From a virus, in the IMG/VR virus record IMGVR_UViG_3300037189_006220, positions 56,519 to 120,518 of that record: a stretch of 64,000 bases of DNA. One strand, 5' to 3'. Each line of letters begins with the position of its first letter. Positions within the stretch are counted from its first letter, which is position 1. This document shows positions 1 through 64,000 of this stretch, piece after piece. A program made the position numbers and the translations under genes. The notes beneath the pieces are model-generated. The model was not told the DNA's origin. It saw only the letters and a program-made list of their open reading frames with translations, and searched no databases.

Positions 1-396
1 AAGAACGCAGAGTCTTTTCTTATCGGTAACTCCCTCCGCCTCCTCCCCGAACAGTACGACATCGTTGTGTCCTACGCAGAGATTCAGGCAGGGCACATCG
101 GAACGGTTTACCAAGCAACGAACTGGCTCTATACCGGAATGAGCGATAAGCACATTCAATGGACTCTTGACGGAGAGGCAACCTCTAAGCATCACCGACA
201 CCTTTTTGATGAGCATGGTGGTATCAACAAAGCCAAAGAGTTTTTTGGAGAACGCATGATTGCTCACGAGCGTCCACGCAAGCATCGCTATGTAATGTTC
301 CGTGGCTCACGAGCGCGTAAGAAGGAACTACGAGCAAAACTCCGCTACAAGGTTCAGGACTATCCCAAAGCCGAAGTTGACATTTCGCAACAGTAA
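1..396 (+). CDS. Mom-like / GNAT-fold DNA adenine modification protein (5' partial)
   Basis: Frame open from base 1: KNAESFLIGNSLRLL..VVSYAEIQAGHIGTVYQATNWLYTG..KHRY, the SYAD..GH.G..YQA.NW.Y.G signature of Mom-like proteins. Confidence 0.75.
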   Translation, partial: KNAESFLIGNSLRLLPEQYDIVVSYAEIQAGHIGTVYQATNWLYTGMSDKHIQWTLDGEATSKHHRHLFDEHGGINKAKEFFGERMIAHERPRKHRYVMFRGSRARKKELRAKLRYKVQDYPKAEVDISQQ

Positions 397-424
397 CCCA
401 TACAATGTAATAGAAAGGACAAAA

Positions 425-613
425 ATGACAAATAACAACGAAAACAAAACAGACATCCAGTACCCGCTTGGCGTAGAGTTTGATTCAGAACTTGACACCC
501 CTCAGGGACCTCTTGGCATTACTCGTCGTCAGGCTTACGACTGGGAGGCACGTCACCGTAAGTTCTGTGCGCTCACCCATCGTCAGCCCTGTAACTGCTC
601 TGCTTGGGATTAG
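425..613 (+). CDS. hypothetical protein
   Basis: ATG at 425 preceded by RBS GAAAGGA; C-terminal Cys/His cluster. Confidence 0.7.
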   Translation: MTNNNENKTDIQYPLGVEFDSELDTPQGPLGITRRQAYDWEARHRKFCALTHRQPCNCSAWD

Positions 614-621
614 GGCTTACT

Positions 622-912
622 ATGCTCCTCAAACAGAACCCAGAAACTGGCTACTGGACAGATACAGAAATTCCTAATATCCGTATTGCAGGTATTCACG
701 CAATCTTTGATTGCCGTAAGCCATGCGCTATTCATAATTCACCATCAGACCACAAACTCTCCACTGCTCCACTTAATTGGAACGAGCACAGGGGAATCCT
801 TGAGCGCATCTGCTCTCACGGTTTGGGACACCCAGACCACGACTCCGCGTTATATTACAACTCAACTAACCAAGGAAACACAAATGTTCATGCTTGCGAT
901 GGGTGTTGCTAA
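622..912 (+). CDS. hypothetical Cys/His-rich (metal-binding) phage protein
   Basis: C.IH.PSDH..ERIC.HG.GHPD.D..H.CDGCC pattern; stop overlaps next start (TAATG). Confidence 0.7.
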   Translation: MLLKQNPETGYWTDTEIPNIRIAGIHAIFDCRKPCAIHNSPSDHKLSTAPLNWNEHRGILERICSHGLGHPDHDSALYYNSTNQGNTNVHACDGCC

Positions 913-1151
913 TGGCTAATCGACCCAATAATAACAAACCAGTAGAGGATTACATCCTCGAAGAAATTGCCCCCCTTCGCGCTAAGGGACTATCCTTCCG
1001 AGCCATTGCCGAGAAACTCGGTATCGGAGAGTCTACGGTTCGTAAGCACCAGAACTACAAAGGCACTACCACCTCACCCGAATACACATTTACCAAGCGT
1101 CAACTTGAAATTGCAATTGCTGCACACATTGCTAGGGAGCGTAAAAAGTGA
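912..1151 (+). CDS. helix-turn-helix DNA-binding protein
   Basis: LRAKGLSFRAIAEKLGIGESTVRKH is a classic HTH. Confidence 0.8.
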   Translation: MANRPNNNKPVEDYILEEIAPLRAKGLSFRAIAEKLGIGESTVRKHQNYKGTTTSPEYTFTKRQLEIAIAAHIARERKK

Positions 1152-1237
1152 AACCAGAAAACTGGTTCACCCTTGGTGTAATTGCCGGAGGGTTTATTTC
1201 TTTCTTACTACTCGTATTGTTTGGAGTAATTAAATGA
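1148..1237 (+). CDS. small membrane protein (29 aa)
   Basis: Not in ORF track; MKPENWFTLGVIAGGFISFLLLVLFGVIK, coupled to both neighbours by GTGA/ATGA overlaps. Confidence 0.65.
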   Translation: MKPENWFTLGVIAGGFISFLLLVLFGVIK

Positions 1238-1512
1238 GCGTCTTTGACCTCGCAAAGAATAACCGAGATAACAACGATGTCACGGTAACAATGTCCTACG
1301 CGCGATTTGATGAGTACCTACGTATGGCGCAGACAGAGGCTCTTGAGGCTCAGTACTCTGACGGAATTGCTACTGCTGTTCGCGTTGGTAGGGATGCAGA
1401 ACGCAACCGCATTATCGCGCTACTCGAAGATAACCTGTTTACTGACAAGGGACTAGGAAATGTTCGCGTTAGTGACCTTATTAACCTGATTAAAGGAGAA
1501 ACAAATGACTGA
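1234..1512 (+). CDS. hypothetical protein
   Basis: Coupled ORF; G..AER.RII.LL motif shared with next gene. Confidence 0.7.
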   Translation: MSVFDLAKNNRDNNDVTVTMSYARFDEYLRMAQTEALEAQYSDGIATAVRVGRDAERNRIIALLEDNLFTDKGLGNVRVSDLINLIKGETND

Positions 1513-1687
1513 AAAAGAAACAAGAAACACCCGAGCATACCGCCAAGGAATCGCGCATGAGCGAGAGCGTATCTTGACTCTCATTCGTAGACCCGGATTT
1601 CATGTGTGGGATGCAGATGGCAGTCACAGTAAAGACCATTGCGTTACATGTAATGCAATAATTCAAATTCAAGGAGAAAAAGAATGA
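1505..1687 (+). CDS. hypothetical protein
   Basis: RBS AAAGGAG; G..HERERI..LI motif and CxxC. Confidence 0.7.
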   Translation: MTEKETRNTRAYRQGIAHERERILTLIRRPGFHVWDADGSHSKDHCVTCNAIIQIQGEKE

Positions 1688-2025
1688 GTCGTATGACCCG
1701 ATACGAACGAGCAGTTCGTCGCATGCTTGACGACCTTAACCTTGAGGGAATCCTACACCGCGCTCTTACTCACCTAGAGCGTAGTGAAGATGAGTTTGCT
1801 GATGTCCATATCAAACTTCTTAATGAGCCACTGGACTTTGCGCGACGCACCAAGGTTCGTCTCTACCCCGAAGACTTTCCGGCACACTATGAGCTTGCTT
1901 ACAAGATTCTTAGTCTTGACCTTCCCACAAAGAAACTAAAGAAAAAGAAACTTATCCGCAAGCGCAGGTCAACTTATATTGACATGTGGCATGATGAGTG
2001 GGGTACAGACGATTACTACTTCTAA
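1684..2025 (+). CDS. hypothetical protein
   Basis: RBS AAGGAG, ATGA overlap. Confidence 0.7.
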   Translation: MSRMTRYERAVRRMLDDLNLEGILHRALTHLERSEDEFADVHIKLLNEPLDFARRTKVRLYPEDFPAHYELAYKILSLDLPTKKLKKKKLIRKRRSTYIDMWHDEWGTDDYYF

Positions 2026-2040
2026 CAGAAATTATAGTTA

Positions 2041-2229
2041 ATGACTATTTTGCTTGTCTTTTTAGGAACAGCCCTACTTACCATCGCACTTTTCAAGGCG
2101 AAGGAAGATACGACTCTACCCAAAGAAAAGCGTTTGTTTGTAGATACGGTTGCCACCGTATTCTCACTTACAGCAATCATTATTGGTGTAACGGTCATTG
2201 TTACTCTCATTATTGAGTCTCTAAACTAA
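2041..2229 (+). CDS. two-TM membrane protein
   Basis: Two hydrophobic stretches. Confidence 0.65.
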   Translation: MTILLVFLGTALLTIALFKAKEDTTLPKEKRLFVDTVATVFSLTAIIIGVTVIVTLIIESLN

Positions 2230-2399
2230 TGCCTACTTATCTTTATATTTGTGCTTGTGGATATCGAGAAGAAATTATTCACGGTATAAATGAAGATGTT
2301 GTGGTCGAATGTACTGCTTGTAAAGTTCCTATGACTCGTAAACCCCAATTCAACTCCTACTCGTTCAAGGGTAAGGGCTTCTATTCCACGGGAGGATAG
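2229..2399 (+). CDS. FmdB-family zinc-ribbon protein
   Basis: Not in ORF track; MPTYLYICACG..ECTACKVPMTR..FKGKGFYSTGG. Confidence 0.85.
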   Translation: MPTYLYICACGYREEIIHGINEDVVVECTACKVPMTRKPQFNSYSFKGKGFYSTGG

Positions 2400-2400
2400 T

Positions 2401-2697
2401 ATGAAAACTGCAATGATTGATATTCACAACTTTAAAGCTAAAGTAATCCCTCTTAGCGAAATGCCCGGAGTTCGACTCCTTGAGATTGCTTCTATGCCTC
2501 AGGACGAAAAGCAGTCACTCGCAATGATTCAACTCCTCAAAGATGCACTTATTGACCAGACTCAGACCGCAGAGATTGACACCCTTTCGATGACCGTCAT
2601 CACAGACATCATTGAGGCGTACTTCAATGCCACAGAGACTGAAGAGACTTTTGATATGTCGTTTATCGAAGACGCAGACCCTAATGCCAAAGAATGA
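2401..2697 (+). CDS. hypothetical protein
   Basis: RBS GGAGG, acidic helical protein. Confidence 0.7.
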   Translation: MKTAMIDIHNFKAKVIPLSEMPGVRLLEIASMPQDEKQSLAMIQLLKDALIDQTQTAEIDTLSMTVITDIIEAYFNATETEETFDMSFIEDADPNAKE

Positions 2698-2824
2698 GAG
2701 ACACTCTGAAGAAGACCTTGAGCTTCTCCAAAAAGTTCTCGCTATGCCCAAAGAGGCAATAGAAGATTTACAAAAGCTATTCGCAATTTGTGAGGAACCA
2801 GATGACACGCACGACTTGGGATGA
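2684..2824 (+). CDS. hypothetical protein
   Basis: Short ORF MPKNERHSEE.. filling the gap, overlapping neighbours. Confidence 0.45.
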   Translation: MPKNERHSEEDLELLQKVLAMPKEAIEDLQKLFAICEEPDDTHDLG

Positions 2825-3338
2825 GACGTGGATGGCTGTTGCCGAGACAATGGCTCAACGCTCGCTCTGCACTAATCGTCAGGTCGGCTGTGTCATTGTG
2901 ACTTCCAGCAACCGACCAATGGCTGTTGGATATAACGGTCCTCCGGCAAACTTTAATCGAACCACTCACGAAGGGCTACTCTCTTTTGCTAAATCAGAAG
3001 GATGTAACAACTGGTGTGACCGCGCTAAGTCGCAAGACCGAGGAACAACTTACTCCAACTGTGTCAGCGTCCACGCAGAGGCTAATGCTCTCCTATTTGC
3101 AGACCGCAGAGACTACGCAGGTGGCACAATGTATGTCACTAATCCTTGCTGTTGGGACTGCGCCAAGCTCGTAGCCAACTCAGGCATTAGTCGTCTTGTA
3201 GTGCGACTTTCAGAACGAGACGCTCACTACGATAATGAGTCGTCACTATCTTTCATCCGCTCGTGCGGAATACTTGTAGATATCTTTCCTCCTAAAGAAA
3301 GAGGAGAGATTGGATACTGGGAAGAAGAAGACGCTTAG
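2802..3338 (+). CDS. dCMP deaminase
   Basis: RSLC..RQVGCVI, GYNG, HAEANAL, PCCWDC zinc motifs. Confidence 0.92.
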   Translation: MTRTTWDETWMAVAETMAQRSLCTNRQVGCVIVTSSNRPMAVGYNGPPANFNRTTHEGLLSFAKSEGCNNWCDRAKSQDRGTTYSNCVSVHAEANALLFADRRDYAGGTMYVTNPCCWDCAKLVANSGISRLVVRLSERDAHYDNESSLSFIRSCGILVDIFPPKERGEIGYWEEEDA

Positions 3339-3628
3339 TCTTTCTTAACCCGAACATCGTATTGCTTACGAGGTGGCGGAGTATATCCACGCCTCAGACG
3401 ACTACGCTCACGAGCGGTTGTTCCTCCCCAGATACCAAGCTCTTCATTCTCCATAGCCCACGCTAGGCACTCAATTACATATGGGCATGAGGCACAAATT
3501 TTTTTGGCTAGTACAACCATTGTTGTAGAGTCACCAACACCAGTCTCTGGGAAGAACGCATCTGGGTCAGCACTAGCGCAATGAGGCTCACCCTTCTCAA
3601 AAAAGTCTGGATACTCGGCTTTGCTCAT
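3335..3628 (-). CDS. whiB: WhiB family transcription factor
   Basis: C..DPDAFFP..AKKICASCPY..ECL..A..GIWGG. Confidence 0.93.
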   Translation of the reverse strand: MSKAEYPDFFEKGEPHCASADPDAFFPETGVGDSTTMVVLAKKICASCPYVIECLAWAMENEELGIWGGTTARERSRLRRGYTPPPRKQYDVRVKKD

Positions 3629-3630
3629 AC

Positions 3631-4578
3631 CTATAGCTTAGATGTTGGCTCGACAAAACGCAAAGCTGAAATCACTCTTGTAACGTCAATAGTTGCAACC
3701 CAAGAAGACAAATCATTTCGTCCGTAGCTGATGACAAACTTGTCTCCGTCTTGTATAAGACCAGAAGCAAACTCAACCCAACCCTCGTGAAAAATAAACT
3801 TATTAGAAATAGCTTCGATGAGTCCATCTTTATTGTGCTTAACAAATACGTGAGAATAACTCCGTAGGTCTAGCGGTTCGTAACTAAATGTTCTTGTATT
3901 GAATAGAACTTTCGGTTTCATTACCATATAGTGACCTACTGACAGGTAGCCATCCTCGAAAGGAATAAGCTGTGTTCCGCCCCGAAGCTTTTCAATTTCT
4001 TCAGGGACATCTCCAAGCTTGATAATTTTTTCGTCTTTAAAAATCTTGTTGGCTCCGTAGATATAGTCAAACCCGGGGACCGACTCTCCGGCAACTACCC
4101 CCCAATTCTTTTCGACTACCTTAGGAGTTTCTGTATCATGCTTTGCAATATATGTAGCCGTACCAGCATCAGGGTCTAGCTCAAATATACCAACTCGCGC
4201 TATCCGAGTATGTTCTTTCTCAAGAATAATCGCAGTAAGTTGCCACTTCCCACCGCGCCAGAACAAACGAGCATCTTCGATGCCACGCTTAAACGCGAGT
4301 TCCCCAATAGTCATAATCTCAATAAGTTTGACTGGCTTATAATTTTCATCAAGCTCAGAGAAGAAGAGTCGGTTAGCTATGTCATTACCAACAGTAATTG
4401 CCTCGTACCTCTGATACTCACCTAGTACATAGTTACTTGAGCGAAAGGTGGCATATAGCTTCCCGTTCGGATGACGAGCAATTGAAGGATTAAAAAGTGA
4501 CCAATGCCTCTTGACCGGCTCTAAGGCCCGGGCAATCATGGACGTAGTGAAGTCACTTGCGTCTATTACATCACTCAT
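3631..4578 (-). CDS. glycosidase-like beta-propeller (GH130/PH1107-like)
   Basis: FNPSI, GIEDARLF, EKNW, LRGGTQ, VEFASGL, ISYG.ND motifs. Confidence 0.7.
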   Translation of the reverse strand: MSDVIDASDFTTSMIARALEPVKRHWSLFNPSIARHPNGKLYATFRSSNYVLGEYQRYEAITVGNDIANRLFFSELDENYKPVKLIEIMTIGELAFKRGIEDARLFWRGGKWQLTAIILEKEHTRIARVGIFELDPDAGTATYIAKHDTETPKVVEKNWGVVAGESVPGFDYIYGANKIFKDEKIIKLGDVPEEIEKLRGGTQLIPFEDGYLSVGHYMVMKPKVLFNTRTFSYEPLDLRSYSHVFVKHNKDGLIEAISNKFIFHEGWVEFASGLIQDGDKFVISYGRNDLSSWVATIDVTRVISALRFVEPTSKL

Positions 4579-4585
4579 AGTACCT

Positions 4586-4601
4586 ATTCTACCGTTACAC
4601 T
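4586..4601. promoter_or_regulatory. back-to-back leaderless -10 promoters
   Basis: Minus TAGAAT-7nt-ATG(4578); plus TACACT-6nt-ATG(4608). Confidence 0.6.
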
Positions 4602-4607
4602 AGAGTC

Positions 4608-4829
4608 ATGGAAGAAAAGCTCACGTCTCTTGACCGTTGCGATAGTTGTGGTGCTCAAGCCTATGTCCGTGTCAACCTCGAAAGTGGAGAACTACTCTTC
4701 TGCGGTCACCACTTTAAAAAGAATGAAGACACGCTTGTTCTTAAAGCCGTAAGTATTGACAGCGAACTAGACAAGCTTTACCCAGAACCTAAGGCTAAAA
4801 CTCAGCCAGAACCTCAGGTAGTAGAATAG
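4608..4829 (+). CDS. small actinobacterial zinc-binding protein
   Basis: LT.LDRCD.CGAQAYVRV.L.SGELLFCGHH pattern. Confidence 0.8.
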   Translation: MEEKLTSLDRCDSCGAQAYVRVNLESGELLFCGHHFKKNEDTLVLKAVSIDSELDKLYPEPKAKTQPEPQVVE

Positions 4830-4889
4830 AAATGTGAAAACGCAAGTTTTCCGACATGAGTAATTTCGCTACCTACTCACATAAAATCG

Positions 4890-4950
4890 CCATCCCCCTC
4901 CATCTGGTTGAGTACCACTCCTAGAATATGTGAGGGGGATGGTGTTTTCT
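4890..4950 (+). terminator. stem-loop, probable terminator
   Basis: CCATCCCCCTC/GAGGGGGATGG 11-bp stem followed by TGTTTTCT. Confidence 0.5.
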
Positions 4951-4992
4951 TGACAAAAAATATGTCATGTCTTTTTAAGTTATTTAACATAT

Positions 4993-5020
4993 TTATTCTC
5001 ACTAAGCTTAATGAGAATAA
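4993..5020. repeat. 28-bp near-perfect palindrome
   Basis: TTATTCTCACTAAG|CTTAATGAGAATAA, one mismatch. Confidence 0.85.
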
Positions 5021-5086
5021 GCTGACAATAAATAATTATTATATAAGTTTTAGTGATTGTCTCGGTCTGTTGAGCAGCTCAGAATT

Positions 5087-5095
5087 TGCTAAAAT
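5087..5095 (+). promoter_or_regulatory. extended -10 promoter of RNR locus
   Basis: TGCTAAAAT upstream of micro-ORF. Confidence 0.5.
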
Positions 5096-5165
5096 AGAAG
5101 AACAAACAATCCCCCTCTTGACCAAGAAATTGGTCATTTTTCTTCTGCCCTGAAAGGTCACAAAC

Positions 5166-5249
5166 ATGAATGAATCACAAGACACCGTTGGCGGATACTG
5201 CATCCCCGTAGACCCGATGGACATGCTTCAGTGCGATTCCTGCCAGTAA
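5166..5249 (+). CDS. 27-aa peptide resembling the redox CxxC C-terminal tail of NrdA
   Basis: Not in ORF track; MNESQDTVGGYCIPVDPMDMLQCDSCQ, RBS GAAAGG at 5152-5157. Confidence 0.75.
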   Translation: MNESQDTVGGYCIPVDPMDMLQCDSCQ

Positions 5250-5270
5250 GAATCTAACCCTCGGGTTAAC

Positions 5271-5313
5271 GCCCGGTGCTCCTCGTAGTAGAGTTGAGTA
5301 CCGGGCTTCTTTC
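5271..5313 (+). terminator. intrinsic terminator after micro-ORF
   Basis: GCCCGGTGCTC/GAGTACCGGGC stem + TTCTTTC. Confidence 0.6.
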
Positions 5314-5338
5314 ACCCCTCTAAGACAGCTAGGACATA

Positions 5339-6271
5339 ATGTACGCCCCTGAAACTCTGGTCTTGACATCGTCAGGACACAAGCCTCTTAGTGAGCTTGA
5401 TGGACACATGGTGGACGTATGGAATGGCGAAGAGTTTTCGCTAGTCCTAGTTGGACAGGCTGGAAAAGATAAGCCTCTAGTTACCGTTGTCTTTGATACC
5501 GGAGCAGAGATTACCTGCACTCCAGACCAAACGATGTTTGTCCAGAATGGATACTTCGACCACACAATTTCTCGTAAGCGAGTTGCAGAAGCACTGCCCG
5601 GAGAAAAGATTGTTAAGTCCGAGTTCCCACTCTTAGAGCACGGCACTGAGCTAATTCCTAATGCTTACACCCACGGCTTCTACACAGGAGCAGAACGGTT
5701 TAAGCGTCGCCCCGGAGTTGTATCAAGACTCGCTATCTATGGTGGTCGCAGACCATGTCTAGATGAGCTTGACCTAGACCCTCGGACAGATAAGACTAAC
5801 CTCTACTTCACTACAGAAATGCTTGGAGACTTCGAGGTTCCACTCAGCACTAAGTACTCACTAGAGTCCAAGCTTGAGTGGCTAGCTGGACTTTTTGATA
5901 GTGGTCTTATTAAAAGAAAAATTGGTTCACAACCAATGTGGCATCTCTACTCAAACAACTTTCAGTTTCTTAAAGACATGAAACTTTTCATGCAGACTTT
6001 GGGAAGCGATGTTCGAGTAGTAAAAAACGAAGATATGAACCGTCTTGAATACACACTACGGTTCTCTGGAAGACCGATGCAGAACTTACGAAAGCTCGGA
6101 GTCCCAGCAAAGTATATCACCATCCCTGAAGTATCTTACAAACGACGTGGAGTTGGTTATCCACGAATTGTGAGCATCATCGACAACAACCGCCGTGACA
6201 CGGTTTACACGCTCATGGAAAAGAAAACTCACCGAGCAGTGTTCAACGGCATCTTAAACGCAACCCAATAA
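5339..6271 (+). CDS. free-standing degenerate RIR1-type intein (Hint + LAGLIDADG)
   Basis: YAPETLVLT..VWNGEEFS..CTPD..YTHGF..EWLAGLFD..H.AVFNGIL follows RNR (RIR1) intein blocks; own ATG, AGGA RBS, in-frame TAG upstream, own stop. Confidence 0.85.
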   Translation: MYAPETLVLTSSGHKPLSELDGHMVDVWNGEEFSLVLVGQAGKDKPLVTVVFDTGAEITCTPDQTMFVQNGYFDHTISRKRVAEALPGEKIVKSEFPLLEHGTELIPNAYTHGFYTGAERFKRRPGVVSRLAIYGGRRPCLDELDLDPRTDKTNLYFTTEMLGDFEVPLSTKYSLESKLEWLAGLFDSGLIKRKIGSQPMWHLYSNNFQFLKDMKLFMQTLGSDVRVVKNEDMNRLEYTLRFSGRPMQNLRKLGVPAKYITIPEVSYKRRGVGYPRIVSIIDNNRRDTVYTLMEKKTHRAVFNGILNATQ

Positions 6272-6290
6272 CTAACAAGGAGAAACAACA

Positions 6291-7280
6291 ATGGCAATTC
6301 TAGGAACCGGCATCCAAGAGGGACTCCTCCTGAAGCCAGTCAAATATCAGTGGGCAATGGACTTGTACGACCAAGCAGTTGCCAATACTTGGTTCCCCAA
6401 CGAAATCCAACTAGGCGAAGACATCGCTGACTTCAAAAAGATGTCTGAGGATGAGCAACACGCTATTACGTTCTTGATGTCATTCTTTAACCCATCAGAG
6501 CTTATTGTGAATAAGGCTCTTGCCTTCGGTGTCTACCCTTACCTAAATGCACCCGAGTGCCACCTCTACCTTGCTAAGCAGATGTGGGAAGAAGCAAACC
6601 ACTGCATGTCGTTCGAGTACGTCCTTGAGACGTTCCCTGTAGACCGTAAGAAAATTTATGAACAGCATGTTGCTGTAGACAGCATCAAAGCCAAGGAAGA
6701 CTTCGAGGTCAAGTTCATTAAGCGCATGACCGAAGATACCATTGACATCAACACCGTAGAGGGAAAGCAGGACTTCGTCCGCAACCTCGTGGCTTACTCG
6801 GTCATCATGGAGGGTATCTGGTTCTACTCGGGCTTCATGGTGGCTCTGAGCTTCCGTCAGCGCAACCTACTTCGTAACTTTGCCTCACTGGTGGACTGGA
6901 TTGTCCGTGACGAGAGCCTTCACCTCAAGTTTGGTATCAACCTCATTCTTGAGGTACTCAACGAGAATCCTGAAATTGTCACAGACGAGTTCGCAGCCGA
7001 GATTCAGCAGATGATTTTTGATGCTGTTGACATGGAGATTACCTACAACAAGGAGCAGTTCCCCAACGGTATCCTTGGACTCAACGCTGACTATGTTAGC
7101 CAATACACCAAGTACCTCGCTGACCGCCGTCTTGAGGAGCTTGGATTCCCCCCACACTACAACGTGGGTAACCCTGCTAAGTGGATGGCTGCGGCTAATG
7201 ATACTCTTCAGCTTGTGAACTTCTTTGAGTCCACCAACACAAGCTATGAATCAAACGCATCAGCTGCTACTGGTAAGTAG
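6291..7280 (+). CDS. nrdB: ribonucleotide reductase beta subunit, class Ic-like
   Basis: W.P.EI, EEANH, EGIWFYSGF, RDESLH, NFFE..Y motifs; RBS AAGGAG. Confidence 0.95.
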   Translation: MAILGTGIQEGLLLKPVKYQWAMDLYDQAVANTWFPNEIQLGEDIADFKKMSEDEQHAITFLMSFFNPSELIVNKALAFGVYPYLNAPECHLYLAKQMWEEANHCMSFEYVLETFPVDRKKIYEQHVAVDSIKAKEDFEVKFIKRMTEDTIDINTVEGKQDFVRNLVAYSVIMEGIWFYSGFMVALSFRQRNLLRNFASLVDWIVRDESLHLKFGINLILEVLNENPEIVTDEFAAEIQQMIFDAVDMEITYNKEQFPNGILGLNADYVSQYTKYLADRRLEELGFPPHYNVGNPAKWMAAANDTLQLVNFFESTNTSYESNASAATGK

Positions 7281-7320
7281 TAAGTGATAGGCTCTTTAAA
7301 GAGTCAGTTGCTTTACCAAT

Positions 7321-7355
7321 AAGAAAGCCCCCACCAATCGGTAGGGGCTTTTCTT
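7321..7355. terminator. bidirectional terminator
   Basis: AAGAAAGCCCC/GGGGCTTTTCTT between convergent genes. Confidence 0.75.
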
Positions 7356-7362
7356 ATGCTTG

Positions 7363-8346
7363 CTACTTAGTCTGCGTAATCCGCACAACTTCGTAGTCTG
7401 GATACCAGATGGGGTGAAGACCAATAGTCTTACCGTCATTAGGAGAGTCGAGCATAAGCCCGTTTCCAGCCCAGAACCCAATGTGACCCGGCATATAGAC
7501 AAGGTCACCTAGACGAGCCTCTGAGCGAGGGATAACCCTATTTTGGTCACGCTGAACTCGCGCACCATGATAGAGGTCAATCCCAAACTTAGAGTACACA
7601 TACTTAGTGAATCCAGAGCAATCGAACCCATAAGCAACATACTTTGTTGAGCGGTAAGGCACTCCCTGATATTTCATTGCTTCATCAAACACTGGAGAGA
7701 CTCCAACCTTAGGCATAGCAAATACACCAGCATATGTATCTATAACCACATCAACTGTATCTCTATGCCAAGCACGAGGATTACCGCTAGTAACTACGAT
7801 TTGCCCCGGCTCATATGTATCTGCCCATGCGCTCTGATGACTTGATACAACAAGTCCCAAACCAATAAGCAACGCAGATACACCAGTTACAGCCCATGTA
7901 CGGCTACGAAAACGGCTTAGAAATGCTACCGGAACTGTTCCCGGAGAGTCACTGCTAATGCTCTCAGAAGCCGTCTCAGGGCTGATTAAGTCCTGTTCTA
8001 CAGCTTCTTTTACTCTCTCAATGACAGTCTGCCCAATTGCATGAGTAATGGTTCCAGAATCAAATTCACTGAAAACACTCTCAACTGCTTGAACAGCATC
8101 TGAGACAATACTATCGGCTACCTCTTTGGTAACCTCTTCCATTGTTCCAATTCCAACAACGGACTTTAGACAGTCGGACTGCCATCTTGCTAGTCCAACA
8201 CCAGAAGCATCAGCCCCGACTACTTTTTCGTAGTCCTTACGTGCCCTGTCTAGCACGTAACTGGTTCTGTCAGAAACAGCTTCGCTGGAGTTAAATCTCC
8301 ATTTAGTTCGTAGCTGTTCGAGTTCGGATTTTTGTTTCTTATTCAC
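7363..8346 (-). CDS. membrane-anchored NlpC/P60 peptidoglycan endopeptidase
   Basis: C-terminal GVPY, FDCSGF, GDLV, GHIG; central TM segment. Confidence 0.85.
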   Translation of the reverse strand: MNKKQKSELEQLRTKWRFNSSEAVSDRTSYVLDRARKDYEKVVGADASGVGLARWQSDCLKSVVGIGTMEEVTKEVADSIVSDAVQAVESVFSEFDSGTITHAIGQTVIERVKEAVEQDLISPETASESISSDSPGTVPVAFLSRFRSRTWAVTGVSALLIGLGLVVSSHQSAWADTYEPGQIVVTSGNPRAWHRDTVDVVIDTYAGVFAMPKVGVSPVFDEAMKYQGVPYRSTKYVAYGFDCSGFTKYVYSKFGIDLYHGARVQRDQNRVIPRSEARLGDLVYMPGHIGFWAGNGLMLDSPNDGKTIGLHPIWYPDYEVVRITQTK

Positions 8347-8428
8347 TGTGTCATTCCTTTCCGCCTAGACGGTCTAGGCTTGTCATAGTACACAGTTATG
8401 CGCCGAAACGCAACTTGTTATTATTCAG

Positions 8429-8623
8429 TTATAGGATGTCCTCGTACAAAACAGTTCTTGCTAAGTCAAGGACATGTGGAGAATCGTACTTCCCGCCTCT
8501 GTGTGCGGAATAGAGAAATAGGTAACTATCGACGATACCAAGAGGCAACGCGCCATCTTTGTCTCGAAGTAACTCTAATTTAGTTAGGGCAGAAAGTACA
8601 ATTTGTTCAGGACTGCCGTCCAT
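8429..8623 (-). CDS. hypothetical protein
   Basis: ORF with possible RBS GAAGGCGG. Confidence 0.6.
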   Translation of the reverse strand: MDGSPEQIVLSALTKLELLRDKDGALPLGIVDSYLFLYSAHRGGKYDSPHVLDLARTVLYEDIL

Positions 8624-8667
8624 AATAGCCCGCCTTCAGGGAAACAAACGTCTTTCCAGTTTACCAG

Positions 8668-8799
8668 TCAGGCACTTTTACGATATGGATTTCTAGACTG
8701 GTGCTCCACATAAGAGTCCCCAGCCCCATCATCAAATCCAGCCCAGTAGCCTATTTCCCAAGCTTTAGCTAGTAAATCTTGAACTTCTTGCTCAGACAT
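8668..8799 (-). CDS. small hypothetical protein
   Basis: Not in track; MSEQEVQDLLAKAWEIGYWAG..RNPYRKSA with AW..GY..NPY motif; leaderless promoter. Confidence 0.7.
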   Translation of the reverse strand: MSEQEVQDLLAKAWEIGYWAGFDDGAGDSYVEHQSRNPYRKSA

Positions 8800-8912
8800 A
8801 GCCCCCAGTTTACACCTAATAATTGTCCATAGTGAATCATCTAGAACAATTTGTCAGCCTTTAAAATTATAGGTATAACACCACACTATGTCTTCGGACA
8901 GTAAGGAGCTAC

Positions 8913-8963
8913 ATGATTAAAATGTTTAACTCAACTTACGAAAGGGTCTGTTCTTCTACCTAG
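8913..8963 (+). CDS. 16-aa peptide
   Basis: MIKMFNSTYERVCSST, RBS AAGGAG, upstream TTGTCA-17-TATAAC, downstream terminator. Confidence 0.45.
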   Translation: MIKMFNSTYERVCSST

Positions 8964-8986
8964 GCGGTGGTCCAATATCTACGACT

Positions 8987-9018
8987 AACCCCCCGAGCAA
9001 TTTGCTCAGGGGGTTTTT
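8987..9018. terminator. intrinsic terminator
   Basis: AACCCCC.GAGCAA/TTGCTC.GGGGGTTTTT. Confidence 0.7.
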
Positions 9019-9029
9019 CGTTGTCTAGA

Positions 9030-9923
9030 CTAAAAATCTCCGGGCTGAACTTGGAAACACTTAAGACCAATCTCACGCCACATATCAACAACCTGCTGAC
9101 GGTCATCAAATACTCCACGGACATTGTATTTATCCGCAATGTGCTTGTAAAACAGCTCGTGCTTTACAATACTATCCTTACGAACATCCCCAGACGGACG
9201 CATAAATAGCTCGTACTCTCCAACATGCATCTTGAGCCAATGCTCTGTCTCGGAGCGGTGGTCTTCTGAGCGACCAGACATGATAATGATTTTGTTCCAG
9301 TGGCTTAGGTCACGAAGAACTTTTGCCACACTAATATCAAGAATATCCTCGTGCGCCCGAGACGCATCATAGATATCCCGAGGGTTATCAGGATTGAGGT
9401 GAGCTAGTGTGCCATCGATATCAAAAAGGTACGCGTCGTCAGCATCCTTACGCGGAGTATAGGTGACAAAGTCAGAGGAAGTCTTGGTGTACAGCGGAGG
9501 AGGAAGAAGTTCTCCGCTCTTGGTGTAACGCTTGTAGAAGTCAGCAATGACCCCCTCCCCAACCTTCCGAGAACGCTTACGGTCACGGTCAATAGCCTCG
9601 GCTAAGAGGATAGGGAAGTCTTGATACTTCACCGAGTAGTCGTAGTGAGAAGCCAAGTCCAGAACACTACGAACGTGCTTATCATTAAGGTTCGTATTAT
9701 CGAGGACAATATCTAACCCATCTGACATAGCCGAGCGCATGATTGATTCCTGCACACGAGTTACCGAAGTCTCATTGACTCGGATATACCTACCAAAGAG
9801 CATGAACCGGATATCGTCACGGTTGATACGAACGCGCTCACCCTTGGAGTTTTCAACCCACTGGATAGCCCACGAGGACTTACCACTAGCAGGGATACCT
9901 CGGCAAATAATCAAAGTCTTCAT
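9030..9923 (-). CDS. pnk: polynucleotide 5'-kinase/3'-phosphatase (T4 PseT-like)
   Basis: N-terminal GIPASGKS, INRDDIR; C-terminal HAD DIDGT, SGR, K..D, DDR. Confidence 0.93.
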   Translation of the reverse strand: MKTLIICRGIPASGKSSWAIQWVENSKGERVRINRDDIRFMLFGRYIRVNETSVTRVQESIMRSAMSDGLDIVLDNTNLNDKHVRSVLDLASHYDYSVKYQDFPILLAEAIDRDRKRSRKVGEGVIADFYKRYTKSGELLPPPLYTKTSSDFVTYTPRKDADDAYLFDIDGTLAHLNPDNPRDIYDASRAHEDILDISVAKVLRDLSHWNKIIIMSGRSEDHRSETEHWLKMHVGEYELFMRPSGDVRKDSIVKHELFYKHIADKYNVRGVFDDRQQVVDMWREIGLKCFQVQPGDF

Positions 9924-9960
9924 ATGAGAACCTTACTGGTTTAATATGAAAAAATCAAGT

Positions 9961-10033
9961 TGCTGCCCCGTCTGGACTCGAACCAAAAATGCCTGAGTCA
10001 AAGTCAGGAGTGTTGCCATTACACCACGGGGCA
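9961..10033 (-). tRNA. tRNA-Gln(TTG)
   Basis: Cloverleaf, anticodon arm CCTGA-CTTTGAC-TCAGG, GGTTCGAGTCC. Confidence 0.92.
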
Positions 10034-10038
10034 AAGTA

Positions 10039-10362
10039 CTAAAAGGATTCCATATCCCTATCGTAATTCTTCTTTGCCTCTTCCATGTCAATCTGAATGG
10101 AAAGAATATCCATTACATTTTTGAAAAAGACTGCTTTGCTTCCCTGATTAGCTTCCATGCAGTATTCAAAGTTCCACTGAAGAATTGCTTTCCATCGGTC
10201 TTTTTCCGCCTGAATACCCTCTAAGTATCCTTCGTCGTGACCTTCGCTCCAGCCATCTTCGTATCCGGTAGTCTCACCAGCTTCGTAACCCTCTTCAAAG
10301 CCAGTAAGCCGAGCCATCTCAAGTTCTTTATTGATTGCCTTAGTAATTTTTTTAACTGACAT
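10039..10362 (-). CDS. hypothetical protein with GxxxG repeats
   Basis: GFEEGYEAG..GYEDG..GYLEG; leaderless start at 10362. Confidence 0.7.
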   Translation of the reverse strand: MSVKKITKAINKELEMARLTGFEEGYEAGETTGYEDGWSEGHDEGYLEGIQAEKDRWKAILQWNFEYCMEANQGSKAVFFKNVMDILSIQIDMEEAKKNYDRDMESF

Positions 10363-10457
10363 ATCTAGATTGTATATCAGAATATAAAAAAGTGCCATTT
10401 GATTTACACGGGGATGGCAACCGTGCCTACAGAATGCTTACGCCGAGTTCTGTATCG

Positions 10458-10530
10458 CTCCCCGACTTGGACTCGAACCAAGAACTCCCGAGTTAACAGC
10501 TCGGCACTCTGCCAATTGAGTTATCGAGGA
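10458..10530 (-). tRNA. tRNA-Asn(GTT)
   Basis: CCGAG-CTGTTAA-CTCGG anticodon arm, canonical D/T arms. Confidence 0.93.
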
Positions 10531-10531
10531 A

Positions 10532-10607
10532 TGGGGCCCCCTACCGGAATCGAACCGATGACATCCATATTACAAGTATGGCACTCTACCAACTGAGTTA
10601 AGGGGGC
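10532..10607 (-). tRNA. tRNA-Thr(TGT)
   Basis: CCATA-CTTGTAA-TATGG, encoded CCA. Confidence 0.94.
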
Positions 10608-10617
10608 AAGTATTAAG

Positions 10618-11340
10618 TTATGGAGATACTCTACCATTTTTATTGAAGGCAGACCAAGTCGCAGGAAAAAGAATCTGAAACTCTTCTTCCATCTTCATTG
10701 CGACATTCTCAATCTCCCACTGAGGCTTGGTAGAAAACGTAGCGTTCCCATCATCAACACGCAGAGATAGAAATGCCATCAGCGAGCGAGCATTACAAGT
10801 TGCGTACATCTCAGAGAATAGACCAACAGGAAGCACGGAACGAGCAACCTCATTAGCCATACCGTCCTCTAGAAGTTCTTTGTACGCCTTCCATGCCTTA
10901 CGGTAGGACTTTTCCATTACGGCATTAGTGAGTGGCGTAAGAGCAGGATGACCAGATACCAAGTCGGGGTGTGCAGATGACCCCTGCTGAATAAGAGGAC
11001 GAGTCGGAGGGTATACCCAGAACTTTGGCTCCATCTCCTTATAGCGAGCAGATACCTCGTTGTACGACCAGCCAATGCGGTGACGCATGAACTCACGGAA
11101 TACAAAGATAGGAGCCGAAATACGGAACGTCATCGAGTTGTGCTCAAAGGGAGACCCATGTCGGTTCTTTACCAAGTAGTTAATAAGCTTGGCATCTGCT
11201 CCCGGGAGATATTCCTCAAGGTCAAGACCAGTGGAGACACGAGCTGCTGCCGCAATTGATGCATCTGACCCTACGCTCTGTACAAGCTCAACAGTCATTT
11301 CATTACTTAGCTGAATCACGTAGTCTTCCGATTTCATCAT
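10618..11340 (-). CDS. thyX: flavin-dependent thymidylate synthase
   Basis: H.SPFEH and RHRIGWSYNEVSARY motif. Confidence 0.95.
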   Translation of the reverse strand: MMKSEDYVIQLSNEMTVELVQSVGSDASIAAAARVSTGLDLEEYLPGADAKLINYLVKNRHGSPFEHNSMTFRISAPIFVFREFMRHRIGWSYNEVSARYKEMEPKFWVYPPTRPLIQQGSSAHPDLVSGHPALTPLTNAVMEKSYRKAWKAYKELLEDGMANEVARSVLPVGLFSEMYATCNARSLMAFLSLRVDDGNATFSTKPQWEIENVAMKMEEEFQILFPATWSAFNKNGRVSP

Positions 11341-11548
11341 TTATGTAGAAAATTGCCTTATTAAGGTCTTCGATTTGTTTCTCTAGTTGAGCCTTATCAG
11401 CCTCGTCTTTGAGACCGGCCCGCCACAGATACTTAATAGCATTACCAATATTGAAGTTCCGGTGTCGCGTTACCTGAATACACTCAAGACCGGATGGGTC
11501 AGAGGTGTAGTGCTTAGGATGATTTACCGGGTCATGCTCAGACTTCAT
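11303..11548 (-). CDS. DUF3310 family protein (putative nucleotide kinase)
   Basis: VNHPKHY..ECI..GNAIKYLWRAG.K..EDL.KA.FY. Confidence 0.88.
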   Translation of the reverse strand: MKSEHDPVNHPKHYTSDPSGLECIQVTRHRNFNIGNAIKYLWRAGLKDEADKAQLEKQIEDLNKAIFYINDEIGRLRDSAK

Positions 11549-11705
11549 CAGTTTCCTTTTGCCAACCCGTGATATCGACCACATTTACTAAAAGAAGGTA
11601 CTCGCGACCATTATCAAAGTAGCTTGCGGTCTTACCCTCACGGGTGACAATTCCTGCTTCTTCCATCTCATCAAGAAGCTTCATTCTGACGTTATTGTCG
11701 TTCAT
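11538..11705 (-). CDS. hypothetical protein
   Basis: Not in track; MNDNNVRMKLLDEMEEAG.. with TGTTAGGAT leaderless promoter. Confidence 0.65.
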   Translation of the reverse strand: MNDNNVRMKLLDEMEEAGIVTREGKTASYFDNGREYLLLVNVVDITGWQKETDEV

Positions 11706-11726
11706 ACGAATATCCTAACATATGAG

Positions 11727-11807
11727 TGGGCTTGAAGGGACTTGAACCCTCACGTCCGAAGACACTGGAACCTAAATCCAGCGTGTCTGCCATTTCACCA
11801 CAAGCCC
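11727..11807 (-). tRNA. tRNA-Leu(TAG)
   Basis: CTGGA-TTTAGGT-TCCAG, long variable arm. Confidence 0.93.
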
Positions 11808-11811
11808 AGAA

Positions 11812-12477
11812 TTACTTTACTGCAAGTTTCTTATTGACCCAAACTTGGTCTTGGATTCCAAAGCCCCACTCATAAGAGACATCTACTAGAGCAAATCCGC
11901 TATGTTGCATAAACGAAGCAACCTCTAGATTATTTCGATGACTAAAGTGCGTGGACTCAGTCTCTGTTTCTAGATGTAGAACCTTAATCTTATTTAGGTA
12001 GTCTCCTAACCCAAGAAGTGTTTGATAAGTAAATCCTTCGACATCAACTTTGACTACATCAATAAAACTGCTACGCAGACCGATAGAGGTAAAGAGACTA
12101 TCCAGCCGAGTCACTCGAACAGGAATTACTTCATATTTACCCACAAAGACTGCCTCAGAAGTAATCTTTTTAGCACTCATCGACGAGCACCCAGCCAAGT
12201 CTTTATCATCCGAGATGACCTGCTGAAAACTGGTTAGCCCATTATAGTCAGAGACTGCTGTCTCATAGACTTCAAACTCCGGGTATCGATGCCGAGTCTC
12301 AGCCACAGCAATAGGATTAGCGTCAATAGCAATGACTCGCTTACCACCTAGCTTTTCACGCAGATACTCTGCGTCATCACCATCACGAGTACCGACATCA
12401 ATAACTACCCCAGCCTCACCCCCACCAAAATAGGCGCGATAGTTTTCAACGACTGGTTCTAACCACTTATTTTCCAC
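11812..12477 (-). CDS. FkbM family methyltransferase
   Basis: VIDVG..DG, DANP, RLD, VVKVDVEG motifs; start placed at GTG 12477 because upstream part is tRNA. Confidence 0.85.
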   Translation of the reverse strand: MENKWLEPVVENYRAYFGGGEAGVVIDVGTRDGDDAEYLREKLGGKRVIAIDANPIAVAETRHRYPEFEVYETAVSDYNGLTSFQQVISDDKDLAGCSSMSAKKITSEAVFVGKYEVIPVRVTRLDSLFTSIGLRSSFIDVVKVDVEGFTYQTLLGLGDYLNKIKVLHLETETESTHFSHRNNLEVASFMQHSGFALVDVSYEWGFGIQDQVWVNKKLAVK

Positions 12478-12478
12478 G

Positions 12479-12552
12479 TCGGGATGACAGGACTTGAACC
12501 TGCGACATCCTGTTCCCAAAACAGGCACTCTACCAAGCTGAGCTACATCCCG
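12479..12552 (-). tRNA. tRNA-Pro(TGG)
   Basis: CCTGT-TTTGGGA-ACAGG. Confidence 0.93.
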
Positions 12553-12553
12553 G

Positions 12554-12640
12554 CGGAAGTGACAGGATTCGAACCTGCGGTTGGCTTTCACCAACTCTTG
12601 TTTTCAAGACAAGCACCATAAGCCTCTCGGTCACACTTCC
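12554..12640 (-). tRNA. tRNA-Ser(TGA)
   Basis: CTTGT-CTTGAAA-ACAAG, long variable arm. Confidence 0.93.
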
Positions 12641-12792
12641 AAGAAAAGCCTAGCATAAGAATAAAACAGAACCCCCTCACCGCCTATAAATAGATATCGG
12701 AATTGGGGGTTCTGCCATGCAATTTGAGTGTCTCAAAGACTCTTACTAACCAGTGCTTAAGTAGTTAGTAAAAGCGTTCACGTTTGCACTAC

Positions 12793-12868
<76 letters not shown>

Positions 12869-12873
12869 GTACA

Positions 12874-12909
12874 AACCCCCGGCACTCTTTCGAGCTTGTT
12901 CCGGGGGTT
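12874..12909 (-). terminator. stem-loop/terminator downstream of ncRNA
   Basis: AACCCCCGG/CCGGGGGTT. Confidence 0.55.
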
Positions 12910-12913
12910 ATAA

Positions 12914-13075
12914 GTGTGAGTGGGTGGATTGCGTTTTACCACCACGGGTTTCCAGCAGAACATTAGTATGTACCGCACCCGACCACCTCTTTTACCCGCT
13001 AAGGCAGGGCGCTAACCCGAGGTGTGCTTTAGGCTCCTACTGGAAGAGCACATTCAGCCATCACTCCGCTCAACC
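12914..13075 (-). ncRNA. structured tRNA-like ncRNA of unknown family
   Basis: Terminal stem UGAGCGG/CCACUCA, 10-bp UUCCAGUAGG/UCUGCUGGAA helix with nested stems, GGUGG/CCACC 3' hairpin. Confidence 0.65.
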
Positions 13076-13129
13076 CGTCGGTCTTGCGTTATATATATGG
13101 TAACACATAAAAATAAATAGTGCAACTGG

Positions 13130-13214
13130 TGGTGGCGGATGAGAGATTTGCACTCCCGAAGGGGAACCCAGCTGATTTACAGTCAGCCCTCGTTGGCTAC
13201 TTGAGTAATCCGCC
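13130..13214 (-). tRNA. tRNA-Tyr(GTA)
   Basis: GCTGA-CTGTAAA-TCAGC, encoded CCA. Confidence 0.92.
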
Positions 13215-13403
13215 GTAAGAATTTAGTGTACCACAGCACAAAAAGCCCCGGAACTTCCCGAAGCTTTTTGGCATACAACCCCACACGAAGCCGAAATGTA
13301 AGAGCGTACAAACAGCTCCACCTCGTGGTTGGTCGTATATTAATATTAGCGTAAAGAAAACCCCGCAACAATTTCTTGTTACGGGGCAGTCTTATGATGC
13401 TAC

Positions 13404-13688
13404 TTAGTTATTGGGATTCCACGTAGCAGTGGGGGTTGCGGTGGTAGCTGGAGCCGAAGCTGAAGCAGTAGCACCGCTCAGGTCGGGCTGTGCAGGAAGA
13501 ACAGCCACGATACTTGTTAGAACTGAAATAACACCAGCGATAATCGCACTACCAGCAACTGGTACAAGCGACCCATCGAAGAGGTTAGATACAGATGCAG
13601 TTGTAAACACAGCAAGGAAAGTCTGAATGACAGTCTTGAGTGCACGTTCTCCAGCATACTGCCAGAATGTTTTTGTGAGGATAGTCAC
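13404..13688 (-). CDS. holin (r1t-like)
   Basis: FW..A.ERA.KT..Q..SVLTS, two TMs, adjacent to endolysin. Confidence 0.88.
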   Translation of the reverse strand: MTILTKTFWQYAGERALKTVIQTFLAVFTTASVSNLFDGSLVPVAGSAIIAGVISVLTSIVAVLPAQPDLSGATASASAPATTATPTATWNPNN

Positions 13689-13704
13689 GGTAACTCCTTA
13701 TTTA

Positions 13705-14370
13705 TTAGCGAAGAGGCGAGCCAGCACGTTGCATGGCTGCATAGGTTTGCGGTCCGGGAACGCCATCAACGGCACCCTTGTAGAGCCAGTGAGCTGCTAG
13801 CCACTTCTGTGTTGCAGTCCACGTTTTTGGTCCAGCGATTCCGTCAACAGTCCCTGAGTATCCCCAATACTGTGCAAGATACCCCTGAAGAGCTTTCCAG
13901 TTACGCTTCTGGATTACACCCGGCTCGGGAATCGGAGCAGGAATACCCACGAAGTGTGCATGCCAAGACTCTGAACCAATGTCGAAAACAAAACCGTGCT
14001 TAGCAAAAATTGCCGTTACAGTTCCGTTATCGTGACCGGGAGATACGTCAGCAGCCTTACCCCAACCGTGGATTGACCCACCGGGATAAGCAGCAGATGG
14101 TGTCTCACCGCGGTGCATACGTCCATACTGAAACCACTGGTTCGACTGACGAGTCGAGGTGAGTCGCTCATCTTTGATGTGCTGGTCAGCAGGAATACCA
14201 AGAGGACGGTAACCCTCATTGATATTGATTTTGATTTTGCTAGCAGCGCACTCAGCAATAGCAGCCTGAAGTGCGTAGGCAACATCGGGCTTGAAATAAT
14301 CGTTCTGTACCCGAATCATTGCGCCGGTAGGGATTTGACCATTTTTGTAGCCACCCCAATTGTCAGCCAT
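13705..14370 (-). CDS. endolysin: M15 peptidase + peptidoglycan-binding domain
   Basis: NGQIP, GYR, AA.PG.S.HGWG.A.D, E.WH; C-terminal DG..GP.T repeats. Confidence 0.9.
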   Translation of the reverse strand: MADNWGGYKNGQIPTGAMIRVQNDYFKPDVAYALQAAIAECAASKIKININEGYRPLGIPADQHIKDERLTSTRQSNQWFQYGRMHRGETPSAAYPGGSIHGWGKAADVSPGHDNGTVTAIFAKHGFVFDIGSESWHAHFVGIPAPIPEPGVIQKRNWKALQGYLAQYWGYSGTVDGIAGPKTWTATQKWLAAHWLYKGAVDGVPGPQTYAAMQRAGSPLR

Positions 14371-14415
14371 GTTTCTCCTTAGTTGTTGTCTTTTAATTCT
14401 AACAGAGACAGATTA

Positions 14416-14676
14416 CTATTTCTTAGAATCGCTTGTTTCTGCGGTTTCTGTAGCTACAACAGGAACCTCGGCAAGAAGACCCTCGAAGTAGGCAATGATG
14501 CTCTTAATAGCATCAATAGACTGATTCGACTGAGTAAGAAGCTCCTCATTATTTGTGTCTTGAGCGAGCTTTAGATTGAGTTCGTGCTGATATCCCTCGG
14601 CAGCAAACTGAGCAATCTTGCGCTGGAGCAAGATGCTTTTATCTTCGTCTGTGAGGTATGCGTCAAAGTCTGACAT
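14416..14676 (-). CDS. hypothetical protein
   Basis: RBS AGGAG; helical acidic ORF. Confidence 0.7.
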   Translation of the reverse strand: MSDFDAYLTDEDKSILLQRKIAQFAAEGYQHELNLKLAQDTNNEELLTQSNQSIDAIKSIIAYFEGLLAEVPVVATETAETSDSKK

Positions 14677-14720
14677 TTTTTCTCCTAGTAGTAGAAAGTA
14701 TCTAGAAGAATATTATCACA

Positions 14721-15050
14721 CTATTTACCAGAAATGATGGCTTGAATCTCTTCTTGTGTCAGACCAAGAGCAAGAAGTTTTTCGGTAGCAGAAACAATAT
14801 GAGGGTCAACTAGTGGCACATTGCGGATATCTTCATAACTTTTAATCCACGCATTTCCCCACGCAATAGCCTCCTTTTCACTGGCCCAAGCTTCTCCCGT
14901 TTCGGGACTCCAAGGTTGCATTGCGATAATGCCATCTGCACCATCAGTTACAACCGGAAAAACTCCTTCAATACCACGAGAAAATTCAACAATCTGTTCT
15001 TCTGTGTACTGGTAAAAATCTCCAGTACCACTATAAATTTCTACATTCAT
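14721..15050 (-). CDS. hypothetical protein, possibly fibre-associated
   Basis: C-terminal KL.ALGLT.EEI motif common after phage tail genes. Confidence 0.65.
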   Translation of the reverse strand: MNVEIYSGTGDFYQYTEEQIVEFSRGIEGVFPVVTDGADGIIAMQPWSPETGEAWASEKEAIAWGNAWIKSYEDIRNVPLVDPHIVSATEKLLALGLTQEEIQAIISGK

Positions 15051-15061
15051 TTTTACTCCAA

Positions 15062-17314
15062 TTAGATTCGGGGTGCATTGTATCTAGTATCCCAGATACG
15101 GAAATCATTACCATTTGCTCCAACAGTCATAAAACCATTAGTCACAGGATTAAAGTATGACCCAGCTGATGTAGATTTTACTATTCCAGTTGACGCAGAA
15201 AGTCTAGTTGATGCGGGATAATATTTAGAGGCTCCCGTAATAGAGTTCACAATAGCAACACCAGCGTAAGTTTTTCCGTCAGAGTTTAACCCAGTAAAGC
15301 CACCATATAGGTAGACATCAGTTCCATTGACTGCAATTGAGTACCAGTTTGTACTACCTGATGATACCACCACCGGGACGGAAGTAGCTCCTAGTCCTGT
15401 AGTTGCATTAATTACTGCCACACCATTGCATGTAACTCCATTGACTTGAGTGGAGTTTACAATAATATAGAGACTATTTCCTATAACATATGCATCTTGT
15501 ACACCGGCAGTATACCCATACCCATCATATCCGACATTAGTTAATGGGTTTGCCCACACACGAGTAGTTTTATCGTATATATACACACCATGTGGAAAAG
15601 TAGTATTTCCATTTACGGTATCAAAATATCCGCATACATATACGCTATTACCACTTATGAGTACTTTTGTCATAGTAGCATTTTGTGAACCATTACTATC
15701 ATAAAATTGAGTACTAGCAATATATGAACCAGTTGTCGCATTAACGATTACATGACCTGCAAGAGTATACGTTATTGCAAAAGTACTCATCACTCCAACA
15801 ATATGAAGAGCATTATTAGTTGAGTCGTAGGCAACTGAATAAGTAGTACCTCGCCAATAACCACCATTGCCGTCATCTTGATAAGTATTGGCATTAAATG
15901 ACGACAAAGAGCCAGTTACCCCATCTACTGACCCAAGACCGGGTCTAAGAGAACCATTAATATAGCCACCAGAGGAAGCATCTTGCCAACCCATATACAG
16001 AGTGCTATTAACTAAAAAGAAGTATGGAACAGCATCTACAGTCGGGTAAAAACTTGAGACGATTGAACCATCAGAGTATACCGCCCCAATGAGGTACCTC
16101 TCCGCGTAGTCAGTATTTGTGCTGGTACAGGATACTACAACATTTGTCCCATCGTACAAAGCATTGTATACAGCATAAACTTTTGGAGCATAGGTTACGG
16201 CACCAGTAGATGTATCAAACCCAAACAAAGATGATGCGCTATATCCCGAAGGCTTCATCATAGAATTAAGATTAATAGTTGCAACATATAGAGTACTGCC
16301 AACTACAAATAATGCACTGGGACTAAAACTAGCAGAGCTACCTCCTGTAAGAGACAGGGTTGGATTAAAAGAAGTCAAACCAGAACTAATATCAATAGCA
16401 GCCAATCCCGCCCTAGCTACACTACTTACTTGAGTAATTCCAGCACCAGCTACATACAGAACCGTACCACCGAGAGCCATATAGGTGACACCACCAGAAG
16501 CGGAAACAGTCGGATTAAAACTAGTTAAGGCACCAGTAGAAATAGTAAAGGCAGCGACATTTACCCTAGAAGATGCCAGACCAGAGGCAGTAGTAAAAGC
16601 TCCTCCGACATACACGGTATCCCCAGAAACCACCAAACTTCTGACAGTACCCAAACTAGATACGGTACTCGGGCTTGTTGTACCAAGCCAGCTTCCTGTT
16701 GTTGCATTAACAGTGGCTAAACCCGGGGATGAGTTTGCTGATGAACCTATCGTACTAAAAAATCCACCAATAATAAGACTACTACCAGACACCGCTAGTG
16801 CATATACAGCAGGAGCATAAGGACTCGCTCCAAACCCACCGACATCAAAACTTAATACGGAGCCAGTGGTTGAATCCACTGCTACTAGACGGTCTCGCGT
16901 GACACCATTTGCTAATGTAAAACTTCCACCAACATATAGCGTAGTTCCATTTAGATATAGCACTTGAACAGTACCATTCAACGTAAGATTGAATGTCGAG
17001 TCAACTACTCCAGAAGAATTAATTTTTTGTACTGAACCAGCACTACTAAATCCAAGATAGTAGTTACCACTGCCATCAGAAATCATTTTATAGGGAGGAG
17101 TTCCACTATAAAATTTAGAGTTTACAGTTGAGCCACTTACCTTACTTATTCCATTTGCAGTATTGGTATTCCAGATGGCTCTAAAGTTTCCACCTAAATA
17201 TGTAATTCCAGAGGTTTCATCAAAAGCATAGCTATATACACTTCCACTAGAAGCATATTTTGGAATATGTTTTTTAGAACTAGCTACTGGTTGAATTGCA
17301 GGATTTACAGCCAT
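15062..17314 (-). CDS. large beta-propeller adhesin / minor tail protein
   Basis: Repeated V.AL..G..LYVGG.FT..R..LAA.D..TG blades; start coupled by TAATG. Confidence 0.75.
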   Translation of the reverse strand: MAVNPAIQPVASSKKHIPKYASSGSVYSYAFDETSGITYLGGNFRAIWNTNTANGISKVSGSTVNSKFYSGTPPYKMISDGSGNYYLGFSSAGSVQKINSSGVVDSTFNLTLNGTVQVLYLNGTTLYVGGSFTLANGVTRDRLVAVDSTTGSVLSFDVGGFGASPYAPAVYALAVSGSSLIIGGFFSTIGSSANSSPGLATVNATTGSWLGTTSPSTVSSLGTVRSLVVSGDTVYVGGAFTTASGLASSRVNVAAFTISTGALTSFNPTVSASGGVTYMALGGTVLYVAGAGITQVSSVARAGLAAIDISSGLTSFNPTLSLTGGSSASFSPSALFVVGSTLYVATINLNSMMKPSGYSASSLFGFDTSTGAVTYAPKVYAVYNALYDGTNVVVSCTSTNTDYAERYLIGAVYSDGSIVSSFYPTVDAVPYFFLVNSTLYMGWQDASSGGYINGSLRPGLGSVDGVTGSLSSFNANTYQDDGNGGYWRGTTYSVAYDSTNNALHIVGVMSTFAITYTLAGHVIVNATTGSYIASTQFYDSNGSQNATMTKVLISGNSVYVCGYFDTVNGNTTFPHGVYIYDKTTRVWANPLTNVGYDGYGYTAGVQDAYVIGNSLYIIVNSTQVNGVTCNGVAVINATTGLGATSVPVVVSSGSTNWYSIAVNGTDVYLYGGFTGLNSDGKTYAGVAIVNSITGASKYYPASTRLSASTGIVKSTSAGSYFNPVTNGFMTVGANGNDFRIWDTRYNAPRI

Positions 17315-17706
17315 TAGATGATAGCCGTATCTCCCGCGATAAGCCACTCATCTGTGTTGAGCTTAATCGCTGTAATCACAGAATATTGTGCACGGGACTT
17401 AAGGGTCGTATTATTGCGAAGCGTAACTCCAGATGCAGGAGCGACAACAATTTGACCAGCTCCGTATTGAACAAGAGTAATGGTATCTCCAGTGACACCT
17501 AAGCTTTGCGGAATAGTTATAGTGGTACTCGATGCTGAATTAACAAGAATCAATGCTCGTACATCTACGGAACCCAGCGTGGTGTTGGTCGTATATGTTG
17601 TAGTAGCCACATAGGAGTATCCAGAAGTACCAGTCGCACCACTTGCACCTACGGCAACTGCCTCCCAAAGACCAGTAGTAGAGTTGTATTTTTTAAGAAC
17701 TGACAT
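17314..17706 (-). CDS. tail fibre adaptor
   Basis: TITIP..GD.I.LVQ.GAGQ..AQYS...K...DEW..AGD domain. Confidence 0.7.
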   Translation of the reverse strand: MSVLKKYNSTTGLWEAVAVGASGATGTSGYSYVATTTYTTNTTLGSVDVRALILVNSASSTTITIPQSLGVTGDTITLVQYGAGQIVVAPASGVTLRNNTTLKSRAQYSVITAIKLNTDEWLIAGDTAII

Positions 17707-18875
17707 TATGCCCACGCTCCAGTAGATGTAGATGTTCCGCTTGAAGATAGTGGGGTAACAATCATATAGTTATCTGCATAAAGTGTCACAACACCGCTTG
17801 TCTGAGCAGCTGCCCAATAGTATGAAGGAATAATTGTTCCAGCAGTAGTAATTTTTAGGATTCCACTTCCGCGAACAAGATAAACCCTACCAGCTGCGCC
17901 AGATGCAGCAGAGAGTGCCATTGAACTTGTTGTAGTTATTGCAGTTGAGGCAATCTGAAACTCGTTAGCTGCACCACCATCAGTAATCGAAGCTGTTCCA
18001 TCCCATGCCAAGGTACCGACCGCAGTACCAGAACCCCTTATGTTAAATGGGAAAGCAGAGGAAACTACAGATGTTGCAACAAGCATCCTCACTGAAAGCT
18101 CGACTCTATATGTTCCCACAGGGAGAGTAATTGTGTCATTTGCAGCTGGAAACAAAGGGTAGTTTGTTGTTGCAGCGACACCAGATGTTCCAACACCAGA
18201 GGTAAAAACTGGAGTAGCAATAGGAGCGCGACCAACGCTTGTGTTGGAAGTTAGTGTAGTTATCGTACCGTCATATTCCACAGCCCCCGCAGCCGGGGTT
18301 GTAATAACTGTACCACTGCTTAGTTTCAATGGCGCGTTTCCACTAGCTCCACCCGTAGATGCGCCCAGTGTTAGCGTCGTATTTCCACCAGTAGTTGCGC
18401 CACCCGTGAGGGTACTAAGACCCGTAACACTTAGCGTAGAGCCAAGGGTGGTTGCACCCGTAGCCCCGAGGGTTGTAGATGCAGATACAGAAGTAGTTGA
18501 AATACCACCATTAGCTGTCAAAGCACCAGTAAGAGTAGTAGTGCTTGTTACCGATAGTGTTCCAGAAGCAGTAATTGATGCGCCACCTAGAGTTCCCGTG
18601 ACCGTCGGAGAAGCGAGAGTCAGTCCCGAAATGGTGGCACTATTAATCCAGTTAGTTCCGTTATACGTTAGTAATTGACCACCCAAGGGCGAGCTAATTA
18701 CTGCATCACTAAGGTCTTGAACCTTTAAAGTTGTGCTTGAAATAGACGTATCAAGCCACAAAAGAGAAGTATCAGCTGGAGCAGTAGCAGCTTGAACAAT
18801 TGCCTGTGCCGTAGCACCGACAATAATTGGCTTCCACGATGATGACGCGGTGTCATAGTATTTTGCGACTGTCAT
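17706..18875 (-). CDS. tail fibre protein
   Basis: DLSD.VI..GQLL.YNGT.W.N motif and T/G/S-rich beta repeats. Confidence 0.75.
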   Translation of the reverse strand: MTVAKYYDTASSSWKPIIVGATAQAIVQAATAPADTSLLWLDTSISSTTLKVQDLSDAVISSPLGGQLLTYNGTNWINSATISGLTLASPTVTGTLGGASITASGTLSVTSTTTLTGALTANGGISTTSVSASTTLGATGATTLGSTLSVTGLSTLTGGATTGGNTTLTLGASTGGASGNAPLKLSSGTVITTPAAGAVEYDGTITTLTSNTSVGRAPIATPVFTSGVGTSGVAATTNYPLFPAANDTITLPVGTYRVELSVRMLVATSVVSSAFPFNIRGSGTAVGTLAWDGTASITDGGAANEFQIASTAITTTSSMALSAASGAAGRVYLVRGSGILKITTAGTIIPSYYWAAAQTSGVVTLYADNYMIVTPLSSSGTSTSTGAWA

Positions 18876-18926
18876 TGCCTACTCCATAAATTCTATATAA
18901 CTAAGTATAGATTACTTAGCGGTACT

Positions 18927-19415
18927 TTAGACCGTAGGAAAGATTCTAGGAGTAAATTTTTCCCATTTACGAGCATCTTCATTCCACAAGTATTGTAACC
19001 CATCCGTGGGACGAGGCTCGGGAGCAGACCAGTGGTGGTTTACAGAGTCAAAAATCCACGAAGGGAAAGGTTGCCCCAGATTACTAATATCAAATGTCAA
19101 CAGTTTTTCAAAATAATCAGTACCGTGGATAGCCCAAACCAAGACATCATACGACTTGTTAGGTTCAATGACATCTACACGCTCTGACACAAGGTAGTCT
19201 TGGTCAGTGGAGATGAACTTATTGTCCCCCACAGGGTAGCTCCCTGTGGAAACCGTAGTCTTCCCATCAAGCAAGTTATAGCCAAAACGGAACGGGTCAA
19301 GGAAATCTATCTCCTTGGGAACCGAAAAGAATATATCAAGAAAGGGAGCAACAGCTTCGCTGGTGTCCGATATTACTTCAATATTTTTATTTTCCGTATC
19401 AATAAATATTTTCAT
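18927..19415 (-). CDS. fibre-associated protein
   Basis: QPFPSW..W.AP.P.P..Y.WNE..W motif. Confidence 0.65.
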   Translation of the reverse strand: MKIFIDTENKNIEVISDTSEAVAPFLDIFFSVPKEIDFLDPFRFGYNLLDGKTTVSTGSYPVGDNKFISTDQDYLVSERVDVIEPNKSYDVLVWAIHGTDYFEKLLTFDISNLGQPFPSWIFDSVNHHWSAPEPRPTDGLQYLWNEDARKWEKFTPRIFPTV

Positions 19416-20368
19416 TACAGACTCCTATCTGTGGGGTAGTAAATGATAACGATTCCCGAGCTACCCTGCATATAGTTTGTGTATGGGGTGACATCTCTCC
19501 AACCACCTGTGCCGTCATTAACAGGACCCAATCCTCCATTACCACTGTTTGCAGCTGGAAGTACAGCACTAATATATGTTGTAGTATTTGTATTTGTAGC
19601 ACCACCGTGGGAGTAGGTACCTCCAAGGTCAGGGTTTGTCCATGAGTTTCCGCCGTTGTTACCCCCAGCGGGGTAATTTTGCCCAGCAGAGGTTGCTCCA
19701 CCTCCAGAACCCGCAGAAATTCCAGTTTCAGTTCCGTATCCTCCAGCAAAACCCTGACCTGAAGGACTTGCCGCACCCCCCGGGTACGTGGTAAGCCCTC
19801 CGTTGTCCGGGGAACCACCACCACCACCGCTTCCTCCAGCACTTGCAGGATATGCGGTACCAGACCCGCCAGTTCCATTGTAGTTAAAGTATGTGTTGGG
19901 CGCAGTTCCTCCACGACCACCACCAGTAGCCGTAGCTAACGCACCGATACTACTGTTTCCACCGTTAGTGGGTGCTGGAGTACTGGTCACTGTCCCGCCA
20001 GGACCCACGGTTACTGCATAGCTAGTAGCAGATACCGTCAATAGTGGATTGTTGGGTCCTCCAGAATACAGGGCTGTTCCGCTATACCATAAAAGTCCAC
20101 CAGCTCCACCACCACCACCTACATAGAGCGTGTTTCCGGGGTTAGAATATCCCCAACCACCTGCACCGCCACCAGCAACAACACATGCCTTAACTTTTCC
20201 ACTAGTTGTTCCAATAGAGGATACGGCAAACGTACCACCAGCAGTAAAGGTATGCACTTTATAGGGAACGCCAGCAATAGTTGTAGTGGTTACCGTCCCA
20301 CCCGTGGCAGTAATTGGAGTAAAAGAACTATAACCAGCAGTAAACGTGGCTTGTTGTATGCCAGTCAT
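19415..20368 (-). CDS. glycine-rich adhesin / minor tail protein
   Basis: ATGG..HTFT..G.F..VVAGGGAGG..GSSGIVII.Y. Confidence 0.78.
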   Translation of the reverse strand: MTGIQQATFTAGYSSFTPITATGGTVTTTTIAGVPYKVHTFTAGGTFAVSSIGTTSGKVKACVVAGGGAGGWGYSNPGNTLYVGGGGGAGGLLWYSGTALYSGGPNNPLLTVSATSYAVTVGPGGTVTSTPAPTNGGNSSIGALATATGGGRGGTAPNTYFNYNGTGGSGTAYPASAGGSGGGGGSPDNGGLTTYPGGAASPSGQGFAGGYGTETGISAGSGGGATSAGQNYPAGGNNGGNSWTNPDLGGTYSHGGATNTNTTTYISAVLPAANSGNGGLGPVNDGTGGWRDVTPYTNYMQGSSGIVIIYYPTDRSL

Positions 20369-20964
20369 TACGAAAGTCCGTTTCCACCAATAATCCATGT
20401 GGTGGCAGCAATCTTAACAAGAGTAGCCATTCCGTACTGTGCCAAGGTTCGAGTACCAGTTGTTCCAGCAGTATTCGCAAAAATCAAAGTATCAGTGGTA
20501 ATAGCAATGTTAGTAGTGACACCCGAGCCATTAATGATAGAAATGGTAGCACCGATAGGAAATGCTACTGACGAGTTCGCAGGAATAGTAATTGTCTGAC
20601 CAGTAACAGTCATATAGACATGCTTACCCGAATCAGAGATGGCAAGAGTATATGAAGCACTCTTTGAGAGCTGTGGCATACCCATAAATCCCACACCGGA
20701 AGCAGCTGTCGCTGCTACACCATCTCGGACAGTAGAAGAGTTTACCCATGCGGTTCCGTTGTACTGTACAAGTTGTCCTGAAGTGGCGGAAGCAATAGTA
20801 ACATCACTAAGGTCATCAAGAGCGAGCTGTCCACCAGTAGATGTTGTATCCATCCAAACAACATTTGGGTCGGTAGGCGCAGTGGAGCCAACAACTACGC
20901 CAGACGATGAGCCACCGATAAGCTCCCAGCCATTAGCTGTTTTTACATATGCATTTCTAGCCAT
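20368..20964 (-). CDS. tail fibre adaptor
   Basis: LDDLSDV motif + SYTL..SD.GK..TITIPANSSVAFPIG..TW...G domain. Confidence 0.75.
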   Translation of the reverse strand: MARNAYVKTANGWELIGGSSSGVVVGSTAPTDPNVVWMDTTSTGGQLALDDLSDVTIASATSGQLVQYNGTAWVNSSTVRDGVAATAASGVGFMGMPQLSKSASYTLAISDSGKHVYMTVTGQTITIPANSSVAFPIGATISIINGSGVTTNIAITTDTLIFANTAGTTGTRTLAQYGMATLVKIAATTWIIGGNGLS

Positions 20965-20972
20965 TTTATGTC

Positions 20973-22121
20973 CTATAGCTCCGCTTCAGCTGTATATTGA
21001 AAACCAATACCAGCAGCACTTGCAGTGCCACTAGAATATACAAGTGTAACATTTGTATTACCAGAACCAGTATCTGCGTAAACAGTCTGTCCTTGTGTGG
21101 TAGTTGACCCCAAGATAAAGCGTTGACATTTTCCGGAGGCTCCAAGAGCATCGTAACAGGTCACTGTTGTTGGGGGCACACGTTTAGTGACCTTGTATAT
21201 TATTTGTCCACCAATATATCCCGTTGTTACAGCACCTACGTTTTGACTACCGTAAACCATTCCCACGTTTGAGGCAGTGCCGGGAGCTACTCCAACATCA
21301 TATGACTTTTCATAGTATCGCTGACATGCAGCAAGCTCCGCCTGAAGGCTAGGTGCTGAACGACGGAATGGGGAAGCCGCGGGACCTTCTTCTACCTGTA
21401 CTCCCGTGAAATAGACAGTATTTGAGGCTGAAGAAACAGATGTAAACCTAATAAATCTAAGTTCAGTATTATCATTTGTGGCGGCACCAGTTGGGCGTGA
21501 AGATTGGTAAGTTGACGGTAGTGTCACCGTATAGCTAAATCGTTGCCACGATGTAGTGAGGTTAAAGTATGTCTCACTATAGTCTTGGTCGAAGTCAAAT
21601 TTAGCAGTAATCGCCGTAGCTGCCTTTGCGTAAAACGATACCGTAATTGTTTTACCAGCAAAAAGATATTTTCCATTTTCAATACTCTGCATGACCATGT
21701 GGTCTCCACCAGAAATATTGGATGACCATGATAGCGCCGCTGAGTATTGGACACCAACACCGGATGGAACATCAGTACTTTGAGCAAGAGTCAAAGCAAC
21801 TGCTGAAGCCCCAGAGGAAATTATCTTATATCGGTCAGCACTCGGATACCCCGATGTATTTAACGCTTGAGGCGCTGAGGTAGAGCGTTGCCAGTAATCC
21901 AGCGCACCGTTAATGATGTAGTTAGGGGAGGTAGGAACGCTATTCCACGTAGTGTCATAGCTATTAGCAGAAGCCTTAGCTAAGACTTGCCCCGCGGAAC
22001 CACCCGAAGGAACTCCAACCGTAGTCACCGACGCAGAACGCCATGCACCTATAGTTGAGTCATAGGTGTAGTTATTAAAAGTCTGCCCGTTAGTTGGGGA
22101 TGAAGGGAAGTCAAGTGCCAT
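20973..22121 (-). CDS. tail fibre with carbohydrate-binding-like domain
   Basis: DFP.SPT.GQ N-terminus; NYIING..D.WQR..ADR..GVQ.E.G..ELA.CQRYYEKSY. Confidence 0.78.
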   Translation of the reverse strand: MALDFPSSPTNGQTFNNYTYDSTIGAWRSASVTTVGVPSGGSAGQVLAKASANSYDTTWNSVPTSPNYIINGALDYWQRSTSAPQALNTSGYPSADRYKIISSGASAVALTLAQSTDVPSGVGVQYSAALSWSSNISGGDHMVMQSIENGKYLFAGKTITVSFYAKAATAITAKFDFDQDYSETYFNLTTSWQRFSYTVTLPSTYQSSRPTGAATNDNTELRFIRFTSVSSASNTVYFTGVQVEEGPAASPFRRSAPSLQAELAACQRYYEKSYDVGVAPGTASNVGMVYGSQNVGAVTTGYIGGQIIYKVTKRVPPTTVTCYDALGASGKCQRFILGSTTTQGQTVYADTGSGNTNVTLVYSSGTASAAGIGFQYTAEAEL

Positions 22122-22130
22122 GTTCTTATC

Positions 22131-23399
22131 CTACAGCTCCGCGTCACAGGTCCATTGGTACGCAATTGCTGCGTTAGTAACTGTTGACGCATTAAAGTAT
22201 GCTCCAAAACTACTTGTACCGCCAGCCCAAATAACACTTGCTACATCCGCTGAGTTATTCCACATTTTATCAATCGTTCCAGTATATGGACTATAAGTAT
22301 GAACCACTCCGTTATAGATTCGTTTTGGAACTTGATATTTTGTCGTTTGTGCATTTGTTTGAGTAGCTGTAGCCGTATTGGTTGCTCGCCAAGAAACCAT
22401 ACCTGACTCAGTTATGGAGCCGGGACCATCTACCGTGTTATACGATTTCTCGTAGTATCTTTGACATGCAGCAAGCTCAGCCTGTAACGAGTTGGCGTTA
22501 CGACGGAATGGAGTAGCTACGGTACCTGACTCCAGTTGTACGCCCCAAATATCAATATTATTTGCCGAAATACCCGTTGAGCCACTATAAAGAGGGCGAA
22601 CATCTAGGTAGGAACTTGTACCAATTGTTTTACCAGAAATGCTGGGAATGTTAAGTGTCACGGAATAGCGTTGCCATGATGTTGTCAAAGAAATTGCGGA
22701 ACCAACTGCTTGAGCAACACCACCCCCGCCCGAACCAAAGTTTTGTTCAATAACTGGCGTAAATGCAGTAGTTGCCGTACCAGCCTTTGCCCAGAACGAC
22801 AGGGTCGCAGTCTGTCCTGCCAAGGTGCGAACATCTTCAACACGTTGTGTAAACCAGAAGTATCCCGAAGGCGTACCCGTCCATGCCATACGGCAAAAGT
22901 AAGCACCTTCATATCCAGCAACAGGAGCAGTACCGGGGGTAAAAGCTTGTTGAGAAACTGAAACTGTTTGACCACTAGCAGCGACAATAGCCCATCGGTC
23001 AGCAGTATATCCAGCAGAGGAAAAAGCAGTACCCGTCCAACGCTGCCAATAATCAAAAGCACCGTTAATGAGGTAGTTCGGGCTTTGATATGTCGCAGCT
23101 GAGTAAACAGAGCGAGACTGCTCCACCCACTGACCACCCGTGGCATCAACATAATAAATAAAACATGTACCATCGACGGTATACATCCACATATCACCGT
23201 TTGAAGGGTTAAGTGGTGCAGTATCTGATGTAGTGATTGTACGAGGAGATATAGAAGAAGCAGTTTGTGTATCTACCCAGATATCACCAATAACTCCACC
23301 AGTTGGCTGAGTAGACTGCTCAAATACTGCCGGTACAGGTACAGTATTTTTCTGTACCGCCGCGGTGAAGTTTACGTCGCCTAGGGATTTCCTTGCCAT
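22131..23399 (-). CDS. tail fibre with carbohydrate-binding-like domain
   Basis: AP..P..GD.W motifs; same NYLING..CQRYYEKSY module as neighbour. Confidence 0.78.
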   Translation of the reverse strand: MARKSLGDVNFTAAVQKNTVPVPAVFEQSTQPTGGVIGDIWVDTQTASSISPRTITTSDTAPLNPSNGDMWMYTVDGTCFIYYVDATGGQWVEQSRSVYSAATYQSPNYLINGAFDYWQRWTGTAFSSAGYTADRWAIVAASGQTVSVSQQAFTPGTAPVAGYEGAYFCRMAWTGTPSGYFWFTQRVEDVRTLAGQTATLSFWAKAGTATTAFTPVIEQNFGSGGGGVAQAVGSAISLTTSWQRYSVTLNIPSISGKTIGTSSYLDVRPLYSGSTGISANNIDIWGVQLESGTVATPFRRNANSLQAELAACQRYYEKSYNTVDGPGSITESGMVSWRATNTATATQTNAQTTKYQVPKRIYNGVVHTYSPYTGTIDKMWNNSADVASVIWAGGTSSFGAYFNASTVTNAAIAYQWTCDAEL

Positions 23400-23408
23400 A
23401 AGTTAATC

Positions 23409-26400
23409 CTAACCGATAATGACGTAAGTGTATGCTCCAGCAGTGAGAGAACTTGCAGATGTAAATGTCGTTGTTCCACCGCCGGTAGATGCATTAACTA
23501 CGTCAAGCTCGACCTGATATCCAGTAGCTGTCTCAAATACCTGAGCTGTAACCCACTGACCAAACCCGTGGTTGACTGACCATGAAGTTCCAGCTGTGTT
23601 TGTTCCAGTAGTCTTCTTAGCCACACCAGTAATAGCACCTGAAGTACCATTAATGCTTGTTACACCAGTTGAAGATGTGAGGTATGTCGAGCCATCAAGA
23701 ACAAGGGTTCCGTCAGTTTGTGTTTTTACAAATCCCCCCGTGCTGTTAGCAACAGTCGGGAGTTTTACTGCACCTGTAATAAATGTTGTAGAAGAAGCAT
23801 TACCAACATAAATACCAGTTGCATTTGTATAACCAACACGAACAGTTCCTACAGTTGCTCCCGATGTTCCCGCATCAATAGTTACGGTACCTGAGTTGCC
23901 TGTAGCATTTCCAGATTTGAGGGATACGCTTCCAGAAGTGAGGTTTGATGTACCCGATGCAAGAGTTAGGTCACCACTACCAGAGACTGCGGCATTAGTG
24001 ATGTTACCTGTTCTAATCGTTAGAGGCTCGCCCGAGACACCACTACTCAAGTCTTCTGTACGAAGGAGACCACCAGCAGTACTTCCCGCTGCTGCACCAA
24101 ATACAACCGCTCCAGAAACTGAGTGGACAATGCGAACGGTTGCGGTGTTGGTGTAGTTACCGATGTTGACAATACCTGCTGCAGTTGTACCGACGTTAAT
24201 GATTCTATTCGACCCAGAAGTGCCGTTGTCAATAGTTACTGAGCCTGTTGTACCTGACTTCAACGAGAGGGCACTTGCAGCTGCCGAGGCGACTGTGAGG
24301 GCACCAGAACCAGTGATGTTGCTTGTACCAACAGTGAGACCAGCAAAGGTCGGGGTCGATGTTGTAGCAATATCTTGGGGAAGAGAGAGGGTTACTGCAC
24401 CCGTAGACGCTGAAGCAGTTACTTGGTTAGCAGTTCCAGTAATTGATGTTACCGCTGAGCTAGAAGTAAGATATGTGCTACCGTCCGAGGTAAGGTTACC
24501 TGACGCGTCCACCTTTACGAAACCAGCTGTACCAGAAGACAGGGCACCAATCTTGGTTAGTGAAGAGTTAACTACACCAGAAGCTAGTGTCGTTCCAGTA
24601 AGTGAACCAGCAGGAGCCGAAGCAACGAGCGTACCGTTGATGGTCGTGGTGGTTGCCGAGCGACCAATGGTTACAGCACTAGCATTAGTAACACCAATGT
24701 TTACTGCACCTGTAGTTCCGCTTACTACTGTTCCTGAATCGACATTTACGTTACCAGCGTTGCCTGTACCAGTATTGTCACCAGATTTCAGGATAAGGTC
24801 ACCAGTGGACGCGCTACCAGTTTGTGAACCAGTCTTTAGCGTGACCGAGGCACTTGCACTAGTAAGCGATGTTGGCATTCCAGTAAGAGTTACCGCTGTA
24901 GAAGCAGTCGTATTACGGAACGTAAATGTTGAAGCTCCAGAACTTTGAAGAGTAATACCACCGTTGGCGTTAATTGTAGCGGTAGAGCCAGACACGTTAC
25001 CAATGTTGACTGCACCAGTAGATGTTGTACCAATGTTGATTGAAGCAGAACCTGATGATTGAAGATTCAGCGATTGGTTTGTGCCACCAGCCGCAATAGT
25101 CAGTGCACCAGCACCAGTAATATTTGTTCCAACATCAGTGATGCTAGTAGCTGAAGTACTAGCTGAGCCATCAAAGCTGAATCCCCACAGAGTACGCGCT
25201 GTAGATAGTGTAGCTGCTGAGCCAGTAATGTTGCTATCTGTAAAAGCAACCGTCTTACGAGAAGTAGCAGGTGTAAAGTAGAGGTTTGTACCATCGAACT
25301 CCATCGCACCAGCGGTTGCTGTTGTGAGGTTAGTTCCTGATGTGAAGTAGAGAGGAGCTGTTCCTGTAGTAGCAGTTCCAGCAGCAAGTGTAATCTTCTT
25401 ACCACTGAATGTTTCAGTTCCCGTAAGGGTAGCAAGAGTTCCTGTTGTAGGAAGTGTTACTGAAGTATTAGCTGTAGATGTGAGAGTAGTTGTGTAAGCA
25501 CCAGATGTGGTGAGGCTTCCACCAAGAGTAATAGTCTTAGAACCGTTATTAACACCAGTACCACCATAGGTTGGGTCAATAATCGTAGCTTTCCAAGCAC
25601 CAGTAGTAATACCAGTCGTACTTGATACTGTTGTAATAGATGATTGACCAACGTAGTTTGAGTCAATGTCAATTGAGTTTGTATTGACAAGAATACGGTT
25701 AGAAGTTCCAACAATATCAAAAGCATTACCGTTGGCAACCATACCGGCACCAGCGGTAACACTTGATGCGCCCGAGAACTGAACCCACGTTTGACCTGTA
25801 AAGTCTGTTAGATATGTGTTGCTCTGGGTCCACGATGTGTTTTGGTAAGAAGTACCCTCCATGACAAAGAAGGTTGCACCCTTAAGCTCGGTGTAGGTAT
25901 TAGCATCTGATGAGCGAGTCAGAGTATAGGTTGTACCGTTATCGGTGTAGTCATAGACACCATTCTCAGCACCAGCAGTCTGACCTGTAAGAAGAAGTCG
26001 GTACCCTGAGTGAGTAGAGGTAAGGGTGGGGTGACCGTCAATTGTAACGGTACTAGTGTTTCCCGTAAGTGGCACATTCGCAGTAGCAAGAAGGTTTACA
26101 GCTTGCTTCCATGTAACACCAGCAACTTTGTTATCTACATAAAGCTTATTAGCAGCATCGCCATTGTTAACTGGGTCAGCTACGTTGATGATTCGTGCAC
26201 TAGATACGTTTACAGAACCTGTACCGCTCGGGACAAGAATAACATTCTGATTTGTTCCACCAGCAGTAAATGTAAGTGCACCAGTTCCAGTAATAGAACC
26301 ATTTGTAGTACCAGTACCACCCTTGGCAACAGTAATTGTATTACCGCTCCACGTAGAAGTACCAGTAAGAGTCAGGTCGGCAATAGAAGTTACTGTACTT

Positions 26401-26618
26401 CCAACGGTGATGGTTGTTCCACCAAGAGTAATAGAGCTACCACCAGTAGCAATCTTCTGCCAAGAAGTTCCATTGTGGTAATAGAACGAAGCATCACCAG
26501 TATTGAAGTAGATTTGACCGGCTACAGGAGAGCTGGGAGGCGTAGACAGATTTTGAACACGCGCATTCTGCAACTCATTCTGAAGAAGGTTGAGATTAGT
26601 TAGAAAATTACGAGCCAT
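23409..26618 (-). CDS. long tail fibre protein
   Basis: DAANK.YVD, NGVY..R..DA, GGTG repeats, T/S/G-rich. Confidence 0.8.
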   Translation of the reverse strand: MARNFLTNLNLLQNELQNARVQNLSTPPSSPVAGQIYFNTGDASFYYHNGTSWQKIATGGSSITLGGTTITVGSTVTSIADLTLTGTSTWSGNTITVAKGGTGTTNGSITGTGALTFTAGGTNQNVILVPSGTGSVNVSSARIINVADPVNNGDAANKLYVDNKVAGVTWKQAVNLLATANVPLTGNTSTVTIDGHPTLTSTHSGYRLLLTGQTAGAENGVYDYTDNGTTYTLTRSSDANTYTELKGATFFVMEGTSYQNTSWTQSNTYLTDFTGQTWVQFSGASSVTAGAGMVANGNAFDIVGTSNRILVNTNSIDIDSNYVGQSSITTVSSTTGITTGAWKATIIDPTYGGTGVNNGSKTITLGGSLTTSGAYTTTLTSTANTSVTLPTTGTLATLTGTETFSGKKITLAAGTATTGTAPLYFTSGTNLTTATAGAMEFDGTNLYFTPATSRKTVAFTDSNITGSAATLSTARTLWGFSFDGSASTSATSITDVGTNITGAGALTIAAGGTNQSLNLQSSGSASINIGTTSTGAVNIGNVSGSTATINANGGITLQSSGASTFTFRNTTASTAVTLTGMPTSLTSASASVTLKTGSQTGSASTGDLILKSGDNTGTGNAGNVNVDSGTVVSGTTGAVNIGVTNASAVTIGRSATTTTINGTLVASAPAGSLTGTTLASGVVNSSLTKIGALSSGTAGFVKVDASGNLTSDGSTYLTSSSAVTSITGTANQVTASASTGAVTLSLPQDIATTSTPTFAGLTVGTSNITGSGALTVASAAASALSLKSGTTGSVTIDNGTSGSNRIINVGTTAAGIVNIGNYTNTATVRIVHSVSGAVVFGAAAGSTAGGLLRTEDLSSGVSGEPLTIRTGNITNAAVSGSGDLTLASGTSNLTSGSVSLKSGNATGNSGTVTIDAGTSGATVGTVRVGYTNATGIYVGNASSTTFITGAVKLPTVANSTGGFVKTQTDGTLVLDGSTYLTSSTGVTSINGTSGAITGVAKKTTGTNTAGTSWSVNHGFGQWVTAQVFETATGYQVELDVVNASTGGGTTTFTSASSLTAGAYTYVIIG

Positions 26619-26633
26619 TATGCAGTCCTATAG

Positions 26634-27074
26634 CTATGAAAGGTAGGCGATTCCCGATGTCGCGGAAGAGAAAAAGATTTGAAGGATACCAAGACTATTA
26701 TATCTTACGTCACCTTCAATGACGGACCCTGCGGAGTCGAGAGTCTTCACATTTGGATAGAAAGAGAGATTATGATTGATAGTCCACACATCGGCAACAG
26801 CATTCTGCACATGAGTGTAGGCAATTGTTTGGGTTACTCCAGCTGGACCCTGAATACCCTGAATACCCTGAATACCCTGAATACCCTGAATACCCTGAAT
26901 ACCACGCTCACCTTGAGGTCCTTGAGCACCCGGAGCACCATCAGTTCCGCGAGGACCGGGAATACCCTGAGCAACTTCAACGACAAGTTGAGACTCAACC
27001 TCAACAACTACTTCGGTGACATCCGTCTCTGAAACAACTATAACCTGAGGATTGTCATTAATACTAGGAGACAC
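26634..27074 (-). CDS. collagen-like minor tail protein
   Basis: GXY triplets; W.I.HNL..P C-terminal domain. Confidence 0.8.
26848..26903. repeat. 9-bp tandem repeat (CCCTGAATA)x~6
   Basis: Direct read; encodes (GIQ)n. Confidence 0.9.
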
Positions 27075-27420
27075 GAGTCACATCTTTCATATGCGTAACT
27101 TCGCCACGAATCCAAGTTTTTACTTCTTCTCCACGAGTAGCCTGTAAATCCCAGACTCCATTTTTTACAAGGAGCGAGTTTGCAGCAGAAAGAAAAATAC
27201 CAATACGACCCTGACTTGCCTGAGAGTCATCCACCTCAAAGTCGATATGGTCAGAAGAGGAATCGTTAGGTCGCCACTGAGCAGTCCAGTTACCCCAGCC
27301 CTCAGCAACAAGATTAATAGGTGTAGTAATCCCATTAATCTTTGAGTTCATACGGTAGGAAGCAGTAAGAGAGTCACCACGATATACCTGTAGTGACTTA
27401 ACAATTGCTGGGAACGACAC
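27064..27420 (-). CDS. minor tail protein (BppU-N/LtfC-like)
   Basis: GD..W.AQ.R..G.WDLQ..T...G.V...DVTR. Confidence 0.7.
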
Positions 27421-27495
27421 GGACTACCTCCGAAAAATGGGTGGCGCACAAAAGCCATCAATAAAACTATTGATTATAGTCCCATTTTAGCAAGG

Positions 27496-27696
27496 TTATT
27501 CAGTAGTGATGCCTCTAAGAGAGTCAAGATACCGAGCATAGGCAAGAAATGCCTTAGCATCTCCCCACCACCTATTCTCTTCTAAGTCCTCTTCTACACA
27601 GAACTCCCAACTACCAACCTTGACATAGGTGTAGTTATCACCGCCTCGGTCAACAACGACCTCGGGAAGCTCATCTTCATTAATTTCAATAGCCAC
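27496..27696 (-). CDS. hypothetical protein
   Basis: ORF coupled to primase stop. Confidence 0.6.
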   Translation of the reverse strand: MAIEINEDELPEVVVDRGGDNYTYVKVGSWEFCVEEDLEENRWWGDAKAFLAYARYLDSLRGITTE

Positions 27697-30299
27697 TATC
27701 GTGCCAATCGTGAGATTTCAGACCAACTACTTTCGTTGGAGTCCGTACTTGTTGGTTTCAGTATACGACCAACTAACTCTGCACGAGTTCCTTCTCCAGT
27801 AATTTCTTCTCCACGGTCACGCAGACGACGAGTAAGGGCAATCTGAGTCATTGGCTTTTCACCGCGACCTTCGCTCCACCAGCGGTACGCTCCGAAGAGT
27901 GACTTGATGGAGACAGAGGTTCCCATTGTTGTTTCCTCATTGAGGAACATGCCCAGACGGTCTTCATCCTTACGGTACATCTCAGAAGCCTCAAGAACCA
28001 CCTTGCACCAACCCACAGGGTCTACCGCAGTAGAGTTCAATACTTTCATGGCACCCTCGACAGCCCATGCAAGAATTGCTGGCTGTCCACCATTCGGGTC
28101 AAACAAGAACTCTTTGAGAGTGGGGTCAGAAATCTTGGGGACATTCTTCCACGGAACTGGACGAATACGTCGCCACATAGCATCGTCAGTAATCATCGGA
28201 CGGTGGTTAGTTGTAATCCACAACTTAGCCTGTGCTTGGAATGTGAATGGACGCTCACCCGGAGAACGAGCCGAGATTTCAGATGAACCAGTCAACTTCT
28301 TAACCGCGTTCTCTTTAATACGCTCAGACTCAGGCAACTCGTCAACCCAGACCATACGCTTACCACGGAGTTCAGCCCAGTGATAGAGGTCAGTAGATGA
28401 GGACATACCGTCCTTATCAGCAAGGATATTCGAGTCCATGGGCCATGCATACTGCTGGGTACCAAGAACCTTAACGATTGACTCAACAAACGTGTTCTTA
28501 CCAGAGCCGGGAGGACCGTATACGAGGCACATGATGTCGAGAGTATTAAGACCAGTCATAGTGTAGCCAACTACTCGCTGAAGCCAGTCTTGATATTCCT
28601 TGTCTCCACCAGTAGCAAAGTCTAGGTACCCAACCCAGCGAGCATTGATTGCCCCCGGACTATAAGCAATAGGAGAGCGACGAGTAATGTAAAGTTCCGG
28701 GTCACCCTTGATAAGTTCACCAGTGCGAAGATTCACAACACCGTTAGCAACACCAAGTAACTCTGCATCACTATCCCATGAGTCAACAGGAACAGTAATA
28801 CGAGGGTCAGATGTTGCGCTCTCAATAGAGGCATTGATACGAGCGTTTGATTTAGAGTTCAAAGCCCACTTCAAGACTGCTGGCTTTTCCTCATCTTTAT
28901 ACCCAACAATCTCGCTGGGGATAGTAGAAGAAATCTTCTTGGCAATCTCACGAACCTGAAGGTTCTCTGCATCACTCTGCCAACTTGTACCAGACCAGTG
29001 GAACCAACCAAGACCCGGCGTATAACGCAGACCAGGACCAAAGTCGTCTACGAGACGGCGACCATTACCGAGGTCAGTAAGCGAACGCTTACCGGGCATA
29101 CCACCGTCTTCAGCACGAATAGCATCCACGTCTTTGGGGACATCGATACGAGTGAGGCTAGAAGCATCAGCAACAGAGTAGCCGTCACTGAGACCAGCAC
29201 GGATTACTCCACCAATAGTTCCCGGGTAATACGAAGCATCATCATCATCAGGGTCACTCGTGCTAACAGTATCCTGAATGACACCACGGAATGCTCCCTC
29301 CTTCATCTTGAGAGCAGCATTTTCTTCCCACTCTTTAAGTTCGCCACGACCCATAAGGTGCTTGGGGTTCTGCTTAACAAACTCAATGGCACGACGAACG
29401 TGACTAAGAAGACCGCCCTGACCATTTACTTCAAGAGGAGGACGTACCTTCTCTGAGTTAAAGAGCATCATCATAGACTCGACTGCCAACTCGCCAGCAG
29501 GAGTGTCTACAGGAAAACGGTTAGCAAGAGCGCAAGCCATAGCGTAGAGAGTTACAGCGCGAGCACCCTCATCGATTCCCTCATCAAGAAGCTTGTCAAT
29601 ATCAATTGGCTCACCATTATGCTCAAGACCCTCAAACGCACTCCAGTCTGCTCCACCAGAAGATGAAGCACCTACCCGGCGAGTACGCCTACGAAAAATC
29701 CCAAGCATATCTTCTGTAGCATCAGCCATCTCCATTTCCCACGGAGCATGACCCTCAATCCACTCATACTCCAACCCAGAGGAGTGGCGCGATGGGTTAA
29801 CAAGAACATAGCCATTGTGCTTGATATCAATACCCGGCAAGTTCGCAGCTTTAAGATTACCAATCAAGTCTTCCGACGGGTCACATTTAAAGTACATGTG
29901 ACGACCACGAACTACTTTGCCTTGGTAGTTGTACTCGCCAGTCTGTGCAGTAACTGTCTCAGGAACAACAAAGTCAATCTCATCGAGGAACTTATCCCAC
30001 GACTCATTTCCACCAGAGCGAGGGTCAATATCAATGACAAAGAATCCAGACGGTTTACAGAAAACACCAATGTTCCGCTCAGGGTTTGCTTCCCACCACG
30101 CATTAAGTTGACCCACATTATCAGTAGCGCGTTTCTGCCACTCCGAGATAGCGGGGTGCTTACCAGCGTCCTTGGGGTCAGAGTGCGGTCCGTTACAGGT
30201 GCACTTGCCAGAATCAGTGATTCCATAGCAAGGCAAGATGTGCCAACCCCGTGAGCCGTACCAGCCAGCCGCCTTAGTTAGTCTTGATTCGTCGCTCAA
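27696..30299 (-). CDS. bifunctional primase-polymerase / D5-type SF3 helicase
   Basis: N-terminal GKHP, NIG, VIDIDPR, H.YF, Y.W; C-terminal TD.GN..R, GPPGSGKNT, AMWRR. Confidence 0.92.
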   Translation of the reverse strand: MSDESRLTKAAGWYGSRGWHILPCYGITDSGKCTCNGPHSDPKDAGKHPAISEWQKRATDNVGQLNAWWEANPERNIGVFCKPSGFFVIDIDPRSGGNESWDKFLDEIDFVVPETVTAQTGEYNYQGKVVRGRHMYFKCDPSEDLIGNLKAANLPGIDIKHNGYVLVNPSRHSSGLEYEWIEGHAPWEMEMADATEDMLGIFRRRTRRVGASSSGGADWSAFEGLEHNGEPIDIDKLLDEGIDEGARAVTLYAMACALANRFPVDTPAGELAVESMMMLFNSEKVRPPLEVNGQGGLLSHVRRAIEFVKQNPKHLMGRGELKEWEENAALKMKEGAFRGVIQDTVSTSDPDDDDASYYPGTIGGVIRAGLSDGYSVADASSLTRIDVPKDVDAIRAEDGGMPGKRSLTDLGNGRRLVDDFGPGLRYTPGLGWFHWSGTSWQSDAENLQVREIAKKISSTIPSEIVGYKDEEKPAVLKWALNSKSNARINASIESATSDPRITVPVDSWDSDAELLGVANGVVNLRTGELIKGDPELYITRRSPIAYSPGAINARWVGYLDFATGGDKEYQDWLQRVVGYTMTGLNTLDIMCLVYGPPGSGKNTFVESIVKVLGTQQYAWPMDSNILADKDGMSSSTDLYHWAELRGKRMVWVDELPESERIKENAVKKLTGSSEISARSPGERPFTFQAQAKLWITTNHRPMITDDAMWRRIRPVPWKNVPKISDPTLKEFLFDPNGGQPAILAWAVEGAMKVLNSTAVDPVGWCKVVLEASEMYRKDEDRLGMFLNEETTMGTSVSIKSLFGAYRWWSEGRGEKPMTQIALTRRLRDRGEEITGEGTRAELVGRILKPTSTDSNESSWSEISRLAR

Positions 30300-30433
30300 T
30301 GTGTGTCCGTTTTTCGGTGTGTGCTTGATAGTGGTTCATCTATGTTACCACGCTCAATGGTTTAGTTGGAGACATGTAAATAAGTTATTATTGAAGGAGT
30401 AGCTTTTATCATTTGTCGTTCAGGATTCCTCTT

Positions 30434-30862
30434 ATGCCATTGCCAGACCGCGACCCTACAGCCGGTGAACTCCGCATTATGTTTGAAAACATTATGGCTG
30501 CTCTCCGTGATGTTAAAGAAACAATGGCGACAAAAGAATTTGTCAACACGAAATTCGACAACTATAACGAGCGTATGGTTCGTCTAGAAGAAGACGTTCG
30601 TGTATGGATTAGCAACGCTACCACAGCTAACGCAGAAATCAAAGAAGATACTCACCGTCGTATTGATGAGGTCAAAGCCGACCTCGTTTCCGAGACTGAT
30701 GAACTGCACAAACGTATCGATGAGATTGTTAGCGAGAAGACAGACAGCGAGAAAAGTAAGAAGGCTCGTACCGTAGCAATCACACTTGCTATTGTTGGTG
30801 CTGGTCTTTCACTCGCTGTGAGTATTGTCTCCGCAATTATCATCAACACTCTCATTCCATAG
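30434..30862 (+). CDS. coiled-coil protein with C-terminal TM
   Basis: Heptad-like region and terminal hydrophobic helix; start uncertain. Confidence 0.7.
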   Translation: MPLPDRDPTAGELRIMFENIMAALRDVKETMATKEFVNTKFDNYNERMVRLEEDVRVWISNATTANAEIKEDTHRRIDEVKADLVSETDELHKRIDEIVSEKTDSEKSKKARTVAITLAIVGAGLSLAVSIVSAIIINTLIP

Positions 30863-30929
30863 TTGAGACTTTTCTCCAAACATGCTGTAGTATGTTCCAA
30901 GGGTATATCCTTGCCCGGATGGAGAAGAA

Positions 30930-31205
30930 ATGACAAACTCAGTTCTACAGAAGCTTCAGGAAGCGTCTGACAAGCCCAAGACTAAAAAGTGCAAGTATGC
31001 ACTTATCTTCGAAAAGCTCGAACCAGAGACGCAGGACTTTATCACCGAGCGTATCTCACTCCCTACTCGGCACCCCAACAAAATTAGCTACGCTACTCTT
31101 ACTCGCGTACTTCGCTCAGAGAAGCACACCATTGGTCACTCCACTATTGGAGACCACTACAACAAAGTGTGTGCTTGCTACAGCCAGACAGAGGATAGCA
31201 TCTAA
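30930..31205 (+). CDS. small DNA-binding/zinc protein
   Basis: C..L..V L...G...I.DH...CAC pattern preceding phosphoesterase. Confidence 0.7.
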   Translation: MTNSVLQKLQEASDKPKTKKCKYALIFEKLEPETQDFITERISLPTRHPNKISYATLTRVLRSEKHTIGHSTIGDHYNKVCACYSQTEDSI

Positions 31206-32407
31206 TGAGTGATGAAATTAAACGTAAGCTAGAGGAACTCGCGAGTCCCGGTATATCAGGTTCTGATACACGAATTACCAATACACCAGAAAATTGGCGA
31301 CCACGCTCCGAGGTCGGTGCTGACGGTGGTTTTGCTATTTCTAGCCCACACCCGATGGGGAATACTCCCGGTGCCGAGGAAATCCTACTTGAGCATAATC
31401 TTGACCCGGCTGAGTGGGTAGTGACATCTGCCCGTCATGGTAAATGGCAGACATTCTCCGGTGAGTGGCTCGAATCCTCACGAATCAATATTGCCCCTCG
31501 CACTGGCACTGTCAGAGATAGTGACCTCGACCTTGAGAAGCTTGTTGATGAAATCAAGAAGTGGCGACCTGAGCGCGGTACAAAAGCATTTGGTGGTAGC
31601 GGTGCCTATGTACACAATGGAGCCGACAAGCAAATTGGTAAAAAAGCTGGCTCAGGAGGGACTGAGCAGACCGTAGCTCGTCTACTTGAAGGAACTGACC
31701 GAAGTGTTGCTCGTCTAAACGGATTCCGCAAGATGGGTCTTGAACTTGGCACAGTAGTTTTGACAGAAGTGGGTGACCATGTTGAGGGAAATGTATCTCA
31801 GAATGGTCGTCTTCAGGGACAAAGTGCATCCGACCTCGGGCAGACTGAACAAGTTCGCGTTGCCCGTCGTCTTCTGCTGTCTCAAGTAAAGACTTTTGCT
31901 TCATTGGCAGAAAGTGTTCTAGTTCCTGTCGTCAATGGTAACCACGACGAGGTCACACGACAGGTTGTCGCTGACCCAGCAGACGGATGGAATGTTGAGA
32001 TTGCATCCAGCGTAGAGATGGCTGTACGAGAGAATGATGCTCTCAGCCACGTCGAGTTCCGTTACCCAGCGTCTGGACACCAGACACTTACAGTAAATGT
32101 AAACGGAACTATGCTTGGTCTCTTCCATGGTCACCAGTTCTCTCGTGACGTTGAGAAGTACCTTTCACAGCAGATGCTCGGTCAGACTGCTCTTGGAGGA
32201 GCAGATGTCTGGGTATCAGGTCACTACCACCACTTCCGTTCGCTCGACATCGGCTCACGGTTCTGGGTACAATGCCCCACTACCGACCCCGGCTCAGACT
32301 GGTACCGTGACCGCGCCGGAGCAAATGCCCGTCCCGGAATCCTAACAATGGTAATCGGTGGTAGCTATGACCCCCGCGAGTTCCTCGGAGTTATTCCGGT
32401 TTCGTAG
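31205..32407 (+). CDS. calcineurin-like metallophosphoesterase
   Basis: D.QIGK, GD.VEG, GNHD, HGH, GHYH motifs. Confidence 0.88.
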
Positions 32408-32870
32408 AGTTTCGTTTCTTAATAGCCAGATAAGCGTCAACTGAGTTGGCGCTTGTTCTGCTTATCCAGCGAAAATCGCAGATAGTACAGGTAACTGTTT
32501 TACGGGTAGTCCATCGACCTCCACCCGGAATGTCAATCTCTCCAGTTTTTAGCTTGTCTGTATTAGCTCCACAGTGAAGACAGATAGGCGATTCGCCTTC
32601 TTTAGTGCGACGAATCTCTTGGTCATCTTCAGTAATAGATAGAGTATTACGAATTTCTACCTCGTCGCGTCCACCCCATACGCCCCAGATTTCTTTATTG
32701 TCTAGTGCCCAGCTCAAACACTCTTTACGAACAGGACATACTTCACAGAGAGTCTTGGCTTGTGCAATCTCGTTAGGGTCTTCAGAGAAAAAGAAGTCAA
32801 TATAATCAGACTCAATGGGGTCAGCGCAGACACCATCCTTCTGCCAATCAAGAGGATTTGCATTAGTCAT
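32391..32870 (-). CDS. whiB: WhiB family protein with C-terminal zinc ribbon
   Basis: W....C..FF..AK.LC..CPV..ECL..AL..GVWGG then CLHC..CTIC. Confidence 0.9.
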
Positions 32871-33210
32871 TAGGAAGTACCTCTACCCACGTAACTGGAA
32901 GCATCCCAATAACGTATTCTCCATTAAATGTTTCACCGCTCGGGTCACAGGCGTAGACATCAATCTCACCATCAACCTCACCGGCATAGCCAAACTCGAC
33001 AGTCTCCCCTTGGATAGCACGAAAACCCTGAGCAAGAGAATCTACAACACCATCTCGCTGTACAGCAGAAGCTAGTGCCCGAGCAACTACTTCATGGTTA
33101 AGGTCAACATGCTCCTCTGTGTAGTAAATAATTCCTGTAGGAGTCACAGCATCGTGACCACAGCCAATCCATTCCTGCCAAAGTCGCTCTCCGCGTCTAT
33201 CAAAATTCAT
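32863..33210 (-). CDS. hypothetical protein
   Basis: ORF with leaderless TATACT promoter. Confidence 0.7.
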
Positions 33211-33240
33211 ATACTAAGTATATATGCACTTAAACAAAAA

Positions 33241-33281
33241 AAGTAGGTCAATCCTTAATAATTACAAGAATTGACCTACTT
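33241..33281 (-). terminator. intrinsic terminator
   Basis: AAGTAGGTCAAT/ATTGACCTACTT with flanking A run. Confidence 0.7.
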
Positions 33282-33291
33282 ATTTATTTTG

Positions 33292-33714
33292 CTACTTAAC
33301 GCGTTTTTCCAATACATATGGAGAGTAGTGCACGCCATCGAGTAACGGCTCTACGTTATCATTAGAGCGGAAAATAACATCTCCCGAACGAAGAGCAACA
33401 ATAACACCACGACGACCATTATGTAGCTGACCAGCCTCGCCAGTAAATGCATTATGTTTGACTCGAACTAAGTCAGCGACTTTAATTTGACCCGGGATAA
33501 CAGCAACCCAAATCTCATCCTTGAACGGCTCCATCAGAGCATGACCCTGAGCAAGCTTTGTAAAGATGTCTAGAGCCTCAGCAATAGTTTCAGGCTTAGC
33601 TTCGGGAATACCATCCCACGCCTTAAGAAGTTCAAGAACAATAGTTCCAGCACCAATCTTGACCTTAGCCAAGTCCATCTGCTTACGAACCCAGTCGTAG
33701 TTTACTTCACTCAT
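33292..33714 (-). CDS. hypothetical protein (SH3/KOW-like C-terminus)
   Basis: D.VRV..HNGR.G.IV..R.GD. Confidence 0.7.
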   Translation of the reverse strand: MSEVNYDWVRKQMDLAKVKIGAGTIVLELLKAWDGIPEAKPETIAEALDIFTKLAQGHALMEPFKDEIWVAVIPGQIKVADLVRVKHNAFTGEAGQLHNGRRGVIVALRSGDVIFRSNDNVEPLLDGVHYSPYVLEKRVK

Positions 33715-33732
33715 TTGTATCCTTGTCTTGAT

Positions 33733-33765
33733 AAAAATAGGGGGCTGAGCCGAAGCCCAGCCCCC
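33733..33765 (-). terminator. intrinsic terminator
   Basis: GGGGGCTG/CAGCCCCC stem, UUCG loop, U tract on minus strand. Confidence 0.75.
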
Positions 33766-33776
33766 AACTCAATGGC

Positions 33777-34343
33777 TTAGAACGGAGGCGCAGGGGGAGC
33801 GGTCTCGGACGAAGCCACAGCCGGTACTGTCTGTGCTACAGGAGTAGGTGCAGGAGCCGGGGCAGGTGCAGGAGCTGGTGCCGGAGCAGGAGCTGCCTGT
33901 GGAGCAGGTGCAGACGCAGTTGTCGGGGTCTGGGCAGTTACTGAGAAGTAACGCTTTACCTCGTTGCGCTTTGAGCCGTTCCAAACACGCGAGCCAATGC
34001 TAGCGCGGAATGGGCGGTTAACCATTGCCTGAGCAATCTGCTCATTGGTGGGGTTCTGGTCGAAGTACTGCTGGTTAAGACCAAGAGCGTTGAACTTCGA
34101 GAAGAGGATTCCGAGGGCAGATGGGTTACCATCTGACACCACGAGGTTGTCCCAGATAAGACGCTTTGCAAAGGCACCAGTCTGAACTTCAGCCTTTACC
34201 TTAAACATTGTCTTCTGGCTTTGGGTAGTGGCTACGGTTGCCTCAATTACCTTGAGGTCGTAGTCACCGTCGGGAAGTGGCTCGAAAGACCCTCCCGAAT
34301 CAGCAGCGTCCTTCATCAGTTCGCCCCAGTTAAGCTGGCTCAT
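33777..34343 (-). CDS. DUF669-like single-stranded DNA-binding protein
   Basis: FEPLPDG.Y..G.KRNEV, Pro/Ala tail ending PPF; follows Sak4-like gene. Confidence 0.8.
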   Translation of the reverse strand: MSQLNWGELMKDAADSGGSFEPLPDGDYDLKVIEATVATTQSQKTMFKVKAEVQTGAFAKRLIWDNLVVSDGNPSALGILFSKFNALGLNQQYFDQNPTNEQIAQAMVNRPFRASIGSRVWNGSKRNEVKRYFSVTAQTPTTASAPAPQAAPAPAPAPAPAPAPAPTPVAQTVPAVASSETAPPAPPF

Positions 34344-34375
34344 TGTATATATCTCTTTTCTTCTCTGCGGTTTGA

Positions 34376-35128
34376 CTACTGCACTTCAGCAGTCTTTTGC
34401 CCGAACACCAAGTCTAGCATACGTTCGACTCCAAGGTCACCCTGTTCAACAATTGAACCGAGACGACCCTGAACACGTTCGCCAGCTTCGTACTTGTCCG
34501 TGCGCTCTACATACATACGACGAATCTTATATGCAGGTTGCATCGGGTCAGGATTAGGGACAGACTCGACTGAAATGGCACCAAGGATGTCATAGAAGTA
34601 CGGAGCCTGAATAGCAAGCTGACCTTGCAGGTAAGGGTGAGAACGTCCATCCTTATCTGTCTTAGCCATTGCCGTGAGCACGACTGCCTCAAGAGGAGCC
34701 GTAGGGTGCATCGTAAGGTCGCGGAGGTCACGAAGAAGCGCACCCATGTGACGAAGGAGTTCGCCCCACTGTTGCATCTTCATTGCCTCTGTGCCAGCAA
34801 TGCTGTCCATGCACTTCACCTGCAACTCCGAGATGGAGTCAATGATGAGTGACTTGAACTGGTGCTTACCAAGCTGTAGCCACTGGTAAGCCTTGATAAC
34901 AGTCTCGTAGTCGTGAACAACTACAACACAAGTGTCCCAAGTACCATCAGCCACAGGTGGCTCTTCACGCATCGGGTCCCAGTACTTCACATTGATAGGG
35001 AGGAATCGGTGTCCACCCTCAACGTCAAGCATCAGGCGTGGATACGGTGCGGTTACAGCGAAGGTGGATTTACCAACCTTAGACTCGCCGTAGACCATCA
35101 TCGTCAGCGAACGCTGAACTTCTGACAT
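34376..35128 (-). CDS. Sak4-like AAA ATPase / recombinase
   Basis: YGESKVGKST, LD.EGG, IIDSISE. Confidence 0.85.
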   Translation of the reverse strand: MSEVQRSLTMMVYGESKVGKSTFAVTAPYPRLMLDVEGGHRFLPINVKYWDPMREEPPVADGTWDTCVVVVHDYETVIKAYQWLQLGKHQFKSLIIDSISELQVKCMDSIAGTEAMKMQQWGELLRHMGALLRDLRDLTMHPTAPLEAVVLTAMAKTDKDGRSHPYLQGQLAIQAPYFYDILGAISVESVPNPDPMQPAYKIRRMYVERTDKYEAGERVQGRLGSIVEQGDLGVERMLDLVFGQKTAEVQ

Positions 35129-36066
35129 TAGTCGTTACCTTTCTTTTCGTTATTACCATAGTACGCGTATGGGTCGGAAACTTCAAATAGTTCCTCAATC
35201 GCATTCTCAGCTGCACTACCGTCGTCAACCAACGGACATACAGAATAGAACGGACACTTCCATGTGCAGTCACGGCTAGGCGTGGGATAAGCCACACTTT
35301 GGTGAGCCTCTCCGTTATCTAGCGCAGTCTTAACACGCATCAGGTCACTAACAGTACCATGAAGTCGTTGCCAAAATGAGCGCAACGAGAAGATGTTGTG
35401 ACGAACCTCGAACTGGTCATAGAACGGGGGCTTAGCATTCGCTGTACGCTTTACCTTCTTAAGAAGAGTAAAGATACCACCCTCAGAACGCTCATCAGTC
35501 CCACCATTCTTGTGCTGTTCGAGAAGCATGTAGGTAAGAATCTGCTCATTCATGTGAGCCGTCTGGTAGAACTGGTCGAATGACCCACCGACAGTCTTGA
35601 AGTCACGGAACATACGCACACCATCGCCTTTGCGACGAACACGCATATCAATCTTGCCCTGAAGTTCCACCGAGCCATCGAACATTGGCATGTTCAAAAC
35701 TTCCTCAGTAGAAATCATCTCAAGCTCCGAGTCGATTCCCTCTTCTTCAACCCACTGAAGATAGCCCTCAAGCATGATACGCCCGAGGTCAGCCTCTGAG
35801 TCGAGTTCTGTAGCATCGCGCCCAGCATCAAGAATGAGGAGTCGGTCAGACTCAACAAGGTTTGAGTGAGCATCGAGCAAAGGAATCCCAGTCGAGTAGT
35901 ACTGGTCAAGTGCCTCGTGAACACGGGAACCAAGAGCAAGAGGTCCAGTGAACTTCTGCTGTTTTGGCTTCAGGCGACGGTAGTATGTCAACCACCATTT
36001 CCGTCGGCAGTCCTTGAACGTCTGAATTTCAGAGTTGGACAGTGTATAAATTTCTCCGGTACTCAT
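35128..36066 (-). CDS. Cas4-like PD-(D/E)XK exonuclease
   Basis: S.S...F..C.RKW, GS.VH, GKID, DFKT, C.WKC.F..VC. Confidence 0.88.
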   Translation of the reverse strand: MSTGEIYTLSNSEIQTFKDCRRKWWLTYYRRLKPKQQKFTGPLALGSRVHEALDQYYSTGIPLLDAHSNLVESDRLLILDAGRDATELDSEADLGRIMLEGYLQWVEEEGIDSELEMISTEEVLNMPMFDGSVELQGKIDMRVRRKGDGVRMFRDFKTVGGSFDQFYQTAHMNEQILTYMLLEQHKNGGTDERSEGGIFTLLKKVKRTANAKPPFYDQFEVRHNIFSLRSFWQRLHGTVSDLMRVKTALDNGEAHQSVAYPTPSRDCTWKCPFYSVCPLVDDGSAAENAIEELFEVSDPYAYYGNNEKKGND

Positions 36067-37895
36067 TAGAGTTTGCCTCCCTTATCGTCTTTAAGTAGTG
36101 CGAGTAGCTGGTTCTGGTCTTTGACAATCTGTTCAAAGTTATCAGCCTTAGTGTCGAGTACTTGGCGCACTCGCTCTTCGACAGTACCCTCGGTCACATA
36201 GTCTGTGATGATGATGTTGTCGTGAATCTCCGAACCGATACGGTGTACACGGTCATTGACCTGCTTGTCGTCCACGAGCGACCAAGGGCGCTGTAGGCGG
36301 ATAAGACGACGAGCTGCGGTAAGCGTAATACCAACTCCACCAGCCTGAGCCGTAAAGAGAATCCACTTAGTCTTACCGGACTGGAAATCGTCAACAGCTT
36401 GCTGACGCTGGTCTGCATCTTGTGCTCCAGTAATAAGACCGTGGTCAATACCAGCCTTAGTTAGACGGGCACTCAGCAGTTCAATTAGCTGGCGAGAGAC
36501 AGCAGATACAGCGACAGAGTCAGTACCGAAGTCTCCATTTGAAATATCATCCATGAGAGCATCGATTTTACAAGAAGGCTCTGACAGTAAAGCCTTAGGC
36601 TCTCCTGTAACCTCATTGACTTCGATAGTCGAATAGGCACTAGCAAACTGAAGCAGACGCAGGGTCTGAGTAAGAACACTAGGAGCAGACAGAACTGCAC
36701 CACCCTCAAGTTCAGCAATCATCAGGTCACGCATATCGTTGTATGCCTTCTTCTGCTTTGTTGACATCTCAACATCGCGACGCTCTACAGTTACCTCGGG
36801 CAACCAAGGAAGAACAACCTGCTTGAGCATACGACGCATACGAGGATTCACGGAGGCGTAAAACTCATCGCTCATGTGGTTCTTAATACCAATGACCATC
36901 ATGCCACCGAAGGCATTAATCATGGTGTCCACCATACGGTCAATCCAGCGAGTCTTGCTGGGGAACTCCTCGGGGGAGAGCCAGTGGAGGATAGTCCACA
37001 TATCAAGTACATTGTTAGCAACAGGAGTACCAGTCAAAGCAAAGCGAATGTCTGCGTCTCCAGTAGCCGACCACAGTGCACGAGTCTGCTTGGACTTGGG
37101 GTCTTTAGAACGGTGAATCTCGTCAGCAATGACTGACTTGAACTCAATCTGGTTCAGCTCCCGAGGGTGTACCTCACACTTGGTGATAGTGACTTTCTCA
37201 TTGTGACCACCGCACTCCATACAACGAGCAAGTGCAACAGAGCCATACGGAGCAAGGCGCGAGTGAGTACGGAGCGACTCCCAGTTAATAACAATGACGT
37301 GAGGCTTAGGCTCTTCATCAGCCGGGTCAATAAGCGGAGCAAACTGCTTACGACGTGATACCGCAGTACCACCAATAACCTGTACCCGAACACCGGGCCA
37401 CCACTGCTGGAACTCTCGTTCCCAGTTCTTCTTCAGAGTATTGGGACAAACAACAAGAGCAGGGAAGACATCCTCGCCCTTCTCGTGGAGACGAGCAAGA
37501 CCACGAATAGCTTGAGCAGTCTTACCAAGTCCCGGCTCATCTGCGAGAAGTGCTCGCTTAGCCGTAGCAAGGAACTCAACACCAGCACGCTGATGAGGGA
37601 ACAAGTCCTGATAGCCCTCTTCCATGTTCGTAATTTCACGAAGAGCGTTAGAGGGGTCGATACGCGTAGCCTTCTCATTAGCAGCCCACGCTCCAAGAGC
37701 AGGACCAATCTCAAGGTCACTACGGAATGTAGAACGCAGAGCAAGACATCCTGACCACGAAACAGGCATACGCCACAGGCTCTCTTTGGCTACCCAAGTA
37801 GCACCCGGAATACTCTTGCAGAGTTCCTTGTAACGCCATTCAGCGTTAATAATAATGTTCTGACCCGATTCATCAAGGTCAACAGATACAGCCAT
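36066..37895 (-). CDS. SNF2-family helicase
   Basis: LADEPGLGKT, DEIH, LTGTP, GVGITLT, RVHRIG. Confidence 0.92.
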   Translation of the reverse strand: MAVSVDLDESGQNIIINAEWRYKELCKSIPGATWVAKESLWRMPVSWSGCLALRSTFRSDLEIGPALGAWAANEKATRIDPSNALREITNMEEGYQDLFPHQRAGVEFLATAKRALLADEPGLGKTAQAIRGLARLHEKGEDVFPALVVCPNTLKKNWEREFQQWWPGVRVQVIGGTAVSRRKQFAPLIDPADEEPKPHVIVINWESLRTHSRLAPYGSVALARCMECGGHNEKVTITKCEVHPRELNQIEFKSVIADEIHRSKDPKSKQTRALWSATGDADIRFALTGTPVANNVLDMWTILHWLSPEEFPSKTRWIDRMVDTMINAFGGMMVIGIKNHMSDEFYASVNPRMRRMLKQVVLPWLPEVTVERRDVEMSTKQKKAYNDMRDLMIAELEGGAVLSAPSVLTQTLRLLQFASAYSTIEVNEVTGEPKALLSEPSCKIDALMDDISNGDFGTDSVAVSAVSRQLIELLSARLTKAGIDHGLITGAQDADQRQQAVDDFQSGKTKWILFTAQAGGVGITLTAARRLIRLQRPWSLVDDKQVNDRVHRIGSEIHDNIIITDYVTEGTVEERVRQVLDTKADNFEQIVKDQNQLLALLKDDKGGKL

Positions 37896-37934
37896 AATTC
37901 CTTCTTTGTGTCGTTAAAGTCTACCGGATAGTTG

Positions 37935-38414
37935 CTAGGAACGCAGTCTATTCAATGGCGACCAACCTAACTTTACCATATAAAGCAGTCCATGCCTAAT
38001 CGAGTCCAAGGCATGTCCCTCCCCGCCTCGGTGCCAATACTCAAGTTTCTTGAGTTTGGCATTGTCAAACATAGCTTTAGCGTCTGCTGGAGACTGAAAA
38101 ACAATGTCATCAGGTGAGCCACCAAAGTCCATCATAATTTGCTTAAGGATTCCAATATGCTCCAAAGAATACGGAGCTTGTGAGTTCTTCACAGTCTGAG
38201 AGTTAATCGTAAATCGCTCACATACAATGTGAACTTCACACTCTTCATTAGTGTCTCGGATTCCCTCTAGGCTTCCACGAATCCAATTTGCGTATGTTTC
38301 TAGGGTTGCCTCAAAAGACTCCAACATAACTGGTTCTTCCCCACTCACATATGTGAATAGGGAAAGACCAGTAGCCTTGCCGGGGTCAACTGCGAGGACG
38401 TACTGCTTGGTCAA
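37935..38414 (-). CDS. RuvC-like Holliday junction resolvase
   Basis: LAVDPG..TG, VCE.F, HA.D..RH; probable TTG start. Confidence 0.8.
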   Translation of the reverse strand: MTKQYVLAVDPGKATGLSLFTYVSGEEPVMLESFEATLETYANWIRGSLEGIRDTNEECEVHIVCERFTINSQTVKNSQAPYSLEHIGILKQIMMDFGGSPDDIVFQSPADAKAMFDNAKLKKLEYWHRGGEGHALDSIRHGLLYMVKLGWSPLNRLRS

Positions 38415-40251
38415 CTTTAGCCACCTCTTCCTCGTACTTAGCTCCCCAGTTTTCAAATGGACCATCTGCACCTGCTGTAAGTGGTACAGACCACCCGTCA
38501 CGAGTAGTCATACACTCAGCAACTATGTGCTTCATCTCTTCTGCATCTTCACGAGGAACTTGAATCACGATTTCATCGTGTACAGGAACAATCATGTATT
38601 CGGTAAGGTCAGCTTGGTCAAGCTTTACAAGGTTTTGCTTAAAGACTTCAGCAGCCGTTGCCTGAATCATGTAGTTAGTTAGCGAATAGACACGGTCATC
38701 ATCACAGGGAAGACGGCGACCAGTTCGTGTCTGAACATAGCCCTGACCCTCTTCACGCAGACGACGCATACCCGCGTCCTCTACCTTGCGCTGGAACATC
38801 TTAACTCCCGGGTAGCTGGAATCAAAAGCATCAACAACAGACTTCATCTGCTCAGTCTGAACTCCAGCAGTAAGAGCCATCTTATCTACGCCAGCACCAT
38901 AAAGCTTTCCGTAGATGACACCCTTGATTAGTTTACGACGAGGGTCAGATTTTTGGAGGGTACTATCACGATACACCTGACGCATAATCTCAGTAAATAC
39001 ATCCCCACCAGTGCGGTCAGCCTCATTGAAAAGGTCAATGAGAGACTGGTCTTCGCTAAAGTTAGCCGTCAGACGGAACTCAACTTGGTCGAGGTCAGAG
39101 GAGATGATGACGTGGTCTTCATCCTTCGGGATAAACGCACGACGAACAGTAGCGTCCCCCGAGGGAAGAGTCTGCAAAGCAGGATTAGTAATCGACATAC
39201 GACCAGTACGAGCCTGAAGCGTATTGATGTTCGGGTGCAAGAACCCGCCTACGTTGTCTCCAAGGAAGTTACTGAAGTAGGAGCTGGCAAGCTTATCAGC
39301 CTTACGCTGTTTCAGCACAGAGTCAGCAAGTACCTTGACCTCATTACTGCCATCACGGACAAGCATCTTCAACTGGTCTTTAGTCATCGACTTATTGCCA
39401 GAGGCAGTTGTTTCAGTAATCTCAGCACCAAGACCCTCAAATGCACGAACAAGCTGGACGTTACTCGTAATAGATAGACCATTATAAGTATTCTTAGCCC
39501 ACTGCTTAACGCTGTCTGTATAAGCAGTCAACTCATCTAGCTTGCGCTGAGAATATTCAAGGTCAACTCGGGCACCATTGATTTCCATACGAGTTGTGAT
39601 ACGACGAGTAGCCATCTCCAACTCATAAGGAATGCTGTACATCTTGCCGGGACCACACTTCTCATAGAACTGCTCCCACAGCTTCATTGTCAGCACGGTG
39701 TCAAGCGCACCATAAGCCCAGTATGGCTCGAAGTGGACAGGAACAGTTCCCCATGTCCAACCATTCTCAGCAAACTGCTTGTTGAGCGTATCCTGTAGAG
39801 CAACAGAACGATAGTCAACGTATGTACCAGACAGGCTCTTGAGAGCAGCTGACTCCAAGGGGTTGATGACCTGAGACATAATCATGGTGTCGTGTGCTTT
39901 GTGCCACGGCAAATCCCACTCAGACTTGACGGCAAACCACTTAGCCTCAAACGCAATGTTGTGGCAGACAATCTGTCCGTCATATCCCTTCATGCCCTGA
40001 TAGAACACGCCCTTCCATGAGTCCCACGGAATTGCCCAGCCCTGCTCGCCGTCACCTACCTGAGCAAGACGAATATCACCATGCCACGGAGAAAGTGCGC
40101 CCTTCTTATCAGTACCGGGGTACTCCCCGGTCTCAATATCAATCGCTACTGCATCATGTGGACGACGCTCTCCAAGCCAAGTGAGAAACTCTCCGGCTTT
40201 GGCAACGCTATCTACAAGGTGGAGCTTGGTGTCTGCGAGTCCATTACTCAT
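38386..40251 (-). CDS. polA: family A DNA polymerase with 3'-5' exonuclease
   Basis: DIET, TGR.S...P.LQ, D..Q.E.R, R...K...YG..YG, VHDE. Confidence 0.95.
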   Translation of the reverse strand: MSNGLADTKLHLVDSVAKAGEFLTWLGERRPHDAVAIDIETGEYPGTDKKGALSPWHGDIRLAQVGDGEQGWAIPWDSWKGVFYQGMKGYDGQIVCHNIAFEAKWFAVKSEWDLPWHKAHDTMIMSQVINPLESAALKSLSGTYVDYRSVALQDTLNKQFAENGWTWGTVPVHFEPYWAYGALDTVLTMKLWEQFYEKCGPGKMYSIPYELEMATRRITTRMEINGARVDLEYSQRKLDELTAYTDSVKQWAKNTYNGLSITSNVQLVRAFEGLGAEITETTASGNKSMTKDQLKMLVRDGSNEVKVLADSVLKQRKADKLASSYFSNFLGDNVGGFLHPNINTLQARTGRMSITNPALQTLPSGDATVRRAFIPKDEDHVIISSDLDQVEFRLTANFSEDQSLIDLFNEADRTGGDVFTEIMRQVYRDSTLQKSDPRRKLIKGVIYGKLYGAGVDKMALTAGVQTEQMKSVVDAFDSSYPGVKMFQRKVEDAGMRRLREEGQGYVQTRTGRRLPCDDDRVYSLTNYMIQATAAEVFKQNLVKLDQADLTEYMIVPVHDEIVIQVPREDAEEMKHIVAECMTTRDGWSVPLTAGADGPFENWGAKYEEEVAKVDQAVRPRS

Positions 40252-40507
40252 CTAAACCTTCCTCATAATCGTCATCTTCGTATTCGTCATATTCGTCTTC
40301 ATCATCCTCTAGGGGACGCATCATCATCGCATCTAGAATCATGTGTGCGAGTATACCATTGGCAGTACGCACAGGAAAACCCACCTTGATAAGTTCTCGG
40401 TGAACTTCATGCATCTCCACCAACATTGTGTGAAGAGGGCTTGTATATTCGTCAGAGTTATTACGCTCTGTTGGTTTTTCTTTTGGTTCTTCTGGGTTTT
40501 CACTCAC
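40244..40507 (-). CDS. hypothetical acidic protein
   Basis: Coupled ORF; HE...L...GF motif. Confidence 0.7.
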   Translation of the reverse strand: MSENPEEPKEKPTERNNSDEYTSPLHTMLVEMHEVHRELIKVGFPVRTANGILAHMILDAMMMRPLEDDEDEYDEYEDDDYEEGLDE

Positions 40508-40974
40508 GGAATGTGCTCAACTCTGTAGACGGAATCAATTCCTGCATCCTGTTTAGACGCATCTTCAAGGACGCGTTGGGCGACCTTTGTCAGGTATCGA
40601 GCACCTCCCTCATCATATTTGTAGAGAGCATCAAGAACCGATTCCGGCTCCTCACTTACTTGTGCCCAATACCTAAACTTCTCGGGAAATACAAGAGGAG
40701 CCTCAAAAGTAGGAGAGCAGTCAGGGCATGGCAGAGCATCTTTATCTAGCTCAGACACAGGCTTTTCACTTAGACCATATCGGTCAACAAGCGAGCAAGC
40801 TCCAGAGTGGTAAACAAGAGATACGCCAACCCGAGAGAGAATGTATGAACCATTCTCTGTACGGTATAGCTCAAACTCAATCCAACGTGAAGAGCCTCGT
40901 CGCCAAGACGAGGATTCACCTAGTAGCTTCCCTTCGAACTGTAAGGTTCGGGAGCCATCCTTTACTTCATACAT
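40504..40974 (-). CDS. hypothetical protein
   Basis: F.G..L..RW.E..LYRT..G.Y pattern with CxxC. Confidence 0.75.
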   Translation of the reverse strand: MYEVKDGSRTLQFEGKLLGESSSWRRGSSRWIEFELYRTENGSYILSRVGVSLVYHSGACSLVDRYGLSEKPVSELDKDALPCPDCSPTFEAPLVFPEKFRYWAQVSEEPESVLDALYKYDEGGARYLTKVAQRVLEDASKQDAGIDSVYRVEHIP

Positions 40975-41042
40975 TTTAGTCCTTGTGTCCGTTTTCTAAA
41001 TCATATCAGATACAGAAGACGACTAAGCTTAGTATTTCTAAC

Positions 41043-41207
41043 TTACTTAGCCACAGCCGAGACAATATCCGAGATATATTGACCACAAGGACCGCAAACA
41101 ATAAGAGGAGAGTTTGCGTCAGAAGCTATGGTAATTGGGATATCTTCATTAATACATTTTTTAGTGTGACATGTAGCAACATAGTCAGCAAAATTAAGTT
41201 CTTCCAT
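41043..41207 (-). CDS. small Cys-rich tail-associated protein
   Basis: Not in track; MEELNFADYVATCHTKKCIN..VCGPCGQYISDI. Confidence 0.7.
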   Translation of the reverse strand: MEELNFADYVATCHTKKCINEDIPITIASDANSPLIVCGPCGQYISDIVSAVAK

Positions 41208-41225
41208 AATTTTTATTGTATCAGG

Positions 41226-42905
41226 TTACTGTGCAGTTCCAGCTGAGTAGGCACTTGTTGTCATTTGAACAGCATGCCACCCAAAAATGTAAGGTCCTAC
41301 CCACGTAGAAGTATCAAGAACGTGGCGACCATATAGTACAAAGCCGGAGCTGGAAATTGAACCAGCATTTCCGACAAGTGTATATGCTGACGCGGATTGA
41401 CAGTTAACATTTACAACTGGAACTTGACTAAAACGTCCTGCTGGAAAAGTGACTGACACGCTAGCTGCAACCTGACTTCCACCATTAAGGCTTACAAGAC
41501 CAGCAGATTCAGCATATGCAGAATATGGAGAGTAGTTGTGACCAGTCGAGTAGAGCGTACCACCAGTATCAAAAGATACATAGTTAGTATTACTCCATCC
41601 ACCAATACGGAATACATTATCTGTATCTAGTCCCATATTTATGGCATAAATTCCGGGTCTATGGAAACTTATTGAAGCAGCGTTGCTACCATCTCCTCGC
41701 ACAGATAGTGCACCACTATCATTACTTCCAGAGATAGCACCTCCGGTGTTTGTTTTTCCAACAATAAGACCAGTCATTGAGCCACCAGCCAGAGGAAGTT
41801 TAGAACTTAGAGCATCATCAAGACCACTAACTTTAGCAGTAGCAATCGTCGAGACATTTTTCCATACACCATCAGCACCGACATACTGTATAAGGTCGCC
41901 ATCTGTTTTTGTGGCAGTATGCCCAATGCTCACATCGTGAAGCTCGTCTAGCTCGAAACCGTTTTGTGGGCGAACAAAAATCTCACCATTATTGCTATTT
42001 GCACGAGTAACAACGCCTATAAAAACTAGGTGAGCAGGAGCATACGGCTTATTAGTCAAACCATAGATAAGGTTTCCAGAAGTACCTAGCCACACCGGGT
42101 CACCCGCGCTAGCCGTGTGTGTATCAAGACCGGACAGTAGACCTTCAGTAATAACATTTACAAACGCATTAGTAGAACCGCCTGTTTCTAGCAATCCCAT
42201 AGTTTTACTAGAAGTAGCTTCTGTCGCATTTGATGCTTTAGAAACAATCATGTTAGTTCCGTTAGCAGAACTTACATATACAGCTTGCCCCTTGGTAATC
42301 GCTTCACCAAGTTTTACTTGATGCTTAATAGTTTGGGTATATGAAGCAGCGGGGGCTTCGTCAATCCATTGAGTGTTGTAGTCTGTCCCATCTACCTTAG
42401 AAAGAATTTGCCCAGCTGTACCCCCCGGGGGAAGCGATGAATTTGCATTAATTGTTGTAACAACAACTTGACTCAGGGAGTTAAGACCGAGGACATCAAT
42501 CGTGGGTGAAGTCGGAGGAACATACATATCTCCGTCAAGCACAAGATAGCCCGTGCTTCCCGGTTGGAGGACAATATCACCCGGGACAACTGTAGTATCA
42601 CCCACAGTAGACGGTCCAGGTCCACTAGTAAGCGTCAACGTAGAGTCAGAAACTATATTATTGACAATTCCAAGATGCTCGGTATTGATGGCACCACGAC
42701 TAATTTTTTGCCCCGAGACAGTTCGGTCAGCTACTTTATCGCCTGTAACGGAACCATCAGCAAAGTGGTCAGTGACAAGGTAACCAGCTTCAATATTAGG
42801 ATTACTAATATCTTTTTCAGAGTTGCCTTGACGAGAGTCAAGCTCGTTAATTTTATTTGCAATAGAGCGTCCAGCTCTATACCTATTACTCGCCAACTTT
42901 ATCAA
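41226..42905 (-). CDS. minor tail / tail fibre protein
   Basis: G.VT..K.A repeats, LDELHDV, LPLAGG.MTG, C-terminal V.FP.GRF...P H-lectin-like domain. Confidence 0.78.
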   Translation of the reverse strand: MIKLASNRYRAGRSIANKINELDSRQGNSEKDISNPNIEAGYLVTDHFADGSVTGDKVADRTVSGQKISRGAINTEHLGIVNNIVSDSTLTLTSGPGPSTVGDTTVVPGDIVLQPGSTGYLVLDGDMYVPPTSPTIDVLGLNSLSQVVVTTINANSSLPPGGTAGQILSKVDGTDYNTQWIDEAPAASYTQTIKHQVKLGEAITKGQAVYVSSANGTNMIVSKASNATEATSSKTMGLLETGGSTNAFVNVITEGLLSGLDTHTASAGDPVWLGTSGNLIYGLTNKPYAPAHLVFIGVVTRANSNNGEIFVRPQNGFELDELHDVSIGHTATKTDGDLIQYVGADGVWKNVSTIATAKVSGLDDALSSKLPLAGGSMTGLIVGKTNTGGAISGSNDSGALSVRGDGSNAASISFHRPGIYAINMGLDTDNVFRIGGWSNTNYVSFDTGGTLYSTGHNYSPYSAYAESAGLVSLNGGSQVAASVSVTFPAGRFSQVPVVNVNCQSASAYTLVGNAGSISSSGFVLYGRHVLDTSTWVGPYIFGWHAVQMTTSAYSAGTAQ

Positions 42906-45900
42906 TCGCCCATTCTGGAAGTAGCGTCAGCTGAACTGACTCAGGGAAAGTAGTACCATCTGGAACTGTAACTGAGTACGAATCAATTTTACGCACAATA
43001 ACATCTGGTCGAGTTTCATACCCGGCGGAAAGACGCTCAGATACAAAGTAATCTTGGACGATAATACTGCACCAATCACCCGGGGCATATGTTCCAACAA
43101 AAGGATTAAGAGAGCCATTTACTGTCATGCTCATCTTGATATCTGGGGGAGATGCCTCAACCATATACTTTTTTGCATATGCATAGAGAGTGGTCTTGTC
43201 ATTAATCTTACTTACCTTTTGGTCAGCATCAAGAATGGGCCATCGTCTCCCATCTCCGCCAGACCCCTTGAGCAAGTCATTAGCTGAGTAGACTGAGATG
43301 TTAGGTCCAATATTTGCCCCACCAGAAATCTCTCCCGTAGTAAAGAATCGAGTAGCGGATGTCTCAGCAGTTTCATTCATACTCATAGTGATGATATTTC
43401 CGGGATACTCAAATACAGTCTTATCAGCACCGAATCTACTCAGTGGTGACACCTCTCCTGTAGGAGGGGTCCCGGGAACATCATTAGCAATTAGAACAAA
43501 AGTCTTTATGAACTTGTTTGTATCAGCATCATAAGAACAGTCGATTCGGTAAGTAAATCCAGTAATACCATCCGAGTATGAGTCTAGAACTTCACCAACT
43601 GTTTTAAGTTCAGACCCGCGAACTGTAGTTGGAATAACATTTACACCAGAATACTCAGCGGTAGAAAATTTAATTCCAATATCTGAGTTACTAGGGAATG
43701 GACCAAATGAACTAACAATAGCTCGTGGAGTTGTCTTAGCATGACCATATCCCGGGGTGCCGACCACATCAATTGTACGTTGCCTTGTCAGAGTCAGTGA
43801 AGATGTGCCAGATGTAACTGCAATACCCGGGCTATTGTATGTGATAGTTACAGTAGTCGAGGTATAGGTTACGGAGGCGATTGTAAATGTGCCCAAGAAG
43901 CGGTCTGTATTGTCTCCAGAAATAGAGAATGTGCCACCAATTGTAATACCAGTTCCTACAGTGTAGTTATCTGTATTTATAGGAAGAACCACGGTACATG
44001 TAGAAGTAGTTGCTGTGGCTAATGTAATACTACGAGTTGCATATTTACTAAAGCGAACTGAATTAGCAGATACATCGTGGCTAGTAATCGTATATGTACC
44101 AGAAAAAGTAGACCGCTCGACAGCAAACCCAGATTGACCAGCAGTATCCTCATTTAAGTTTGTAGATAGTCCAGAAATGACTAGAGGATATTGGAATGAG
44201 TTAGTCGATACTCCAGTAATGATGGCATTAGAAGTATTAAATACACTCGGTTTTTTAACGTGACCATCTACCGTAACTTGGGACACAGCACTTGGTACAG
44301 TTTGAGAAAAAGTGAATGTATCTGCCGACACCTTGGTAATAGTCCATGTCGGATTAGCGTCAGTATTGTTGTGGATACTGTCGGTCTTAACAGTTGGCTC
44401 AACATCAGTAGTAGTAGCTGAAGTATTAAGAATAGAAGTACCAAACGGTAGACCAGCCACCAAACGCGTAACTACTCCACCAGTAATTGTGGTCAAAGAT
44501 GTTACTGCTCCTGTGTACGCATATGTGTAGGTTCTAGTACCATTAGAGTTTGCTGTAGCTGATGCCACTACAAAAGTGCCATCAAATCTAGAGTTACCCG
44601 TGGCAACAAGAATTGTATCACCAGCAGATAAGACAATGCCAGTAGTAATAATGGTGCATATTTTTGCTGTGGCAGAAACTTGAGCTACTGCACCACGAGT
44701 AAGTACATCATTTCGAACTGCTGTAACTGTTCCAGTTGTTGTAGTTGATGCCTCGGCAGTTCCACTAAGAAGATATGTAATCTTGACAACATTAGTATCT
44801 GTGCCAGAAATAGACACAACTGTATTCTCTACGCTCTCAATTTTTACAGAAGAAGTATTGTAGCGAGAGCCAACGCCAGCAACAACAATATAGTCGCCAA
44901 CAGCGTAGTTATGAAAATCTTCTAGAGTAAGTTCACATAGAGTAGCACTCGAGTATCGAATAAGAACATTACTTGTTTTTGTATAGCTAAAAGATTTTCG
45001 ATATGGAGTCCCGCCTACGGCGGGAATTGCGCTTACTCGGTATCGTCCAGAAAATATACTATCTGCCTTGGCTCGTGTAGTTGAATATACTCCATTAAGG
45101 ATGACAGACGATGGAGTCACCTCTGCAACATCAGAACCTTTAGACTCATAGGTAATAGTATTTGCCGAATAATCTACCCCGCTAAGGGTAAACCAATCAT
45201 CCGTACCCGAGGGGCTATCAATTCGAGTATTGCCGGTATAGCGGACTCGAATAGTATCTCCAACGGCATAGGGCGGAGTGGCGTTTAGAGTGATGGTAAC
45301 CGAGTTACCAGAGGCAGAATACTTTTTAATATCTGCATAGATAATGTCAACATTTCTAGGCAATTCATCATTTACTGATGGCTTATTGTATGAAACTGTA
45401 GTTGCTGTTACAGACGAAATTGTATAAATACCATTAAAAATACTTGTCTTCGATTTAGCAACGCCACTCGAAGGAATTGTTCCTGTATTTGCAGTAGAAA
45501 GAGCGTCTTTAAGTTTATTGAGCGCTGCAAGTTTTGCTTTTACAGTTGGGTCATTTGAGACAACTTTTACTTTACGATTTTTTGCTGAAGTAACAGCGTT
45601 GTTATATGCAGTATTAGCATTTACAATTGCTTGACTTGTCGTGGCTTTAAAGCCAATTGTTTGATTAGTAGTCTCGGTAATTTGATGGGTTCCATCATAC
45701 ATAACATCACCCGTGCCGGAGATAGTTATTTCATCATTAACTGAAAAGTTATGTGGAAAATCGAATGTAACTGTGGCAACTCCATCAACTAGAGTATGGG
45801 AAATAACTTTACGACTATCTTTCAAGTTTGAGACAGTGATTTGGTCATTTACCCGACAATTATTTGCCCCAATAGTTAAAGTAGCAACACCATCAGTAAG

Positions 45901-47826
45901 TTTGGCACTAGTAACATAAAAAATATCTGAGCCAGCATCTACATTGACCACACTTCCGGCTACAAGATTATGCTCCACCTTTGTGGTTACGGTAGCTACA
46001 TTTCCAATCATTGTTTTTGAGTCAATGCTATAAACATCTTGTAAATCAGAAATAGAGACAGTATCGCCTTTATTTAAATTGTGAGTAACCTTAGTTGTCA
46101 GCGTGACATCTTTTGTTGACCCCGTGCCCGTAATAGTTTTACTAATCAAGCTGAAGTTATCTTGTAGACCATACACAGAAATGACATCACCAACAGCCAT
46201 TTGGTGCTCGTCTTCTGTTGTAACCGTAGCAGTTTGCTTACCAGCATCCCAGTACTTATTAGTGATGGGGTGCTCTAAGTCAACATTAGTAAGAGTGACT
46301 GTCGAAGTCCCATCTACAACAGTTCCATAAGGTACCGCAGTAGTGATTTCTCCTACGCTTCCATTGAGAGAAGCACTTACCGTTTCGTATGCCGTACCAC
46401 CGATAGTCGCAATTGGTTGTGTAAATGGGATGTATGGAAGTGCCCCCTTATTGTCAATCTTGTATTGGATAGTCTTCTCAGAATCATTTACAGCGGTAAT
46501 TACGTATGTCCCATTAAAGGAAGACGCAAAACCGCCGAGGTAAAACTCGCATGACACATCAATATGTTGACCGATAGTAAACTTAGATAAAGTATTTACT
46601 CGATAAATAGTGGCAATCCCGCGGGAAGCTGAGACACCATTAATATCTGCTGTCTTGATAGCTACAGCCGTGGACGGAATAACTCCTCCACCATAAGGTC
46701 CTGCATAGACAAAAGTGTAATCATCAACAACATCAGTGACCTGATGTTCTCCATTAAAAATAGTAGTAGAAGTCTCATCAACATCAGCAATCTCAACAGA
46801 CTGACCCACCGCCAGCCCGTGGGCCTCAACGGTATTAATAATTACATTTCCGTACTGATTAGCCTCTTTATTTGCTACCTCAAACTGGTACCGTAGACCC
46901 GGTTCAATTTCTGAGTTAGGGAATTTAACGCCGTTAAAGTCTGTAGACATCGCTTCAATGATGTTACGAACATAGTCATATGTATCAGTGCGAATAACAA
47001 TACTAGCCAGCTGATAAATTCCTTGCGGAAGTTGTCGTACAACGGTGCCATCGTAGATGTCTACAAACCCCTCCGTATCTGCTCCCGGCAGGGTGTATGT
47101 GAACTGGTCAGATAGTGCACCAATGACAGCCGTAATTTTATACGTTCCGTTATACGAAGTATCGTCAGTAATATCTACGGTTACCGAGTCACCAACATGG
47201 AATCCGTGAGGAGTGCTAGTGGTAATTGTTACTGTGTTATCTGCCCGTTTAATGGCACTAACCGAGGCACGGCTTTTTGCTTCTTCAAGATAAAACTCAT
47301 TTACTGTAGAAAGCTGACCAGTAGATACTTTGTAGTATCCGTTATAGCTGAAGTTTGAAATTTCATTAAACTCAATTTTTACAGTAGAACCACCCTTAAG
47401 GGGGGTAGGTATTCCTGTAGAAAAAACAACATGAGCAAGGTCACCGATAACCTCAACTGTAGCCGTGTAGCCCTGAGCAAGAGTTTTCCAAATCTTACGG
47501 TGATGCAAATAGCTAGTAAACTCCGAAGCAGAAACCTTAAGTACACGCTCAACAACACTGTACTCGCGCGACCAAATAAGTCCACCCCACACACAGACAC
47601 CGTCACGAAGAACGTACAAAGCTGTATTGCCCGGGACGGTGTTTTTATATGCACTGAGGTACTGAGTGTCAATGATTACAGGAATCTCACCGGAGAATGA
47701 GCCAGCAGCTTTGAGGGCACGACCATATGAAACTCCTCGGAATGGAATTTCAGCAAGAATTTCATTAGAAAGTAAGTCAACGGTATAGTACCTGTATACA
47801 GGTGAGTGATTTAGTGGGTCGCTCAT
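42886..47826 (-). CDS. baseplate hub/Tal-like minor tail protein with large nested insertions
   Basis: N-terminal R....WGG.IW.R; C-terminal FEYPGNI, Y.PGD...I.D; follows Dit. Confidence 0.78.
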   Translation of the reverse strand: MSDPLNHSPVYRYYTVDLLSNEILAEIPFRGVSYGRALKAAGSFSGEIPVIIDTQYLSAYKNTVPGNTALYVLRDGVCVWGGLIWSREYSVVERVLKVSASEFTSYLHHRKIWKTLAQGYTATVEVIGDLAHVVFSTGIPTPLKGGSTVKIEFNEISNFSYNGYYKVSTGQLSTVNEFYLEEAKSRASVSAIKRADNTVTITTSTPHGFHVGDSVTVDITDDTSYNGTYKITAVIGALSDQFTYTLPGADTEGFVDIYDGTVVRQLPQGIYQLASIVIRTDTYDYVRNIIEAMSTDFNGVKFPNSEIEPGLRYQFEVANKEANQYGNVIINTVEAHGLAVGQSVEIADVDETSTTIFNGEHQVTDVVDDYTFVYAGPYGGGVIPSTAVAIKTADINGVSASRGIATIYRVNTLSKFTIGQHIDVSCEFYLGGFASSFNGTYVITAVNDSEKTIQYKIDNKGALPYIPFTQPIATIGGTAYETVSASLNGSVGEITTAVPYGTVVDGTSTVTLTNVDLEHPITNKYWDAGKQTATVTTEDEHQMAVGDVISVYGLQDNFSLISKTITGTGSTKDVTLTTKVTHNLNKGDTVSISDLQDVYSIDSKTMIGNVATVTTKVEHNLVAGSVVNVDAGSDIFYVTSAKLTDGVATLTIGANNCRVNDQITVSNLKDSRKVISHTLVDGVATVTFDFPHNFSVNDEITISGTGDVMYDGTHQITETTNQTIGFKATTSQAIVNANTAYNNAVTSAKNRKVKVVSNDPTVKAKLAALNKLKDALSTANTGTIPSSGVAKSKTSIFNGIYTISSVTATTVSYNKPSVNDELPRNVDIIYADIKKYSASGNSVTITLNATPPYAVGDTIRVRYTGNTRIDSPSGTDDWFTLSGVDYSANTITYESKGSDVAEVTPSSVILNGVYSTTRAKADSIFSGRYRVSAIPAVGGTPYRKSFSYTKTSNVLIRYSSATLCELTLEDFHNYAVGDYIVVAGVGSRYNTSSVKIESVENTVVSISGTDTNVVKITYLLSGTAEASTTTTGTVTAVRNDVLTRGAVAQVSATAKICTIITTGIVLSAGDTILVATGNSRFDGTFVVASATANSNGTRTYTYAYTGAVTSLTTITGGVVTRLVAGLPFGTSILNTSATTTDVEPTVKTDSIHNNTDANPTWTITKVSADTFTFSQTVPSAVSQVTVDGHVKKPSVFNTSNAIITGVSTNSFQYPLVISGLSTNLNEDTAGQSGFAVERSTFSGTYTITSHDVSANSVRFSKYATRSITLATATTSTCTVVLPINTDNYTVGTGITIGGTFSISGDNTDRFLGTFTIASVTYTSTTVTITYNSPGIAVTSGTSSLTLTRQRTIDVVGTPGYGHAKTTPRAIVSSFGPFPSNSDIGIKFSTAEYSGVNVIPTTVRGSELKTVGEVLDSYSDGITGFTYRIDCSYDADTNKFIKTFVLIANDVPGTPPTGEVSPLSRFGADKTVFEYPGNIITMSMNETAETSATRFFTTGEISGGANIGPNISVYSANDLLKGSGGDGRRWPILDADQKVSKINDKTTLYAYAKKYMVEASPPDIKMSMTVNGSLNPFVGTYAPGDWCSIIVQDYFVSERLSAGYETRPDVIVRKIDSYSVTVPDGTTFPESVQLTLLPEWAIDKVGE

Positions 47827-47870
47827 AATTCCGTCTAACTGTCTAGGATGTCTTTACATCCATTCTAGCA

Positions 47871-50800
47871 CTATCCAATCCAGCCAGAGCGATAATTAAC
47901 ACTTAGAGTAGAAGTTGTTGTGGTCTTTGTGGCTGCTCCATATGGAGTGCCAATTGATATTCCACCACTAGAAGTAATGGTTCCACCAATCAAGGATGCT
48001 ACCGAACCTACATTAGTTGGAGTTCCTGAATTGGTATAGGTGATGAGAGTTCCAGAGTAGGTAGTTCCAGACACAATAATTGACGTATTAGATGTCACCG
48101 CAACAATAGTTGCTCCCGAGGCATTGAACCTTGAGCTACCAGTATTAGCTACCGTAACACTTTGACCAACCAAGAAGTCAGAGTTTGTAGCAACAAGAAC
48201 AGAGCATGTAGTTGATGTAGCAGTTCCGCCATAGGTAGCTGCAATAGGTCCTACAGAAGCAGTAGTTACAGCTGGAGTCACCGTAGCATTAGTTGCACTC
48301 GCTGTCCGAGTCTGCGTAGATGCGGGGGTACTATTTACATAGGTTAGATAGGTTGTCCCACTAGAAGTACTGACCCCTGTCAAAACTTTTACGGAACCAT
48401 TATATTGAGCACCCACAAGATTAGCTACAGTAATAGCGTCTCCAACATTGTAGTTTGTTGTTGCAGCCACTTCTAGCGTACAAATAGACGATGTAGATGT
48501 TTGGTACAAAACACTATTAGACTTTGCAACAGTATAAGTTAGAGTATTGTAGCTATTTACAGGGACGGTAACATTATATGTTCCTGTGAATAGAGTGCTA
48601 TTAGTCTTATTAACAACAACTCCAGACGCATATGTACTGCCTAAGTCAGCAGAGGCAAGAGTTCCCGTACTAGAATATGTAAATGTTCTTGTTGTTGGAG
48701 TAGAAATAATTGGCACATTTACAGCATTAAACGCGGTGTTACTAGTGTTTGTGGCTATCCCTGACGCTGTAGCACTTGCAAATGTAGTACTCGGAATGGT
48801 GTAAGTAAGTGCATACATGCCAGTACCACTAGTAAGAGTTTTTGTGCCATTAAAAATATTCTTATTTGTGAGGTTTACAAGACTACCACTGCCAGTGGGA
48901 ATAGACGCGGATGCTACCGTACCAGATGAAGTAGTTGTATATGTAAATACATTACTCGATAGAACGGTAATCACATTTCCACTTGGAGCATTAGAGTCAG
49001 TAAGAGCGGTATTTGTCAGGTTGGAAATAGTTCCAGAGGGAACAGCGGTATCTGCCACAGTAGCAATTCCAGATGGAGATGTAAATGAGAATCTATCTGA
49101 CGCAGTTGCGGTAATTGAGTATGTACCAGATAGCGCAGTATTCGTCACATTAGTGACTGTAGTATTAGCAATACTCTGTGTTGAGTATGAAAGTGGCGAG
49201 CTTGCTCCTGTACTAGGAAGTGATAGGTCAGCAGTATCATTACCGGAAGTGTCTGTAGCAAGGTTTCTAGACTTTACATAAAACAGGTACGATAACCCTG
49301 AATCAAGATTATCCATCACATATGATGTTCCAACTAATGTGCTTATGACCAGAGTTTTTGTGGCTCCACCATCAGTTGACATATACAACTTATAACCAGT
49401 CACCGTAGAAGTAGAAGCTGTCCAACTAATACTAAGTCTTCCAATAGTTGCGCTACTAGCAACCACTACAACATTTGTTGGCGGAATTGGTAGCCCAGTT
49501 GTATTTGCACTAGCAATATTTGACGGCGCACCCGGAACACCTACAACATCAGAAACAGCGTTTCTAGCACGAACAACAAATGAATATGTTGTATTAGCAG
49601 AAAGCCCTGTAACCGTATATGTTGTTCCTGTACCAGTAGTAGAAGCTACCGGAGCACCAGACGTAGTGTAGATAGAGTATCCAGTAATAGTTCCGTTTGT
49701 TACTACAGGAGCGGTCCAGCTTAAATCAATAGCACCAAATGTAGTCACATTAGTATCCGCAGTTAGACCAGTAGGTGCCTCTGGAGGACCAGCTGTAGTT
49801 GCAGTAACTGCGGTACTTTGAGGAGAATACTGCACTGGAGATTGGCTATCTCCAAATGCATTTCGAGCAACCACAACAATGTTGTACGCCACTGGATATG
49901 CAAGACTAGAAAGCGTTACTACAGTACCTGACGCAGTACCAAGTTGAGTAAGCGCACCAGTTACTGTATTTTTACTATAGATAATATATCCAGTAATACC
50001 ACCGGCTGTGACAGATGGCGCACTCCATGAGGCAATAAGAGAACCAAACTGAGTGGTACTTACTGAAACAGACAAAGAACCGGGAGCACTCGGAATACCC
50101 GGTGCCATAACGGAGGTAGTGGAAGAAGATGCACTACTTGTAAGACCGTATGAGTTTGTAGCTTTTACATAGAACTGGTATGAAGTTCCAGCAGTAAGAG
50201 AGTTGACAGCATAGTTAGTACCAGTTGTAGTTCCTACAACCGAGTTATCACTAGCTTTATATATCGTATATGAAGTCAGAATACCATTAAGTGACGCTGG
50301 AGCAGTCCATGAAAGGTTGATTACACCTTGCGTATTAGTACTAGCAGATGCTGTAACAGATTGCGGGCTAGTGGGAGCAAGACCACCAGCAATAGCATTT
50401 GTGGGCCAAGAAGAAGGTTGCGGGCTAGTACCGTAGTCATTGCTAGCAGTAACAAAAAAGTTATACTGCACACCCGGAGTAAGCCCAGTAATAGCAACTC
50501 CGGTAATGGATGAAGAGTATGTATCATACGGTAAAGCTCCCCCATCACCGCTAGTATCTTCCATATATAGGGTGTAGCTAGTTACACCGTTAGGATATGT
50601 TGGAGGATTCCATGAGACATCAATCTCCCCCGCCGCGGTCATATTTGGAGTAGCACTGACGGATGTAGGAAGAGATGGGTATGGGTATGAGTAAACAGCG
50701 GAACTTGTTGCAGAACCAGCAGAGCTAGTAGCTGTTACTGTAAACCAATACCCTTGAGTGGGTGTCGCAGAAAAAGATGCTGACCTAGTGCTAAAGTCCA

Positions 50801-51380
50801 TTGCCTGAGCAGAACCAAATCCAGAGGTAGAGCTGGTGGTACTCACTTGATAGGTGTATGAAGTAATAGCAGGACCGCTATTGTAAACACCGGGGTCATT
50901 TGAAGAGACACTGATTGACGAGCCACTAAGACTTCGAGTAGTGCTGGCAGTCGGGGTACCAGGACCTCGAGAAATTGGAGTAAGTAACAAACTCTTCGTC
51001 GTCGTAGTCGCTGACCCAAGATTATCATTTGTCACAGCCGAGGCTACATACGAAATTGCTGCGTGAGTACCATCAGTATTGTGGACAATATCCATGTCTG
51101 TTGAAGAAGTACTTGAAGCAATAGTTACAACACTGCCCGTCTGAGCACGGAAGTCATATGCGAATGTTCCAGTACGGGTAGTACCGCCAATGGTCAATGA
51201 CCACGTACAGTTATTGTCTAGGTGGTATGCAGATACAGCTGTAGTCGGGTCAAGTTGAAGAGACCACGAGATTGTAGATGTATTCGTAGACGCAGTATAG
51301 TTTTCAGCTACGTTAAGAATTAGGGTTACGGCGCGACCAGAAAAGGCACCGGATGTAGAGCCAGTATATCCAGCAGTCAT
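47871..51380 (-). CDS. FN3-repeat minor tail protein carrying a Dit-like C-terminus
   Basis: H..DG N-domain, about five LSW.AP..Y..Y.F.V.A.N repeats, ends LSVNYRSGWIG. Confidence 0.8.
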   Translation of the reverse strand: MTAGYTGSTSGAFSGRAVTLILNVAENYTASTNTSTISWSLQLDPTTAVSAYHLDNNCTWSLTIGGTTRTGTFAYDFRAQTGSVVTIASSTSSTDMDIVHNTDGTHAAISYVASAVTNDNLGSATTTTKSLLLTPISRGPGTPTASTTRSLSGSSISVSSNDPGVYNSGPAITSYTYQVSTTSSTSGFGSAQAMDFSTRSASFSATPTQGYWFTVTATSSAGSATSSAVYSYPYPSLPTSVSATPNMTAAGEIDVSWNPPTYPNGVTSYTLYMEDTSGDGGALPYDTYSSSITGVAITGLTPGVQYNFFVTASNDYGTSPQPSSWPTNAIAGGLAPTSPQSVTASASTNTQGVINLSWTAPASLNGILTSYTIYKASDNSVVGTTTGTNYAVNSLTAGTSYQFYVKATNSYGLTSSASSSTTSVMAPGIPSAPGSLSVSVSTTQFGSLIASWSAPSVTAGGITGYIIYSKNTVTGALTQLGTASGTVVTLSSLAYPVAYNIVVVARNAFGDSQSPVQYSPQSTAVTATTAGPPEAPTGLTADTNVTTFGAIDLSWTAPVVTNGTITGYSIYTTSGAPVASTTGTGTTYTVTGLSANTTYSFVVRARNAVSDVVGVPGAPSNIASANTTGLPIPPTNVVVVASSATIGRLSISWTASTSTVTGYKLYMSTDGGATKTLVISTLVGTSYVMDNLDSGLSYLFYVKSRNLATDTSGNDTADLSLPSTGASSPLSYSTQSIANTTVTNVTNTALSGTYSITATASDRFSFTSPSGIATVADTAVPSGTISNLTNTALTDSNAPSGNVITVLSSNVFTYTTTSSGTVASASIPTGSGSLVNLTNKNIFNGTKTLTSGTGMYALTYTIPSTTFASATASGIATNTSNTAFNAVNVPIISTPTTRTFTYSSTGTLASADLGSTYASGVVVNKTNSTLFTGTYNVTVPVNSYNTLTYTVAKSNSVLYQTSTSSICTLEVAATTNYNVGDAITVANLVGAQYNGSVKVLTGVSTSSGTTYLTYVNSTPASTQTRTASATNATVTPAVTTASVGPIAATYGGTATSTTCSVLVATNSDFLVGQSVTVANTGSSRFNASGATIVAVTSNTSIIVSGTTYSGTLITYTNSGTPTNVGSVASLIGGTITSSGGISIGTPYGAATKTTTTSTLSVNYRSGWIG

Positions 51381-54034
51381 TATGCGCCCTTAGTGTATGT
51401 AAGTTGAGTGGCACTTGGGATAAAGGTCACGGTAACTGTTCCATTCAGAGATGTATTTGTCAGATTTGTAACTGTCTTACCAGACCCAAAAGTAGTTCCA
51501 GTTGTAGCAGTGTTACTTCCATAATATAAGTACGTGAATGACGTAGTTGTTGGGATGGATTGAATTACTACAGTTCCAGTATACTTGGCATCCGAGCTTC
51601 CTAGACCAGTAAGACTAATACTATCCCCAACAGTAAAGCTATGGGCTGATGTAGTATTAAGCGTTACCGTATACGCAGGTGAACCCCCAGAACCAGTAAA
51701 GACACCCGTGGTTGTCGAAACAACTGTTGCCGAAGCAGGAAGTGCAACGGTTATCTTATCTCCAACAGAAAAGTTGTGGTCAGAGGTTGTGGTTAGTGTA
51801 GCCGACGCTCCATAGATATATTTATTATTTACTGTAGTAGTTGTAGGTAGAGCTAACGTAACCGAGTCGTTTGTCGAAAAATAGTGCGGAGATGACGTAG
51901 TGATAGTTGACGTAGCACTTGTAATCTCTTTTCTAGCAGGAACAGCACTTGTAGCTAGGTCAACGGTAACAGCATCTCCAGTGGAGAATTTGTGGTCAAC
52001 TCCTGTAGTAATTGTTACAGTACTACCGCTGCGTGCCTTAGTTGAAGCAATAGCTGTCTCAGCAAGATTGATAGTAGCAACATCGCCAGACTGGAATGAG
52101 CCACTTACATCGACAGCAATTGTTGCAGTTGTACCGCTAGCAGACTTAGATACGATGGATGCTGTCTCATTAGTTGTAACAGAGACGATGTCACCAGCAG
52201 AAAATCCATGTTCATTTGTAGTAGTAAGAGTAGCTACATGGTTTGTTATAGATTTATTAAGCAGTGTCTGGCTATTGGGAACAGAAATAGCAATAGAGTC
52301 TCCAGTCTTATAAAAGTGTGGAGTGGCTGTTTCAATAGTTGCAACTTTTGTCGTGTAGTTATAGTTCTTTTTGACAACATCCATCGTATCGATAATGTCA
52401 ACAAATTTAATAACATTATCACCCGGGGCAAGATGAATCCAATCGATAACTGCATCTACACGATATCTACTATCAAAAGAATCTCCATTAAAAGAGATAT
52501 TTTTGTTATATGTATCAATTGATAGGGTGTCACTGCTGAATAGCGCGAGAGTACCGTTGTTTACAGTAGTAGCAGTAGTAGAAGTAAAATCAATAAGACC
52601 AGTAGTGTGAAAGCTAAACGAGTATGGCTCAATATTGCTTACCTTAGTGACTACATGTGATTGACCAGCAACGGTGTCTAGACCGCTACCCACACCACTT
52701 AGCGTAATATTGTCTCCAACAACCAACTGGTGTGGAGTAGAGGTTGTGAGAGTAGCAGTCTGTGTAACTACTCCAGTCTTATCTGTTGAAGACGATATTG
52801 TTTTTGATACTATATAGGCAAGAGGTGTAGTACCGCGGAGTGGTTGGGCTAGAGTTATTTTTTGGTCAGTTGTTTGATTGTAGATATAACTATTTGTTCC
52901 AGCTGGACCAGTAATGTCGAAGCGTACACGAACATCGGCATCGCCTTTATTGTTTACAGTAATAGTCCCTGTTGAAGCCGAAATAGAAAAAATAGTATGA
53001 CCATCTACATCTGAGTCATTCCACTCATACTTAATGGGGTCAGCAGCTCGTAGACCAATTGAAAACTCTGTACGACCACGAGTACCAGTTGTTTGGAACT
53101 GAGGGCGACCACTGAGACGAACATATGAGGCTTTAGTAGGCTCTTCACTTGTTCTTAGCCATGCACCCTTGCGAACAAGGTTTGTTACTGCAACAATTTT
53201 GTCTCGGGCAACAGCAAGTGACTCTGGGTTAGGTGGAAAAATTACACCGTGAAGGGTCAGTTGACGAGCACCATATCGACCAGTAACTTCATACGAACCA
53301 TCCTCAACGCCACGAGGAATATCTGGAACCTCAGAGTCTGGGTGACCCCACCAACCTTCGATGTCTGTACAAACCCAAACAACATTATTTTCATCAACTG
53401 TATTTAGAATTAAGTCACCTAGAGCAACATCAGCATTAAGTTGCATACCCGTAATGGGTGGAGGTTGAACAGGTGTAAGAGCCTTATTGACAACAGCATT
53501 TTCTTCAGCTTGAGTGAGGTTGTCAACATATTGACCAACATATGAAGACTGCTCAAAGAGAATAGCATCAAGGTAGAAATACTGCCCAGAAGCACTATCT
53601 GCTTGATATTGAGTTACTGAAATTCGAGCAGAAACTGCACTTGTAGGTGCCACACCAACAACAGCAATAGTATCCCACGGGTCACCAGAAAGTGTCGGAT
53701 TTGTGGGAGATACTGAGGATGAAATAAGAGTGTCATAGGTATCAAGCCACTCAATTGCTACATATAGGTTGATAGTAACTGACGAATCCACAATAAGTGG
53801 CAACAAAATATGAGCAGAGGCAGTATATTTGAGACCAGCAGTTACGGGAATAAGGTAGCTATCTGAGGTACGGACACCACAGTTAGGTGTACCGTTTTTA
53901 GTTACCTTTAGGCTTCCAACACCATACCATGCATAGTCTTTGCTAAAGCTGATTGACGACGTTCCGCCAGTAGCAACCCAACCCTCAGTACCCGCTCGGA
54001 AGGAGGGGTTATGGACAAGATTTTTACGTATCAT
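51380..54034 (-). CDS. distal tail protein (Dit) with CBM-like N-terminus
   Basis: NL..NPSF N-domain; GWW, R.L.L.G, L.A.DP.KY, N.G, L.PG.N.I.F; directly after tape measure. Confidence 0.8.
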   Translation of the reverse strand: MIRKNLVHNPSFRAGTEGWVATGGTSSISFSKDYAWYGVGSLKVTKNGTPNCGVRTSDSYLIPVTAGLKYTASAHILLPLIVDSSVTINLYVAIEWLDTYDTLISSSVSPTNPTLSGDPWDTIAVVGVAPTSAVSARISVTQYQADSASGQYFYLDAILFEQSSYVGQYVDNLTQAEENAVVNKALTPVQPPPITGMQLNADVALGDLILNTVDENNVVWVCTDIEGWWGHPDSEVPDIPRGVEDGSYEVTGRYGARQLTLHGVIFPPNPESLAVARDKIVAVTNLVRKGAWLRTSEEPTKASYVRLSGRPQFQTTGTRGRTEFSIGLRAADPIKYEWNDSDVDGHTIFSISASTGTITVNNKGDADVRVRFDITGPAGTNSYIYNQTTDQKITLAQPLRGTTPLAYIVSKTISSSTDKTGVVTQTATLTTSTPHQLVVGDNITLSGVGSGLDTVAGQSHVVTKVSNIEPYSFSFHTTGLIDFTSTTATTVNNGTLALFSSDTLSIDTYNKNISFNGDSFDSRYRVDAVIDWIHLAPGDNVIKFVDIIDTMDVVKKNYNYTTKVATIETATPHFYKTGDSIAISVPNSQTLLNKSITNHVATLTTTNEHGFSAGDIVSVTTNETASIVSKSASGTTATIAVDVSGSFQSGDVATINLAETAIASTKARSGSTVTITTGVDHKFSTGDAVTVDLATSAVPARKEITSATSTITTSSPHYFSTNDSVTLALPTTTTVNNKYIYGASATLTTTSDHNFSVGDKITVALPASATVVSTTTGVFTGSGGSPAYTVTLNTTSAHSFTVGDSISLTGLGSSDAKYTGTVVIQSIPTTTSFTYLYYGSNTATTGTTFGSGKTVTNLTNTSLNGTVTVTFIPSATQLTYTKGA

Positions 54035-57000
54035 TAGACGGAACCTTTACGCATCTGGAATGCAAGTTCGCGGGAGACGGCAGAGGCAAGTTCTGTCTCG
54101 CTCATTCCCGGGGATGGGTGTACGGAGATATTAATAGTTGGAGCTTGTGCTGGAGTATTACTAGTAAATGTAGCAGACCCATTGTTGAGCTGATTAAGAA
54201 GTGGCAGATAACGCTGGGTAGCTGCTGAGTTCATAACATACTCACCGGCAGAAAGCATCGCTGGGACACGGTCATCACGAGGTCCACCAGCACCGGAGAT
54301 AAATCCTCCATTAGCTAGAGCCTTGATAAATCCACCGTTCTTAAATCCGCTGAACTCGAAGGGAACGTCAAACACACCAATCTTAATATGTCCCTTCTTT
54401 TCGGCAGACTGCACACCAACCTTAACTGTAGTGTTCGCACTCTTGATGGCATCTTGAACTGTCTTAGGGAGCTTGTCAAACTCTTTTGTTCCCGGCTTAA
54501 TATCGATTACAGGAGGGGTATACCCAGCAATCTTATTTCCAGTTGTATTTAGGAACTGGTCAATTGTAATTTGACCCTTATCAAGTGCAGCTTGCGCGGC
54601 TGCCTCAAGTGGGGTAGTCACACCATCTGCAGCGATTGAGGCAAGAGCCGGTCCGTAGTTTGCAGACATTTGAGTAGCACTCTTCTGCGCTTCCTCAAGA
54701 AGAGAAGAGTTTCCAGCTTTAACCTGCTTGATAATCTCGGCTGATGTGAGTCCACCCTGCTCAAGAACTTTAATGGTTTCCGTACTAACACCCATTGCAG
54801 CTAGTGTTGCATCGTTAGCCATCTCTTCCATAAATGCCTTGTTTTTAGCTTTAAGGCTGGCTTGGAAATCTGCAACTGTAGTAGTGTGACCATCCACTAC
54901 TTCTCCGACTTTACTGAGTTGTGCGGTAGCAGCTCCAGACCCTTGAGCTAAGGCAACAAGCGAGTCAACTTGACGCATAACAGCTACAGCACCATCTCCA
55001 CGAGCAAAGGCTAGTTCTTTTTCCTTATTAATGGAGCCATCTTGATTAGTAATAACTACACCAAGCGCCGTAGCTTGCTCTTCCAAGGCGGTTTTATACT
55101 TAGGCATATTATCAAGAGCATCAATCTGCTGTGCAGTACTAAGTTCCTGACTTATCATCAACTTCTTGAAGCCATTTTCAGCAGTTGGGAGGTCAGTAGC
55201 TGCTACGTTAGCAAGCGAGTCCCCATAGGCACCCCAAGCCTTATGTAGTTCTGATAGAGCAGTATGGTAGTGAGCTAGACCGGCACGACCAGCAGCGTAA
55301 ACATTACCTGTTTTCTTGCCCGCATTGGTAGTTTCTTGTGCCCACTCCCCAGTTCTAGTCTTAACTTCACCAAGAGCTTTATGGACTCCCTCGACATCTT
55401 TCAGAGAGTCCTTAATAGGACTATCAGGAATTGATAGTAGAGCATCTCCCCAAGCTTTAGTAGCACTAGTACCGTTTTTAAGGTCTTCAGTTGTAGCTGT
55501 TACAGCCTTATCAAGGTTTTGCTGGTTAATTGAGATAACTGCAAAAATTCCACCAATAATAGCAGCAAGTGGCAGAATGATTGGTAGGAGTGGAGCAAGT
55601 GCTCCCCAGATAGCAGCTCCCATCCCAATAGCACCGACCTCTGCCGCAGCCTCGGAGACAGTAAGGGCATCATTTGCAACGGCAAGTCCACCTACAGCAA
55701 CAGCATTCTCTCCCTGAGCTACAGCAAGAGCCTCTGTAGCAGCTACGAGTTCTGCTTTTGTGCCTGTCATAAATGCTTCTGCAGCGTACTGCTCGGCATC
55801 TGCAAGGGCTACCTCAGTAGATGCAACTGCTTCTTGTGCCTTAGCAACATTCAGTCGCAGGGTAGCCATTGCAAGAGCTTGTTTAGATGCTGCTAGAGAT
55901 GCAGTAGCTGCGGTCTCTTTTGCTGATGCAGCAGTATTTTTAATTGCCCAAGCCTCAAGAGCAACTAGTGGCTTGAGTACCTGTCCAATAATTCCCTTGA
56001 AGATAAGGACAGCAGACGAGGCAAGTTTAAATACAAGACCGAAAGCAGATATTGTAGCAAAAACAGGACCTAATACATTAAGCAAAGGACCTATTGCTTT
56101 AACTACAGACTCAACTCCAGCTGCTACAAATCCAAGAGCATTAAAGAACGCAATAATAGAGCCGGAGTCTGCAAATACAGCAAGCATCTCCATAAGACGG
56201 TTAACAAGAATAGCCAATACTGGAGCAGTCTTTACAGACTCCATTACGACATTTCGGAAGGTAGCAGCTCCTGACTCAAGAATTTGCCAGAACTGACCAA
56301 TAGCAGGACTTGCTCCCGCAGCCATAATTGCGTGAATGACAATATTAAGAGTATCTAAAATTTCGGTAAGATTCTTAGAAGCTGCTTGGAAGTAGTTAGC
56401 CATAAATCCTACTGGAATATTCTTAAACCCAGCAGTAGCTTTTTCAATCCACTGAAGCATAATATCTCCGCCCGAACCCGGACCGATATTTGCTTGAATC
56501 ATATGACCTAGACCACCAAAGATGTTTCCAAAGGCATGACCAAGACGAGCCATTAAGTCGCCAGCAGTAGTGAAGAATTTTTGTAATTCTCCTGAAGCAG
56601 ACTTAGTATCTAGAAAACTCTTAAATGCGTTTGACTGCTTCTCTAGGAAGGTAGCAAATCGTTGAGCAAGAGGGGCAACTGCTTGAAGAAGGGTAAGTGA
56701 GTTGCCCAGCATGACAGCAGCTGTACGACCAAAAGTAGATAGTAGCCCAGCTGAGCTAGTAAAGATTGACCCAAGCTTGCCTAGGTTTTCAGAGCTAGTG
56801 AGTGCTTGAGCAATTGCTTTAGCAGCTCCACCCATTGCCCCACCCACCTCGGTGAGACCAGTCTTCAGTACCGGGAATGCTTTTGTTGCCAAAAGGTCAA
56901 TAGCATCAGTAAGGGGTGTTAGGAACGCATGTGCCACAGACTCTTGAAGGTCTTTAAAGAGTGGCTTCATTGCATAGAGATGCTTAACAAACTCAATCTG

Positions 57001-58047
57001 AGATTTAGTCAGATTCTTGAATGGGTCTTGACCACTTGCTGTAGCAGCTTGGCGACGCGCCTCAGCTAGAGCCTCTTGCGCTTTAATCTCTGCTTCGATA
57101 CCATCACGAACAGTACGTGACTTTTCTTGCTCTGCTTCGGATAGTGCCTTAGTAGCAGAGATAACAGTATCAGTACCAGCAACACCAACCTTAGCTAGGC
57201 GGTCTTGCTCTTTGCTGAGGTCAGCAGATTTGTCTTTAGCTCGTCTGTAGTTTAGGTCGGCTTCTCGGTAAGCCAATTCCGCTTCCTTGCGGGCACGAGA
57301 GTTAGGTGGAAGGTCTTGAACTTGAGCAAGAGCAGTACGGGCATCTTGCAAGGCAAGTGCTGCCTTCTGCTCAGATAGCGCTGCATCTTCAGCATCAAAT
57401 CCAAGTTGCTGAATTTCTTCTCGTCCAGCTTTGTAGGCTTTATTTAGGTTAATTTGTGCGTCTCGAACAGCATTATTAGCTTTGACAATGCTTTCGGCAT
57501 TACGTTGCATTGTTAGAGCAAGCTCACGCTCTGCATCACGAATACGCTTCTGCTCGGAAATTCGTTGCTGTGCTGTCTTACCGCCACTATTAAGTTTTCC
57601 TAGAGCAGCGCCCACACCACTTAAAGCCAGCTTAGCCGCAGCCATACCAGAACCAAAGGCAACAAAAATATTACCCAAGACTGCAATAGATGCGCCAGCT
57701 CCTCCAGCTACACCAATAAGTGCACCTAGACCGCCACCTACGGCACCTAGGCTACCTACCAGTGCTCCCAATGCAGACTGAACAGTGTATCCAGTGCGTA
57801 CTAGAGTGTGGAAGCCCTGAGCTGCTTTAAGTGCCTTAGGCTCAAGGACACCAATCTTATCCCCGAAATCCTTAAATACCGTGCTACCAGAGCTAGACTT
57901 ACTGAGTTCTTTATTTAGGCTCGTTCCAATACTACGACCAGCTTCGGCTCCAGCTTTTTCTGCGCCGTTGAACCCGCTACGAATATCGCTCTCAACCTTA
58001 GTTGTAATAGCGCGAACAATAATCTCAGCTTGACCGACGATTGCCAA
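54034..58047 (-). CDS. tape measure protein
   Basis: 1337 aa Ala/Gly-rich helical protein; D.VPAMLS.GEYV.N motif. Confidence 0.92.
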   Translation of the reverse strand: MAIVGQAEIIVRAITTKVESDIRSGFNGAEKAGAEAGRSIGTSLNKELSKSSSGSTVFKDFGDKIGVLEPKALKAAQGFHTLVRTGYTVQSALGALVGSLGAVGGGLGALIGVAGGAGASIAVLGNIFVAFGSGMAAAKLALSGVGAALGKLNSGGKTAQQRISEQKRIRDAERELALTMQRNAESIVKANNAVRDAQINLNKAYKAGREEIQQLGFDAEDAALSEQKAALALQDARTALAQVQDLPPNSRARKEAELAYREADLNYRRAKDKSADLSKEQDRLAKVGVAGTDTVISATKALSEAEQEKSRTVRDGIEAEIKAQEALAEARRQAATASGQDPFKNLTKSQIEFVKHLYAMKPLFKDLQESVAHAFLTPLTDAIDLLATKAFPVLKTGLTEVGGAMGGAAKAIAQALTSSENLGKLGSIFTSSAGLLSTFGRTAAVMLGNSLTLLQAVAPLAQRFATFLEKQSNAFKSFLDTKSASGELQKFFTTAGDLMARLGHAFGNIFGGLGHMIQANIGPGSGGDIMLQWIEKATAGFKNIPVGFMANYFQAASKNLTEILDTLNIVIHAIMAAGASPAIGQFWQILESGAATFRNVVMESVKTAPVLAILVNRLMEMLAVFADSGSIIAFFNALGFVAAGVESVVKAIGPLLNVLGPVFATISAFGLVFKLASSAVLIFKGIIGQVLKPLVALEAWAIKNTAASAKETAATASLAASKQALAMATLRLNVAKAQEAVASTEVALADAEQYAAEAFMTGTKAELVAATEALAVAQGENAVAVGGLAVANDALTVSEAAAEVGAIGMGAAIWGALAPLLPIILPLAAIIGGIFAVISINQQNLDKAVTATTEDLKNGTSATKAWGDALLSIPDSPIKDSLKDVEGVHKALGEVKTRTGEWAQETTNAGKKTGNVYAAGRAGLAHYHTALSELHKAWGAYGDSLANVAATDLPTAENGFKKLMISQELSTAQQIDALDNMPKYKTALEEQATALGVVITNQDGSINKEKELAFARGDGAVAVMRQVDSLVALAQGSGAATAQLSKVGEVVDGHTTTVADFQASLKAKNKAFMEEMANDATLAAMGVSTETIKVLEQGGLTSAEIIKQVKAGNSSLLEEAQKSATQMSANYGPALASIAADGVTTPLEAAAQAALDKGQITIDQFLNTTGNKIAGYTPPVIDIKPGTKEFDKLPKTVQDAIKSANTTVKVGVQSAEKKGHIKIGVFDVPFEFSGFKNGGFIKALANGGFISGAGGPRDDRVPAMLSAGEYVMNSAATQRYLPLLNQLNNGSATFTSNTPAQAPTINISVHPSPGMSETELASAVSRELAFQMRKGSV

Positions 58048-58082
58048 AAGAACTCACCTCCTAAAAACTCTATATACTAATT

Positions 58083-58526
58083 CTACCCGAGTGGCGAGTC
58101 AAGGATATTACCGAATGGTTGGGAACTACTGGGGTCAAACTTTGTCGGTGGTACATATGGAGCAGCTGGAGCACTCTTTGGATTAAATACCTTGACTTCT
58201 GACAATCCGTCATCGTCATCTTCTAATCCGTACTGTTCAGCTACACTCTCATATGTATTTTGAGCGGTAGGTGATTTATGGGAAGAATATAAATAGTCTT
58301 GCCCATAAAGATTTTGATACAGACTTTCCCGCATCATACTCTTTCTATCCGACTCCTCGCCAGTAGTAAACTTGAAGTCTTCTTCGAAGTAGTAGTGCAA
58401 CACATCAAGCATGTCACTACACTCCATCGAGGCTAAATCAATGTGATTGGCTAGAGCCTTACCATTGACATAGTGCCAGAGGTCGATAGCCCACCTAATT
58501 AAGCCTCTGGCTGCTCTTCCGGGCGG
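58083..58526 (-). CDS. tail assembly chaperone C-terminal (frameshift) ORF
   Basis: -1 frame open from 58526 across the upstream stop, between chaperone and tape measure. Confidence 0.65.
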   Translation of the reverse strand, partial: PPGRAARGLIRWAIDLWHYVNGKALANHIDLASMECSDMLDVLHYYFEEDFKFTTGEESDRKSMMRESLYQNLYGQDYLYSSHKSPTAQNTYESVAEQYGLEDDDDGLSEVKVFNPKSAPAAPYVPPTKFDPSSSQPFGNILDSPLG

Positions 58527-58837
58527 TCACCGTACTCAGTGATGAGCCAGCCAACAATCTCACTAAGGGTCTCAACTGTGACAATTTTATCTTTGTCATT
58601 AACAAGAGCCTCAAAGCGTGTATAGCTTTCATCCTTAAGAACCTGCTTAAAGAAGTTGACGATAACCTTTGCCGCAGCACCCGGCTCGTCTGAGGAACTT
58701 TCCAAAACAAGGTTCAGCATTGTAGTTCCTTGAATCTGAGGAACGCACTCAAACTCTTCATCATAGAGCTTGAAACTCAGTGGCTCGGGAGTAGAGGCAG
58801 TACCCTTACCGAAGTCCTTAAATCGATTTTTAGTCAT
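58499..58837 (-). CDS. tail assembly chaperone
   Basis: Position; F.L....F.C..I.WL...Y..RP. Confidence 0.78.
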   Translation of the reverse strand: MTKNRFKDFGKGTASTPEPLSFKLYDEEFECVPQIQGTTMLNLVLESSSDEPGAAAKVIVNFFKQVLKDESYTRFEALVNDKDKIVTVETLSEIVGWLITEYGDRPEEQPEA

Positions 58838-58889
58838 TGTTTTCTTTCTGTGTCGGTTGTCGTGAGAATTTATCTCTAGCTATATTCTA

Positions 58890-59297
58890 CTATACTAAAG
58901 CTAGATAGAGGTTGTCTGAGAGATATCTATTTGGGCGTGTTCCGGGGTGCATAACTTCACGCGTATAGATGATGCGAGAGCCTGAAGTAAACCTCAACAT
59001 ATGAGGACCTTTAGGAGTAATCTTGTGAGGCTTACTACCCTCATGGTGTACTAGCGCATAGTTAACATCAGAGCCAACGCTAAAGTATGACCTACCAGTT
59101 ACACGGTAGTGTTTAGCTCGGAGAGACATTCTTAGTTTGTAAGTCTTGTGTCCAACTTGAGCGCGAGCAGCTATAAGAATCCTGTCTACACGCTTTTTAA
59201 TACTCTGCTGTACCTGACCCTGCTCACCATCAAGGAACTCAGCCAACTCTGGCTTATAGATAGTTAGCTTTCCAAAACTATATGTATAGCTAGTCAT
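58890..59297 (-). CDS. HK97 gp10-like tail completion protein
   Basis: YA..HHEG..PH.I..V.HPGT..N.YL. Confidence 0.75.
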   Translation of the reverse strand: MTSYTYSFGKLTIYKPELAEFLDGEQGQVQQSIKKRVDRILIAARAQVGHKTYKLRMSLRAKHYRVTGRSYFSVGSDVNYALVHHEGSKPHKITPKGPHMLRFTSGSRIIYTREVMHPGTRPNRYLSDNLYLALV

Positions 59298-59806
59298 TAT
59301 GGAATCACCATCGTTACCTGCATATTTACAGTCTGAAATCCACCCTGAGGGTCTGGAACATTTACTGTAGCGATTACGCCAGGACCAGAGATGTAGTCAT
59401 CGTCCCACTGGTCGAGTAGTCGTAGTGAGTCAAGAAGTACCCATGAGTCTACAGCTGAAACTCCAGCAGCCTTCTGGATTGAGTCTCCAGAAGGTGCTTT
59501 ACCATTTGGTCCAACAACAGGAATAGAGCGAGTAAGTGAGATTGTCATAACAGCACTCTTAGGCATATTGCACTTCTGTGGGCGAGAAGCTTCATCACCC
59601 GGCAAACCCATGTATGCCTGAACAAAAGAAACTACAAGCTGTTCACAGTCCTCGGCAGGAGTCCCCATTGTCCAATAGCGACGCATGGGAAGCGGAACAC
59701 CATAAGACTCATAAATAGAAACGACACGGGCAAGCACACCATCAAGAAGGTTCTTGAGGTGAAATGCTCCTTCGTCTACTGCAAAGTTGTCTAGATTTGA
59801 TGCCAT
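59297..59806 (-). CDS. tail terminator-like protein
   Basis: Synteny; DC.QL.V, PQGG. Confidence 0.6.
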   Translation of the reverse strand: MASNLDNFAVDEGAFHLKNLLDGVLARVVSIYESYGVPLPMRRYWTMGTPAEDCEQLVVSFVQAYMGLPGDEASRPQKCNMPKSAVMTISLTRSIPVVGPNGKAPSGDSIQKAAGVSAVDSWVLLDSLRLLDQWDDDYISGPGVIATVNVPDPQGGFQTVNMQVTMVIP

Positions 59807-59826
59807 GTCACTACCTTATCAGATTA

Positions 59827-60894
59827 TTATTGAACAATATTGATAGCCAAGTTGCCTGAAACAACCTGAGCTGTAGTACCGTTCTTTGTTGCGTACAAGT
59901 CCCATGTCCCCGGGTCAACCATTCCAAGTACACCAAATGCGTCAGAGTATGGTACCGAGAGTGTAATATCTGTAGAAGTTAGGTGTACTGAGGTGGCATC
60001 CATCGTTTTAGTATGTGATGAAGCCCAGCTACGAATAATAAACTGGAGTGTCCAGCCTGACTCGCTTGCAAGATATTCCGCATTAACACTTGCAAGAGAA
60101 ATAGTTACTGTCCCGGTAGTAGCTTTGTGCACCACGATGTCTCGGGGGCTGGAGACATAAACCGAACTCTTACGAGTATAGCGACGAGCCTTGGGCATGT
60201 CAGGTGAGAATACCTTAGAGCGCTTACGAGCTTTATCTGGGTTAATAGCCTTGAGGAACAGGTCAACCTCATAGATACCAGTACGCATTTCATCGATAAA
60301 CTCTTGGCTATCAATGATTGTGTAGGATACACCCTGACGGTTTACTGATGTAACACGCTCGGGGAGGGCGCAGTCATCTGAGCCAGACCAAAGCTTGATG
60401 TACTCAAGAGCAAGACGGCGAGCAGCCATACGACCAGCAATCGGAGGAAGAACTCCGTAGCTATAAGAGATTTCAATATCAGCAGGTACGATAAGCGCAC
60501 CCTCAGAAAACTGAAGAGTTGAGTGGTCAACAATGTAGTACGAGTCCGGGGAGACGATTACGCCTGAACCTACGTTACGCACCGTGTGAATCTGAGTAAC
60601 AGGCTGACCACGCAAACGAATACGGGTCTCAGCCGAAACCCACGGCTCAACAATCTGAAGTGCCTTATTAACTCGTGAGTTAAGAACTGCAGCCTCTTGT
60701 AGGAGACGAGTATTAATAAGAGGAGAGAATCGCACATAACGCTCTGTTACCGTGGCGGTACCCGAATACTTACGACCAGACATTGCCCACAGCATTTGTG
60801 AAGCAAGTTGGATAGCATCTTCGGCGTACTCTGAATCCTCCCACTGTGACCCAAGGTCAGATGGTTGAATCCACATATGTTGTGAAACGGTCAT
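59827..60894 (-). CDS. head-to-tail adaptor
   Basis: A..LWA.SGR, Y.YG..PP, C.LP.RV.S..RQGV, TG..EVD. Confidence 0.8.
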   Translation of the reverse strand: MTVSQHMWIQPSDLGSQWEDSEYAEDAIQLASQMLWAMSGRKYSGTATVTERYVRFSPLINTRLLQEAAVLNSRVNKALQIVEPWVSAETRIRLRGQPVTQIHTVRNVGSGVIVSPDSYYIVDHSTLQFSEGALIVPADIEISYSYGVLPPIAGRMAARRLALEYIKLWSGSDDCALPERVTSVNRQGVSYTIIDSQEFIDEMRTGIYEVDLFLKAINPDKARKRSKVFSPDMPKARRYTRKSSVYVSSPRDIVVHKATTGTVTISLASVNAEYLASESGWTLQFIIRSWASSHTKTMDATSVHLTSTDITLSVPYSDAFGVLGMVDPGTWDLYATKNGTTAQVVSGNLAINIVQ

Positions 60895-60910
60895 TATGCT
60901 CTCCTAAAGA

Positions 60911-60945
60911 AGACGGGTGACATACACTCGGTATGCCACCCGTCT
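60911..60945 (-). terminator. stem-loop after major tail gene
   Basis: AGACGGGTG/CACCCGTCT. Confidence 0.6.
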
Positions 60946-60964
60946 ACCGACTCAGTGAATCAGA

Positions 60965-62071
60965 TTATGCAGTTGGGTCTACAGCCGAACCAACAATGTA
61001 GTCTGATGGGAGGTCAGGGTTGTAGTTCTTAGCACCCGGTACGTTGAACGATGTAGTCGTTGTAACGGTTGTACCATCAGTTGTAACTGATACTGTCGTG
61101 TTAGCGTCAGGAAGAGTTCCAACCTCACGGCTACCAGCAGGGATAGATGCTGTAGGCGCGGTACCAGTTGCTGTAGCTTCTGTTACTGAAGCAGTTCCAG
61201 CAGTGTTAGCCACTGTAAATGCTGTAGAAGTAAGACCTGAAGCAAGAACAGTAAAGGTTCCGTTGAACGAGTTGGTGTCGTTTGTTACACCAGCAATTGT
61301 CACAGTGTCACCAATCTGGAATCCGTGTGCATCAGCAGTTGTGATAGTAGCAATACCAGCTGCACGAGCAACCTTTGCAACAGTCTTTGTAACTGTTGGG
61401 TGCCATGTGTAGAAGCCCTTGCGACCATTAGGTGCCCAGCTGTCACGAGCGTATGAGTAGGGACGCTCTGAGGCAACAGGGAACTCCCAGCGACCATCAG
61501 GACCTGTCGAGTACAGGATGTTACCAAGACCGTAGCCTTGGAATGTGTTAGCGAGAACGCCGTTCTCAATAACGCGGTCACCTGACTGACGAAGCTTGAC
61601 GTAGGGGAATACCCACTTGAAGTAAGGAAGCGTTCCAGCCTTCTTACCGTCCTTGATAGCGAGTGACCAAACCTCAAGAGCAACACCGTTACCCTGTGGG
61701 TAGTCACCAACATTGGGAGCTGCCCAACCGATGGACTGCTTGTTTGGTGAGCTGAATGTTCCAAGGTTCTTACGGAGAAGCAGACCACCAGCGATGAGGT
61801 TTGTAAGCTCAGGGTCTGGCTCACAAATAGCAAGTTCCATTGTGATGCGCTTCAGTGTGTCGGGAGCCTTGTAAGAAACGCAAATTGCGCCACTAGCCGA
61901 CTTTTCTGTGATTTCGTCGCCCTCTTCGTATTCCGGTGTGAATGAAACACGCATGAAAGCTGATGTTGTGTAGCTGTCACCAGCACCGTTGAGGAGGTTT
62001 CCGTTTGCGTCGAGTCGGGTAACGCGAATGGAAACACCCTGAATGCTGGCTGCATAGTCTTGAGTAGCCAT
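60965..62071 (-). CDS. major tail protein with C-terminal decoration domain
   Basis: RVTRLD..G, E.G.EI..K.A.G..C; biased codon use. Confidence 0.85.
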   Translation of the reverse strand: MATQDYAASIQGVSIRVTRLDANGNLLNGAGDSYTTSAFMRVSFTPEYEEGDEITEKSASGAICVSYKAPDTLKRITMELAICEPDPELTNLIAGGLLLRKNLGTFSSPNKQSIGWAAPNVGDYPQGNGVALEVWSLAIKDGKKAGTLPYFKWVFPYVKLRQSGDRVIENGVLANTFQGYGLGNILYSTGPDGRWEFPVASERPYSYARDSWAPNGRKGFYTWHPTVTKTVAKVARAAGIATITTADAHGFQIGDTVTIAGVTNDTNSFNGTFTVLASGLTSTAFTVANTAGTASVTEATATGTAPTASIPAGSREVGTLPDANTTVSVTTDGTTVTTTTSFNVPGAKNYNPDLPSDYIVGSAVDPTA

Positions 62072-62112
62072 TGAGCTATTCTCCTTAGGTTGTTATGGTT
62101 TAATTATACAGT

Positions 62113-63219
62113 CTAGACCGTAAGGTCTACTTTAATTGCGAGGTGGATTGAAGGGTCAAAGTACGCAACAGCAGCTCGCGTAGCCTTAATCTTCATGTCA
62201 TTCTTGTTTCCCGACACGTCGTAACCTTGTGCCAAGTTTTCGTTTACAACTGTTGCCTCGCCAAGAAGCACGTCGCATCGACCAGTTGCGTAAATCCACT
62301 TTGTGTTGTCGTCACCTTGCATCTGAACATTTCCAGCAAGAGCGGATGATGAGCGGTTAGCAACACCAGTCATTGTGAGAGTGAAAGTAGTTGTGTTAGT
62401 TACAGATGCAACAACCCATGTACCATCATAAGCAGTTCCACCCGCATCAGTGACTAGAGATACTGTTTCGCCAACCTTAAGGTAGTGGGGGTCTGTTGTG
62501 ACAACAGTGCCTACACCTGATGCTACTGCCAAAGTAGAGATAAGACGGTGAGGACCATCTCCAGAGTAGCCTGAACCAATGATGACCTGTGTACCTGTGG
62601 CAGTCTGCATGTGCTGCTTGTCCTTGTTGTCCATGAACAAGTTGTTATTGCTTGTCATAAGAACAAAGATATCGCGAGTGAGGTGAACAACACCGTGCTC
62701 GCCAGCAGCTGACATTTCACCCGTATAGTGCTCAAGAAGAGAAAGGGCGCGACGGGCATTGTAGGGGGTTCCGTGCGCAGCTTCATTATGAATAACAGTC
62801 ACGCCGGGGCTTGACAGGAACGGATTAGTGAGACCCTTAGCAAGAGCAATCTCACCATTCCATAGCTCATACTCAAGAGCCTTCTGAGAAGTGCCCTCAA
62901 GCTGACGAAGGACACGAGCAAATCGGTCTTCACCGTTAAGACCAAGTGTCGAACGCTGGTCTTCTACCTCAAGAAAGATAGGGGTAAGTTTTGTGTAGAG
63001 AGGAGAAGCCGGGTCTGACTTAACAGTATAAGAAGTCGAAGATGTCTCATCCCAAGCACGAACATAGTTGGGTCGAGTTTCGTATAGCTGAGAGAATCCA
63101 CGAATCCATTTCTCATCAGCTCCTGCTCCCTTGAGGGAAGAGTTAGGCTTGGCAACAGCAAACAGACCGAACTCTGTTGGTTCGAGGTCTGGTGCGGGGA
63201 AGACTCCATCAAAAGCCAT
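62113..63219 (-). CDS. second capsid protein (putative pentamer)
   Basis: GLF..A, E..LE.ELW, G..H, GT..I.G.GY, WIYATG; directly after major capsid. Confidence 0.6.
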   Translation of the reverse strand: MAFDGVFPAPDLEPTEFGLFAVAKPNSSLKGAGADEKWIRGFSQLYETRPNYVRAWDETSSTSYTVKSDPASPLYTKLTPIFLEVEDQRSTLGLNGEDRFARVLRQLEGTSQKALEYELWNGEIALAKGLTNPFLSSPGVTVIHNEAAHGTPYNARRALSLLEHYTGEMSAAGEHGVVHLTRDIFVLMTSNNNLFMDNKDKQHMQTATGTQVIIGSGYSGDGPHRLISTLAVASGVGTVVTTDPHYLKVGETVSLVTDAGGTAYDGTWVVASVTNTTTFTLTMTGVANRSSSALAGNVQMQGDDNTKWIYATGRCDVLLGEATVVNENLAQGYDVSGNKNDMKIKATRAAVAYFDPSIHLAIKVDLTV

Positions 63220-63268
63220 TAGTAAAAGTCCTAACTAGAAGTTTATGTATATGTGTTTGGTGGGTGCA

Positions 63269-63288
63269 GGTGGGGCCGAAGCCCCACC
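63269..63288 (-). terminator. UUCG stem-loop after major capsid
   Basis: GGTGGGGC-CGAA-GCCCCACC. Confidence 0.55.
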
Positions 63289-63318
63289 CACACTCATCAA
63301 TGTGTTTCAGTTGAGTTT

Positions 63319-63999
63319 TTAGTACTCAATTGCGGCAGCTGTAGCGCCACCAGTTGTGTCGCGGAGAGCCGCAGCTACACCGTTGACGTTAATCGTCGAT
63401 GTAATCTTGAGCGACTCTGTACCAACGAATGCAACACCCTCGAATGTTTCAACGAACATCTTGTAGTCGTTCGTTCCAACGAGACCCGAGTCACGGATGA
63501 TACCGAGGTCAAGAGTACCGCCATCAAGGAAGATGAACGAACCCTCAGCGAAGAGGTACCATGTGAATGTGTCGGGGAACTCAACGAGAGCTGCGCCTGA
63601 ACCTGACTGCGATGCAAACAGGTCTGAGTCAAGTGACTCTACGAGCGATACGTTTGCCGAAGCAAGGTAACCGTTGATTTCGTTGATGCCAAGACCGATG
63701 GTGTTGTCACCGGGCATTGACAGGGTGAGGTCAGCACCCATAGCCTGAACGACCCATGAAGGGACGATGGCACGGAGCTGTGTGGTTGGGTCAACACGGT
63801 GACGCGAGCGGTAAGCAGCTGACGCACGACGAATCTGAACGAGGAAGTCACGACCAACACCGATGAGCGATGAGGTTGTAACAGCTGTCGAAGCGTTACC
63901 GATACGAGTCAGAATGTTCTGCTCTGCCTCACGAGCGTGCTGGATAAGACCAAGCTCGTTGTGGCGAGCGAGAAGCTCTGGGTACGCACGCGAGAACAG
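63319..63999 (-). CDS. major capsid protein (5' partial)
   Basis: Frame open to window edge; YPEL, LDGGTLDLGIIRDS...NDY..F.ETFE motif. Confidence 0.85.
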   Translation of the reverse strand: MFSRAYPELLARHNELGLIQHAREAEQNILTRIGNASTAVTTSSLIGVGRDFLVQIRRASAAYRSRHRVDPTTQLRAIVPSWVVQAMGADLTLSMPGDNTIGLGINEINGYLASANVSLVESLDSDLFASQSGSGAALVEFPDTFTWYLFAEGSFIFLDGGTLDLGIIRDSGLVGTNDYKMFVETFEGVAFVGTESLKITSTINVNGVAAALRDTTGGATAAAIEY

Positions 64000-64000
64000 G

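Follow-up and report, generated by a model that had tools for sequence, protein, structure and literature searches.

A phage locus encoding a class Ic-type NrdB, a stand-alone homologue of the NrdA tail and an intein-like protein in a record with no ribonucleotide reductase catalytic subunit

We analysed a window of 64,000 nt (positions 56,519–120,518) from the 120,518-bp phage record IMGVR_UViG_3300037189_006220, in which a ribonucleotide reductase (RNR) small subunit, NrdB, is encoded beside two small genes related to parts of a catalytic subunit that the record lacks. On balance, the locus probably represents a phage version of a split class I (Ic-type) RNR, with two of its three components present and a retained intein-derived protein beside them, and would serve a tail-less alpha chain supplied by the host. 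In the portions of the literature accessible to us, the tail of class I and II RNR large subunits is said to accept electrons from thioredoxin or glutaredoxin and pass them on to the active-site disulfide, and reviews treat the class I C-terminal cysteine tail as a disordered segment of alpha (PMC9669993, 10.1101/2022.04.23.489257).

Results

The locus and its missing subunit

The three genes, in the order 27-aa peptide, 310-aa intein-like ORF and nrdB, were found where the original prediction had placed them, all on the same strand (Table 1). The 120.5-kb record carries direct terminal repeats, despite which its CheckV completeness is 71%. The predicted absence of nrdA was borne out across the whole record: PF02867 had no match, and tblastn with the NrdA of a relative returned a best E of 1.9. 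Neither NrdD (class III) nor a monomeric class II RNR was found in the record. One relative (G002) encodes a 687-aa monomeric class II RNR that lies below the PF02867 cut-off; a divergent alpha overlooked by that profile was nevertheless rejected, since this protein and PF17975 match nothing here or in five other alpha-less relatives. The phage record thus holds no class I, II or III RNR catalytic subunit. A thioredoxin gene is present elsewhere in the genome (99.8 bits).

Table 1. Features of the locus, in window coordinates.
Feature	Coordinates	Strand	Basis
Terminator-like hairpin and T-run, upstream of the peptide gene	5119..5146	+	consensus scan
27-aa stand-alone RNR-alpha tail peptide homologue, ending CDSCQ-stop	5166..5249	+	homology, conservation, selection
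Stable hairpin directly 3' of the peptide stop	5271..5306	+	folding
310-aa extein-less intein homologue (predicted Hint and LAGLIDADG fold)	5339..6271	+	homology, alignment, predicted structure, dN/dS
NrdB, class Ic-type RNR small subunit by sequence, 329 aa	6291..7280	+	family profiles, alignment
Terminator-like hairpin with a 12-bp stem, between the convergent nrdB and NlpC/P60 genes	7324..7351	.	consensus scan

NrdB carries a class Ic signature

The nrdB start is preceded by AAGGAG. The protein scores 256.2 bits against PF00268 (cut-off 33.6) and 379 bits against the RNR-beta equivalog NF007186 (cut-off 237), while the R2-like-oxidase models listed for it all fall below their cut-offs. Its best solved relatives are 1syy, 4d8f and 2ani. 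We take 1syy to be the Chlamydia class Ic protein and 2ani its F-to-Y mutant; a Phe of the phage protein aligns with the F of 1syy at the single position where 2ani carries Y instead. Across the first ligand motif, the phage sequence reads ...FNPSE... against ...FSTAE... in 1syy, of which the Glu is presumably the first metal ligand (in place of Asp). By alignment, then, NrdB carries the predicted class Ic signature, with Phe for the radical Tyr and Glu for the Asp ligand, and a putative Mn/Fe cofactor.

The phage protein is 78–84% identical to cellular NrdB, mostly from Microbacteriaceae, and most alpha-less relatives share 83–91% NrdB identity. At the C-terminus, the alpha-binding stretch is almost the same as that of operon-encoded cellular NrdB. 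In a quick IQ-TREE reconstruction with a midpoint root, the window falls in an all-virus group of 11 rows, with no nrdA in any of these loci. The tree was built without five viral sequences with fewer than 300 matched residues (L028, L029, L031, L032 and L033), and its 'split' labels for L072, whose locus has no nrdA, and for L088, an odd single-frame fusion, are given without proof.

Homology of the 27-aa peptide to the C-terminal end of NrdA

The peptide gene has its own ATG, preceded at 9 nt by a Shine-Dalgarno-like AAAGG, and its own stop, so that in this genome without nrdA its product would have no covalent link to an alpha chain. The peptide ends in QCDSCQ, placing the Cys pair (C23 and C26 of 27 residues) at its extreme C-terminus. 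Pfam and NCBIfam assigned no family to it or to two cellular copies. We searched 5.8 billion sequences with a profile (A1) built from 16 phage copies, in which C62, C65 and Q66 are invariant. At E<=1, the profile matches 298 longer proteins. Among the 120 of these that were listed, CxxC[QE] forms the very C-terminus in every case and 97 are RNR alpha chains of at least 800 aa, matched over their last ~20 residues. The match to actinobacterial NrdA, at E of about 1e-7 in a search of this size, is far above chance. On this comparison the peptide is, as had been proposed, a homologue of the NrdA tail, specifically of the last residues of the actinobacterial protein. A third Cys distinguishes the two forms among the listed matches, occurring in 94 of 97 fused tails and 5 of 120 free peptides; in the window peptide, one Cys is shifted by one position.

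Purifying selection acts on the peptide: across the 20 final codons of 19 distinct copies, pN/pS in the coding frame is 0.31, against 1.45–1.47 in the two alternative frames. The gene is also conserved: of 33 related viral loci, 18 carry it, and in 5 loci its stop overlaps the nrdB start (TAATG). Three of five further whole viral records keep the peptide far from nrdB, two of the three being DTR genomes rated 100% complete and without NrdA. In three relatives (L021, L028 and L030) nrdA sits between the peptide gene and nrdB, and there NrdA ends in ...KGFGF... with no Cys, the tail already being a separate gene. A complete relative, G009 (NrdB 66% identical), has NrdB and neither alpha nor peptide, and beta can therefore be retained without the peptide. 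The window peptide is about 75% identical to cellular 27-mers and most closely resembles an orphan, second paralogue on Microbacteriaceae chromosomes, rather than a remnant of a local nrdA.

A split nrdA is common in cellular relatives

Among the 80 cellular loci with the NrdB closest to that of the phage, mostly from Microbacteriaceae, 71 share one arrangement: an nrdA with no Cys in its last 60 residues, then a separate tail ORF of 22–37 aa that is stop/start-coupled to nrdA, then nrdB. In 45 of these 71 the nrdA stop and the tail start overlap; in low-GC loci a stop lies directly before the peptide ATG. Because the tail is separate in so many cellular loci, the split was not this phage's doing, and the original suggestion that the phage had lost the body of nrdA and left the tail behind does not hold, the more so as the tail is already separate in its nrdA-bearing viral relatives.

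Genomes with a split locus hold 2–6 copies of the peptide gene, and some Microbacteriaceae copies lie in non-RNR contexts or in a prophage, which leaves room for a function beyond RNR. At E<=0.01 there are 1285 short matching proteins, RefSeq entries from Leifsonia, Galbitalea and Naasia among them. The small gene is widespread and carries the erroneous RefSeq label 'subunit beta'. The fused form is found, for example, in the NrdA of Cellulomonas, Demequina and Aeromicrobium, where an Ala/Pro-rich linker tethers the tail; a free 27-aa peptide forfeits the effective-concentration advantage of such a tether.

Judging from NrdB similarity and a WhiB gene only, Microbacteriaceae are the likely host family. 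The best reading of these sequences is that NrdA in this family is natively tail-less, the CxxC tail being a separate peptide of about 25–35 residues made from its own coupled cistron.

The 310-aa ORF is an intein homologue without exteins

With the 310-aa ORF as query, tblastn finds inteins inside the RNR alpha genes of 305 phage records. In L028, the homologous intein interrupts nrdA directly before the active-site Cys (SNL/C...GQ/CTEI). The best reading is that the ORF descends from an nrdA active-site intein, as originally proposed. It has no exteins: one stop lies two codons before its ATG and another directly after the last Q.

The description 'dead intein' stands in part. The splicing residues are gone, with M in place of C1, TPDQ in place of TPYH in block B and a stop in place of the +1 C after the terminal Q. 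The LAGLIDADG motifs read GFYTGAE and LAGLFDSGL, against GFFCGDG and LAGLLDADG in embedded inteins, and have lost both acidic residues, at what we take from I-CreI and PI-SceI to be the catalytic position. The protein is nonetheless strongly constrained, with a dN/dS of 0.09 between L001 and L029, and so is under strong purifying selection. Structure prediction (pLDDT 92.7, pTM 0.90) gives a complete Hint splicing fold with an inserted endonuclease domain, the best structural matches being the endonuclease-bearing inteins 7qsu, 7qst, 1vde and 1dq3 (E 8e-13 to 2e-8). The closest relatives of the ORF, six cluster representatives of 314–324 aa, are full-length and stand-alone; the stand-alone intein clusters are P0361–P0367. 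None of the 80 cellular loci contains the ORF. Our guess is that the protein is most likely a catalytically inert DNA- or protein-binding factor.

Discussion

A proposed split RNR completed by the host

If the locus does complete a host enzyme, a host alpha that natively lacks a tail would receive beta, thioredoxin and a diffusible CxxC tail from the phage. Phage NrdB would dock on host NrdA to give a hybrid enzyme, the translated peptide would be reduced by thioredoxin, and the reduced peptide could in turn re-reduce the active-site disulfide of NrdA after each turnover. The dNTP supply might in this way be raised without the phage carrying a 2.4-kb alpha gene. A module acting in trans with host NrdA had been predicted, and it remains the best reading because both small genes are conserved in relatives; what must be given up is the tail as a relic of a local nrdA, since the orphan paralogue is its closest match. 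More generally, and with somewhat less than even confidence, we suggest that Microbacteriaceae and their phages may have a three-component class I RNR. Its tail would be a free, multi-copy and horizontally mobile micropeptide of 25–35 residues, phages would bring beta, tail and thioredoxin to drive the host alpha, and the extein-less intein might be a new accessory protein of the hybrid enzyme or of its genes.

The loss of the intein's catalytic residues, and the nrdA still present between the peptide gene and nrdB in L021, L028 and L030, could also be taken to mean that nrdA was lost recently, leaving behind a functionless peptide and intein ORF and perhaps a functionless nrdB. Such decay is improbable given purifying selection on both small genes, the high identity of NrdB across most alpha-less relatives, the placement of the window (in the quick tree) within an all-virus group whose loci all lack nrdA, and the retention of the peptide, unlinked from nrdB, in alpha-less DTR genomes. 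Alternatively, the peptide might be turned against the host, competing with the host tail or draining thioredoxin and thereby shutting down or re-routing host RNR. R2 C-terminal peptides are classic competitive RNR inhibitors, and both the resemblance of the phage peptide to cellular 27-mers and its retention where nrdB is distant would suit an inhibitor. We think this unlikely, because the peptide preserves the CxxC pair and the 15-residue motif seen in functional tails, the phage also carries an intact beta and a thioredoxin, and the phage alpha of alpha-bearing relatives itself needs a tail.

Translational coupling of the peptide to nrdB in five viral loci, a radical-free Ic-type site and additional peptide copies in non-RNR contexts leave a slim chance of chemistry outside RNR, with NrdB a ferritin-like oxidase acting on the peptide (a RiPP-like pair) or the peptide engaged in some other thiol-dependent process. 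Against this stand the homology of the peptide to the NrdA tail, the position of the cellular peptide inside nrdA-peptide-nrdB operons, the profile scores of NrdB and its retention of the alpha-binding C-terminus. It is very improbable that recoding, by programmed frameshifting or read-through, fuses alpha to its tail and leaves no free peptide. The tail ORF does lie mostly in the -1 frame relative to nrdA in cellular loci, and some gene callers report fused proteins (e.g. P0058 and P0119). However, the frame bias is accounted for by stop/start overlaps, because ATGA or TGATG gives a -1 frame, and slippery heptamers are all but absent (1 of 79 loci), on which grounds programmed frameshifting was rejected. 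Recoding also fits poorly with the low-GC loci in which a stop directly precedes the peptide ATG, and with phage peptides encoded 5' of nrdA or, where nrdA is missing altogether, tens of kb away from nrdB.

Comparison with known systems

The phage peptide, which we favour as a tail acting in trans, shares with fused NrdA tails the same ~20-residue motif and a C-x-x-C-Q at the extreme C-terminus, and differs in being a separate 27-aa gene product without the Ala/Pro-rich linker. By functional analogy, its closest precedent is the split class II enzyme NrdJa/NrdJb of P. aeruginosa, in which a separate polypeptide with redox-active C-terminal cysteines likewise serves the catalytic chain. NrdJb is a subunit of roughly 25 kDa and hence no micropeptide, and the phage system would be class I rather than class II. 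According to the accessible part of the study of that enzyme, NrdJb performs thiol-disulfide exchange, is needed in vivo and binds NrdJa with a Kd of 54–690 nM (PMC4520616).

Phage nrd loci have been reshaped by homing-endonuclease genes elsewhere too, although the present locus lacks the alpha body and its endonuclease-like gene is an extein-less intein. Aeromonas phage Aeh1 has a genes-in-pieces NrdA in which the alpha body is divided into two large halves, both kept. In T-even phages the free-standing endonuclease gene mobE lies between nrdA and nrdB, and a defunct endonuclease gene can persist, as stated in the available sections of that work (PMC2790892). For the 310-aa ORF itself, the N-terminal domain of WhiA, at rank 46 among the structural matches (3hyj_D, E 0.014), offers a LAGLIDADG fold kept without nuclease residues and reused for binding; WhiA has no Hint domain, whereas the ORF keeps the whole intein fold. 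Yeast HO is an intein-derived free-standing gene with an active nuclease, unlike the ORF, which has lost residues of both activities. A literature search outside subscription journals found neither a free class I tail peptide nor an extein-less intein ORF described.

Two phages with nrdB only were reported in 2013, the function of incomplete RNR suites being left unknown, and the accessible text of that report describes neither a tail peptide nor an intein ORF (Dwivedi et al. 2013, PMC3653736). A split tail would explain what a phage gains from nrdB without nrdA, the point that this report, in its accessible part, left open. A natural diffusible tail micropeptide, if that is what the gene encodes, would make tail docking, rate-limiting re-reduction and thioredoxin specificity directly testable with synthetic peptides. 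The intein-derived ORF, for its part, is a clean case of a mobile element selectively retained after the apparent loss of both its activities.

Flanking elements

The locus had no megablast match among 50,697 phage records, and a search of sequencing runs for the stretch listed as the sole match a DNA run, which may come from the sample of origin, and no RNA run. The terminator-like hairpin upstream of the peptide gene is weak evidence, because the consensus scan returned 4 sites against 3.1 expected. The hairpin directly 3' of the peptide gene has similar counterparts in L001, L028 and L002, with z of -2.9 to -4.6 in all four sequences folded.

The separately encoded NrdA tail of the phage and its likely hosts

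The original prediction took the 27-residue peptide for a homologue of the C-terminal redox tail of NrdA (alpha), and profile searches bear this out. A profile built from 16 phage copies gave 298 matches to longer proteins at E<=1; in all 120 matches listed the motif sits at the C-terminal end, and 97 of these are RNR alpha chains of at least 800 residues (Cellulomonas, Demequina, Actinotalea, Pengzhenrongella and others). Fused NrdA proteins display a conserved RRGFGF stretch, then a long Ala/Pro-rich linker and finally the tail motif. Of 33 related viral loci, 18 gave a tblastn match to the peptide. C-[DE]-[SG]-C-Q-stop ends all 19 distinct nucleotide versions of the gene, with D, P, C, C and Q invariant in the 16-copy alignment, and pN/pS over the last 20 codons is 0.31 in frame versus 1.45–1.47 in the two other frames, which marks it as a coding sequence under constraint. 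Homology thus identifies the peptide as an NrdA tail in detached form.

The tail is indeed encoded apart from nrdA, as predicted, but this split is not specific to the phage. The 80 cellular loci whose NrdB is most similar (78–84% identity, mostly Microbacteriaceae) include 71 with an nrdA that stops shortly past (K/R)GFG, with zero Cys in the last 60 residues of its product, followed by a separate tail ORF and then nrdB. The tail is fused in eight (Aeromicrobium, Nocardioides, Parenemella, Propionibacteriales, one Actinomycetales MAG and one odd MAG), and the remaining locus lacks nrdA on its contig piece. The loci compared thus show the split to be native to the likely hosts. Of the 71 split loci, 29 have a 4-nt overlap between nrdA stop and tail start, and another 16 a 1-nt overlap. 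Programmed frameshifting that joins alpha and tail was rejected because a slippery heptamer occurs in only 1 of 79 loci, so that coupled re-initiation is the likely source of the peptide. In one MAG (L088), the nrdA end and tail share a frame across an Arg-rich stretch that resembles the normal NrdA terminus read in its -1 frame, probably an assembly frameshift. L062, a contig filed under a Pseudomonas synxantha MAG, has the split operon and exactly the same NrdB as a Microbacterium MAG (L063); it is probably mis-binned.

Searched against short proteins, the profile found 1285 clusters at E<=0.01, including RefSeq entries of 27–54 residues from Leifsonia, Galbitalea, Naasia, Gryllotalpicola and Yonghaparkia. 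The RefSeq label 'ribonucleotide-diphosphate reductase subunit beta' on peptides of 27–36 residues (P0291, P0343, P0345, P0360) is misleading, given their homology to the alpha tail. Five whole Microbacteriaceae genomes (loci L120-L131; L132, L133) carry two to six copies of the peptide gene, one per genome being set in the nrd operon. An orphan copy, the type closest to the window's peptide, adjoins a PLP decarboxylase and an agmatine deiminase, with MaoC dehydratases and MurB nearby. A further Aurantimicrobium copy (L130), flanked by a lysis-type gene and an integrase-like ORF, is, judged by sequence, probably in a prophage.

Gene order and absence of the catalytic subunit

Features of the phage nrd region and related genes (window positions unless a record or locus is named)
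Feature	Position	Strand	Remarks
ORF, 315 aa, no Pfam family	3631-4578	-	conserved in several relatives (33-44% identity), again beside DUF7455 and WhiB
DUF7455 zinc-ribbon-like gene	4608-4829	+	directly 5' of tail peptide
Tail peptide ORF, 27 aa	5166-5249	+	own start codon; C-terminal QCDSCQ
Stable hairpin	5271-5306		after tail peptide stop; folding z -2.9 to -4.6 across the window, L001, L028 and L002
Intein-like ORF, 310 aa	5339-6271	+	own start codon, visible Shine-Dalgarno-like stretch
NrdB, 329 aa	6291-7280	+	own start codon, visible Shine-Dalgarno-like stretch
Thioredoxin, PF00085, 99.8 bits	G000:C1:48401-48700	-	phage record outside the window (locus L119), ~13 kb upstream of nrd locus
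Class II RNR of relative G002 (PF17975 + PF21995)	L034:490-2553		same contig as L013

The loci of viral relatives give a range of ARRANGEMENTS. In L028 the peptide precedes an nrdA of 1120 residues, interrupted by a true intein just ahead of the active-site Cys, and then nrdB; L030 and L021 have the peptide, a free intein ORF, an nrdA devoid of both intein and Cys tail, and nrdB; and the three-gene order of the window (peptide, free intein ORF, nrdB) is repeated in related phages L001, L029 and L031. Elsewhere the peptide overlaps nrdB by TAATG (L010, L011, L013, L016, L019) or lies kilobases from it (L007, L008, L009, L018 and three whole records). In a quick, midpoint-rooted IQ-TREE phylogeny of NrdB, which excludes L028, L029, L031, L032 and L033 (<300 matched residues) and provisionally labels L072 (no nrdA in locus) and L088 (odd single-frame fusion) as 'split', the window falls inside a purely viral group of 11 rows (SH-aLRT 96), all of whose loci lack nrdA; viral rows are intermixed with cellular ones.

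The lack of nrdA noted at the locus extends to the whole 120,518-bp IMG/VR record, which has direct terminal repeats and whose last 64 kb form the window: PF02867 finds no match (the same search was positive in 12 of 14 control genomes) and the 805-residue NrdA of a relative reaches a best tblastn E of only 1.9. Since the 687-residue monomeric class II RNR of relative G002 falls below the PF02867 cut-off, that protein and PF17975 were also searched in the phage genome; neither matches, and NrdD is likewise absent. PF17975 is absent from all five other alpha-less relatives searched. PF02867 scores above cut-off in one of ten relatives' records searched whole, and three relatives' records rated 100% complete have no match. 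G002 itself encodes the peptide and nrdB without nrdA, and its class II RNR has two Cys four residues apart in its C-terminus. More distant phages (L024, L025; record G009, rated 100% complete) carry an NrdB 66% identical with neither NrdA nor peptide.

A putative hybrid reductase

NrdB scores above the RNR-beta equivalog cut-off, while every listed R2-like-oxidase model falls below its own. Its best structural alignments are to 1syy, 4d8f and 2ani; we take 1syy to be the Chlamydia Ic protein and 2ani its F-to-Y mutant. NrdB has Phe in the column separating these two, and its first ligand motif carries Glu, a class Ic signature at the level of sequence, in agreement with the original assignment. 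Over its last 40 residues, which include a stretch that ends ...NTSYE.., it scarcely differs from the NrdB encoded in cellular split operons, which makes binding to host alpha plausible.

The phage NrdB, tail peptide and thioredoxin would act on the tail-less host NrdA, with the peptide shuttling between thioredoxin and the active-site disulfide of the host subunit. No glutaredoxin is found in the phage genome. Homology, gene order and selection are our grounds for inferring translation, a redox role and assembly of the hybrid. Among systems studied by experiment, the one analogue found is NrdJa/NrdJb of P. aeruginosa, a split class II enzyme whose separate NrdJb chain performs thiol-disulfide exchange and is required in vivo (PMC4520616). 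Two phages with nrdB only appear in Dwivedi et al. 2013, where their function is left open (PMC3653736). A class I RNR whose tail is a separate peptide, and phages with beta and tail but no alpha, would be a new form of a known type of system; the openly accessible literature searched contains no description of such a class I tail.

The intein-like ORF

The intein-like ORF is ~31% identical to inteins that lie within the RNR alpha genes in 305 phage records. Among 1.84 billion cluster representatives, six of its top seven matches are full-length stand-alone proteins (314–324 residues, 36–52% identity) and the other is a 183-residue fragment; embedded inteins rank next. A confident AlphaFold model (pLDDT 92.7, pTM 0.90) resembles the endonuclease-bearing inteins TliVMA, PhoVMA, PI-SceI and PI-PfuI. 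Alignment with true inteins shows that Cys1 is missing in 10 of 10 free-standing sequences and the block B His in most; the +1 Cys is absent too, and neither LAGLIDADG acidic residue is retained, the latter a loss common to the still-embedded L028 intein. The ORF was originally called a dead intein, which fits the loss of splicing and LAGLIDADG residues but not a dN/dS of 0.09 (L001 vs L029), and its sequence is that of a protein under selection that has lost both ancestral activities. Our best guess, held with low confidence, is that it binds DNA, by analogy with WhiA-type inert LAGLIDADG domains, or an RNR protein.

Neighbourhood of the locus

The surrounding genes (encoding a DUF7455 protein, a WhiB-family protein, dCMP deaminase and an NlpC/P60 protein) point to an actinobacterial phage. 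The hairpin 3' of the peptide stop is found, with z in the same range, in L001, L028 and L002 regardless of the next gene, and may be a partial terminator or transcript-stabilising element, making the peptide its own unit. The DUF7455 gene also lies directly 5' of the peptide in L021, L028 and L030, and a similar Cys-rich ORF of 86–87 residues precedes it in L007, L009 and L038, such that the pairing of the peptide with an upstream Cys-rich/DUF7455 gene is recurrent.

Follow-up and report, generated by a model that had tools for sequence, protein, structure and literature searches.

A phage micro-gene for a free-standing homologue of the NrdA C-terminal tail, a probable in-trans redox tail of class I ribonucleotide reductase

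The window considered here, a stretch of 64,000 nucleotides, covers the final 64 kb of a viral record that is 120.5 kb long and has direct terminal repeats. The gene content of the phage is actinophage-like, with WhiB, dCMP deaminase, PNKP and NlpC/P60; a ThyX-like protein is also encoded. A very small gene precedes nrdB, which encodes the small subunit of class I ribonucleotide reductase (RNR), and an intein-like ORF stands between the two (Table 1). An earlier note on this DNA had described the small gene as a free-standing C-terminal redox tail of NrdA, the catalytic subunit of RNR. The ORF and its product are exactly as described there, running from ATG 5166 to TAA 5249 on the + strand; the stop-to-stop frame amounts to 31 aa, and the peptide closes with its cysteine pair in the arrangement C23-D-S-C26-Q27-stop. 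In the redox tails of class I alpha subunits, such a pair stands very near the chain end, usually as CxxC and less commonly as CxxxxC.

Table 1. Features at the micro-gene locus and the thioredoxin gene elsewhere in the same record.
Feature	Position	Strand	Remarks
Extended -10-like word TGcTAAAAT	5087..5095	+	Candidate, from sequence reading
Terminator-like hairpin TGACCAAGAAATTGGTCA and T-run	5119..5146	+	Directly upstream of the ribosome-binding site
Shine-Dalgarno-like GAAAGG	5152..5157	+	8 nt 5' of the ATG
Micro-gene, 27-aa free-standing NrdA-tail peptide MNESQDTVGGYCIPVDPMDMLQCDSCQ	5166..5249	+	ATG 5166, TAA 5247-5249
GC-rich hairpin (5271-5306), then UUCUUUC	5271..5313	+	After the micro-gene
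Free-standing Hint and LAGLIDADG-like ORF, 310 aa	5339..6271	+	Pfam Intein_splicing, E 0.0012, below cut-off
nrdB, class I RNR small (radical-generating) subunit	6291..7280	+	PF00268, E 5e-76
Thioredoxin	G000:C1:48401-48700		PF00085, E 8e-30; outside the window

The flanking signals are of unequal standing. The GAAAGG ribosome-binding site named in the earlier note is present 8 nt 5' of the ATG, and a purine-rich Shine-Dalgarno-like motif occurs within 25 nt upstream in all 16 phage homologues examined. The word read as an upstream extended -10 exists as well; as a promoter of the micro-gene it is an unproven candidate, because a terminator-like hairpin separates it from the ORF, and it is absent from the list of a promoter scan that requires a -35 element. 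That intervening hairpin probably ends the upstream transcription unit. On the 3' side, a 101-nt region containing the hairpin at 5271-5306 folds with -32.5 kcal/mol (z = -2.58; 2 of 200 shuffles fold as well), and a like hairpin is also present in two related loci, L001 and L029. A simple terminator scan of the window does not list it. Together with the UUCUUUC that follows, it is a possible intrinsic terminator or attenuator. By reading of folds, a GC-rich hairpin lies 3' of the ORF in nine of the 16 phage homologues, and in four the peptide stop and the nrdB start overlap as TAATG; the downstream terminator is thus recurrent rather than universal. The suggestion that a terminator would let the peptide accumulate fits both the window and the monocistronic copies in hosts (see below). 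It does not hold as a conserved rule, because several phages couple the ORF translationally to nrdB. Matches to Rfam in the window are all sub-threshold.

Related phage loci were collected with NrdB as the handle. Eighteen of these 33 loci contain a small free ORF that ends in C[DE][SG]CQ-stop, within a stop-to-stop frame of at most 82 aa, and a more divergent form is found in L024 and L025. Several of the loci that have no copy are truncated at contig ends; in two further cases (L005 and L026) the copy is absent from the nrdB locus and present elsewhere in the same phage genome. A search of five phage records found a single copy in each (E 1.5e-18 to 7.6e-17). At the nucleotide level, blastn of window positions 4830-7300 against the phage collection gave no match.

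The micro-ORF is a real, conserved gene under purifying selection. Over the last 19 codons, pN/pS is 0.34 for the phage genes, 0.29 for host copies adjacent to nrdA and 0.25 for other host copies, with synonymous sites near saturation (pS 0.56-0.81). Codons for Cys, Gln, Asp, Pro and Ser switch synonymously, and the invariant residues (D, P, C, C and Q) persist. A chance ORF is ruled out by this conservation (pN/pS 0.25-0.34 with saturated synonymous sites). In the alignment of the family (A3), C-x-x-C-Q is invariant in 47 of 47 members, as are the D and the P. A profile of 16 phage peptides, searched against 1.84 billion proteins, retrieved 481 clusters (50% identity) at E <= 0.001; the best 150 of these 481 are all 25-151 aa long, and nearly all are matched at their very C-terminus. 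Family and structure databases are silent: Pfam has zero matches for the peptide, NCBIfam returns a chance-level match only (E 0.032, 13 bits against a cut-off of 189.8), and the PDB has none at E <= 10, with either the peptide alone or the profile.

The window peptide contains ...VGG-YC..., and the ORF lies upstream of nrdB with a hairpin between them. These features might suggest the precursor of a ribosomal natural product, with a double-glycine leader and a Cys-rich core, or else a cis-acting leader peptide of nrdB. Either possibility is hardly credible. The GG is not conserved, its position being taken by DG, NG, GE, DE and others, and the neighbouring genes that were read (nrd genes, an ORF of homing-endonuclease type and ordinary phage genes) include nothing like a maturase. 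Conservation acts on the amino acid sequence rather than on RNA or position, and the place relative to nrdB varies from upstream to downstream to 30 kb off. The sequence is accounted for by homology to the NrdA tail.

Three related phages do carry nrdA (L021, L030 and L028), with the gene order peptide gene, nrdA, nrdB; in L021 and L030 a free intein-like ORF follows the peptide gene. All three NrdAs end in ...APKKGFGFASAKN-stop and have no cysteine pair there. The NrdA of L021 is a class I enzyme, with Pseudomonas aeruginosa NrdA as its best PDB match (5im3, E 9e-180). Its cellular relatives, at 72-77% identity, gave 80 loci with Microbacteriaceae-type record titles. In 78 of them, a small ORF ending ...VPVDPMD.LQC[DE]SCQ-stop is located between nrdA and nrdB, and the NrdAs of these 78 end in ...RGFG(F)G..-stop, likewise without the cysteine pair (L107 has a different Cys-free stretch). 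The two exceptions are a locus cut by a contig end (L091) and one whose copy lies elsewhere in the genome (L072).

In the hosts, the inferred start of the micro-ORF overlaps the nrdA stop (as TAATG, TGATG or ATGA) at 49 of the 78 loci and falls 1-20 nt past it at another 25. Depending on the genome, the frame relative to nrdA is 0, +1 or +2. These overlaps and spacings, with their varying frames, point to translational coupling of a separate gene rather than to one recoding event. The alternative is that a frameshift or stop read-through fuses the peptide to NrdA, so that the free form would not be the working one. It would suit the 74 of 78 host loci in which the ORF directly follows or overlaps the nrdA stop, and especially L057, L064 and L068, where it is in frame and one codon past that stop. 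Recoding is nevertheless very improbable: start codons with Shine-Dalgarno-like motifs are present, the occurrence of all three frames means that no single recoding rule fits, and in phages the ORF is found upstream of nrdA or in genomes that have no nrdA. Hosts, too, have a monocistronic copy far from nrdA with its own operator, Shine-Dalgarno sequence and terminator.

The same sequence exists as an integral part of NrdA in other actinobacteria. In a same-phylum sample of 401 genomes, 33 have an NrdA match at E <= 1e-90, and 3' ends were taken from 31 of these (G001, which is split, and G272, which is unpublished, were left out). All 31 NrdAs carry a fused tail ending in CE[AS]C[QD]-stop. The two nearest fused NrdAs, 66% identical to that of L021, end in ...LDVVDGSACPIDPQERLQCESCQ-stop. 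The earlier note had proposed a similarity search as a means of separating free ORFs from NrdA termini. Such a search, with an HMM of 47 micro-ORFs, finds the likeness to these two proteins at E 5.1e-8 and 7.5e-8 among 3,575 frames, in alignments covering their last 22 residues. For the most distant NrdA tails (35-45% identity) the likeness goes no further than CE[AS]CQ and by itself lacks significance.

When one of these two fused proteins closest to the L021 NrdA served as the seed of a further scan, 80 loci were obtained, of which 53 are fused, 26 split and one (L230) unclassed. The fused C-terminus reads ...VDGxACPVDPMERLQCESCQ-stop; L250, counted among the 53, is doubtful, as it enters the peptide via an alternative frame of ...RRGFG.... 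Fused genera include Aeromicrobium, Nocardioides, Microlunatus, Cutibacterium, Tessaracoccus, Jiangella, Serinicoccus, Cellulomonas, Actinotalea and Demequina, among others. The named genera among the split loci are all Microbacteriaceae-type; several titles are given at a higher rank only, and one MAG is labelled Nanopelagicales and another Cellulomonadaceae. The NrdA end of L231 looks frameshifted. How close the two states are is illustrated by Demequina, whose fused ...MVDGVACPVDPMEALQCESCQ-stop differs at only 3 of 21 positions from the free peptide of phage L013, ...IIDGYACPVDPMEALQCESCQ-stop.

Because the same sequence is fused to NrdA in these other actinobacteria, the free peptide is, judged by sequence, a detached NrdA tail, and fusion is the ancestral state. 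The identification in the earlier note as a free-standing NrdA C-terminal tail is thereby borne out: fused counterparts make up 53 of the 80 loci and all 31 of the more distant actinobacterial NrdAs, and the NrdAs that neighbour a free peptide lack the cysteine pair. What is absent is covalent continuity with the NrdA chain, the tail being a separate ORF in 78 of 80 host loci. At the level of sequence, the existence of the gene is secure, and so is its relationship to the tail of NrdA.

Distribution among hosts follows the same pattern. Of 121 Microbacteriaceae species genomes, 53 have the peptide and 53 have a close NrdA (>= 68% identity); the two sets, peptide and close, tail-less NrdA, are the identical 53 genomes, and none of the other 68 has the peptide. 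In those 68, NrdA matches are at about 30% identity or there are none, so the arrangement is lineage-specific. Host genomes contain between one and five copies of the peptide gene. One conserved stand-alone copy is found upstream of two MaoC-like genes and murB (neighbours named by sequence reading). It is far from nrdA and monocistronic, with a GGAGG ribosome-binding site and a hairpin terminator. Further copies adjoin an integrase gene (L132) or, again by sequence reading, tail/lysis-like genes (L136 and L137). With the phage-based profile, the stand-alone host copies outscore the nrdA-adjacent ones; in G001, for example, the scores are 57.1 bits and 45.5 bits, respectively.

The stand-alone host copy is preceded by two partially palindromic 16-bp boxes, ACACTACATGTAGTGG and TCnnGTTATATAGTGG, which are separated by 17 bp. 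This box pair is located upstream of seven of the nine stand-alone copies scanned, and the operator element is conserved in an alignment of nine out of ten. The same pair recurs about 100-260 nt upstream of the start of the NrdA match in at least 30 of 80 loci, with a start-to-start spacing of 32-33 bp. A 14-nt operator core, with up to 2 mismatches allowed, is found in 27 of the 80 loci and there only upstream of nrdA. The published layout of NrdR operators comprises two 16-bp boxes with a 15-16-bp linker (PMC13584703), and the linker here is 16-17 bp by count against those published 15-16 bp. The boxes of the peptide gene and of nrdA resemble this layout and are candidate NrdR sites. Near the host copies, Rfam has no family at gathering score except tRNAs; consequently, no known riboswitch or leader accounts for the conserved upstream element. 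Neither the window nor the phage genome as a whole contains a site for the operator core at up to 2 mismatches.

The phage itself appears to have no catalytic subunit of its own. PF02867 detects no nrdA in the 120.5-kb record, and the best tblastn hit with the L021 NrdA has E 1.1. Four related phage records have no nrdA above cut-off either; two of them are 100% complete and one is 96% complete. CheckV rates the present record as 71% complete despite its terminal repeats, which makes the absence less certain here than in the two 100%-complete relatives. Across the 33 phage loci, nrdA is within reach in three only. In relatives, the slot of nrdA is the one that the ORF at 5339..6271 fills here; across 311 aa it is 39% identical to the intein contained in the NrdA of L028 (E 2e-68), which indicates derivation from an NrdA intein. 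It belongs to the context of the locus and lies outside the mechanism of the peptide. The NrdB of the window is 77-84% identical to 79 host NrdBs and shares with them the C-terminal stretch NPAKWMAAANDTLQLVNFFESTNTSYE. The C-terminal end of NrdB binds the alpha subunit.

Since the phage is without nrdA, the peptide is taken to serve the NrdA of the host, and the simplest reading is that the phage would supply the beta subunit, the tail and thioredoxin to the host catalytic subunit. A phage without nrdA might instead deploy its copy as a decoy or regulator, a tail mimic that blocks or re-tunes host NrdA by occupying the active site or by titrating thioredoxin. A peptide that enters the active site could in principle inhibit, and the extra host copies near integrase or tail/lysis-like genes lie in prophage-like regions. 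We consider a decoy unlikely. The phage peptide is nearly identical to a stand-alone host copy (VGGYCIPVDPMDMLQCDSCQ compared with VGGYAVPVDPMDMLQCDSCQ; P0074) and retains every invariant residue, and NrdB, thioredoxin, the ThyX-like protein and dCMP deaminase fit a phage that makes more, not fewer, DNA precursors.

Structure prediction with NrdA, a check that the earlier note had put forward, was made on the pair from the relative L021 rather than on the window peptide with a host NrdA. The phage NrdA (805 aa, 35-row alignment) was modelled with its own 31-aa peptide (47-row alignment). The median ipSAE of three runs is 0.64 (0.70, 0.61 and 0.64), and the best of three controls reaches 0.02; the runs share at least 73% of contacts, with a partner pLDDT of at least 61. 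Among 80 solved complexes, 58 reached the mark, as did 2 of 110 mismatched pairs; these counts are only roughly valid here because own alignments were supplied. The predicted interface comprises NrdA residues 229-230, 442-444, 446 and 461 and includes peptide residues 25-31, which form the CxxCQ end. Among the NrdA residues are the invariant C230, the N-L-C-T-E motif with C444, and L461, two residues past the invariant C459. In L021 numbering, C230, C444 and C459 are presumably the counterparts of the active-site pair and of the radical cysteine in Escherichia coli NrdA. A second set of modelled contacts joins peptide residues 12-20 to NrdA 648-662, 686-690 and 709. The model thus predicts that the CxxCQ end of the peptide sits in the active site of NrdA, which supports binding; it may partly reflect learned solved RNR structures with the tail in the active site.

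The position of the gene next to nrdB invites a different assignment, in which the peptide serves NrdB, either as a thiol or metal helper for the metal-radical cofactor or as a metal-binding module made of two CxxC peptides. At least five phages, the present one and four relatives, keep the peptide with nrdB and without nrdA; the stop of the peptide gene overlaps the start of nrdB in the four phage loci mentioned above, and public records name the peptide 'subunit beta'. That name looks like a propagated annotation, and the remaining evidence makes a service to NrdB improbable. In 53 of 80 loci it is NrdA, not NrdB, that has this sequence as its fused C-terminus; the co-occurrence with tail-less NrdA is exact; the host peptide is translationally coupled to nrdA; the model sets the CxxCQ end in the NrdA active site; and in two phages the peptide gene is remote from nrdB, at a distance of about 30 kb in G527.

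The interpretation as a tail holds because fused-tail homology, tail-less NrdAs, co-occurrence, operator boxes and the docking model all agree with it. We judge it likely that the peptide is a split-off NrdA redox tail acting in trans, a role suggested by this evidence, which includes one structure model. A diffusible disulfide shuttle, as envisaged in the earlier note, is a reasonable extension, suggested by the co-occurrence, the shared operator boxes and the model of the complex.

On this reading, the ancestral fused tail was cut from NrdA in the Microbacteriaceae-type host lineage and would now be a separate peptide. In the proposed mechanism, the reduced peptide would dock on NrdA through its conserved Y-x-V-P-V-D-P-M-D segment, and its terminal C-x-x-C-Q would enter the catalytic site and reduce the active-site disulfide formed at each turnover. 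It would then depart as an intramolecular disulfide, to be re-reduced by thioredoxin. By providing the peptide, its own NrdB and thioredoxin, the phage would contribute the parts that can limit or be consumed, and these would drive the tail-less host NrdA towards deoxynucleotides for phage DNA synthesis. We infer the translation of the peptide, the thiol-disulfide exchange, the recycling by thioredoxin and the pairing of phage peptide and NrdB with host NrdA; a look for sequencing runs that contain the region listed none of RNA.

Beyond the single peptide, we lean with moderate confidence towards a wider picture. This is a lineage-wide class I RNR in which a third, diffusible dithiol peptide of 21-36 residues would replace the enzyme's own tail. 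Its supply would be set separately by the stand-alone copy with nrdA-type boxes, and phages would carry the peptide, often with nrdB and thioredoxin and without nrdA, to overdrive the host catalytic subunit.

Several known systems bear comparison. Thioredoxin and glutaredoxin cannot enter the RNR active site, and electrons are relayed by a C-terminal cysteine pair (PMC4390871); a C-terminal CxxC was reported in 1,737 of 2,022 class I RNR sequences (PMC9531940). The peptide belongs to the same sequence family as the fused tails of class I NrdA/R1, has its CxxC at the C-terminus and presumably takes part in the same electron relay into the active site (PMC4390871). It differs in being a separate product of 21-36 aa with its own start codon, and in having stand-alone host copies and copies in phages that have no nrdA.

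The class II enzyme NrdJa/NrdJb of P. aeruginosa offers the closest parallel in architecture, with the catalytic barrel and the reducing C-terminus on separate chains; in both cases, the catalytic chain is without C-terminal cysteines and a second product supplies them. NrdJb, however, is folded, with IscU-like and zinc-finger domains (Burnim et al., bioRxiv 10.1101/2022.04.23.489257), and forms a stable (NrdJa-NrdJb)2 complex in a B12-dependent class II enzyme. The system described here is class I, and its peptide, at 21-36 aa, has paralogous stand-alone and phage-borne copies. Homology to NrdJb is not seen: the partner enzyme is class I, and the 27-aa peptide has no Pfam, NCBIfam or PDB match.

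The redoxins of RNR (thioredoxin, glutaredoxin and NrdH) are also small dithiol carriers in the RNR reduction chain. In contrast to them, the peptide has 27 aa and no thioredoxin fold, and it would act one step further in, replacing the tail of the enzyme itself. That reductant modules can move between RNR genes is illustrated by Facklamia ignava, in which a Grx domain is fused to NrdB (PMC6187632). A search of main texts, with subscription journals mostly outside its scope, found no paper on a split class I tail, and class II NrdJa/NrdJb is the only split RNR that we found described.

In public records, Clavibacter proteins of 25 and 28 aa bear the name 'ribonucleotide-diphosphate reductase subunit beta', a widespread mis-annotation of 25-28-aa proteins that the identification as a tail corrects. 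One UniRef name for such a peptide is 'Ribonucleotide reductase, alpha 2 subunit', from which it seems that at least one annotator has noticed the link to NrdA. A separate peptide also accounts for the 'tail-less' look of these NrdAs in surveys of sequences.

The C-terminal cysteine tail is usually treated as an integral part of the large subunits of class I and class II RNRs. A free tail alters the ways in which turnover of RNR can be limited or controlled, since the dose of the peptide can be set independently of that of the enzyme, and it offers a natural system in which exchange between tail and active site can be studied with a synthetic peptide. For phages, it suggests a strategy in which no more of a host enzyme is supplied than the parts that are limiting or expendable (beta subunit, tail and thioredoxin), in this instance partly through a metabolic gene of 84 bases, a size that gene callers can miss. 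If the proposed function is true, this gene would be among the smallest auxiliary metabolic genes known, and its product the first free 'tail' subunit of a class I RNR.

The gene set of the phage as a whole (record G000) combines nrdB with the tail peptide gene and a thioredoxin gene. A gene for the large subunit, nrdA, is absent from the entire 120.5-kb record, of which the window represents C1:56519-120518, and likewise from four related phage records, two of which are rated 100% complete. Within the window, the genes for WhiB, DUF7455, dCMP deaminase, a PNKP-type kinase/phosphatase, an NlpC/P60 peptidase and an ORF with an RHR...S motif, which we take to be ThyX-like, form a nucleotide-metabolism cluster that is typical of actinophages.

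Features of the phage and of the related phage L013
Feature	Location	Strand	Remark
dCMP deaminase	window 2790-3338	+	
WhiB	window 3335-3628	-	PF02467
DUF7455	window 4608-4829	+	
Free-standing Hint + LAGLIDADG-like ORF	window 5339-6271	+	homology to L028 NrdA intein
NlpC/P60 peptidase	window 7363-8346	-	
PNKP-type kinase/phosphatase	window 9030-9923	-	
ThyX-like-motif ORF	window 10618-11340	-	
Thioredoxin	G000 C1:48401-48700		beyond the window
End of long ORF	L013:3-998	+	~5 kb upstream of nrdB

In the window, the slot where nrdA would be expected, between the peptide gene and nrdB, is filled by the Hint/LAGLIDADG-like ORF. Its product shares 39% identity over 311 aa (E 2e-68) with the intein that interrupts nrdA in the related phage L028, where it occupies approximately residues 450-756 of a 1,120-aa NrdA. 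The ability to splice looks to have been lost, since the product starts with M-Y-A-P-E-T, without Cys1, and ends in ...NGILNATQ, without His-Asn. In two other related phages (L021 and L030), a homologue of this ORF has the peptide gene on one side and, on the other, an nrdA that is intact. The window ORF looks like either a former intein that has become a free homing-endonuclease gene or a relic from the loss of nrdA.

The related phage L013 also has a free peptide gene and nrdB. Its long ORF contains the motif ...NPCAEQSL..., has the C-terminal end ...YCTTDACEIKFVKDNQAN, and matches PF02867 weakly (E 3e-4 in a 703-aa frame, below the cut-off); it may encode a divergent class II-like RNR with a Cys pair of its own.

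Peptide genes also occur by themselves in the hosts. A highly conserved element, ACACTACATGTAGTGG - 17 nt - TCnnGTTATATAGTGG, lies ~100-200 nt upstream of the stand-alone copies in loci L125-L129, L133, L138, L141 and L144. This box pair resembles an NrdR-type operator preceding a 27-28-aa peptide gene, because the same pair is also found upstream of nrdA in the same host lineage. Gene callers at times read across the region of the element, giving rise to spurious 'proteins' of 90-150 aa (P0018, P0033, P0105, P0113). Extra copies are present in host loci L132, L136, L137 and L146 (and L143). With neighbours named from sequence, the L132 copy adjoins a putative integrase and an XRE-like regulator, and those in L136 and L137 adjoin putative tail-fibre, holin and lysin-like genes; this setting points to prophages in these hosts as carriers of a lone peptide gene.

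In public databases (NCBI, UniRef), family peptides of 25 and 28 aa from Clavibacter are labelled 'ribonucleotide-diphosphate reductase subunit beta'; judged by their homology to the tail of the alpha subunit, this name is a misnomer. In three host loci (L057, L064 and L068), the peptide ORF has a GTG start codon and lies in the nrdA frame, one codon past the nrdA stop. This arrangement may be a trace of how the split arose, or may permit occasional read-through to a fused form.

What the first reader, a model, noticed from the sequence alone, without database searches (positions are those of the whole stretch)
5339..6271. Domesticated intein lacking both splicing and endonuclease catalytic residues
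Seen: intact 310-aa ORF with no exteins. Compared from memory with RIR1 inteins, Cys1 is replaced by the start Met, block B TPxH is TPDQ, LAGLIDADG motif 1 is GFYTGAE (not GDG), motif 2 is LAGLFDSGL (not DADG), and the end is NATQ-stop. Known: WhiA and yeast HO are domesticated LAGLIDADG/intein derivatives. Inference: selective loss of catalytic residues with the frame preserved suggests a DNA-binding or regulatory role rather than decay.
Basis: partly seen in the sequence, partly recalled or inferred. Interest (0 to 1): 0.82.

Follow-up and report, generated by a model that had tools for sequence, protein, structure and literature searches.

The report
Stand-alone dead intein gene in phage
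This phage gene encodes a complete former intein (a self-splicing protein insert of the ribonucleotide reductase large subunit) that now stands alone, can no longer splice, lacks the usual DNA-cutting residues, and is still kept intact by selection in a whole family of related phages.

Summary
ORF 5339-6271 encodes a 310-aa protein that is a whole intein (Hint + LAGLIDADG domains; AF2 pLDDT 94; Z 22 to TliVMA intein) with no exteins. The 120.5-kb phage record has no RNR large-subunit gene at all.

It is one of at least 36 stand-alone homologues (35-67% identical). None of the 36 has Cys1, the block F Cys, or an acid at either canonical LAGLIDADG position. They form one clade. Its sister is a real in-frame nrdA intein that can still splice but already carries the same altered nuclease motifs.

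Selection is purifying (dN/dS 0.09; 0.014-0.036 for the nuclease-like part of the in-frame sister). However, the gene is accessory: only 5 of 25 related nrdB loci carry it, and its presence is scattered on the NrdB tree. It always follows a small gene for an RNR-tail-like CxxC peptide and precedes nrdA or nrdB.

Best reading: a remodelled, probably non-cleaving nucleic-acid-binding ex-intein. Main rival: a WHO/HO-like stand-alone homing (nicking) element. I found no phage or prokaryotic counterpart in print. This scan's first readers noted the same family in another genome, and follow-up agents reported analogous stand-alone ex-inteins elsewhere.

The parts
5339..6271 (+). Stand-alone ex-intein gene (310 aa plus stop)
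   Evidence: ORF. Homology to nrdA inteins. Family of stand-alone homologues. AF2 model and fold matches.
5339..5653 (+). Hint N-lobe (about residues 1-105). Met1 in the Cys1 column; block B reads T-P-D-Q.
   Evidence: Alignment columns. Strands E7-E81 of the model. The domain limits are my estimate from the model.
5654..6124 (+). LAGLIDADG-derived two-lobe domain (about residues 106-262), the most constrained part
   Evidence: Helices H109-117 and H175-189 of the model. dN/dS 0.064 in L003 vs L004 and 0.014-0.036 in the in-frame sister intein.
5666..5695 (+). Motif 1, YTHGFYTGAE. Ala118 is in the canonical acid column; Glu119 is invariant in the family.
   Evidence: Acid column: D/E in 24 of 26 canonical, 0 of 36 stand-alone, 0 of 3 sister inteins. 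Next column: E in 36 of 36 and 3 of 3, against 1 of 26 canonical.
5879..5920 (+). Motif 2, WLAGLFDSGLIKRK. Gly189 is in the canonical Asp column, followed by a conserved K-R-K.
   Evidence: D in 24 of 26 canonical; G in 36 of 36 stand-alone and 3 of 3 sister. R193 in 36 of 36, K192 in 32 of 36, K194 in 33 of 36.
6125..6268 (+). Hint C-lobe (about residues 263-310). The block F Cys column holds Thr291; the protein ends ...FNGILNATQ.
   Evidence: Block F Cys in 26 of 26 canonical and 0 of 36 stand-alone. Terminal Gln/Asn column: 26 of 26 canonical; 4 of 36 stand-alone have N.
5331..5334 (+). Shine-Dalgarno-like AGGA, 4 nt before the ATG
   Evidence: Read from the sequence. Inferred, not tested.
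5272..5305 (+). Hairpin between the peptide gene and the ex-intein gene, enclosing a TAGAGT -10-like hexamer (possible own promoter)
   Evidence: Read by eye in the window and in 7 related loci. The sigma-70 consensus scan did not list it. Inference only.
5166..5249 (+). Conserved 27-aa gene for an RNR-large-subunit-tail-like CxxC peptide, always directly upstream of the ex-intein (context)
   Evidence: Found in every stand-alone or sister locus with upstream sequence and in no canonical-intein locus. Its end resembles the C..CxSCQ-stop ends of other NrdA proteins.
6291..7280 (+). nrdB (RNR small subunit), 19 nt after the ex-intein stop (context)
   Evidence: Pfam Ribonuc_red_sm E 5e-76. NCBIfam NF007186, 379 bits.

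Best explanation
The gene encodes a former class 1 LAGLIDADG intein of the ribonucleotide reductase large subunit. The insertion site was before the Cys of the N-L-C-(S/T)-E-I motif, which I recall as the thiyl-radical cysteine. The intein has been set free as a gene of its own and cannot splice: it has no exteins, no Cys1, no block F Cys and no downstream nucleophile.

Its endonuclease-derived domain was remodelled while it was still an in-frame intein. The motif 2 Asp became Gly. The motif 1 acid was lost, and an invariant Glu now sits one residue later. A K-R-K was fixed just after motif 2, and a stretch of about 17 residues in the second LAGLIDADG lobe was deleted.

My preferred mechanism is inferred, not shown. 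The protein is a sequence-specific nucleic-acid-binding protein that no longer makes double-strand cuts. The Hint fold is kept as scaffold and clamp, as in PI-SceI-type inteins. The protein is expressed from the RNR operon, behind the tail-peptide gene, as an optional accessory gene that is exchanged among related phages by recombination between the conserved flanks.

Shown: ancestry, loss of the catalytic residues, purifying selection, fixed position, patchy distribution. Inferred: binding without cleavage, and the target.
For: Ancestry and fold. tblastn to nrdA inteins. AF2 pLDDT 94.3. Z 22.0/21.1/19.9/19.0 over residues 1-309 to TliVMA, PI-TkoII, PI-PfuI and PI-SceI.

Family. 28 full-length proteins of 310-326 aa plus loci, 36 distinct sequences in all. 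In an exhaustive profile search, 6 full-length representative clusters score 358-489 bits, followed by a drop to embedded inteins at 268 bits or less.

Phylogeny. The 36 stand-alone rows are one side of a branch (SH-aLRT 99). Their sister is the 3 in-frame L006-type inteins, and the two together (98) stand apart from 26 canonical inteins.

Residue losses. Cys1 0 of 36, block F Cys 0 of 36, motif 1 acid 0 of 36, motif 2 acid 0 of 36. The in-frame sister keeps all splicing residues (3 of 3) but has the same motif 1 and motif 2 states (3 of 3).

Selection. L003 vs L004: dN/dS 0.093 at dS 0.57, and 0.064 in the nuclease-derived part. Nuclease-derived part of the in-frame sister: 0.014-0.036, that is 29-34 synonymous against 2-5 non-synonymous changes, as tight as the NrdA exteins.

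Newly fixed residues. Basic and other residues are conserved in the clade but not in canonical inteins: R130, R137, K192, R193, K215, R241 and others.

Fixed position. Syntenic loci read DUF7455 - peptide - X - nrdB, in three forms: intein inside nrdA (3 contigs), stand-alone + nrdA + nrdB (5 distinct), and stand-alone + nrdB (7 contigs including the window).

No decaying copies. 0 of 19 loci without the gene show a fragment of it at E 1e-5 or better.
Against: No binding was tested and no target was found. The own genome holds no sequence like the ancestral homing site (best 19 of 30, equal to shuffled queries).

Net charge does not set the family apart. Median pI is 6.68 for the family against 7.03 for canonical inteins.

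The patchy distribution also fits an active homing element, and perhaps fits it better. Only 5 of 25 related nrdB loci carry the gene. Its presence needs 7 changes on a 26-row NrdB tree, against a shuffled mean of 8.2. An empty-site relative, L063, differs from the window by a clean indel that ends at the ex-intein stop codon. L047 and L049 have NrdB 95% identical but ex-inteins only 56% identical.

Glu119 is invariant (36 of 36) next to the lost acid and could still bind a metal.

The tree is a 'quick' search with SH-aLRT support only, and its root is assumed to lie among the canonical inteins.

Confidence: 0.5

Rival explanations
1. It is a still-mobile, stand-alone homing element, a phage counterpart of the yeast WHO elements and HO. 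The ex-intein nicks or cuts with a non-canonical active site built around Glu119 and nearby Lys/Arg. Its target would be related phage genomes that lack it, either in nrdA or at the peptide-nrdB junction. Repair from the donor would then copy the gene in. Where the donor has no nrdA, this would replace the recipient's nrdA.
For: Presence/absence among close relatives with a clean empty site (L063). Only 5 of 25 nrdB-seeded loci carry it. Its presence is scattered on the NrdB tree: 7 changes, no fewer than in 118 of 500 shuffles. The ex-intein and NrdB trees disagree, and the cassette diverges strongly between conserved flanks: L047/L049 are 56% against 95% identical. No decaying copies were found. 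Purifying selection acts on the nuclease-derived part even in the in-frame sister. Glu119 is invariant. Every nrdA-bearing locus of this phage group whose upstream sequence could be read carries either the intein or the stand-alone gene. That is 3 of 3 in the NrdB-seeded set. The NrdA-seeded scan found only the same 3 contigs again among close relatives. WHO elements set the precedent for extein-less intein-like genes that home beside a target gene (PMC7282813, passages read).
Against: The motif 2 acid column is Gly in 36 of 36 stand-alone rows and in all 3 sister inteins, and the motif 1 acid is displaced. From recall, every characterised LAGLIDADG nuclease has an acid in both motifs, and loss of one abolishes or at best halves cleavage. 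A Lys conserved in 25 of 26 canonical inteins, about 25 residues before motif 2, survives in only 2 of 36 stand-alone rows. An Arg conserved in 24 of 26 is not the commonest residue in the family, where the top residue reaches only 22%. The second lobe lost about 17 residues. The three in-frame sister loci show equal divergence of intein and exteins (92.7-95.5% nt), so there is no sign of recent homing. L003 vs L004 likewise: ex-intein 87.1% nt, nrdB 89.0% nt.
Confidence: 0.25
2. It acts at the protein level in the RNR system. For example, it could bind NrdB, a host NrdA or the CxxC tail peptide, and so modulate nucleotide reduction, rather than bind nucleic acid.
For: It is always encoded in the RNR operon, directly after the tail-peptide gene and before nrdA or nrdB. 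It is kept in phages that have lost nrdA (window). The in-frame ancestor was made in equal amounts with NrdA.
Against: Most related phages have peptide + nrdB, or nrdB alone, without it (19 of 25), so the RNR parts do not need it. L053 keeps it with no nrdB of this type next to it. The most constrained part is the DNA-binding-derived domain. No interaction was tested; I did not run complex prediction because neighbourhood alone did not justify the job.
Confidence: 0.1
3. It is a functionless remnant left when the nrdA exteins were deleted, not yet decayed.
For: The window's phage has no nrdA. The catalytic residues are gone. The gene is dispensable in most relatives.
Against: There are 36 intact, full-length sequences only 35-67% identical to one another. 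dN/dS is 0.09 at dS 0.57. Many positions are newly conserved in the clade. No truncated or frameshifted copies turned up in the loci examined. In 5 distinct loci the gene stands in front of an intact, intein-less nrdA, an arrangement that a simple extein deletion cannot produce.
Confidence: 0.05

Closest known systems
In-frame nrdA (RIR1) LAGLIDADG inteins at the N-L-C|(S/T)-E-I site of phage and giant-virus RNR large subunits, e.g. Corynebacterium phage Darwin and Vibrio phage ICP1, and especially the L006-type inteins of the same phage group
   Same: Homologous over the whole length: 27-33% identity to canonical members and 39% to the L006 type. Same two-domain fold. The relatives end in T-G-Q, and the window ends ...T-Q. 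The L006 type shares the altered motifs 1 and 2, the K-R-K and the deletion of about 17 residues.
   Different: No exteins. Cys1, block F Cys, block B His (in the window) and the +1 nucleophile are all lost. It is a separate gene with its own ribosome-binding site. A conserved Lys and a conserved Arg of the nuclease domain are also lost.
HO endonuclease and WHO elements of budding yeasts (Coughlan et al. 2020, PMC7282813, passages read; 2026 bioRxiv preprint on WHO elements, seen only as a search listing)
   Same: An intein-like protein encoded as a stand-alone gene with no exteins and no splicing. It sits beside a conserved metabolic gene, its presence is polymorphic among relatives, and its alleles are very divergent.
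   Different: HO and WHO carry a C-terminal zinc-finger domain and are active nucleases according to that paper. WHO clusters hold many pseudogenes and fragments of the target gene. Here the protein ends where the intein ends, the canonical acids are missing, no pseudogenes or nrdA fragments were seen, and the host is a phage.
Free-standing homing endonuclease genes next to nrd genes in T4-like phages, e.g. mobE between nrdA and nrdB (PMC2790892, seen as listing and abstract)
   Same: An optional gene wedged between conserved RNR genes of phages, with patchy distribution.
   Different: Those are HNH or GIY-YIG enzymes with no Hint domain and no intein ancestry.
Nuclease-dead LAGLIDADG derivatives such as WhiA and intron maturases (recalled; review PMC3384342 seen only as listing and abstract)
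   Same: A LAGLIDADG scaffold kept without the catalytic acids and used for binding nucleic acid.
   Different: Those have no Hint domain. WhiA has an extra helix-turn-helix domain. Pfam's WhiA-type LAGLIDADG model did not match at E up to 0.1.

Membership tests
Functional class 1 intein (protein-splicing element) | Lies in frame between an N-extein and a C-extein of a host protein | tested here: not met
   The ORF starts at the Cys1 column and stops at or one residue after the intein end. No RNR large-subunit sequence exists anywhere in the 120.5-kb record.
Functional class 1 intein (protein-splicing element) | Nucleophile (Cys/Ser/Thr) at position 1 | tested here: not met
   Met in the window. 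Gly 28 and Met 8 of 36 in the family, against Cys in 26 of 26 canonical inteins.
Functional class 1 intein (protein-splicing element) | Block B T-x-x-H | tested here: not met
   The window has T-P-D-Q. His is present in 20 of 36 family members and 26 of 26 canonical inteins.
Functional class 1 intein (protein-splicing element) | C-terminal Asn/Gln followed by a Cys/Ser/Thr | tested here: not met
   A stop codon follows the last residue. The terminal column has N in 4 of 36 and no Q under the MAFFT alignment; the window's last Gln may be the old terminal Gln.
Functional class 1 intein (protein-splicing element) | Hint fold | tested here: met
   Mini-inteins align at Z 18-19.6, rmsd 1.6-2.4 over 120-130 residues.
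Active LAGLIDADG homing endonuclease | Two LAGLIDADG helices in a two-lobe alpha/beta domain | tested here: met
   Helices 109-117 and 175-189 in the model. Whole-length matches to PI-SceI, PI-PfuI, PI-TkoII and TliVMA.
Active LAGLIDADG homing endonuclease | Acidic residue (Asp/Glu) at the end of each LAGLIDADG helix | tested here: not met
   Motif 1 column: 0 of 36 (Ala here). Motif 2 column: Gly in 36 of 36. Canonical relatives have D/E in 24 of 26 and D in 24 of 26. Glu119 lies one position later.
Active LAGLIDADG homing endonuclease | Site-specific DNA cleavage | not testable with these tools
   Needs a cleavage or nicking assay.
HO / WHO-type extein-less intein-derived genes | Stand-alone gene with the intein layout, no exteins, no splicing | tested here: met
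   The definition is taken from PMC7282813.
HO / WHO-type extein-less intein-derived genes | C-terminal zinc-finger domain fused to the intein-like region | tested here: not met
   The protein ends with intein block G. The model is aligned to inteins up to residue 309-310.
HO / WHO-type extein-less intein-derived genes | Sits beside its target gene and is polymorphic among relatives | tested here: inconclusive
   It is always in the RNR operon and is present in 5 of 25 related loci, but the target is unknown.
HO / WHO-type extein-less intein-derived genes | Common descent with the yeast VDE/HO/WHO lineage | tested here: not met
   The family is nested among phage nrdA inteins. PI-SceI is only a fold-level match at 12-13% identity. 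Any likeness to HO/WHO is convergent.

The most novel reading that the evidence does not exclude
An intein took on a second job while it was still an intein. Its nuclease domain was remodelled and then held under selection as tight as that on the enzyme around it. It was later set free as its own gene, and that gene now moves among phages as a cassette. If the invariant Glu119 site still nicks DNA, this would be the first WHO/HO-like 'third class' homing element outside yeasts. Because most relatives lack nrdA, it would spread by replacing its former host gene rather than by residing in it.
Probability: 0.25. Interest if true: 0.85.

Novelty: new variant of a known kind. Interest (0 to 1): 0.66.

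Why it matters
Inteins are usually treated as pure parasites that either home or decay. This phage group preserves three stages side by side:
- an in-frame nrdA intein;
- the same element as a separate gene in front of an intein-less nrdA;
- the separate gene in phages with no nrdA at all.

The nuclease-like domain is under strong purifying selection in the two stages where dN/dS could be measured, the in-frame intein and the stand-alone gene without nrdA. That makes the question "what is an intein good for once it stops homing?" directly testable with one small protein. It also offers a prokaryotic-virus parallel to the origin of yeast HO. In my searches, extein-less intein genes are in print only for yeasts.

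The surrounding locus is also unusual and may bear on how phages boost host nucleotide synthesis. It holds a detached RNR tail peptide and a class Ic-like NrdB, and most relatives have no NrdA.

Tried and rejected
- Remnant exteins or a split nrdA. Pfam PF02867 and a tblastn with Darwin NrdA found nothing in the 120.5-kb record. Rejected.
- Group I intron or other known RNA around the gene. An Rfam scan of 4500-7500 at E up to 1 gave only four sub-threshold chance-level hits.
- Near or distant DNA matches in phage records: none.
- Bacterial or archaeal genomes: no relative found.
- PHROGs: 0 families. NCBIfam: one hit far below its cut-off (17.7 against 1050 bits).
- PDB by sequence: only gp41-1 intein, at E 0.041 and 0.35.
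- Ancestral homing site in the own genome: best 19 of 30, no better than shuffled queries.
- Recent homing of the in-frame sister intein: intein and exteins are equally diverged. No support.
- Charge or pI as a sign of DNA binding: no difference from canonical inteins.
- Sigma-70 consensus scan: no more promoter-like sites than in shuffles (4 against a mean of 3.6). Its only promoter-like match just upstream of the gene (5311-5340) scores 9 of 12, and the count is no higher than in shuffles, so it is no evidence. The promoter-like TAGAGT inside the hairpin is my own reading.
- Expression: no RNA holder listed.
- ESM Atlas: several viral clusters of about 330-aa 'hypothetical proteins' with LAGLIDADG or intein hits. 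These are leads only and were not followed.
- A 'naked' nrdA (no intein, no stand-alone gene) among close relatives: none among 3 informative IMG/VR contigs. The sample is too small to conclude.
- Supplementary files of papers were not opened. The WHO paper's supplements may list residue-level data that I did not see.
Full report
WHAT IS THERE

The window is the right-hand 64 kb of a 120,518-bp virus record with direct terminal repeats. ORF 5339-6271 (+) encodes 310 residues. It lies between a conserved 27-aa ORF (5166-5249) and nrdB (6291-7280; Pfam E 5e-76).

Upstream are a DUF7455 gene (E 2e-22), a 315-aa ORF and a WhiB gene (E 7.8e-18). ThyX and a dCMP deaminase lie nearby. WhiB suggests an actinobacterial host; that is an inference.

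IT IS A WHOLE INTEIN AND NOTHING ELSE

Pfam gives only sub-threshold Intein_splicing and LAGLIDADG_3 hits. PHROGs has no family for it, and NCBIfam has none above its cut-off.

A tblastn search found 305 phage records, 292 of them covering at least 80% of the ORF, at about 30-32% identity in the rows listed. In 32 of the 40 listed rows the annotated feature under the match is an RNR large subunit; 5 are 'hypothetical protein' and 3 records have no annotation. The two I opened are 1022-aa and 1079-aa CDSs next to RNR genes.

In Darwin NrdA the match is exactly the insert between ...S-N-L and C-S-E-I. From recall, that Cys is the thiyl-radical cysteine of class I RNR.

An AF2 model built on a 55-row alignment has pLDDT 94.3 and pTM 0.91. 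It aligns over residues 1-309 with endonuclease-bearing inteins: TliVMA Z 22.0 (rmsd 4.8-4.9, 288-290 residues), PI-TkoII 21.1, PI-PfuI 19.9, PI-SceI 19.0. Foldseek gives E 4.5e-13 for the best match.

The record has no RNR large subunit. PF02867 gave 0 matches, while the control rings in 12 of 14 genomes. Darwin NrdA matches only through its intein.

A FAMILY OF STAND-ALONE COPIES

The word-indexed protein search gave 28 full-length proteins of 310-326 aa, the window's own among them, with the 27 others 39-67% identical to it, plus 3 fragments. Scans of contigs added more. In all I aligned 36 distinct stand-alone sequences.

An exhaustive profile search of 1.84 billion representatives found 6 full-length stand-alone clusters at 358-489 bits and 2 fragments. 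The scores then drop to inteins embedded in proteins of 451-1827 aa, at 268 bits or less. No relative was found in one-genome-per-species prokaryotes.

RESIDUES (36 stand-alone rows, 3 L006-type in-frame inteins, 26 canonical in-frame inteins)

- Cys1: 0 of 36 (Gly 28, Met 8); 3 of 3; 26 of 26.
- Block B His: 20 of 36 (Gln in the window); 3 of 3; 26 of 26.
- Block F Cys: 0 of 36 (Thr in the window); 3 of 3; 26 of 26.
- Terminal Gln/Asn column: N in 4 of 36; Q in 3 of 3; Q 23 + N 3 of 26.
- Motif 1 acid: 0 of 36; 0 of 3; D/E in 24 of 26. The next column is Glu in 36 of 36 and 3 of 3, against 1 of 26.
- Motif 2 acid: Gly in 36 of 36 and 3 of 3; Asp in 24 of 26.

The stand-alone clade and the L006 type also share a K-R-K after motif 2 and the loss of about 17 residues in the second lobe. 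The stand-alone clade alone lost a Lys (K in 25 of 26 canonical, 2 of 36 here) and an Arg (24 of 26 canonical).

The new point is that the nuclease-motif changes predate the release from nrdA.

PHYLOGENY

In a quick maximum-likelihood tree of 65 rows, the 36 stand-alone rows are one side of a branch (SH-aLRT 99). The 3 L006-type inteins are their sister, and the two together (98) are separated from the 26 canonical inteins. The root is assumed to lie among the canonical inteins. No bootstrap or AU test was run.

SELECTION

- L003 vs L004: dS 0.57, dN 0.053, ratio 0.093. By part: Hint-N 0.205, nuclease-derived 0.064, Hint-C 0.043.
- More distant pairs are saturated or nearly so.
- In the three L006-type loci the nuclease-derived part has a ratio of 0.014-0.036 (29-34 synonymous against 2-5 non-synonymous differences). 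That is as low as the NrdA exteins, at 0.008-0.050.

A domain that is useless for splicing is therefore held tightly even inside the intein.

CONTEXT

One syntenic phage group (WhiB - DUF7455 - small peptide gene - X - nrdB) shows three main arrangements:
1. Intein inside nrdA: L006, L052, L054.
2. Stand-alone gene + intein-less 805-aa nrdA + nrdB: L007 (with near-identical L051), L008 (with near-identical L056), L057, L058, L061.
3. Stand-alone gene + nrdB with no nrdA: the window, L003, L004, L005, L046, L047, L049.

L053 has the gene followed by unrelated ORFs. L050 and L059 end at the contig edge.

Arrangement 2 cannot arise by simply deleting exteins.

THE GENE IS ACCESSORY

I seeded a scan with NrdB instead of the ex-intein. 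It returned 25 loci with at least 1.2 kb upstream of nrdB, some of them duplicates (L068/L069, L083/L084, L085/L086, L090/L092). Of these 25, 5 have the stand-alone gene, 1 has the intein and 19 have neither. Only 3 of the 25 have nrdA.

L063 is an empty-site relative of the window. Its peptide gene is 79% identical at the nucleotide level and its nrdB 81%. Homology resumes at the ex-intein stop codon.

On a 26-row NrdB tree, presence of the gene needs 7 changes (shuffled mean 8.2; 118 of 500 shuffles are as low). L047 and L049 have NrdB 95% identical but ex-inteins 56% identical, and the two trees disagree.

No fragment of the gene was seen in the 19 loci without it.

READING

The ancestry, the loss of splicing, the loss of the canonical nuclease acids and the purifying selection are shown. 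The function is not.

I favour a non-cleaving nucleic-acid-binding role (0.5). The reasons are that both canonical acids are gone in all 39 sequences, two further conserved basic residues are lost, and a basic K-R-K was fixed where the scissile phosphate would lie.

The patchy, cassette-like distribution and the invariant Glu119 keep a WHO/HO-like nicking or homing element alive as the main rival (0.25). A protein-level RNR role (0.1) and a neutral relic (0.05) are less likely.

Against my own reading: no target was found and charge is unremarkable.

COMPARISON WITH WHAT IS KNOWN

The closest relatives by descent are phage nrdA inteins. The closest by kind are yeast HO and the WHO elements, which are extein-less, non-splicing intein-like genes beside a target gene (PMC7282813, passages read). 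Those carry a zinc finger and cut DNA, and they are unrelated by descent.

Five literature searches returned no report of an extein-less intein gene in phages or prokaryotes. A 2025 survey of actinophage inteins that I read in passages (10.1101/2025.01.02.630785) describes non-canonical nuclease layouts, but no extein-less form in those passages.

First-reader notes of this scan (e1-6030583, e1-6030597) describe a 316-aa member of the same family in another genome. Follow-up notes report analogous stand-alone ex-inteins beside nrdD, nrdF and nrdA elsewhere. Those are unchecked AI notes, but they suggest that the phenomenon recurs.

VERDICT

This is a new variant of a known kind. Interest is 0.66.

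Noticed in passing
window 5166-5249 (+); also L003-L008, L046-L059, L063, L071-L074, L077, L078, L080: A conserved 27-35-aa gene ending ...P-x-D-P-M-(D/E)-..-C-x-x-C-Q-stop. It precedes the ex-intein, nrdA or nrdB in this phage group. Its end looks like the C-terminal Cys-pair tail of other NrdA proteins, which end ...C-S-I-E-...-C-E-S-C-Q. The group's own NrdA ends ...G-F-G-F-..-K-N with no Cys (3 of 3). It is a candidate detached RNR redox tail supplied in trans.
   Followed up: partly
window 6291-7280; loci L062-L094: Most phages of this group carry nrdB without any nearby nrdA (22 of 25 loci with upstream sequence; the window's complete record has none). The NrdB has Phe where I recall the radical Tyr of class Ia, and Glu at the first metal-ligand place, so it looks class Ic-like. 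The residues were read from the sequence; the class assignment is recalled.
   Followed up: partly
window about 4858-4880, just after the DUF7455 gene; same place in L003, L006-L008, L047, L049, L050, L053, L057: A small hairpin with a conserved loop (..TTCGCTAC..) and stems that differ between loci while staying complementary. It is followed by a C-run/G-run hairpin. A possible structured RNA or terminator element. Seen by eye only.
   Followed up: no
window 5119-5136 (+): A terminator-like hairpin with a T-run in the operon leader, between the conserved promoter-like TGCTA-N-A-N-T element and the peptide gene. The stem sequence G-R-C-C-A-A-G...C-T-T-G-G-T-C is conserved in several relatives. 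A possible attenuator.
   Followed up: no
L009-L034, L060 and L002 (canonical nrdA inteins): The whole intein lineage ends in Gln rather than Asn (Q in 23 of 26). It also carries both Cys1 and a Cys in block F (26 of 26), with Thr three residues before the end (26 of 26). From recall, those features resemble class 3 inteins, although these inteins have Cys1.
   Followed up: no
G002 (contig of L005): L044 and L045: The nrdB of this contig is matched in two adjacent pieces (profile positions 4-157 and 175-281) in separate open frames. This may be a frameshift, an assembly error or a small insert.
   Followed up: no
L053 8834-9811 (-) and beyond: This phage keeps the peptide gene and the ex-intein but not the usual nrdB. 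Instead, a distantly related RNR pair (21% and 26% identity to the queries) lies on the other strand.
   Followed up: no
Related loci have different palindromes at the same place, upstream of the promoter-like element, so it may be a variable operator. No link to the ex-intein was tested.
   Followed up: no

Follow-up and report, generated by a model that had tools for sequence, protein, structure and literature searches.

The distal tail protein (Dit) is the hub which carries the adhesion devices of siphophages, and, to our knowledge, known accessory fibres are attached to Dit as folded modules. The 64-kb stretch of viral DNA analyzed here (the window) raises the question of whether a Dit and its fibre could share their domains between two polypeptides. 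An earlier note on this DNA proposed a Dit split over two adjacent genes, with half-domains completed in trans. Sequence comparison and structure prediction suggest that these genes, A and B, probably form one evolved Dit, the side arm of which was cut by an old gene fission. The term "split" is appropriate for the arm and the terminal strand, which are divided; the Dit core stays undivided in gene A, which holds the ring domain and the greater part of the C-terminal domain intact.

Organization of the locus

According to the ORF list, the order of genes on the minus strand, to which all coordinates below refer, is tape measure gene, gene A, gene B and Tal-like gene. The tape measure protein gene (54034..58047, 1337 aa) overlaps with its stop the start of gene A (51380-54034, 884 aa), and a tape measure annotation is present at the matching position in Microbacterium phages Cece and Zooman. 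Gene B (47871-51380, 1169 aa) is followed by gene C (42886-47826, 1646 aa), the Tal-like gene. The stop/start overlap TAATG of the TMP/A junction is seen again at the A/B junction, so that the coupling described by the earlier note is read directly from the sequence. Pfam scanning gave zero matches for the tape measure protein, for gene B residues 1-147 and for four neighbouring ORFs.

The public gene call for gene B (P0121, 1074 aa) is 95 residues shorter than the long ORF. The long ORF matches the N-terminus of Cece gp82 over its residues 25-147 (BLASTP, E 1e-4), and the TAATG start is therefore likelier than the public one.

Dit body and arm in gene A

The N-terminal part of gene A (residues 1-165, 53540..54034) is a CBM-like domain. 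Foldseek comparison of its AF2 model with the PDB gave CBM16, CBM22 and CBM4 chains (E ~2e-7, TM (target) 0.65-0.79), and Pfam CBM_4_9 is found in relatives. The Dit N-terminal (ring) domain, a beta-sandwich (residues 201-405, 52820..53434), matches the PHROG 5577 minor tail protein (E 1e-18); its Foldseek matches are 2x8k_C (SPP1 Dit, E 1.8e-5), 8zdo_m (Douge baseplate) and 9m8o_I (NF5 baseplate). This domain and the position directly after the tape measure gene characterize gene A as a Dit.

A whole FCCH-like barrel of four strands (AF2 model) is located inside the Dit C-terminal domain at residues 423-478 (52601..52768), where Pfam E1_FCCH (PF16190) matches with E 3.9e-9 and 36.9 bits over residues 427-478 (cut-off 29.5). 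Situated upstream of LAPGDNVIKF, it is an addition to the domain inventory of the earlier note.

The C-terminal domain proceeds (residues 489-546, 52397..52570) to the LAPGDNVIKF strand (residues 535-544), which lies within the Pfam SPP1_Dit C-terminal match (residues 498-546, E 2.1e-8), and lacks the final strand. The match covers profile positions 38-83 of 97, compared with 36-97 and 37-97 in unsplit relatives. A full Dit fold in gene A, which the earlier note named as evidence against its own reading, is thus absent, because the last ~14 SPP1_Dit positions are missing; nor does the single polypeptide of gene A hold a complete C-terminal (galectin-like) domain. Modules are inserted in this C-terminal domain, as is characteristic of evolved Dits, and the arm starts past residue 546.

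The arm opens with a stack of six 36-residue units, N1-N6 (residues 553-772, 51719..52378), each an N-half of the FCCH-like barrel type. The N-half HMM places them at 555-584, 592-620, 627-656, 664-692, 700-728 and 735-764 with a spacing of 36 residues; the strict form of the N-half motif proposed earlier recovers 4 of the 6 units and the internal whole domain at 428. The stack is followed by a whole barrel at the arm tip (residues 789-836, 51527..51670), recognized from adjoining N-half (789-809) and C-half (817-835) HMM matches and from the AF2 strands. A single C-half, c6 (residues 853-884, 51383..51478; HMM match 854-883, 45.5 bits), would complete N6 in cis, and the gene ends with ...TYTKGA. 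The inventory read by the earlier note after LAPGDNVIKF, six N-halves, one whole domain and one C-half, is therefore recovered by the HMMs. The arm units are tied to E1_FCCH only through the N-half and C-half HMMs, and a PDB sequence search with gene A left the arm unmatched, giving only chance matches (E > 0.1).

Cargo and C-half stack in gene B

Gene B begins with an N-terminal domain (residues 1-230, 50691..51380), which is common to Cece gp82 (BLASTP) and has low AF2 pLDDT. Five FN3 domains follow (residues 231-725, 49206..50690; Pfam fn3, E 7.9e-42, five stretches), with AF2 pLDDT of 70-90 over residues 333-710. Behind them stand five stacked C-halves, c1-c5 (residues 735-955, 48516..49178; HMM and alignment). 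The individual units (741-770, 784-818, 833-864, 875-906, 921-952; ~nt 48525-49160) agree in number and place with those expected from the note at about 48530-49170. They span 43 residues each, compared with 36 in gene A. A PDB sequence search with gene B left the stack unmatched and returned FN3 proteins only (titin, neogenin).

Two whole barrels separate c5 from the terminal strand (residues 960-1130, 47991..48503), with N and C HMM matches at 962-986 with 984-1006 and at 1064-1078 with 1076-1100. This insertion is absent in 7 of 10 relatives (alignment A2), and its site is variable. The gene ends with the strand TLSVNYRSGWIG (residues 1155-1169, 47874..47918), which corresponds to the strand closing the unsplit Dits; it contains the Dit-like ending LSVNYRSGW noticed earlier. 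R1164, S1165, G1166 and W1167 are invariant across 11 B-type proteins (alignment A2), and a six-frame search of the 64-kb window with the loosened motif [YF][RK][SPAT][GA]W gives a single match, the one which ends gene B.

Position of the terminal strand in related loci

Unsplit Dit relatives (~545 aa) end with W..LAPGxNxIxFxDxGxxxSxASLxVYYRS[GA]W[IL]G, the last strand standing ~26 residues past the PGxN motif. Gene A is without this strand and gene B has its match. Eighty viral loci were collected and 72 evaluated; 3 with a Dit running off the contig and 5 in which a Tal-like ORF had been picked (L060, L067, L078, L079, L080) were left out of the tally. The strand is carried by Dit in 58 of the 72 loci, the next gene being without it in 43 and incomplete or absent in 15. 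In 11 of 72 loci the Dit lacks the strand and the next gene carries it; in a further 2 of 72 the Dit lacks it and the next gene is incomplete. One locus (1/72, L036) has it on neither gene: its B-type protein (2102 aa) has five C-halves, and the YRSGW strand is missing. Both genes together carry it in none of the 72 loci.

In unsplit Dits, the loop in front of the strand is seen with 0 or 1 barrels, or with a 1300-residue insert. The 625-aa Dits of L062 and L064 have one whole barrel there, followed by ...LFKSGWLA; those of L057-L059 (1693 aa) have ~1300 residues, followed by ...YYKSGWIG. The search for fused homologues, which had been suggested as a check, found none: no chain combining Dit, a long nested arm and the strand is present among the 120 listed of 204 near-length matches, and none combining Dit, the full nested arm and the strand among 5 longer matches.

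Related unsplit Dits are those of L028 and L020 (545-564 aa), of L062 and of Actinomycetia phage DSL-LC01 (minor tail protein), with 41-50% identity over residues 1-546. These actinobacterial-phage proteins possess the CBM, ring domain and C-terminal domain of gene A. Unlike in this phage, the ...YYRSGWxG strand is present in cis, there is no B-type gene, and Tal comes next.

The two-gene build exists in cultured Microbacterium phages, Cece (gp81, gp82) and Zooman (gp83, gp84), where all four products are annotated only as minor tail proteins. As in this phage, the Dit contains an N-half stack and the next gene contains FN3, five C-halves and ...YRSGWxG; identity is ~38-40%, and their B-type proteins are without the two extra barrels. 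Arm-bearing Dit and B-type gene always occur together: in the 12 complete arm-bearing loci, the next gene has the C-half stack in 12 and also the terminal strand in 11. A word-indexed homologue search with gene B 700-1169 returned only the window's own protein; phmmer with residues 728-1169 over representatives gave 11 matches, including 3 complete B-type proteins and P0133, an unrelated repeat protein.

Half-domain counts

Initial sorting of HMM matches into whole and orphan units was dropped. C-halves of whole domains were often missed, and therefore all C matches beyond the Dit motif were subtracted from all N matches there. Shuffling the residues of the A arm and the B stack 200 times gave a mean of 0.35-0.46 HMM matches each (maximum 3), versus 7 N and 2 C for the real arm and 4 to 5 C for the real stack. 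Conservation in relatives is a better control than shuffles, because the HMMs were trained on these sequences. Counting by HMM is nevertheless noisy. The window's own gene B gives c minus n = 3, with c2 missed and one spurious N call, and the HMM difference is 4 for the arms of Cece and L006.

Among the 120 listed database proteins, the strand forms the C-terminus of 17 and is lacking there in 103. A looser regular expression located the arm start in 87 of these 103, the remaining 16 being uncounted (the strict expression missed 36 of 121). N minus C equals 5 in 69 of the 87 arm-bearing Dits, 4 in 11 and 6 in 7. The excess stays at or within one of 5 over arms ranging in (N,C) from (7,2) to (11,6), and all five longer homologues (1695-2762 aa) also give 5. 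Since the relatives share ancestry, this constancy indicates conservation of one old fission, not repeated events.

B-type proteins provide the matching number. Five C-half units are in register in 11 of 11 sequences of alignment A2, and the HMM string ccccc is found in 11 of 14 pairs and likewise in the complete proteins P0127, P0128 and P0135. Tal proteins of relatives read nnnnn W ccccc, which represents nesting in cis. Strings of the form n...n W c...c, in mirror order, are thus observed in both Dit arms and Tal proteins, as in a self-nested array.

Structure prediction

The complex of gene A 547-884 with gene B 728-960 was predicted in three runs and with 3 controls. The earlier note had proposed multimer prediction as a check, and the outcome agrees with its reading: ipSAE is 0.79 (runs 0.80, 0.78, 0.79), compared with 0.00 for the best control. 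Of 80 solved complexes 58 reach the ipSAE mark, and of 110 mismatched pairs 2 do so; this calibration is only roughly applicable here, because the alignments were our own. Agreement between the runs extends to at least 95% of contacts, partner pLDDT is at least 85, and with an unrelated protein in place of gene A the pLDDT of the B stack is 36. An N-half and a C-half may pair in such a prediction as a look-alike of a known whole barrel; the score would then speak of complementarity, not of binding.

Approximately 890 contacts are predicted, for example A711-B764, A727/729/731-B751/747/744, A675-B812 and A685/687-B804. These contacts place c1 on N5 and c2 on N4, and therefore the register is antiparallel. 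Residues 575-740 of gene A form the predicted interface with gene B, which favours closed arm barrels composed of one N-half and one C-half each; the pairing of c3-c5 with N3-N1 is predicted from this residue list, not from named low-error pairs.

Gene A alone was modelled by AF2 with mean pLDDT of 85.9. Its N-half stack scores 78-88, and therefore may be structured in part by itself. In N1-N5 the GDxVxV strand stays unpaired; that of N6 (760-763) is paired, beside the cis C-half. For gene B alone (11-row alignment), mean pLDDT is 47.3 and that of the stack is 24-47. Complete folding of each protein alone, which the earlier note opposed to its own proposal, thus receives no support from the stack, which was not modelled as folded; this run is not discriminating, because the two whole barrels scored as low.

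Proposed mechanism and alternatives

Since the arm and the last Dit strand are divided between two genes, A and B most likely zip into one arm. In the ancestor, the last loop of the C-terminal domain, between the PGxN strand and the ...YYRSGWxG strand, would have taken up an FCCH-like barrel, and further barrels could have been inserted between the N-half and C-half of the preceding one. By such repeated nesting, the chain would run outward through N-halves, form a whole barrel at the tip and return through C-halves to the final strand. The cut presumably occurred on the return path, leaving the Dit body, N1-N6, the tip barrel and c6 with gene A, and c5-c1 (c1 to c5 in gene B's own sequence order) with the final Dit strand in gene B.

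Gene B would zip antiparallel onto gene A, completing five barrels and closing the Dit C-terminal domain with its last strand. The pairing of five orphan halves across two polypeptides, as the earlier note suggested, is supported by the strand transfer, the counts, the co-occurrence and the antiparallel predicted complex. Its placement of the FN3 domains at the tip of the rod is not: the tip is the gene A whole domain 789-835, and the FN3 string would branch off beside the C-terminus of A, between barrels 5 and 6 of 7. The cargo of gene B would comprise the N-terminal domain and five FN3 domains at this site and the two extra barrels near the hub. A rod of seven barrels, with an FN3 branch at its side for host adhesion, would stand on every Dit subunit, of which there are presumably six, and the TAATG overlap could help equimolar synthesis of A and B. 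The manner of attachment is a further step, on which we lean with some reserve towards obligatory co-folding. B would interdigitate its five half-barrels with five of the Dit arm and shut the Dit fold with its terminal strand; each partner would be incomplete by itself, and the arm would act as a zipper checking stoichiometry during tail-tip assembly.

The repeats could alternatively be self-sufficient, with those of A forming three-stranded mini-domains or continuous beta structure, those of B folding alone, and B docking in an ordinary manner or via the terminal strand only. The pLDDT of the N-half stack in the A-alone model would suit this arrangement, as would the extra leading strand of the C-half (vtNxTN), which could form a three-stranded sheet (A 853-881). 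The same model leaves the GDxVxV strand of N1-N5 unpaired, however, and independent repeats do not account for an N minus C excess kept at 5 while the arms grow from (7,2) to (11,6), or for the five units always found in B-type proteins. The complex scores 0.79, the controls 0.00, and its register is the one which completion of barrel after barrel would give; the B stack falls to a pLDDT of 36 without A, so that self-sufficient repeats are unlikely. Far less probable is completion of the orphan Dit N-halves by C-halves of the Tal-like gene C or by neighbouring Dit arms. Gene C and its relatives do hold stacks of both half types, and some Tal strings have one extra N-terminal C call, but in the Tal strings N and C are equal in number or differ by one (nnnnn W ccccc), so that they do not provide five spare C-halves. 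Dit arms have no spare C-halves either, and B accompanies them with its stack in 12/12 complete arm-bearing loci and its strand in 11/12.

The abutting of the two ORFs at TAATG could also be produced by a sequencing or assembly error which broke a single gene, or by decay of a pseudogene. This artefact is hardly credible, as 11 evaluated viral loci are split exactly where this one is, behind the cis C-halves, 103 database Dits end without the strand, and the complete genomes of the cultured phages are split too, with the two genes 10-18 nt apart. Moreover, gene B has ~730 residues of its own ahead of the stack. The division of one evolved Dit by old gene fission remains the preferred reading.

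Relation to known systems and significance

In donor-strand complementation of chaperone-usher pili, a single strand from another polypeptide completes one Ig-like fold. As in the A/B pair, a fold without its last strand is completed by another polypeptide; the difference is that here five half-barrels and one strand would be supplied, via gene fission, and there is no homology.

Evolved Dits of siphophages of Gram-positive bacteria contain CBMs inserted in the C-terminal galectin-like domain (PMC10688798, PMC7533335, PMC7291167). They resemble gene A in their position after the tape measure gene, ring and C-terminal domains, loop-inserted modules and presumed adhesion role. They differ in that here the last loop would hold a rod of self-nested FCCH-like barrels, and this rod and the last Dit strand are divided over two genes. 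A literature search, which covered mainly papers outside subscription journals, turned up none in which a Dit arm is described as split or nested.

The Si3 insertion of the cyanobacterial RNA polymerase beta' subunit consists of small beta-domain repeats, several of them built from distant parts of the chain, and forms an elongated rod (PMC10895346). Si3 is similar to the Dit arm in its rod shape and in repeats which are not in simple tandem. It has the SBHM fold and belongs to a different machine; its nesting involves a single polypeptide, and nothing is completed in trans. The tail tube proteins of siphophages bear FCCH-like decoration domains, which are six-stranded barrels on the outside of the tail (PMC13576161). 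They are the same small barrel as in the arm and are likewise exposed on tails; each subunit has a single whole domain, neither nested nor split as in the Dit arm.

At least 103 database Dits, together with 11 viral loci and the cultured Microbacterium phages, make up a family which as a whole appears to attach a side fibre through domains shared by two polypeptides. Since laboratory strains of Microbacterium support the growth of Cece and Zooman, the arrangement is open to direct testing. If true, it would represent natural multi-domain fragment complementation after gene fission. It would also give a reading rule for such tail modules, namely to count N-halves and C-halves and to seek a displaced YRSGWxG strand, and would indicate the sites of host-range cargo exchange. 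If the co-folding reading is true as well, the conserved part of the B family would be the zipper only, and adhesin cargo would be exchangeable both at the N-terminus and immediately ahead of the terminal strand.

Tail-Tip Module and Half-Barrels of Genes A and B

A siphophage tail-tip module is present on the minus strand of the window (ORF list): the tape measure protein (TMP; 54034–58047, 1337 aa), gene A (51380–54034, 884 aa), gene B (47871–51380, 1169 aa) and the Tal-like gene C (42886–47826, 1646 aa; PHROG 1885). The TMP/A and A/B junctions are both TAATG overlaps. The public call for gene B (P0121, 1074 aa) leaves out the first 95 codons of the ORF that opens at the TAATG (window 51095–51380). 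The longer 1169-aa ORF is favored, since its N-terminal domain is common to gp82 of Microbacterium phage Cece (residues 25–147 homologous, E 1e-4).

Gene A starts with a carbohydrate-binding-module (CBM)-like fold (residues 1–165; Foldseek to CBM16, CBM22, CBM4), followed by the ring domain of a distal tail protein, Dit (201–405; PHROG 5577, E 1e-18; Foldseek to SPP1 Dit 2x8k_C and to Douge and NF5 baseplate chains), and a whole FCCH-like barrel (427–478; Pfam E1_FCCH, above the cut-off). The SPP1_Dit C-terminal domain (498–546) includes LAPGDNVIKF (535–544). The arm that the earlier note placed after this motif is found at 555–883: six 36-residue units, each the N-half of a barrel (555–764), a whole barrel (789–835) and one C-half (854–883).

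Gene B carries five FN3 domains between its N-terminal domain and the five stacked C-halves (741–952), which had also been noticed earlier; two whole barrels and the C-terminal end TLSVNYRSGWIG follow. In an alignment of 11 relatives of gene B (B-type proteins), all five units are in register and the tail P.G..R..S....YRSGWxG is conserved, while the sequence that separates the tail from unit five is variable. For the window's own protein the HMM count is 3, because of an insertion in unit 2 and one spurious N call; five units and two whole barrels are recognized by eye and alignment. The database B-type protein P0135 (982 aa) starts directly with five C-halves, the last of which is separated from the YRSGWLG end by ~700 CBM-like residues; thus, the cargo site can be proximal instead of N-terminal.

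Displaced Dit Strand

Dit relatives of ~545 aa end in ...LAPGxNxIxFxDxGxxxSxASLxVYYRS[GA]W[IL]G and their Pfam domain match extends through the final profile position, so gene A lacks its own last strand, which is found in gene B, as the earlier note had proposed for the end of this protein. Over all six frames of the window, the strand motif has a single occurrence. No full Dit fold was found in gene A, where the SPP1_Dit match covers profile positions 38–83 of 97 only. Of 80 loci, 72 were evaluated: the Dit carries the strand in 58, the next gene in 11, both in none and neither in one; in the other two, a Dit without the strand is followed by an incomplete gene. The one exception, L036 (13063–19371), encodes a 2102-aa B-type protein with five C-halves, which runs on into repeated CBM-like modules without YRSGW.

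Some unsplit Dits have one barrel (L062, L064) or ~1300 residues (L057–L059) in the last loop, which is therefore an insertion site. The latter are 1693 aa long (e.g., L057, 9819–14900) and end in ...YYKSGWIG. In the unsplit Dits P0104–P0120 (774–874 aa), six or seven tandem whole FCCH-like barrels occupy another, internal insertion site, the terminal strand being kept in cis.

Counts and Complex Prediction

The arm could be located in 87 of the 103 database Dits that lack the strand. N-halves exceed C-halves by five in 69 of these, by four in 11 and by six in seven, with (N,C) from (7,2) to (11,6). Strings such as nnnnnnnnccc and nnnnnnnnnnncccccc indicate that arm growth is nested rather than tandem. 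The excess is five in all of the longer homologues P0122–P0126 (1695–2762 aa), arm-bearing Dits with 1000–2300 extra residues N-terminal of the Dit core. HMM strings give ccccc in the B-type proteins of 11 of 14 pairs and in three further complete proteins, P0135 among them.

Multimer prediction, suggested earlier as a check, was performed with A 547–884 and B 728–960, each with its own alignment. The complex score was 0.79 (best of three controls, 0.00); 58 of 80 solved complexes reach the score mark, as do 2 of 110 mismatched pairs, counts that are only rough here since own alignments were used. Runs share at least 95% of contacts, with partner pLDDT of at least 85. The lowest-error pairs place the first unit of B on the fifth of A and the second on the fourth, the antiparallel register to be expected if the inward run of the A chain is carried on by B. 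In the model, each C-half also contacts the next barrel outward through its leading strand, and the start of the B stack contacts the C-terminal half-barrel and the tip barrel of A.

It is unlikely that the repeats are self-sufficient. In the AF2 model of gene A (98-row alignment, mean pLDDT 85.9), the GDxVxV strand lacks a sheet partner in units 1–5 and is paired in unit 6, which lies beside the whole barrel and the C-half in cis; with an unrelated protein in place of A, pLDDT of the B stack falls to 36. The prediction may pair the halves since together they resemble a barrel already familiar to the model; sequence searches with A and B found no similar complex in the PDB.

That a partner other than B completes the A halves is very unlikely. 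The Tal proteins of relatives carry nnnnn W ccccc (W, whole barrel) in one chain (e.g., L010, 14907–18611; L005, 16117–19818), a cis version of this nesting. In the 1646-aa Tal of the window itself the arrangement is more complex, a helical linker following the whole barrel. It is also very unlikely that the A/B split is an artefact; gene order is the same in Microbacterium phages Cece and Zooman, where all three genes are annotated as minor tail proteins.

Proposed Architecture

Strand transfer, counts and complex prediction together make it likely that five barrels are completed in trans by A and B, as the earlier note claimed. In an old fission, an evolved Dit would have been severed where the chain of its self-nested arm runs back, so that A and B would have to interdigitate, making five barrels and closing the Dit fold. 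The rod proposed earlier is retained; its FN3 domains would not be at the tip, the branch of B probably leaving the rod two barrels below it. As a second correction to the earlier note, the split concerns the arm and one terminal strand, the ring domain and most of the C-terminal domain being intact in A. The CBM and FN3 domains and the exposed barrels suggest a role in adhesion beyond assembly.

The protein is of a known kind, an evolved Dit, here with its arm split over two genes. In the available text of PMC13576161, FCCH-like barrels are whole decorations on tail tubes, whereas the Dit arm here is split and nested. Nested repeats are also found in cyanobacterial RNA polymerase Si3 (available text of PMC10895346), but these are SBHM repeats with no Dit arm. 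A split or nested Dit arm is not described in those portions of the two papers, the related work found by literature search. The finding is conserved and unusual, and the cultured phages allow it to be tested.
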